Below are positions 1-64,000 of a DNA stretch of 64,000 nt, piece after piece (positions within the stretch are counted from its first letter, which is position 1; the number at the start of each line of letters is the position of its first letter). A program made the translations under genes and the position numbers. Source of the stretch: Alphaproteobacteria bacterium (GTDB lineage Bacteria > Pseudomonadota > Alphaproteobacteria > UBA8366); contig WHUA01000001.1 of the NCBI GenBank assembly GCA_009377445.1, positions 582,725-646,724 on the forward strand. The letters run 5' to 3'. The notes beneath the pieces were generated by a model. The model was not told the origin of the DNA and made no database searches. It saw only the letters and a program-made list of their open reading frames with translations.

Positions 1-43797: not shown

Positions 43798-46569
43798 ATG
43801 TCAACCGCGCCAAAGCATGTCTATCTGATCGACGGGTCGGGCTTCATCTTCCGCGCCTTCCACGCAGTGCGCCCGCTGACCCGGCCGGACGGCACGCCGG
43901 TGAACGCGGTCTACGGGTTCACCCAGATGCTGATGAAGATATTGGGCGACACCGACGCCGACTGCCTCGCGGTGATCTTCGATGCGGCGCGGCTGACCTT
44001 CCGCAACGACATTTACCCGGCGTATAAGGCAAACCGGGCGGAGCCGCCGGAAGAGCTGGTGCCGCAGTTCGACCTGGTCCGCCAGGCGGTGCGCGCGTTC
44101 AACGTGCCCTCGATCGAGATGCCGGGCTTCGAGGCGGACGACATCATCGCCACCTACACGCGGCTGGCGAAGGAAGCGGGCGCCGAGGTGACCATCGTGT
44201 CGTCGGACAAGGACCTGATGCAGCTCGTCAACGACCGCGTCTCCATGTTCGACGCCATGAAGAACCAGGAAATCAAAGCGCCCCAGGTCATCGAGAAGTT
44301 CGGGCTCGGCCCCGAGAAGGTGGTCGAGATCCAGGCGCTGGCCGGCGATTCGTCGGACAACGTGCCGGGCGTTCCGGGGATCGGGGTCAAGACCGCGGCG
44401 CAGCTCCTGGCGGAATTCGGCGATCTGGAGACGCTGCTGAGCCGGGCGGGCGAGATCAAGCAGCCGAAGCGCCGCCAGACGCTGCTCGACCATGCCGACA
44501 TGGCCCGTCTTTCCCGCCGGCTGGTGCAGTTGCGCGACGACGTGCCGGTCGAGCGTGCGCTTGTGGATTTCTGCCGCGTCGAGGTCGATGTCGAAGCCTT
44601 GACCAGGTTTCTCGAGGAACAGGGCTTCAGGTCGATCCTGGCGCGCGTCGAGGCGAAGCATGGCATTGCGCCCGCCGCCGAGACCGCGCCGGCAGCGCCG
44701 GAAAAATCCGAATACGAATGCGTTCAGGATCTGGCGGCGCTCGAGAAGTGGATCGTGGCGGCGACCGAGGCCGGATACGTCGCGGTCGACACCGAGACGA
44801 CGTCGCTCGATGCGAACCGCGCCGCGCTCGTGGGCATCTCGCTTTCCGTGCAGCCGGGACGCGCCTGCTACATTCCCCTCGCCCATCGCGTCAGCAACGG
44901 CCAGGGGGCGCTCGATCTTGCCGGCGCGGGCGCGGCCGCCGCGAGCGCGCCGAAGCAGATCCGCCTGAAGGACGCGATCGACGCGCTGCGTCCGGTGATG
45001 GCCGATCCCGCCGTGCTCAAGATCGGCCAGAACATCAAGTACGACTCGATCGTGCTGGCGCGGCACGGCCTCGAGGTGGACCCGATCGACGACACCATGC
45101 TGATGTCCTTCGTGCTCGACGGCGGCGCCGGCAAGCACGGCATGGACGAGCTCGCCGAGCGGCATCTCGGCCACAACACGGTGAAATACAAAGACGTCGT
45201 CGGCACCGGCAAGGCGCAAGTGACGTTCGACTACGTGCCGCTCGACAAGGCATGCGCGTATGCGGCGGAGGATGCGGACGTCACGCTCAAGCTGCACCGC
45301 TTCCTCAAGCCGCGGTTGCTGGCGGAGCGCATGGTCGGCGTCTACGAGACGATCGAGCGGCCGCTGATCCCGGTGCTCGCCGCGCTGGAGCGCAAGGGCG
45401 TGCTGGTCGACCCGGCGGCGCTGCGCGGGCTCAGCCGCGACTTCGCCCAGCGCCTGGGCGCGATGGAGGACGAGATCTACAGGCTGGCCGGCGAGGTCTT
45501 CAACATCGGCTCGCCGAAGCAGCTCGGCGAGGTCCTGTTCGACAAGCTCGGCATGCAGGGCGCCGGAAAGACCAAGACCGGCGCCTACAAGACCGACCAG
45601 GACGTGCTCGAAGACCTGGCCGCCGCAGGCTACGAGCTGCCGGAAAAGGTGCTCCAATGGCGGCAGATCGCCAAGCTGAAGAGCACCTACACCGACACGC
45701 TGGTCGAACAGATCAACCCGGAGTCCGGGCGCATCCACACCTCCTACGCGATGGCGGGGGCGCAGACCGGCCGGCTGTCCTCGACCGATCCGAATTTGCA
45801 GAACATCCCGATCCGCACCGAGGAAGGCCGCAAGATCCGCCAGGCGTTCCGGGCGCGCGAGGGCTGCAAGCTGGTGTCGCTCGACTACAGCCAGATCGAG
45901 CTTCGCATCGTCGCCCACATGGCGCGCATCGACGCGCTGATCGAGGCCTTCCACGCCGGGGCCGACATCCACGCGATGACCGCGTCGCAGGTGTTCGGCG
46001 TTCCGATGAAGGACATGGATCCAATCGTCCGGCGCAAGGCCAAGGCGATCAACTTCGGCATCATCTATGGCATCAGCCCGTTCGGGCTGGCGCGCCAGCT
46101 CGGCATCGAGCAGCGTGAGGCGAAGGCCTACATAGAGGCCTATTTCGAGAAGTATCCCGGTATCCGGACATACATGGACACGGTGCGCGCCGAGTGCCGC
46201 AAGAGCGGGCGCGTCGAAACGCTGTTCGGCCGGCGCATCCATATTCCCGGCATCGCCGAGAAGAATCCCGCGCGCCGCAACTATGCCGAGCGCCAGGCGA
46301 TCAATGCGCCGATCCAGGGGACGGCGGCCGACATCATCAAGCGGGCGATGATCGGTATCCCCGACGTATTGCGGGAAAAGCGGCTCGCGGCCGACATGCT
46401 GCTGCAGGTGCACGACGAGCTGCTGTTCGAGGTGCCGGAGAATCAGGTCGTGGACACCGTTGCTGCCATGCGTGGTGTGATGGAATCGGCTGCCGGCCCC
46501 GCGGTCACGCTCGCCGTGCCGCTCGTCGTCGAGGCCGGCGTCGGCGACAACTGGGACGAGGCGCACTAA
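43798..46569 (+). CDS. polA: DNA polymerase I
   Basis: 923 aa with the 5'-nuclease domain (HVYLIDGSGFIFRAFHA), the 3'-5' exonuclease domain (VAVDTETTSLD) and the polymerase motifs (DYSQIELRIVAH, RRKAKAINFGIIYG, QVHDELLFE). Confidence 0.97.
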   Translation: MSTAPKHVYLIDGSGFIFRAFHAVRPLTRPDGTPVNAVYGFTQMLMKILGDTDADCLAVIFDAARLTFRNDIYPAYKANRAEPPEELVPQFDLVRQAVRAFNVPSIEMPGFEADDIIATYTRLAKEAGAEVTIVSSDKDLMQLVNDRVSMFDAMKNQEIKAPQVIEKFGLGPEKVVEIQALAGDSSDNVPGVPGIGVKTAAQLLAEFGDLETLLSRAGEIKQPKRRQTLLDHADMARLSRRLVQLRDDVPVERALVDFCRVEVDVEALTRFLEEQGFRSILARVEAKHGIAPAAETAPAAPEKSEYECVQDLAALEKWIVAATEAGYVAVDTETTSLDANRAALVGISLSVQPGRACYIPLAHRVSNGQGALDLAGAGAAAASAPKQIRLKDAIDALRPVMADPAVLKIGQNIKYDSIVLARHGLEVDPIDDTMLMSFVLDGGAGKHGMDELAERHLGHNTVKYKDVVGTGKAQVTFDYVPLDKACAYAAEDADVTLKLHRFLKPRLLAERMVGVYETIERPLIPVLAALERKGVLVDPAALRGLSRDFAQRLGAMEDEIYRLAGEVFNIGSPKQLGEVLFDKLGMQGAGKTKTGAYKTDQDVLEDLAAAGYELPEKVLQWRQIAKLKSTYTDTLVEQINPESGRIHTSYAMAGAQTGRLSSTDPNLQNIPIRTEEGRKIRQAFRAREGCKLVSLDYSQIELRIVAHMARIDALIEAFHAGADIHAMTASQVFGVPMKDMDPIVRRKAKAINFGIIYGISPFGLARQLGIEQREAKAYIEAYFEKYPGIRTYMDTVRAECRKSGRVETLFGRRIHIPGIAEKNPARRNYAERQAINAPIQGTAADIIKRAMIGIPDVLREKRLAADMLLQVHDELLFEVPENQVVDTVAAMRGVMESAAGPAVTLAVPLVVEAGVGDNWDEAH

Positions 46570-46689
46570 GACCGGCCGCGCGCCCGGCTCGATCGATCCG
46601 GTGATCGCGGCGCGGTGGGGAAGAGTGTTAGTATCGTCGCAAGCATCGGCGCCGCAGCCGAGCGAACAGGGCCAAACCGGGAGGAGCCA

Positions 46690-47313
46690 ATGCTGAGGAT
46701 TCTGGGGCGCAAGACGTCGTCCAACGTCATGGAAGTATTGTGGGTCTGCGGCGAGCTGAAGCTCGAATTCGAGCGCGTCGACATCGGCGGCTCGTTCGGG
46801 GGCAACGACAAGCCCGAATATCTCGCCAAGAATCCGAACGGCCTGGTGCCGACCATCGAGGACGACGGCTTCGTTCTTTGGGAATCCAACGCCATCTGCC
46901 GCTATCTCGCCGCCAAGCACGCGCCGGGCTCGACCATCTGGCCCGACGACCTGAAGACCCGCGCCGAGGCCGACAAGTGGATGGACTGGCAGCTCAGCGT
47001 CGTCGGCGGAATGATCACGCCGATCTTCTGGGGCCTCGTGCGGACCGAGCCCGCGAAGCGCGACATGAAGGCCATCGAAGCGGCGATCCAGCGCGGCTAC
47101 AAGGTCTGGGGCATGCTGGACAAGCATCTCGCGGGACGGAAGTTCGTCGCCGGCGAGCACTTCACGCTGGGCGACATCCCGGTTGGCGTCCATGCCTTCC
47201 GCTGGTTCAATCTGGTCAAGGAGCGGCCGTCGATGCCGAACTTCGAAGCGTGGTACGACAGGCTCTGCCAGCGGCCGGCCTACAAAGAGCATTGCATGAA
47301 CCCGCTGACCTAG
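46690..47313 (+). CDS. Glutathione S-transferase
   Basis: ORF 46615..47313 with the start at ATG 46690 (RBS GGAGG): MLRILGRKTSSNVMEVLWVCGELKLEFERVDIGG...NPNGLVPTIEDDGFVLWESNAICRYL. The G of its TAG stop comes from MITE copy 3. Confidence 0.9.
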   Translation: MLRILGRKTSSNVMEVLWVCGELKLEFERVDIGGSFGGNDKPEYLAKNPNGLVPTIEDDGFVLWESNAICRYLAAKHAPGSTIWPDDLKTRAEADKWMDWQLSVVGGMITPIFWGLVRTEPAKRDMKAIEAAIQRGYKVWGMLDKHLAGRKFVAGEHFTLGDIPVGVHAFRWFNLVKERPSMPNFEAWYDRLCQRPAYKEHCMNPLT

Positions 47314-47415
47314 AGCAACCTGCGTCCTATCGGACGCAGATAAGTTGCTCTAACCTTTTAAGATAGATCAATTTATCTGCAATCAGGTGATTCCACCTGA
47401 TTGCAGATTGATCTA
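47311..47415 (+). mobile_element. MITE-like two-hairpin element (copy 3)
   Basis: TA-GAGCAACCTGCGTCCTATCGGACGCAGATAAGTTGCTCTAACCTTTTAAGATA-GATCAATTTATCTGCAATCAGGTGATTCCACCTGATTGCAGATTGATC-TA. The body is 101 bp and the right arm of hairpin B lacks 4 nt. Confidence 0.9.
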
Positions 47416-47440
47416 GGCGGCCGGCTGCGAGGGAAAGACG

Positions 47441-47761
47441 ATGAACGGACCGAGAAGGGTGCACGACATGGGTGGCTTGGATGCGGACACGGTCGATCGC
47501 GGCGAGCACAAGCACGAGCCGTGGGAGAAGCGGGTGGACGCCATCCGCATGCTCTGCGCCAAGCACGACCTGCTGCGGACGGACGAGATGCGCCGCAACA
47601 TCGAGGACCTCGGCCCGGGCGTGTATGACAAGATGAGCTATTACGAGCGCTGGTGCGCCGCGATCACCAACGTGCTGCTGCAGAAGAACGTCATCACCGT
47701 CGACGAGCTCGGCCGCAAGATGGCCGAGGTCGAACGACGCTGGGCGGAGGCGCGCAAATAG
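47441..47761 (+). CDS. Nitrile hydratase beta-subunit N-terminal-domain homolog, paralog 1 (stand-alone)
   Basis: 106 aa: RVHDMGG...EPWEKRVDAIRML...RTDEMRRNIEDLGPGVYDKMSYYERWCAAITNVLLQKNVITVDEL. It aligns by eye to the N-half of classical NHase beta (IHDTGG...DWEK...DEFRHSIERMGPAHYLEGTYYEHWLHVFENLLVEKGV). Confidence 0.8.
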   Translation: MNGPRRVHDMGGLDADTVDRGEHKHEPWEKRVDAIRMLCAKHDLLRTDEMRRNIEDLGPGVYDKMSYYERWCAAITNVLLQKNVITVDELGRKMAEVERRWAEARK

Positions 47762-47874
47762 CCGCCGGGCGTTGATGACGGGATTCGATGCATGGTATGG
47801 TCCCTCACGATCTGAATTTCGGGCAAAAATGCCCATGTCGATCAGTGAGTTGAGGTATTCGAAGGAATTGGCGG

Positions 47875-48198
47875 ATGACTGCGTCGAGACGCGTGCATGA
47901 CATGGGCGGGCTGGCGGCCGGGCCGGTCGACCGCGACGAGCCCCCACATGCGGCCTGGGAAATGCGGATCGACGCGATCCGGGCGCTGGTCGCCAAGCGC
48001 AAGCTGCTCCGCACCGACGAGATCCGCCGCAACGCCGAGGATCTCGGTCCCGGCGTGTACGACAAGCTGAGCTATCACGAGCGCCGGTGCGCCGCCATCA
48101 CCAACGCGCTGCTGCAGAAGAACGTGTTTACCGTCGATGAGCTTGGCCGCAAGATGGCGGAAGTCGAGCGGCGGTGGAGCAAGGAGCAAAATCGGTGA
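47875..48198 (+). CDS. Nitrile hydratase beta-subunit N-terminal-domain homolog, paralog 2 (stand-alone)
   Basis: 107 aa. It is identical to paralog 1 at 77 of 106 positions by hand alignment. Its stop overlaps the GTG start of the next gene (GTGA at 48195-48198). Confidence 0.8.
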   Translation: MTASRRVHDMGGLAAGPVDRDEPPHAAWEMRIDAIRALVAKRKLLRTDEIRRNAEDLGPGVYDKLSYHERRCAAITNALLQKNVFTVDELGRKMAEVERRWSKEQNR

Positions 48199-48494
48199 CG
48201 GCGCGTTTCAACATTGGCGATATCGTGCGCATCCGCCGCGCGTTCCCGCCCGGCCATGTGCGCACGCCCTATTTCGCGCGCGGCAAGTCGGGCGTGGTGG
48301 ACGCGATCGCGGGCGAGTACCGCAACCCGGAAGAGCTCGCCTACGGGCGCTACGACGGCCCGGCGTTGCCGCTGTACCGCGTCCGCTTCAAGCAGGCCGA
48401 CCTATGGCCCGGCTATGACGGCCCCGCCAAGGACACGGCCATCGTCGACATCTACGAGAATTGGCTCGAACCCGACAAGGAAGGGCAGCAATGA
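48195..48494 (+). CDS. Nitrile hydratase beta-subunit C-terminal (SH3-like) domain homolog (stand-alone)
   Basis: ORF 48174..48494 with the start taken at GTG 48195: ARFNIGDIVRIRRAFPPGHVRTPYFARGKSGVVDAIAG...LYRVRFKQADLWPGYDGPAKDTAIVDIYENWLEP. It parallels the C-half of NHase beta (RFAVGDKVRV...GHTRMPRYTRGKVGTV...VYTVSF...ELWG...VDLWDDYLEP). Confidence 0.8.
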   Translation: MTARFNIGDIVRIRRAFPPGHVRTPYFARGKSGVVDAIAGEYRNPEELAYGRYDGPALPLYRVRFKQADLWPGYDGPAKDTAIVDIYENWLEPDKEGQQ

Positions 48495-49189
48495 CCGGTC
48501 CCGACAAGCATGGCCATGATCATCACGATCACGGGCACGATCATGGGCACGATCATGGGAACAGCCACGATCACGACCACGCCCGGACCTTTCAGCCGGA
48601 TATCGAGGATGCCCCCTTCGGCCAATACCAGGTGATGGCGCAGGCGCTCGGCGAAGTGCTGATCGACAAGGGCGTGATCACGCCGGACGAGATGCGCGAG
48701 CAGCTCGAATGGCTCGACGCGCGGTCCCCGTCCGACGGCGCACGGCTGGTCGCCCGCGCCTGGACCGACCCCAATTTCAAGGCGCTGCTGCTCGAAGACG
48801 TGAACGCGGCGGCCGAATCGGTTGGCGCGACTGCCGGCGACATACCGATCCGCGCGATTGAGAATACGCCGGCCGTGCATAACGTCGTCGTCTGCACCTT
48901 GTGCTCCTGTTATCCGCGCGGGCTGCTCGGCCTGCCGCCGGACTGGTACAAGTCGCGCGAATACCGCAGCCGCACGGTGCGCGAGCCGCGCGCTATTCTC
49001 GCCGAATTCGGCACGGTCATCGCCGACGATGTCGAGGTGCGCGTGCACGACAGCACCGCGGACCTGCGCTATCTCGTCCTGCCGATGCGGCCGGCCGGGA
49101 CCGAGGGGATGGCCGCCGCGGCGCTGGAAGAGCTGGTCACGCGCGACTGCATGATCGGCGTCAGCCTGCCGCGCACGCCGCGTCCGTAG
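48491..49189 (+). CDS. Nitrile hydratase alpha-subunit family protein (SCNase gamma-like) with His/Asp-rich N-terminus
   Basis: ORF 48461..49189 with the start at ATG 48491 (ATGA overlap). The metal-binding claw VVVCTLCSCYP is at 48893-48910 for C-T-L-C-S-C. LPPDWYKSREYRSR, VHDSTADLRYLVLPMRPAGTEG and VTRDCMIGVS are also present. The N-terminus is HGHDHHDHGHDHGHDHGNSHDHDH. Confidence 0.92.
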   Translation: MTGPDKHGHDHHDHGHDHGHDHGNSHDHDHARTFQPDIEDAPFGQYQVMAQALGEVLIDKGVITPDEMREQLEWLDARSPSDGARLVARAWTDPNFKALLLEDVNAAAESVGATAGDIPIRAIENTPAVHNVVVCTLCSCYPRGLLGLPPDWYKSREYRSRTVREPRAILAEFGTVIADDVEVRVHDSTADLRYLVLPMRPAGTEGMAAAALEELVTRDCMIGVSLPRTPRP

Positions 49190-49216
49190 AGGCTCGGGGC
49201 GCGGTTGGAAAGATCG

Positions 49217-49810
49217 ATGTCACCGGGCCGGCTCTGCTCGCTCCTGATCGCGATCGTGCTCGCGGGCTGCTATCTGCCGAGCGATTTCACCGCCGACCTC
49301 CGGATCACGCCGGACGGCAATTACAATTTTCAGTACACCGGGCAGCTCACCTATCTGCCGCTGCGGGAGAAGCTCGCCCAGGGCGGCCTGTCGCAATCGG
49401 AAGTCGCCGAACAGGTGAAAGCGGTCACCGACGATCTCGCGCGCGACAGGGGGTTCGAGGAAATCAGCTATGTCGACAGCGCAACGTTCCGCGTTCGCTA
49501 CAAGCGCGTCGGCAACATCCTGAGCGAGAAGAGCTACACCTTCATCCGCATCAATTCCCGGCTCCTGTCGATGGAGCGGCGCGCGGACGGCACGGTCGAC
49601 ATCTACGGCGACAAGCCGAATACGGCGGACGCCCAGCGGCTCGCGACGTCCGGTCTCGTCATGCGCGGCCAGCTTCGCATTCAGACCGAAGCGAAGGTAT
49701 TACAACAGAACGCGACGGAAATGGTGGAAGGCGCCGCGCCCGTCTATGTCTGGCGGATCGACGGCGTCGAGAAGCCGTCGCCGCGGCTCATCCTTTCCAC
49801 GCGCCCTTAG
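49217..49810 (+). CDS. Hypothetical lipoprotein
   Basis: ORF 49205..49810 with ATG at 49217. The lipobox is LLIAIVLAGC. No family is recognised. It lies immediately downstream of the NHase-like genes. Confidence 0.6.
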   Translation: MSPGRLCSLLIAIVLAGCYLPSDFTADLRITPDGNYNFQYTGQLTYLPLREKLAQGGLSQSEVAEQVKAVTDDLARDRGFEEISYVDSATFRVRYKRVGNILSEKSYTFIRINSRLLSMERRADGTVDIYGDKPNTADAQRLATSGLVMRGQLRIQTEAKVLQQNATEMVEGAAPVYVWRIDGVEKPSPRLILSTRP

Positions 49811-49831
49811 CATGGCCGGGAACGGCGACGG

Positions 49832-50269
49832 ATGACCGCAGCGAGCGTCCTCGGCCTTTTCCTGTCGGCCTTTGTCTCCGCGACCCTGGTGCCGATGTCG
49901 TCGGAGGTCGTGCTGGCGGCGCTGATCGCAGCCAATGGCCTGGACGCCGTCATGCTCGTTGCCGTCGCAACCGCCGGGAACACGCTCGGCGCCGTCGTGA
50001 ACTGGCTGCTCGGCCGGTTCTGCCTTCGGTGGCGCCACAGCAAATGGTTTCCGGTCGGCGAGGACCGCCTCGAAAAGGGCATGGATTGGTTCCGCCGCTA
50101 CGGGATCTGGTCGCTGCTTCTCGCGTGGCTGCCGGTGGTCGGCGACCCGATCACCTTCGTCGCGGGAATGGCGCGGGTCCGCCTTCCGCTGTTCCTGCTG
50201 CTGGTGGCGGCCGGCAAGGGCGCGCGCTACGCCATCATCGGCGCCGTGTCGCGGGATATCTTCAGCTGA
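49832..50269 (+). CDS. yqaA: YqaA family (DedA-related) membrane protein
   Basis: 145 aa: LGLFLSAFVSATLVPMSSEVVLAALIA...GNTLGAVVNWLLGR...YGIWSLLLAWLPVVGDPITFVAG. Confidence 0.85.
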   Translation: MTAASVLGLFLSAFVSATLVPMSSEVVLAALIAANGLDAVMLVAVATAGNTLGAVVNWLLGRFCLRWRHSKWFPVGEDRLEKGMDWFRRYGIWSLLLAWLPVVGDPITFVAGMARVRLPLFLLLVAAGKGARYAIIGAVSRDIFS

Positions 50270-50306
50270 CGCGCCGGTGATGGCATACCGCGCGCCGGAA
50301 CGGAAA

Positions 50307-50330
50307 CGGCCGGCCCTTCCGGGCCGGCCG
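50307..50330. terminator. GC hairpin between convergent yqaA and pckA
   Basis: CGGCCGGCCC-ttcc-GGGCCGGCCG is a perfect 10-bp stem. There is no U tract on either side. Confidence 0.5.
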
Positions 50331-50359
50331 CTCGATCCTTGCCGCAGCGTTCGGTCGCG

Positions 50360-51955
<1,596 letters not shown>

Positions 51956-52112
51956 TTTCGGTGCTCCTCCCAGACGGCTGCGGTGCCGCTATGGAATCCT
52001 GCGCGTTTGCGCGCTCTTTGGTGCTGCGGGATTGATATCCGGCATCCGGTGCCGAATCAACTACTCCAAAATAGTACAAATACTTGGTGATTGTGGTGAT
52101 TGCATGGTTCGG

Positions 52113-52880
52113 TCAATCGCCCCTTTCCGTCGCGGCCGGGACTCGTAACACTTTGACCAGACGGACTAATTCGCGCCGCGCCGATGCGCCGTCGTTGACC
52201 GTTTCGTGAAAATCGATGCGCGCGGCGGCGCCCTCCCGGCGAAGGTCCGCCCCCTCCGGATCGATGCCCGTCATGCGCCATCCCGGGGGCGCTCCGGCGA
52301 CCGCCGTACTGGCGTAGAGATCGACCGCGTCGCCGTGGTCGGCGTTCATATGCGCGAGGATGCCGTCCTCCTCCTCCGCCAGCGTTCCCAGCTTCGCCGC
52401 GCCGAGCAGCACGTCTCCCGCCGCAAGCCAGCAAATCCGCCCGAACCCCGCCACGAGGTGCAGGCGCTCGGTTGCGACGCGGTAGAAATTGAAATCGGCG
52501 AAGGCGGCATAGGACGCCGCCTCCGGATGGCGCGCCAGATAGCGGCGCTGCAGCCTGTCGTCGGCCGCGGCGCCGCAGAGCGGCTCGATCCGGCCCTGCA
52601 GGGTCACCCGGGCGCCCGCGAGCGGGTCGTCGAGCCCCCGCGTGCCGTCGAACAGGAGCGACACGCGGCTGTCGCCGGCAATGTTCTTCGTGTGCTCGGC
52701 GAGGCCGGAGAGCAGCAGGAGCGGCGAGCCGTCATGCGCCAGGGCGATCTGGACGAGGGAAACGTAGGGCCCGCCGGCGCCGCCCCGCTCCACGGTCGCG
52801 AGGGCCGCGGTGGCGCTGCGGCGAAGGAGCCGGCGGCAGGTGGCTGCCGGATCGGTCTCGTCTTCGGGGGCCGGGCTCAT
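52113..52880 (-). CDS. HugZ-like protein (PNPOx-like FMN-binding split barrel + DUF2470)
   Basis: 255 aa with an N-terminal split-barrel pattern (ATAALATVERGGAGGPYVSLVQIA...RVTLQGR) and a C-terminal ILAHMNADHGDAV, typical of DUF2470. Confidence 0.78.
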   Translation of the reverse strand: MSPAPEDETDPAATCRRLLRRSATAALATVERGGAGGPYVSLVQIALAHDGSPLLLLSGLAEHTKNIAGDSRVSLLFDGTRGLDDPLAGARVTLQGRIEPLCGAAADDRLQRRYLARHPEAASYAAFADFNFYRVATERLHLVAGFGRICWLAAGDVLLGAAKLGTLAEEEDGILAHMNADHGDAVDLYASTAVAGAPPGWRMTGIDPEGADLRREGAAARIDFHETVNDGASARRELVRLVKVLRVPAATERGD

Positions 52881-52941
52881 GGGCTATATTCGGGCCGCTC
52901 TTCCGGCCCGTCAAACGCCGCGGCCGGGCAGGCATTTCGGG

Positions 52942-62818: not shown

Positions 62819-64000
62819 CGGCGCCGAACGGCCTCTACACCATCCCGGCGGGTGCGGCATTCGTCGATGCGCTGGCGGCCGGCGTCCTTGCCGAATGCAG
62901 CGAGCCGCTGGCGCTCGCGCGCTACACGATCCTGCTGCCGACGCGGCGCGCCTGCCGCGCCTTGCGCGAAGGCTTCCTGCGCGTCACCGGCGGCCGTCCG
63001 CTGCTGCTTCCCCGCATGCAGGCGATCGGCGACGTCGAGCCGGACATCGCCTCCTTCGGCGAGGCGCCGGGATTGGACGCCGCAGACCTGCCGCCCGCGA
63101 TCTCGGAACAGCGCCGCCTGCTGCTGCTCGCGCGGCGCATCCTCGAATGGAACGCCGGCCCCGAGGCGGGCCGGCAGGCCGAGATGACGCCCGACCATGC
63201 GGTGCGCCTCGCCGGGGAGCTGGCGCGGCTGATCGACCGCGTGCAGACCGAGCGGCTTTCCTTCGATGCGCTGCAATCTCTCGCGCCGCTCGAGCTGGCG
63301 CGACATTGGCTGCTGACGCTCGACTTCCTGCAGATCGTCACGCGGGACTGGCCCGCGATGCTGGCCGGGGAGGGCTGCCTGGACCCGGCCGAGCGCCGGA
63401 ACCTGCTGCTGCGCCGCCTCGCGGAACGCTGGGCGAACGAGTCGCCGCCCGGACCGGTGATCGCGGCAGGCTCGACGGGCAGCGTGCCGGCGACGGCGGA
63501 TCTCTTCGCCGTCATCGCCGGGTTGCCGCAGGGCCGCGTGGTGCTGCCGGGCCTCGATCGCGCGGCCGATGGGGAGACATGGGAGGCGATCCGGCAGGAC
63601 CAGACCCATCCGCAATACGGCATGGCGCGCCTGCTCGACCGGCTCGGCGTCGCGCTCGAGGAGGTCCGCGAATGGCCGCACGCCGCGTTCCGCCATCCCA
63701 CCGCCGAAGCGCGGTCGGCGCTTTTGGCGGAGGCGCTGCGGCCGGCGGAAACGACCGACCGCTGGCGCGCGCTCGGCGGTTTCGCGGCGACCGCCCGAAC
63801 GGCGCTCGGCGCCGATGGGGCATCCTTCACCCGGGTCGTGTGCGCGGGCGACAAGGAAGAGGGCGAGGTCATCGCCCTTCTGCTGCGGCATGCGCTGGAG
63901 ACCGACGGCAAGACGGCCGCCCTGGTGACGCCCGACCGGCGTCTCGCGCGCCGGGTCGCCGCGTCGCTGCGCCGCTGGGACATCGACATCGACGATTCCG
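62815..64000 (+). CDS. addB: Double-strand break repair protein AddB (alphaproteobacterial type), 3' end cut by window edge
   Basis: Absent from the ORF track because there is no stop in the window. Hand translation from ATG 62815 (ATGA overlap with the murU-like stop) gives MTAPNGLYTIPAGAAFVDALAAGVLAECSEPLALARYTILLPTRRACRALREGFLRVTGGRPLLLPRMQAIGDVEPD, a typical AddB N-terminus. The position after tsaE-amgK-murU is the usual one. Confidence 0.8.
   Translation, partial: MTAPNGLYTIPAGAAFVDALAAGVLAECSEPLALARYTILLPTRRACRALREGFLRVTGGRPLLLPRMQAIGDVEPDIASFGEAPGLDAADLPPAISEQRRLLLLARRILEWNAGPEAGRQAEMTPDHAVRLAGELARLIDRVQTERLSFDALQSLAPLELARHWLLTLDFLQIVTRDWPAMLAGEGCLDPAERRNLLLRRLAERWANESPPGPVIAAGSTGSVPATADLFAVIAGLPQGRVVLPGLDRAADGETWEAIRQDQTHPQYGMARLLDRLGVALEEVREWPHAAFRHPTAEARSALLAEALRPAETTDRWRALGGFAATARTALGADGASFTRVVCAGDKEEGEVIALLLRHALETDGKTAALVTPDRRLARRVAASLRRWDIDIDDS

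Follow-up and report, generated by a model that had tools for sequence, protein, structure and literature searches.

A chromosomal split-beta nitrile hydratase locus with a second, altered beta-N gene in an alphaproteobacterium

Gene content and family assignment

Direct reading of the sequence places four same-strand ORFs at 47441-49189 of the window, the whole 64-kb stretch of alphaproteobacterial DNA that was analysed (Table 1). The ORF coordinates, the stop/start overlaps, and the VCTLCSC motif in alpha reported by a first-pass annotation of this DNA were all reproduced. A gap of 113 bp separates beta-N1 from beta-N2, and the remaining genes overlap. The start of beta-C is a GTG that shares the sequence GTGA (48195-48198) with the stop of beta-N2 and follows a Shine-Dalgarno sequence, AAGGAG, at 48181-48186; the ATG of alpha likewise shares ATGA (48491-48494) with the stop of beta-C, with AAGGAAGG ahead of it at 48477-48484. 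On four further metagenome contigs with an identical beta-N2, gene callers predicted the same four ORFs.

Table 1. Features of the nitrile hydratase (NHase) locus, in window positions
Feature	Position	Strand	Description
beta-N1	47441-47761	+	106 aa; canonical N-terminal half of the NHase beta subunit; Pfam NHase_beta_N
Promoter-like block in the beta-N1/beta-N2 spacer	47772-47801	+	from a five-lineage spacer alignment
beta-N2 (beta-N')	47875-48198	+	107 aa; divergent paralog of the N-terminal beta half; Pfam NHase_beta_N
beta-C	48195-48494	+	99 aa; SH3-like C-terminal beta half; Pfam NHase_beta_C
alpha	48491-49189	+	232 aa; catalytic metal-binding subunit by homology; Pfam NHase_alpha
His/Asp-rich N-terminal tail of alpha, HGHDHHDHGHDHGHDHGNSHDHDH	48509-48580	+	direct reading
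Cys-claw motif VCTLCSC, followed by YP	48890-48910	+	alpha residues 134-140 (VCTLCSCYP, 134-142)

The Pfam family matches of all four proteins are far beyond chance. Both N-terminal pieces match NHase_beta_N (beta-N1, 68 bits, E = 9e-19; beta-N2, 52 bits, E = 8e-14), beta-C matches NHase_beta_C (78 bits), and alpha matches NHase_alpha (PF02979; 259 bits, E = 2e-77). Alpha also passes the cut-off of the NCBIfam model for NHase alpha subunits (TIGR01323; 253.8 bits vs 249.85), and a protein 100% identical to beta-N2 carries the NCBI name "nitrile hydratase subunit beta." On these matches, the first-pass assignment of the cluster to the nitrile hydratase family of metalloenzymes holds. The closest solved structure for alpha is the Co-type NHase alpha of Pseudomonas putida (3qxe_A, E = 2e-58), and beta-C aligns with residues 129-226 of solved beta subunits.

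Residues around the metal claw are strongly conserved. The motif VCTLCSCYP is invariant in 98/98 aligned alphas, and the PPGHVRTPY motif of beta-C is at least 90% conserved among 78 homologs. In the alignment, H21 of this motif corresponds to P. putida beta H147, and R23, within GHVR, to R149. Both beta-N copies carry R51 and Y67, which an ungapped PDB alignment with an offset of +1 pairs with P. putida beta R52 and Y68. Purifying selection acts on all four genes (dN/dS between the window and the ortholog at locus L001: beta-N1, 0.16; beta-N2, 0.21; beta-C, 0.17; alpha, 0.14). The Thr variant of the claw is taken in the literature as the cobalt type (PMC12646544; PMC7329996). From the presence of this variant in alpha we infer, as the first-pass annotation had, a cobalt-type nitrile hydratase.

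The split beta subunit and its relatives

Separate beta-N and beta-C ORFs were found at approximately 90 related loci from many phyla. Essentially every one of the 80 genome loci with sufficient flanking sequence has them, as do annotated plasmids from Streptomyces, Planktothrix, Burkholderia, Microvirga, Rhizobium, and Azospirillum. Because these relatives share the split, it is not a frameshift artefact, in line with the first-pass annotation, which had judged one unlikely; the dN/dS values and the recurrence of the same ORFs on other contigs likewise rule out a frameshift or assembly error. The split-beta NHases without an activator make up one large clade, coherent in its phylogeny and with members in Alpha- and Betaproteobacteria, Actinomycetota, Cyanobacteriota, Planctomycetota, and other groups; research has so far covered only a few of them, chiefly for their ability to break down pesticides.

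An alpha phylogeny, the check that the first-pass annotation had suggested, was built by neighbour joining only, with the Streptomyces canus (ScNHase) and ToyJ sequences themselves left out. It places the window alpha outside the fused-beta Co-NHases; 96/100 bootstraps set apart the classical alphas that come with a fused beta and accessory genes, and the close relatives of the window alpha have split rather than fused beta genes. Both outcomes are the opposite of what the first-pass annotation had named as refuting its reading. In this tree without the actual ScNHase sequence, the window alpha falls together with that of a Streptomyces plasmid cluster whose genes stand in the same order. The novelty of the architecture had been overstated: the published S. 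canus NHase AnhD/AnhE/AnhA (PMC7329996) has the same order, beta-N, beta-C, alpha, and likewise no activator, and RefSeq annotation already exists for such split-beta clusters. The locus is a known, widespread layout, and its only unusual point is the second, altered beta-N copy.

ScNHase from S. canus CGMCC 13662 (Guo 2019; Guo 2020, PMC7329996) shares with the window locus the split beta, the gene order, the cobalt-type claw, and the lack of an activator gene, a likeness drawn from its published layout and a Streptomyces plasmid cluster rather than from its sequence. It differs in having one beta-N; the window locus adds a second that carries Tyr69His and Trp72Arg (P. putida numbering). The window locus, in contrast to that of ScNHase, lies within a housekeeping synteny block of an alphaproteobacterium and lacks an adjoining HoxN transporter or aquaporin. 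The plasmid NHase of the Microvirga flocculans type (Zhao 2020, cited in PMC11573777) also combines a split beta and a cobalt claw with no accessory gene. It falls within the same broad alpha clade, but its gene order is permuted (beta-C, alpha, beta-N), and clusters of this type, unlike the window locus, are plasmid-borne with an adjoining HoxN or CbtAB and often an aquaporin.

Other comparisons involve fused enzymes. The classical Co-NHase of P. putida NRRL-18668 (PDB 3qxe, activator P14K) shares the claw and beta Arg52, Glu56, Tyr68, His147, and Arg149, and its alpha, the best solved match to the window alpha, has a His-rich N-terminus as well. However, its beta is one fused chain of 219 aa, an accessory protein is needed, and its alpha is approximately 51% identical to the window alpha and belongs to a separate clade. 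In the eukaryotic beta-alpha fusion NHases (Monosiga brevicollis and others), no activator is known and a His-rich stretch lies directly before the alpha domain (PMC3323583; PMC7193024), although these proteins are fully fused, not split.

Genomic neighbourhood and the missing activator

The locus is flanked by polA, GST, lipoprotein, VTT protein, pckA, and SCO1 genes, and this housekeeping synteny block is kept across several alphaproteobacterial lineages; the locus is a chromosomal, vertically inherited member of the clade. HMM scans took in three flanking genes besides the four proteins of the cluster. The product of the downstream gene (49217-49810) contains a lipobox, LAGC, and matched no Pfam family, and the gene after it encodes a VTT/DedA-type membrane protein, in agreement with the lipoprotein and YqaA membrane protein named as neighbours in the first-pass annotation.

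Searches by tblastn with annotated examples across the whole 64-kb window found no accessory or activator gene (five accessory proteins and the SCNase-type activator gave no match), amidase, HoxN, CbtA/B, ECF transporter, or aquaporin; an aldoxime dehydratase was not found in the window either. Earlier statements that a classical activator, an amidase, and an aldoxime dehydratase are missing nearby are thus upheld at the scale of the window, and with no cobalt transporter, amidase, or aldoxime dehydratase there, the pathway context is empty. Against the accessory-protein model TIGR03889, beta-N1 scored 15.1 bits (cut-off, 46) and beta-N2 had no match. Elsewhere in the clade, plasmid-borne members adjoin HoxN or CbtAB cobalt transporters, and CbtAB lies within 3.5 kb in some syntenic relatives, which speaks for cobalt as the metal. 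No partner gene is conserved across the clade, in which the top neighbour family occurs at 10 or fewer of the 80 loci and amidase at 8/80.

Several candidate elements around the cluster were considered and rejected. A functional link to the upstream GST was discounted, as this gene is kept only within the syntenic lineage; the GST adjoining a related Planktothrix cluster is only 24% identical to it. The His-rich tail of alpha was rejected as a built-in activator substitute and is not diagnostic of activator independence, because accessory-dependent classical alphas carry similar tails (Halalkalicoccus, Citrobacter, Paraburkholderia, and P. putida). Such tails occur in 65/90 split-clade alphas and are absent from one split-beta Burkholderiales subclade, and the (His)17 linker of the Monosiga enzyme was reported to be dispensable for metal insertion (PMC7193024). 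A 15-nt perfect palindrome upstream of beta-N1, considered as an operator or riboswitch, is a REP-like repeat that occurs four times in the window. The orthologous spacers at loci L001 and L095 lack it, and an Rfam scan of the region returned nothing above threshold.

The tandem beta-N pair and its proposed roles

The first-pass annotation had recognised two N-domain paralogs. Both are real and have their own stops, although differences between the copies in the substrate pocket had been overlooked. beta-N1 follows the clade consensus in every conserved column. Among these residues are H23, R51, E55, Y67, Y68, and W71, the last five of which correspond to P. putida beta R52, E56, Y68, Y69, and W72. 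beta-N2 departs from this consensus by H23P, K30M, I54A, Y68H, and W71R. Two of these changes fall at pocket positions (Tyr69 to His and Trp72 to Arg in P. putida beta numbering), and, in a homology model of an Ensifer NHase, beta Trp72 is part of the substrate pocket (PMC12646544). beta-N2 retains HDMGG, R51/R52, E55, and Y67, and with them the claw-supporting Arg52, Glu56, and Tyr68 of P. putida numbering. In the alignment, accessory proteins lack HDMGG and the Arg52/Glu56 motif and keep YYxxW, whereas beta-N2 has the opposite pattern. An accessory-like identity for beta-N2 was rejected on this residue pattern, by which the protein is beta-like.

The P23/H68/R71 triad of beta-N2 is kept in 12-13 database clusters (79-100% identity) and in the L001 ortholog. 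Its reading frame is intact across these variants, and the four-gene order is kept on every contig with this beta-N2 type. In a neighbour-joining tree, the beta-N duplication is recent and confined to one lineage, with beta-N2 on the longer branch. We infer a lineage-restricted tandem duplication that gave rise to two beta-N proteins, and both genes, judged from their sequences, appear to be functional. Translational coupling to beta-C and alpha involves beta-N2, not beta-N1. The spacer between the copies contains a block composed of TTGATG, 18 nt, and (TGn)TATGGT; the five-lineage alignment has TTG(A/C)TG, the 18-nt spacing, and an invariant TATGGT, and the remaining spacer is variable. Its promoter function is a prediction from this conservation, because the block scores below the threshold of the consensus scan. 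beta-N1 and beta-N2 probably have separate promoters.

These results are, in our assessment, likely best explained by a chromosomal operon for a cobalt-type, three-subunit, split-beta, activator-independent NHase in which the beta-N pair would serve as alternative subunits. By homology, alpha is predicted to bind Co(III) through the VCTLCSC claw, with two of the claw cysteines oxidised to sulfinate and sulfenate. beta-N would supply a claw-supporting Arg (R51, beta Arg52), a Tyr (Y67, beta Tyr68), and part of the substrate pocket, and beta-C would supply the second claw-supporting Arg (R23, beta Arg149). The assembled enzyme would then hydrate nitriles to amides, again by homology. By analogy with S. 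canus, maturation may proceed without a separate activator. The S. canus beta-N, AnhD, is both a subunit and a self-subunit-swapping maturation chaperone; an AnhD2A swapping complex was described, and the genome has no activator gene (PMC7329996). Such a double role of beta-N would explain the missing activator here as well: a free beta-N piece could form a (beta-N)2/alpha complex, take up cobalt, and swap the loaded alpha into apo-enzyme. The canonical beta-N1 and the beta-N2 with His at Tyr69 and Arg at Trp72 would build alternative pockets. Hence, the two copies are most likely alternative subunits of two isoenzymes with different substrate pockets, a reading based on three substitutions that were mapped by alignment onto the pockets of other enzymes. 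A residue other than Trp at the W71 position also occurs in the single-copy relatives L029, L035, and L046, so the change in beta-N2 may be ordinary pocket drift.

Other functions for the enzyme as a whole fit the evidence poorly. The likeness to thiocyanate hydrolase (SCNase; ScnB/ScnA/ScnC of Thiobacillus thioparus, PDB 2dd4) proposed by the first-pass annotation stands for the architecture, with three subunits in the order beta-N, beta-C, alpha, homologous chains, and a Co claw; furthermore, the top PDB match of beta-N1 is SCNase beta (38.9 bits), and SCNase gamma aligns well with alpha (183.5 bits). It fails for alpha itself, which passes the NHase-alpha equivalog and scores only 207.1 bits against the SCNase-gamma equivalog (TIGR03887; cut-off, 291.45). 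SCNase beta (157 aa) and alpha (126 aa) have N-terminal extensions of approximately 35-45 aa that are missing from the shorter pieces here, whose alignments to 2dd4_B and 2dd4_A begin at residues 45 and 35, respectively. SCNase also differs in its chemistry and in its gene context: the window gave no match to an SCNase-type activator, and the roughly 90 related loci have no conserved sulfur or cyanate context. Conversion of SCN- to COS and ammonia is thus a very improbable function. A tailoring enzyme acting on a nucleoside or other secondary-metabolite nitrile seems equally far-fetched. ToyJKL of Streptomyces rimosus is, by description, a three-subunit NHase with an alpha that matures itself without an activator, and a Planktothrix relative adjoins biosynthetic-looking asnB, TauD, methyltransferase, and aminotransferase genes. 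However, ToyJKL sits in the toyA-M deazapurine cluster, whereas the genes flanking the window locus are housekeeping genes in synteny across several lineages, with no toy-like or other biosynthetic genes adjoining.

The roles of the two beta-N copies leave more room for other readings. One copy could be structural and catalytic and the other a dedicated self-subunit-swapping chaperone, a young "activator" derived from beta-N. The accessory proteins of classical Co-NHases are homologous to the beta-N domain (by alignment, and by the weak TIGR03889 match of beta-N1), and since AnhD alone does both jobs in S. canus, a duplication could split the two roles; beta-N1 also stands apart from the coupled beta-N2/beta-C/alpha unit, apparently with a separate promoter. 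Nonetheless, neither copy has lost HDMGG and Arg52/Glu56 as accessory proteins have, both score as beta rather than against TIGR03889, and the substitutions in beta-N2 affect the pocket and spare the interface and the claw-supporting residues. We therefore consider this division of labour unlikely, if less so than the view of the second beta-N as a duplicate that is redundant or in decay and has no function of its own. The recent, single-lineage origin of the pair and the longer branch and lower Pfam score of beta-N2 are compatible with decay, but its dN/dS of 0.21, the triad and intact frame preserved among variants, and its hold on the coupled position make decay improbable. Alternative subunits of two isoenzymes remain our preferred reading. 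More speculatively, the pair might be a living intermediate in the origin of NHase activators, with roles dividing, or the pocket built by the Tyr69His/Trp72Arg copy might carry positive charge and suit an anionic or strongly polar nitrile, a substrate preferred by none of the characterised NHases; we regard either idea as unlikely.

The locus opens no new kind of system; it adds to the clade a chromosomal, vertically inherited split-beta member with two alternative beta-N pieces. If the pockets do differ, it would represent a natural and simple way to retune substrate range by swapping a 100-residue subunit, which, if true, would have some bearing on the engineering of biocatalysts and on the question of how beta gave rise to activators.

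Split beta subunit in the window and related loci

Direct reading of the sequence recovered the four nitrile hydratase (NHase) genes on one strand at the positions given in the first-pass annotation (see table), together with both stop/start overlaps and the VCTLCSC motif of alpha (residues 134-140). Beta is encoded in halves, as two N-terminal pieces (beta-N1 and beta-N2) and one C-terminal piece (beta-C). The GTG start of beta-C lies within GTGA (48195-48198), downstream of AAGGAG (48181-48186), and the ATG start of alpha lies within ATGA (48491-48494), downstream of AAGGAAGG (48477-48484). Because of these overlaps and the motifs preceding them, beta-N2, beta-C and alpha are translationally coupled, while a 113-bp spacer sets beta-N1 apart.

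Features of the NHase cluster and its surroundings in the window
Feature	Position	Strand	Size	Details
beta-N1	47441-47761	+	106 aa	Pfam NHase_beta_N, 68 bits
beta-N2	47875-48198	+	107 aa	Pfam NHase_beta_N, 52 bits
beta-C	48195-48494	+	99 aa	Pfam NHase_beta_C, 78 bits
alpha	48491-49189	+	232 aa	Pfam NHase_alpha, 259 bits, E 2e-77
Promoter-like block, beta-N1/beta-N2 spacer	47772-47801			TTG(A/C)TG, 18 nt, (TGn)TATGGT
His/Asp-rich N-terminal tail of alpha	48509-48580	+		
REP-like intergenic palindrome copies	47375-47408; 22594-22627; 54619-54652; 59143-59176			A(T/C)CTGCAATCAGGTG, 4 nt, then reverse complement
Predicted lipoprotein	49217-49810		197 aa	lipobox LAGC; no Pfam or NCBIfam match

In a scan against one genome per species, alpha had 80 matching loci (51-86% identity), spread over Alphaproteobacteria, Burkholderiales, Gemmataceae, Binatia, Latescibacterota and other groups. 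When their stop-to-stop ORFs were searched with the four window proteins, separate beta-N and beta-C ORFs were found in essentially all loci with enough flank, most commonly in the order beta-N, beta-C, alpha, and a fused beta in none of the 80. The split arrangement also occurs on annotated plasmids of Streptomyces, Planktothrix, Burkholderia, Microvirga, Rhizobium and Azospirillum, where the NCBI pipeline names the beta pieces beside nthA "SH3-like domain-containing protein" or "nitrile hydratase". Against the closest genome relative, L001 (alpha core ~86% identical), dN/dS (NG86) was 0.16 for beta-N1, 0.21 for beta-N2, 0.17 for beta-C and 0.14 for alpha; purifying selection acts on all four genes. 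Separate ORFs in relatives and this selection exclude a frameshift artefact, which the first reading had considered unlikely.

Other architectures were also observed. At L034 (661-2229) and L076 (2005-2991), a normal beta-N/beta-C/alpha set is directly followed by a further paralog that joins a beta-N to an alpha domain via a His/Asp-rich linker and lacks its own beta-C; this partial fusion recalls the eukaryotic beta-alpha fusion enzymes. A Roseomonas marmotae plasmid (p1318-8; L088, 2020-3669) carries a cluster annotated as scnC (thiocyanate hydrolase [SCNase] gamma) beside CbtAB and a TauE/SafE exporter; in this SCNase-like enzyme, beta is fused and not split, a single 283-aa "SH3-like" protein holding both the beta-N and the beta-C domain.

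Enzyme family, metal and maturation

In a neighbor-joining tree of the alpha core with tips labeled by beta architecture, classical enzymes (Citrobacter, Ensifer, Parageobacillus, Halalkalicoccus, Paraburkholderia, Thioclava and Pseudomonas putida 3qxe; fused beta plus accessory gene, alphas 50-53% identical to that of the window) parted from all split-beta loci in 96/100 bootstraps. The tree hence places the window alpha outside ordinary cobalt NHases, and neither that nesting nor the fused beta in relatives, which the first-pass annotation had named as grounds against its reading, was found. Alpha scored above the cut-off of the NCBI NHase-alpha equivalog (253.8 versus 249.85 bits) and below that of the SCNase-gamma equivalog (207.1 versus 291.45), so that the proposed likeness to SCNase holds for the three-subunit split beta but not for alpha.

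The best solved relative of alpha is the cobalt-type 3qxe (E 2e-58). Since the beta-N alignment to its beta chain (3qxe_B) is ungapped, window residue n corresponds to P. putida residue n+1. In P. putida numbering, Arg52, Glu56 and Tyr68 are kept in both beta-N1 and beta-N2, and the GH(V/T)R motif of beta-C, holding His147 and Arg149, is retained. VCTLCSCYP occurs in 98/98 aligned alphas, and the Thr variant of this claw is taken as the cobalt type (PMC12646544; PMC7329996). Cobalt is further supported for the clade by the HoxN or CbtAB transporters adjoining plasmid-borne members. On four plasmids (L081, L082, L084 and L086), an aquaporin gene and such a transporter repeatedly lie 3' of the split-beta NHase, followed in the Rhizobium ruizarguesonis cluster by a cytochrome P460 gene; the association with an aquaporin could point to substrates or products that are small and neutral.

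Queries taken from annotated loci (five accessory proteins and three amidases) gave no tblastn match in the whole 64-kb window, bearing out the noted absence of activator and amidase, and neither did CbtA/B, HoxN, an ECF permease or two aquaporins. The missing activator is accounted for by the published biology of the Streptomyces canus CGMCC 13662 NHase (PMC11573777; PMC7329996), whose order, anhD (beta N-part), anhE (beta C-part), anhA (alpha), the window matches with an extra beta-N. That genome has no activator gene, and alpha takes up cobalt under reducing conditions (PMC7329996). A Microvirga flocculans plasmid variant has the order beta-C, alpha, beta-N (PMC11573777), and toyocamycin nitrile hydratase ToyJKL is another three-subunit example (PMC7329996). 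The split-beta, activator-free architecture is therefore already published and not new.

The His/Asp-rich tail of alpha (at least four His in 65/90 split-clade alphas) was rejected as an activator substitute, as classical alphas accompanied by accessory genes have it too and a split Burkholderiales subclade does not; the equivalent Monosiga linker is reported dispensable (PMC7193024). The palindrome upstream of beta-N1, in a ~100-nt AT-rich stretch with a strong fold (z = -7.5), was likewise rejected as an operator or riboswitch: it is a REP-like repeat (four copies in the window versus ~1 match expected by chance), not present in orthologous spacers of L001 and L095. Rfam found no riboswitch. 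Judging from sequence, the window cluster is predicted to be a cobalt-type, three-subunit, activator-independent NHase, in metal, activity and maturation route alike.

Duplication of the N-terminal beta piece

Outside the window, two beta-N genes were found at only three of the 80 loci (L001, L018 and L020). The window and L001 pairs derive from one lineage-specific duplication in the neighbor-joining tree, with the longer branch leading to beta-N2. Beta-N1 conforms to the consensus derived from 81 beta-N sequences, whereas beta-N2 deviates at five conserved columns (H23P, K30M, I54A, Y68H and W71R; His23, Tyr68 and Trp71 are 86%, 89% and 91% conserved). Y68H and W71R correspond to Tyr69His and Trp72Arg in P. 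putida, and Trp72 lies in the hydrophobic substrate pocket of an Ensifer NHase homology model (PMC12646544). A database search with beta-N2 recovered 12-13 clusters (79-100% identity), all with the P23/H68/R71 triad and with the same four-gene order on every contig carrying the variant; a further 107 clusters were of the canonical type. Classical accessory proteins are visibly homologous to beta-N in our alignment, and beta-N2 may alternatively be a nascent activator. However, HDMGG and the Arg52/Glu56 motif are gone from accessory proteins, which have kept YYxxW, while beta-N2 shows the reverse; given this opposite pattern, we take beta-N2 to be a functional beta piece whose pocket has changed. 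As the promoter-like block is conserved in five lineages while the remaining spacer varies, the alignment suggests that beta-N2, beta-C and alpha have their own candidate promoter.

An independent, older beta-N duplication was observed at L018 (5021-5685) and L020 (4982-5646). There, the divergent copy is upstream, carries Gly in place of Trp72 and Arg or Gln in place of His24, and resembles the sole beta-N of a Bradyrhizobiaceae MAG (L035).

Genomic context of the cassette

With neighboring ORFs of the 80 loci clustered into families, no conserved partner gene emerged (best family in ≤10 loci; amidase in 8). The window's synteny block (polA, GST, NHase genes, lipoprotein, VTT, pckA, PNPOx/DUF2470 protein, SCO1 and response regulator) is common to L001, partial in L016, L036, L005 and L013, and present on every metagenome contig recovered through beta-N2. 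The cassette is chromosomal and has been inherited vertically within this alphaproteobacterial lineage, and its housekeeping surroundings give no pointer to substrate. A GST-NHase functional link was rejected, the adjacency being lineage synteny only. Downstream of the cluster lie the two neighbors named earlier, a lipobox protein that matches no family and a membrane protein of the VTT/DedA type. The lipoprotein gene begins 27 bp past the alpha stop; its adjacency is probably synteny rather than partnership, because homologs directly 3' of alpha are restricted within the clade to L001, L036, L095, L096 and L100. On Planktothrix agardhii plasmid p1 (L085/L099, 124000-133000), a split-beta NHase lies in an apparent biosynthetic neighborhood (aminotransferase, SAM methyltransferase, TauD/TfdA dioxygenase, NADAR, GST and asparagine synthase) and may be a tailoring nitrile hydratase.

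The window NHase belongs to a known, widespread kind, and public annotation, as found via the beta-N2 search, already labels such proteins as NHase subunits; what this locus adds is modest, a duplicated beta-N predicted to have an altered pocket.

Follow-up and report, generated by a model that had tools for sequence, protein, structure and literature searches.

The 64-kb stretch of alphaproteobacterial DNA that we analysed (the window) contains a nitrile hydratase (NHase) locus in which two stand-alone genes for the N-terminal domain of the beta subunit (beta-N; Pfam NHase_beta_N) lie in tandem on the plus strand, followed by a gene for the C-terminal domain (beta-C) and then by a cobalt-type (Co-type) alpha subunit gene, with 4-nt overlaps. 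We suggest that the downstream beta-N copy, paralog 2, has become a neofunctionalised beta-N chain that would give rise to a second form of the enzyme or to a mixed complex with the upstream copy, paralog 1. We put the probability of this reading at roughly 0.45; sequence alone cannot separate a neofunctionalised subunit from a split between structural and chaperone roles or from an obligate heteromer. The locus is laid out as follows.

46690-47313, plus strand: glutathione S-transferase (GST) gene, 207 aa (Pfam GST_N, GST_C)
47441-47761, plus strand: beta-N paralog 1, 106 aa (PF21006 NHase_beta_N, E=8.8e-19)
47762-47874, plus strand: spacer between the paralogs, 113 nt, GC 0.53
47875-48198, plus strand: beta-N paralog 2, 107 aa (PF21006 NHase_beta_N, E=8.3e-14)
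48195-48494, plus strand: beta-C gene, 99 aa, GTG start (PF02211 NHase_beta_C, 8.4e-22)
48491-49189, plus strand: alpha subunit gene, 232 aa (PF02979, 1.9e-77)
49205-49810, plus strand: downstream gene for a 201-aa protein with a lipoprotein-like signal (LAGC), conserved and syntenic in close relatives

Both paralogs pass the Pfam gathering threshold of PF21006 (21.5 bits), with scores of 68.1 bits for paralog 1 and 52.1 bits for paralog 2 over profile positions 3-101 of 115 in each case, and they are identical at 77 of 103 aligned positions (75%; BLASTP E=3e-56). An earlier, sequence-only reading of this region had placed the two tandem beta-N genes at exactly these coordinates, and its hand count of 77 identities agrees with the BLASTP value. 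Measured against TIGR03888, the equivalog profile for full-length NHase beta (226 positions, cut-off 152.2 bits), the paralogs reach 60 and 45 bits over model positions 2-99 only and do not pass, and positions 136-225 are matched by the beta-C gene; the profile thus falls into two halves encoded by separate genes, and the beta subunit is split. The paralog 2 stop codon overlaps the GTG start of beta-C (GTGA, 48195-48198), and the beta-C stop overlaps the ATG start of alpha (ATGA, 48491-48494).

The alpha chain passes the NHase alpha profile TIGR01323 (253.8 bits, cut-off 249.85) and fails TIGR03887, the profile for the gamma chain of thiocyanate hydrolase (SCNase; 207.1 bits, cut-off 291.45). 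Its best match in the PDB is the alpha subunit of the Pseudomonas putida Co-type NHase (3qxe_A, E=1.9e-58), and the Co-type metal site VCTLCSC is present in this alpha and in every family alpha examined. The alpha N-terminus is a 24-residue tract rich in His and Asp, HGHDHHDHGHDHGHDHGNSHDHDH, and His-rich tracts with 2-13 His occur at this position family-wide. With beta-N and beta-C directly upstream of alpha and joined by 4-nt overlaps, the locus fits the three-subunit, split-beta Co-type NHases of the ScNHase/ToyJKL type, an architecture shared by 80 related loci and by a Streptomyces locus (L105). A search of the 64-kb window with profile HMMs and with real accessory proteins as queries found no accessory- or activator-like open reading frame besides the two beta-N genes. 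The 201-aa downstream protein, which has no Pfam or NCBIfam match, is not an activator. The locus is thus predicted to encode an activator-less, cobalt-type NHase with a split beta subunit in the order beta-N, beta-C, alpha.

We considered how widely the second beta-N gene is distributed. The stand-alone beta-N family is large, with 1553 matches in a protein search, and a scan of species-representative genomes yielded 80 split-beta loci, all of which were re-annotated. Almost all of these come from metagenome-assembled genomes of Rhodospirillales-, Kiloniellaceae- and Geminicoccaceae-like bacteria, with a few isolates such as Pelagibius. The survey of orthologous clusters for one versus two beta-N genes, which the sequence-only reading had recommended, gave a clear answer: a single beta-N gene (beta-N, beta-C, alpha) in 78 of the 80 species-level loci, and two only in L018 and L019. 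Metagenome contigs with both copies belong to the species of the window (L001, L005-L007, L009), to a group that matches L018 (L012-L017), and to L098, L100 and L102. The duplication marks one small alphaproteobacterial subclade of at least five lineages, and in every duplicated lineage seen the two copies occur together, in the same order and intact. The 4-nt coupling of paralog 2 to beta-C is likewise kept in all of them. In most, the two beta-N genes are separated by a spacer of 91-127 nt that contains a promoter-like block, described below; in L100 and L102 they overlap each other by ATGA, and all four genes are coupled. The earlier statement that only the second copy is translationally coupled to the downstream genes therefore holds for the window but not for these two contigs.

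The close relatives also suggest when the duplication arose. In these bacteria GST consistently precedes the cluster (polA-GST-beta-N synteny in L002, L005 and L012-L026), and L002 is syntenic through polA, GST, beta-N, beta-C, alpha, the 201-aa gene, a VTT-domain gene and PEPCK, its only beta-N sharing 85% identity with paralog 1. In trees of GST, beta-C and alpha, the window, L005, L018 and L019 form one clade whose sister is the single-copy L002. Given this topology, the simplest history would be a single tandem duplication once the L002 lineage had branched off.

The two copies have since followed different courses. In the beta-N tree the upstream copies group among the single-copy orthologues, while the downstream copies make up a monophyletic group with a long stem. 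Purifying selection acts on both, with pairwise dN/dS values of 0.04-0.19 for the upstream and 0.20-0.40 for the downstream genes; at non-synonymous sites the downstream copy has evolved roughly twice as fast. Paralog 1 retains all of the canonical beta residues, in the motifs RRVHDMGG, DEMRR and YYERW. Its best PDB sequence match is the SCNase beta chain (2dd4, E=9.6e-09), and it aligns with the P. putida NHase beta subunit without gaps at an offset of +1, so that R51 corresponds to beta-Arg52, Y67 to beta-Tyr68, Y68 to beta-Tyr69 and W71 to beta-Trp72. Paralog 1 is thus the conservative, ancestral-type copy, the orthologue of the sole beta-N in 78 of 80 clusters.

A column-by-column comparison of 11 paralog-2-type proteins with 168 other family members locates the changes in the downstream copy. 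Four positions, near-invariant outside the paralog 2 clade (163-167 of 168), are replaced in all 11 proteins: H23P, I54T (Ala in the window), Y68H and W71R. Further shifts are E26A, M37A, M50I/L and V78A. As a result of the changes at 68 and 71, the motif YY(E/Q/H)RW, present in 165 of the 179 family proteins, gives way to YHERR in exactly 11, which are the paralog 2 clade. The RRVHDMGG arm, beta-Arg52 and beta-Tyr68 are kept by paralog 2 in every lineage. In NHases, beta-Arg52 and Arg157 form salt bridges with the oxidised Cys residues of alpha, and regioselectivity is inverted by mutation of beta-Tyr68 and Trp72, which belong to the substrate pocket (reviewed in PMC7193024). By alignment, W71R would fall at the pocket Trp72, and Y68H, at Tyr69, would adjoin the catalytic Tyr68. 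Alpha and beta-C show no clade-specific or co-adapted substitutions in the duplicated clade, which suggests that they still fit, and are presumably constrained by, a canonical beta-N. Because the four sites are replaced in all 11 proteins and dN/dS is well below 1, the pattern looks like new residues fixed at invariant sites and then held by purifying selection, that is, a new constraint instead of decay or relaxed drift.

Two other origins for the divergence of paralog 2 were considered. Acquisition of a foreign beta-N by horizontal transfer is unlikely, as no YHERR-type protein occurs in a single-copy cluster (179 proteins, 80 genomes); each paralog-2-type gene with readable upstream DNA is preceded by a paralog-1-type gene. 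Recent gene conversion between the copies was not detected either, since dS between paralogs within a genome (0.5-1.3) is no lower than that between orthologues.

Taken together, these observations suggest the following model. The beta-N gene was duplicated in tandem once, in one alphaproteobacterial subclade, and paralog 1 most likely continues to act as the normal beta-N chain, along with whatever help a single-copy beta-N gives to alpha maturation. Paralog 2 stayed coupled to beta-C and alpha and kept the residues needed for sitting on alpha (the HDMGG arm, beta-Arg52 and beta-Tyr68), while fixing new residues at four otherwise invariant positions, including pocket Trp72 to Arg. We infer that it assembles with the same beta-C and alpha, and that it would provide a second, more polar or cationic variant of the active site, whether as an isoenzyme in its own right or within mixed complexes, with altered substrate specificity. 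The pocket role of the changed residues is carried over from distant Co-type NHases and is to be read as a prediction by homology. Rather than retune the pocket, an Arg at position 72 could also obstruct or inactivate it, which would suit a non-catalytic, chaperone-like role.

The spacer between the paralogs bears on whether the two chains are made together. Its composition, described earlier as AT-richer, is indeed so (GC 0.53 versus 0.64 and 0.67 for the paralog genes), and the small hairpin pointed out there is present. Three elements in and upstream of the paralog 1-paralog 2 segment are relevant.

47314-47417, plus strand: MITE-like (miniature inverted-repeat transposable element) repeat, about 104 nt, inserted after the GST stop and before the ribosome-binding site of paralog 1
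47771-47803, plus strand: promoter-like block of 33 nt inside the spacer, conserved across five lineages
47821-47834, plus strand: hairpin GGGCA-AAAA-TGCCC, probably not meaningful

The spacer folds no better than its shuffles (z=0.09), and we found no terminator-like site in it and no Rfam family above chance; across five lineages the hairpin pairing is not conserved, with neither structure nor covariation. On these grounds the hairpin was rejected as a terminator or regulatory RNA. The idea that the spacer is a copy of the GST-paralog 1 intergenic region was likewise rejected, there being no alignable similarity between the two. What is conserved is the promoter-like block: 47771-47803 is the sole well-conserved stretch of the spacer in five diverged lineages, and it consists of a -35 element TTGATG (47772-47777), an 18-nt gap and a TGn-preceded -10 element TATGGT (47796-47801), together scoring just below the threshold of the consensus scan. 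Comparable TTGnCn-N17-CATACT elements lie between GST and beta-N in single-copy relatives, so the duplicated segment may have carried a promoter with it. We regard this as a lead: the putative promoter hints that the two beta-N copies may be expressed separately.

Most of the 127-nt GST-paralog 1 intergenic region of the window is taken up by the MITE-like repeat, which occurs in four near-identical copies in the window; the sister contig L005 lacks it at this position. Its terminal inverted repeats are imperfect, TAG flanks it on both sides, and it contains a 15-bp perfect palindrome (47375-47389 / 47394-47408). Lying between GST and paralog 1, the repeat may influence how paralog 1 is expressed in the window genome.

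The sequence-only reading had proposed that paralog 1 is a built-in subunit-swapping chaperone, a functional analogue of the P14K/NhlE-class activators. Several of its premises stood, among them the kinship of these activators with the beta subunit, since annotated accessory proteins align to the beta N-domain; the assignment to paralog 1 did not. Nothing singles out paralog 1 for a chaperone role. It is the unchanged orthologue of the structural subunit, with the lower dN/dS, the canonical residues and the HDMGG arm, and it fails the accessory-protein profile TIGR03889 (15.1 bits, E=0.017, residues 65-88 only; cut-off 46 bits). Paralog 2 gave no match to that profile even at E up to 10, and neither paralog belongs to the accessory-protein family. 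The alternative allowed by the same reading, that the enzyme contains two different beta-N chains, fits better, given the changes in paralog 2 at the pocket and at other invariant residues.

A chaperone role is easier to envisage for the diverged paralog 2, as part of a subfunctionalisation in which a dual-role beta-N was split into a structural subunit and a maturation chaperone. The model for such a dual role is AnhD, the beta-N chain of the three-subunit NHase of Streptomyces canus (ScNHase), whose beta-N2-alpha complex (AnhD2A) reportedly aids cobalt insertion and Cys oxidation and activates the apo-enzyme by swapping in the mature alpha, with no activator gene (PMC7329996). With two beta-N genes for each alpha, the gene ratio would mirror the 2:1 stoichiometry of swapping complexes, and the conserved promoter-like block could permit separate dosing of the copies, both of which are kept in all duplicated lineages; the homology of known accessory proteins to beta-N and the lack of an accessory-like gene in the window point the same way. 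We nevertheless find a chaperone split rather doubtful. Apart from the failure of both paralogs to reach TIGR03889, real accessory proteins keep YYxxW and lack HDMGG, and paralog 2 shows the reverse, with changes that are fixed new residues at invariant sites and not relaxed drift. Moreover, 78 of 80 related clusters manage with one beta-N, the His-rich alpha tract is family-wide, and the ToyJ alpha alone is reported, in work cited in PMC7329996, to mature itself, so that a dedicated chaperone is not obviously needed. The more specific proposal that the locus is a snapshot of beta-derived NHase activators arising, with a bifunctional beta-N duplicated and one copy becoming a dedicated alpha-maturation chaperone without a normal pocket while the other remained catalytic, strikes us as unlikely.

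The constant co-occurrence of the two copies raises another possibility, namely an obligate hetero-oligomer in which (alpha, beta-C)2 carries one paralog 1 and one paralog 2 across the two-fold axis. Such an arrangement would replace the ancestral homomeric beta-N pair, with two non-equivalent active sites or with one catalytic and one structural or regulatory site. As both copies are kept in every lineage, an obligate two-chain system fits that retention at least as well as optional isoenzymes do, and the invariable gene order, the coupling of all four genes in L100 and L102, the purifying selection on both copies and the unchanged alpha and beta-C are all compatible with it. The fixed changes in paralog 2, however, lie at positions in the pocket region, with none at a demonstrated beta-beta contact, and strict 1:1 production would not predict the 91-127-nt spacer with its promoter-like block in most lineages; we consider an obligate heteromer improbable. 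A redundant or dosage duplicate, with paralog 2 a faster-drifting spare of no distinct function, would account for its roughly twofold non-synonymous rate. Yet five or more diverged lineages would hardly have kept a spare intact, at a dN/dS far below 1 and with the same four residues replaced in all 11 members, and this explanation is very improbable.

Three-subunit NHases as such have been described (ToyJKL and ScNHase), but only these two split-beta enzymes have been studied, both from Streptomyces, and their activator-less maturation is still debated; a review from 2026 continues to describe the ScNHase arrangement as novel (PMC13243292). A literature search found no description of an NHase cluster with two beta-N genes. 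The present survey reveals a large, uncharacterised alphaproteobacterial split-beta family, all members of which have the His-rich alpha tail, and within it one subclade with a four-gene version whose second beta-N has the pocket Trp changed to Arg. If paralog 2 retunes specificity, it would be a natural case of altering an NHase pocket by swapping one small subunit, and thus of use in designing biocatalysts; if, on the other hand, structural and chaperone functions have been divided between the copies, the locus would illustrate how activators of the P14K/NhlE type evolved from beta.

The nearest known systems are the Streptomyces three-subunit NHases, S. canus AnhD/AnhE/AnhA and the toyocamycin enzyme ToyJKL of S. 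rimosus, which likewise have the order beta-N, beta-C, alpha, a CTLCSC Co-type site and no activator gene. The Streptomyces locus L105 also has a His-rich alpha N-terminus, as in the window family, and the AnhD-like beta-N, which has YYERW, shares 42% identity with paralog 1. In contrast to the window locus, with its second, YHERR-type gene, the Streptomyces enzymes have one beta-N gene, and their hosts are Actinomycetes, whereas the hosts here are uncultured, Rhodospirillaceae-like Alphaproteobacteria.

Compared with canonical two-gene Co-type NHases (P. putida, 3qxe; P. thermophila, 1ire), the locus differs in having a split beta and no activator in the window, where those enzymes have one fused beta chain and rely on an accessory protein encoded downstream; their beta-Arg52, Tyr68, Tyr69 and Trp72 nevertheless align one-to-one with paralog 1. 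The accessory proteins themselves (NhlE, NhhG, P14K; TIGR03889), represented in our comparison by annotated examples from a Parageobacillus plasmid and a Citrobacter plasmid (L103, L104), are small, homologous to beta-N, active on alpha, and share the PWE and YYxxW helices. They lie downstream of the structural genes and lack the HDMGG arm, whereas both paralogs lie upstream and have RRVHDMGG; the accessory proteins are also far diverged, at 17-22% identity, and the paralogs are both genuine beta-N sequences.

Thiocyanate hydrolase (SCNase; beta, alpha and gamma chains; PDB 2dd4) is, like the enzyme described here, an NHase relative with beta split into two chains. Its beta chain has an N-terminal extension of about 40 residues that the window beta-N proteins lack, and it keeps YYGRW, unlike the YHERR of paralog 2. 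SCNase beta-Arg90, which has a role in binding the thiocyanate anion, aligns opposite M50 of paralog 1, the position of Phe51 in Co-type NHase beta. SCNase offers a precedent within the family for the addition of an Arg to the pocket region of beta-N alongside an anionic substrate.

Within the spacer that separates the tandem beta-N genes, a block at 47771-47803 is kept across five diverged lineages. The block reads as an extended -10 promoter, with TTGATG, an 18-nt gap, TGn and TATGGT. The corresponding block is absent from L100 and L102, two loci in which the beta-N genes overlap. If the block at 47771-47803 is a real promoter, paralog 2 and the beta-C and alpha genes could be transcribed from it without depending on paralog 1.

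The region 5' of paralog 1 is occupied by a MITE-like repeat of about 104 nt, of which the window holds four near-identical copies:

47314-47417, + strand, copy upstream of paralog 1
about 54558-54661, + strand, further copy
about 59082-59185, + strand, further copy
about 22560-22660, - strand, further copy

The repeat ends in imperfect terminal inverted repeats (AGAGCAACCTGCG / AGATCAATCTGCA), is flanked on either side by TAG, and contains a perfect 15-bp palindrome (ATCTGCAATCAGGTG-attc-CACCTGATTGCAGAT); its sole Rfam match, to BASRCI27, is weak and sub-threshold (E=0.3). The sister contig L005, a close relative, carries no MITE-like copy at the equivalent position, so the insertion at 47314-47417 is recent.

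Three further features concern the alpha subunit and the immediate neighbors of the NHase genes:

46690-47313, glutathione S-transferase (GST) gene, immediately 5' of the NHase genes
48491-48580, N-terminal His/Asp-rich tract of alpha, residues 1-30
49205-49810, lipoprotein-like protein of 201 aa, immediately 3' of the NHase genes

Both flanking genes are syntenic with the NHase genes across close relatives (L002, L005, L012-L026, L090 and L096), and it is possible that their products, the 3' one of which has no family match, are functionally tied to the substrate of the NHase. Only about 24 nt separate GST from beta-N in L005 and L100, a spacing suggestive of co-transcription.

Nearly all split-beta-family alphas, in the window and in loci L002-L097, carry an N-terminal (HDH)n tract of 2-13 His ahead of the conserved motif (H)P-x-QPD(I/L)E. 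This tract may serve as a built-in cobalt-capture tail in place of an activator. An N-terminal His/Asp-rich tract is likewise found on the alpha of a three-subunit NHase from Streptomyces (L105; plasmid NZ_CP108601.1 of Streptomyces sp. NBC_01176, positions 1736-5508). There the gene order is beta-N (111 aa), beta-C and alpha, followed 3' by genes for an aquaporin and a HoxN/NixA-type Ni/Co transporter; the record identifies neither split beta half as a beta subunit, labelling beta-C merely 'SH3-like domain-containing protein'.
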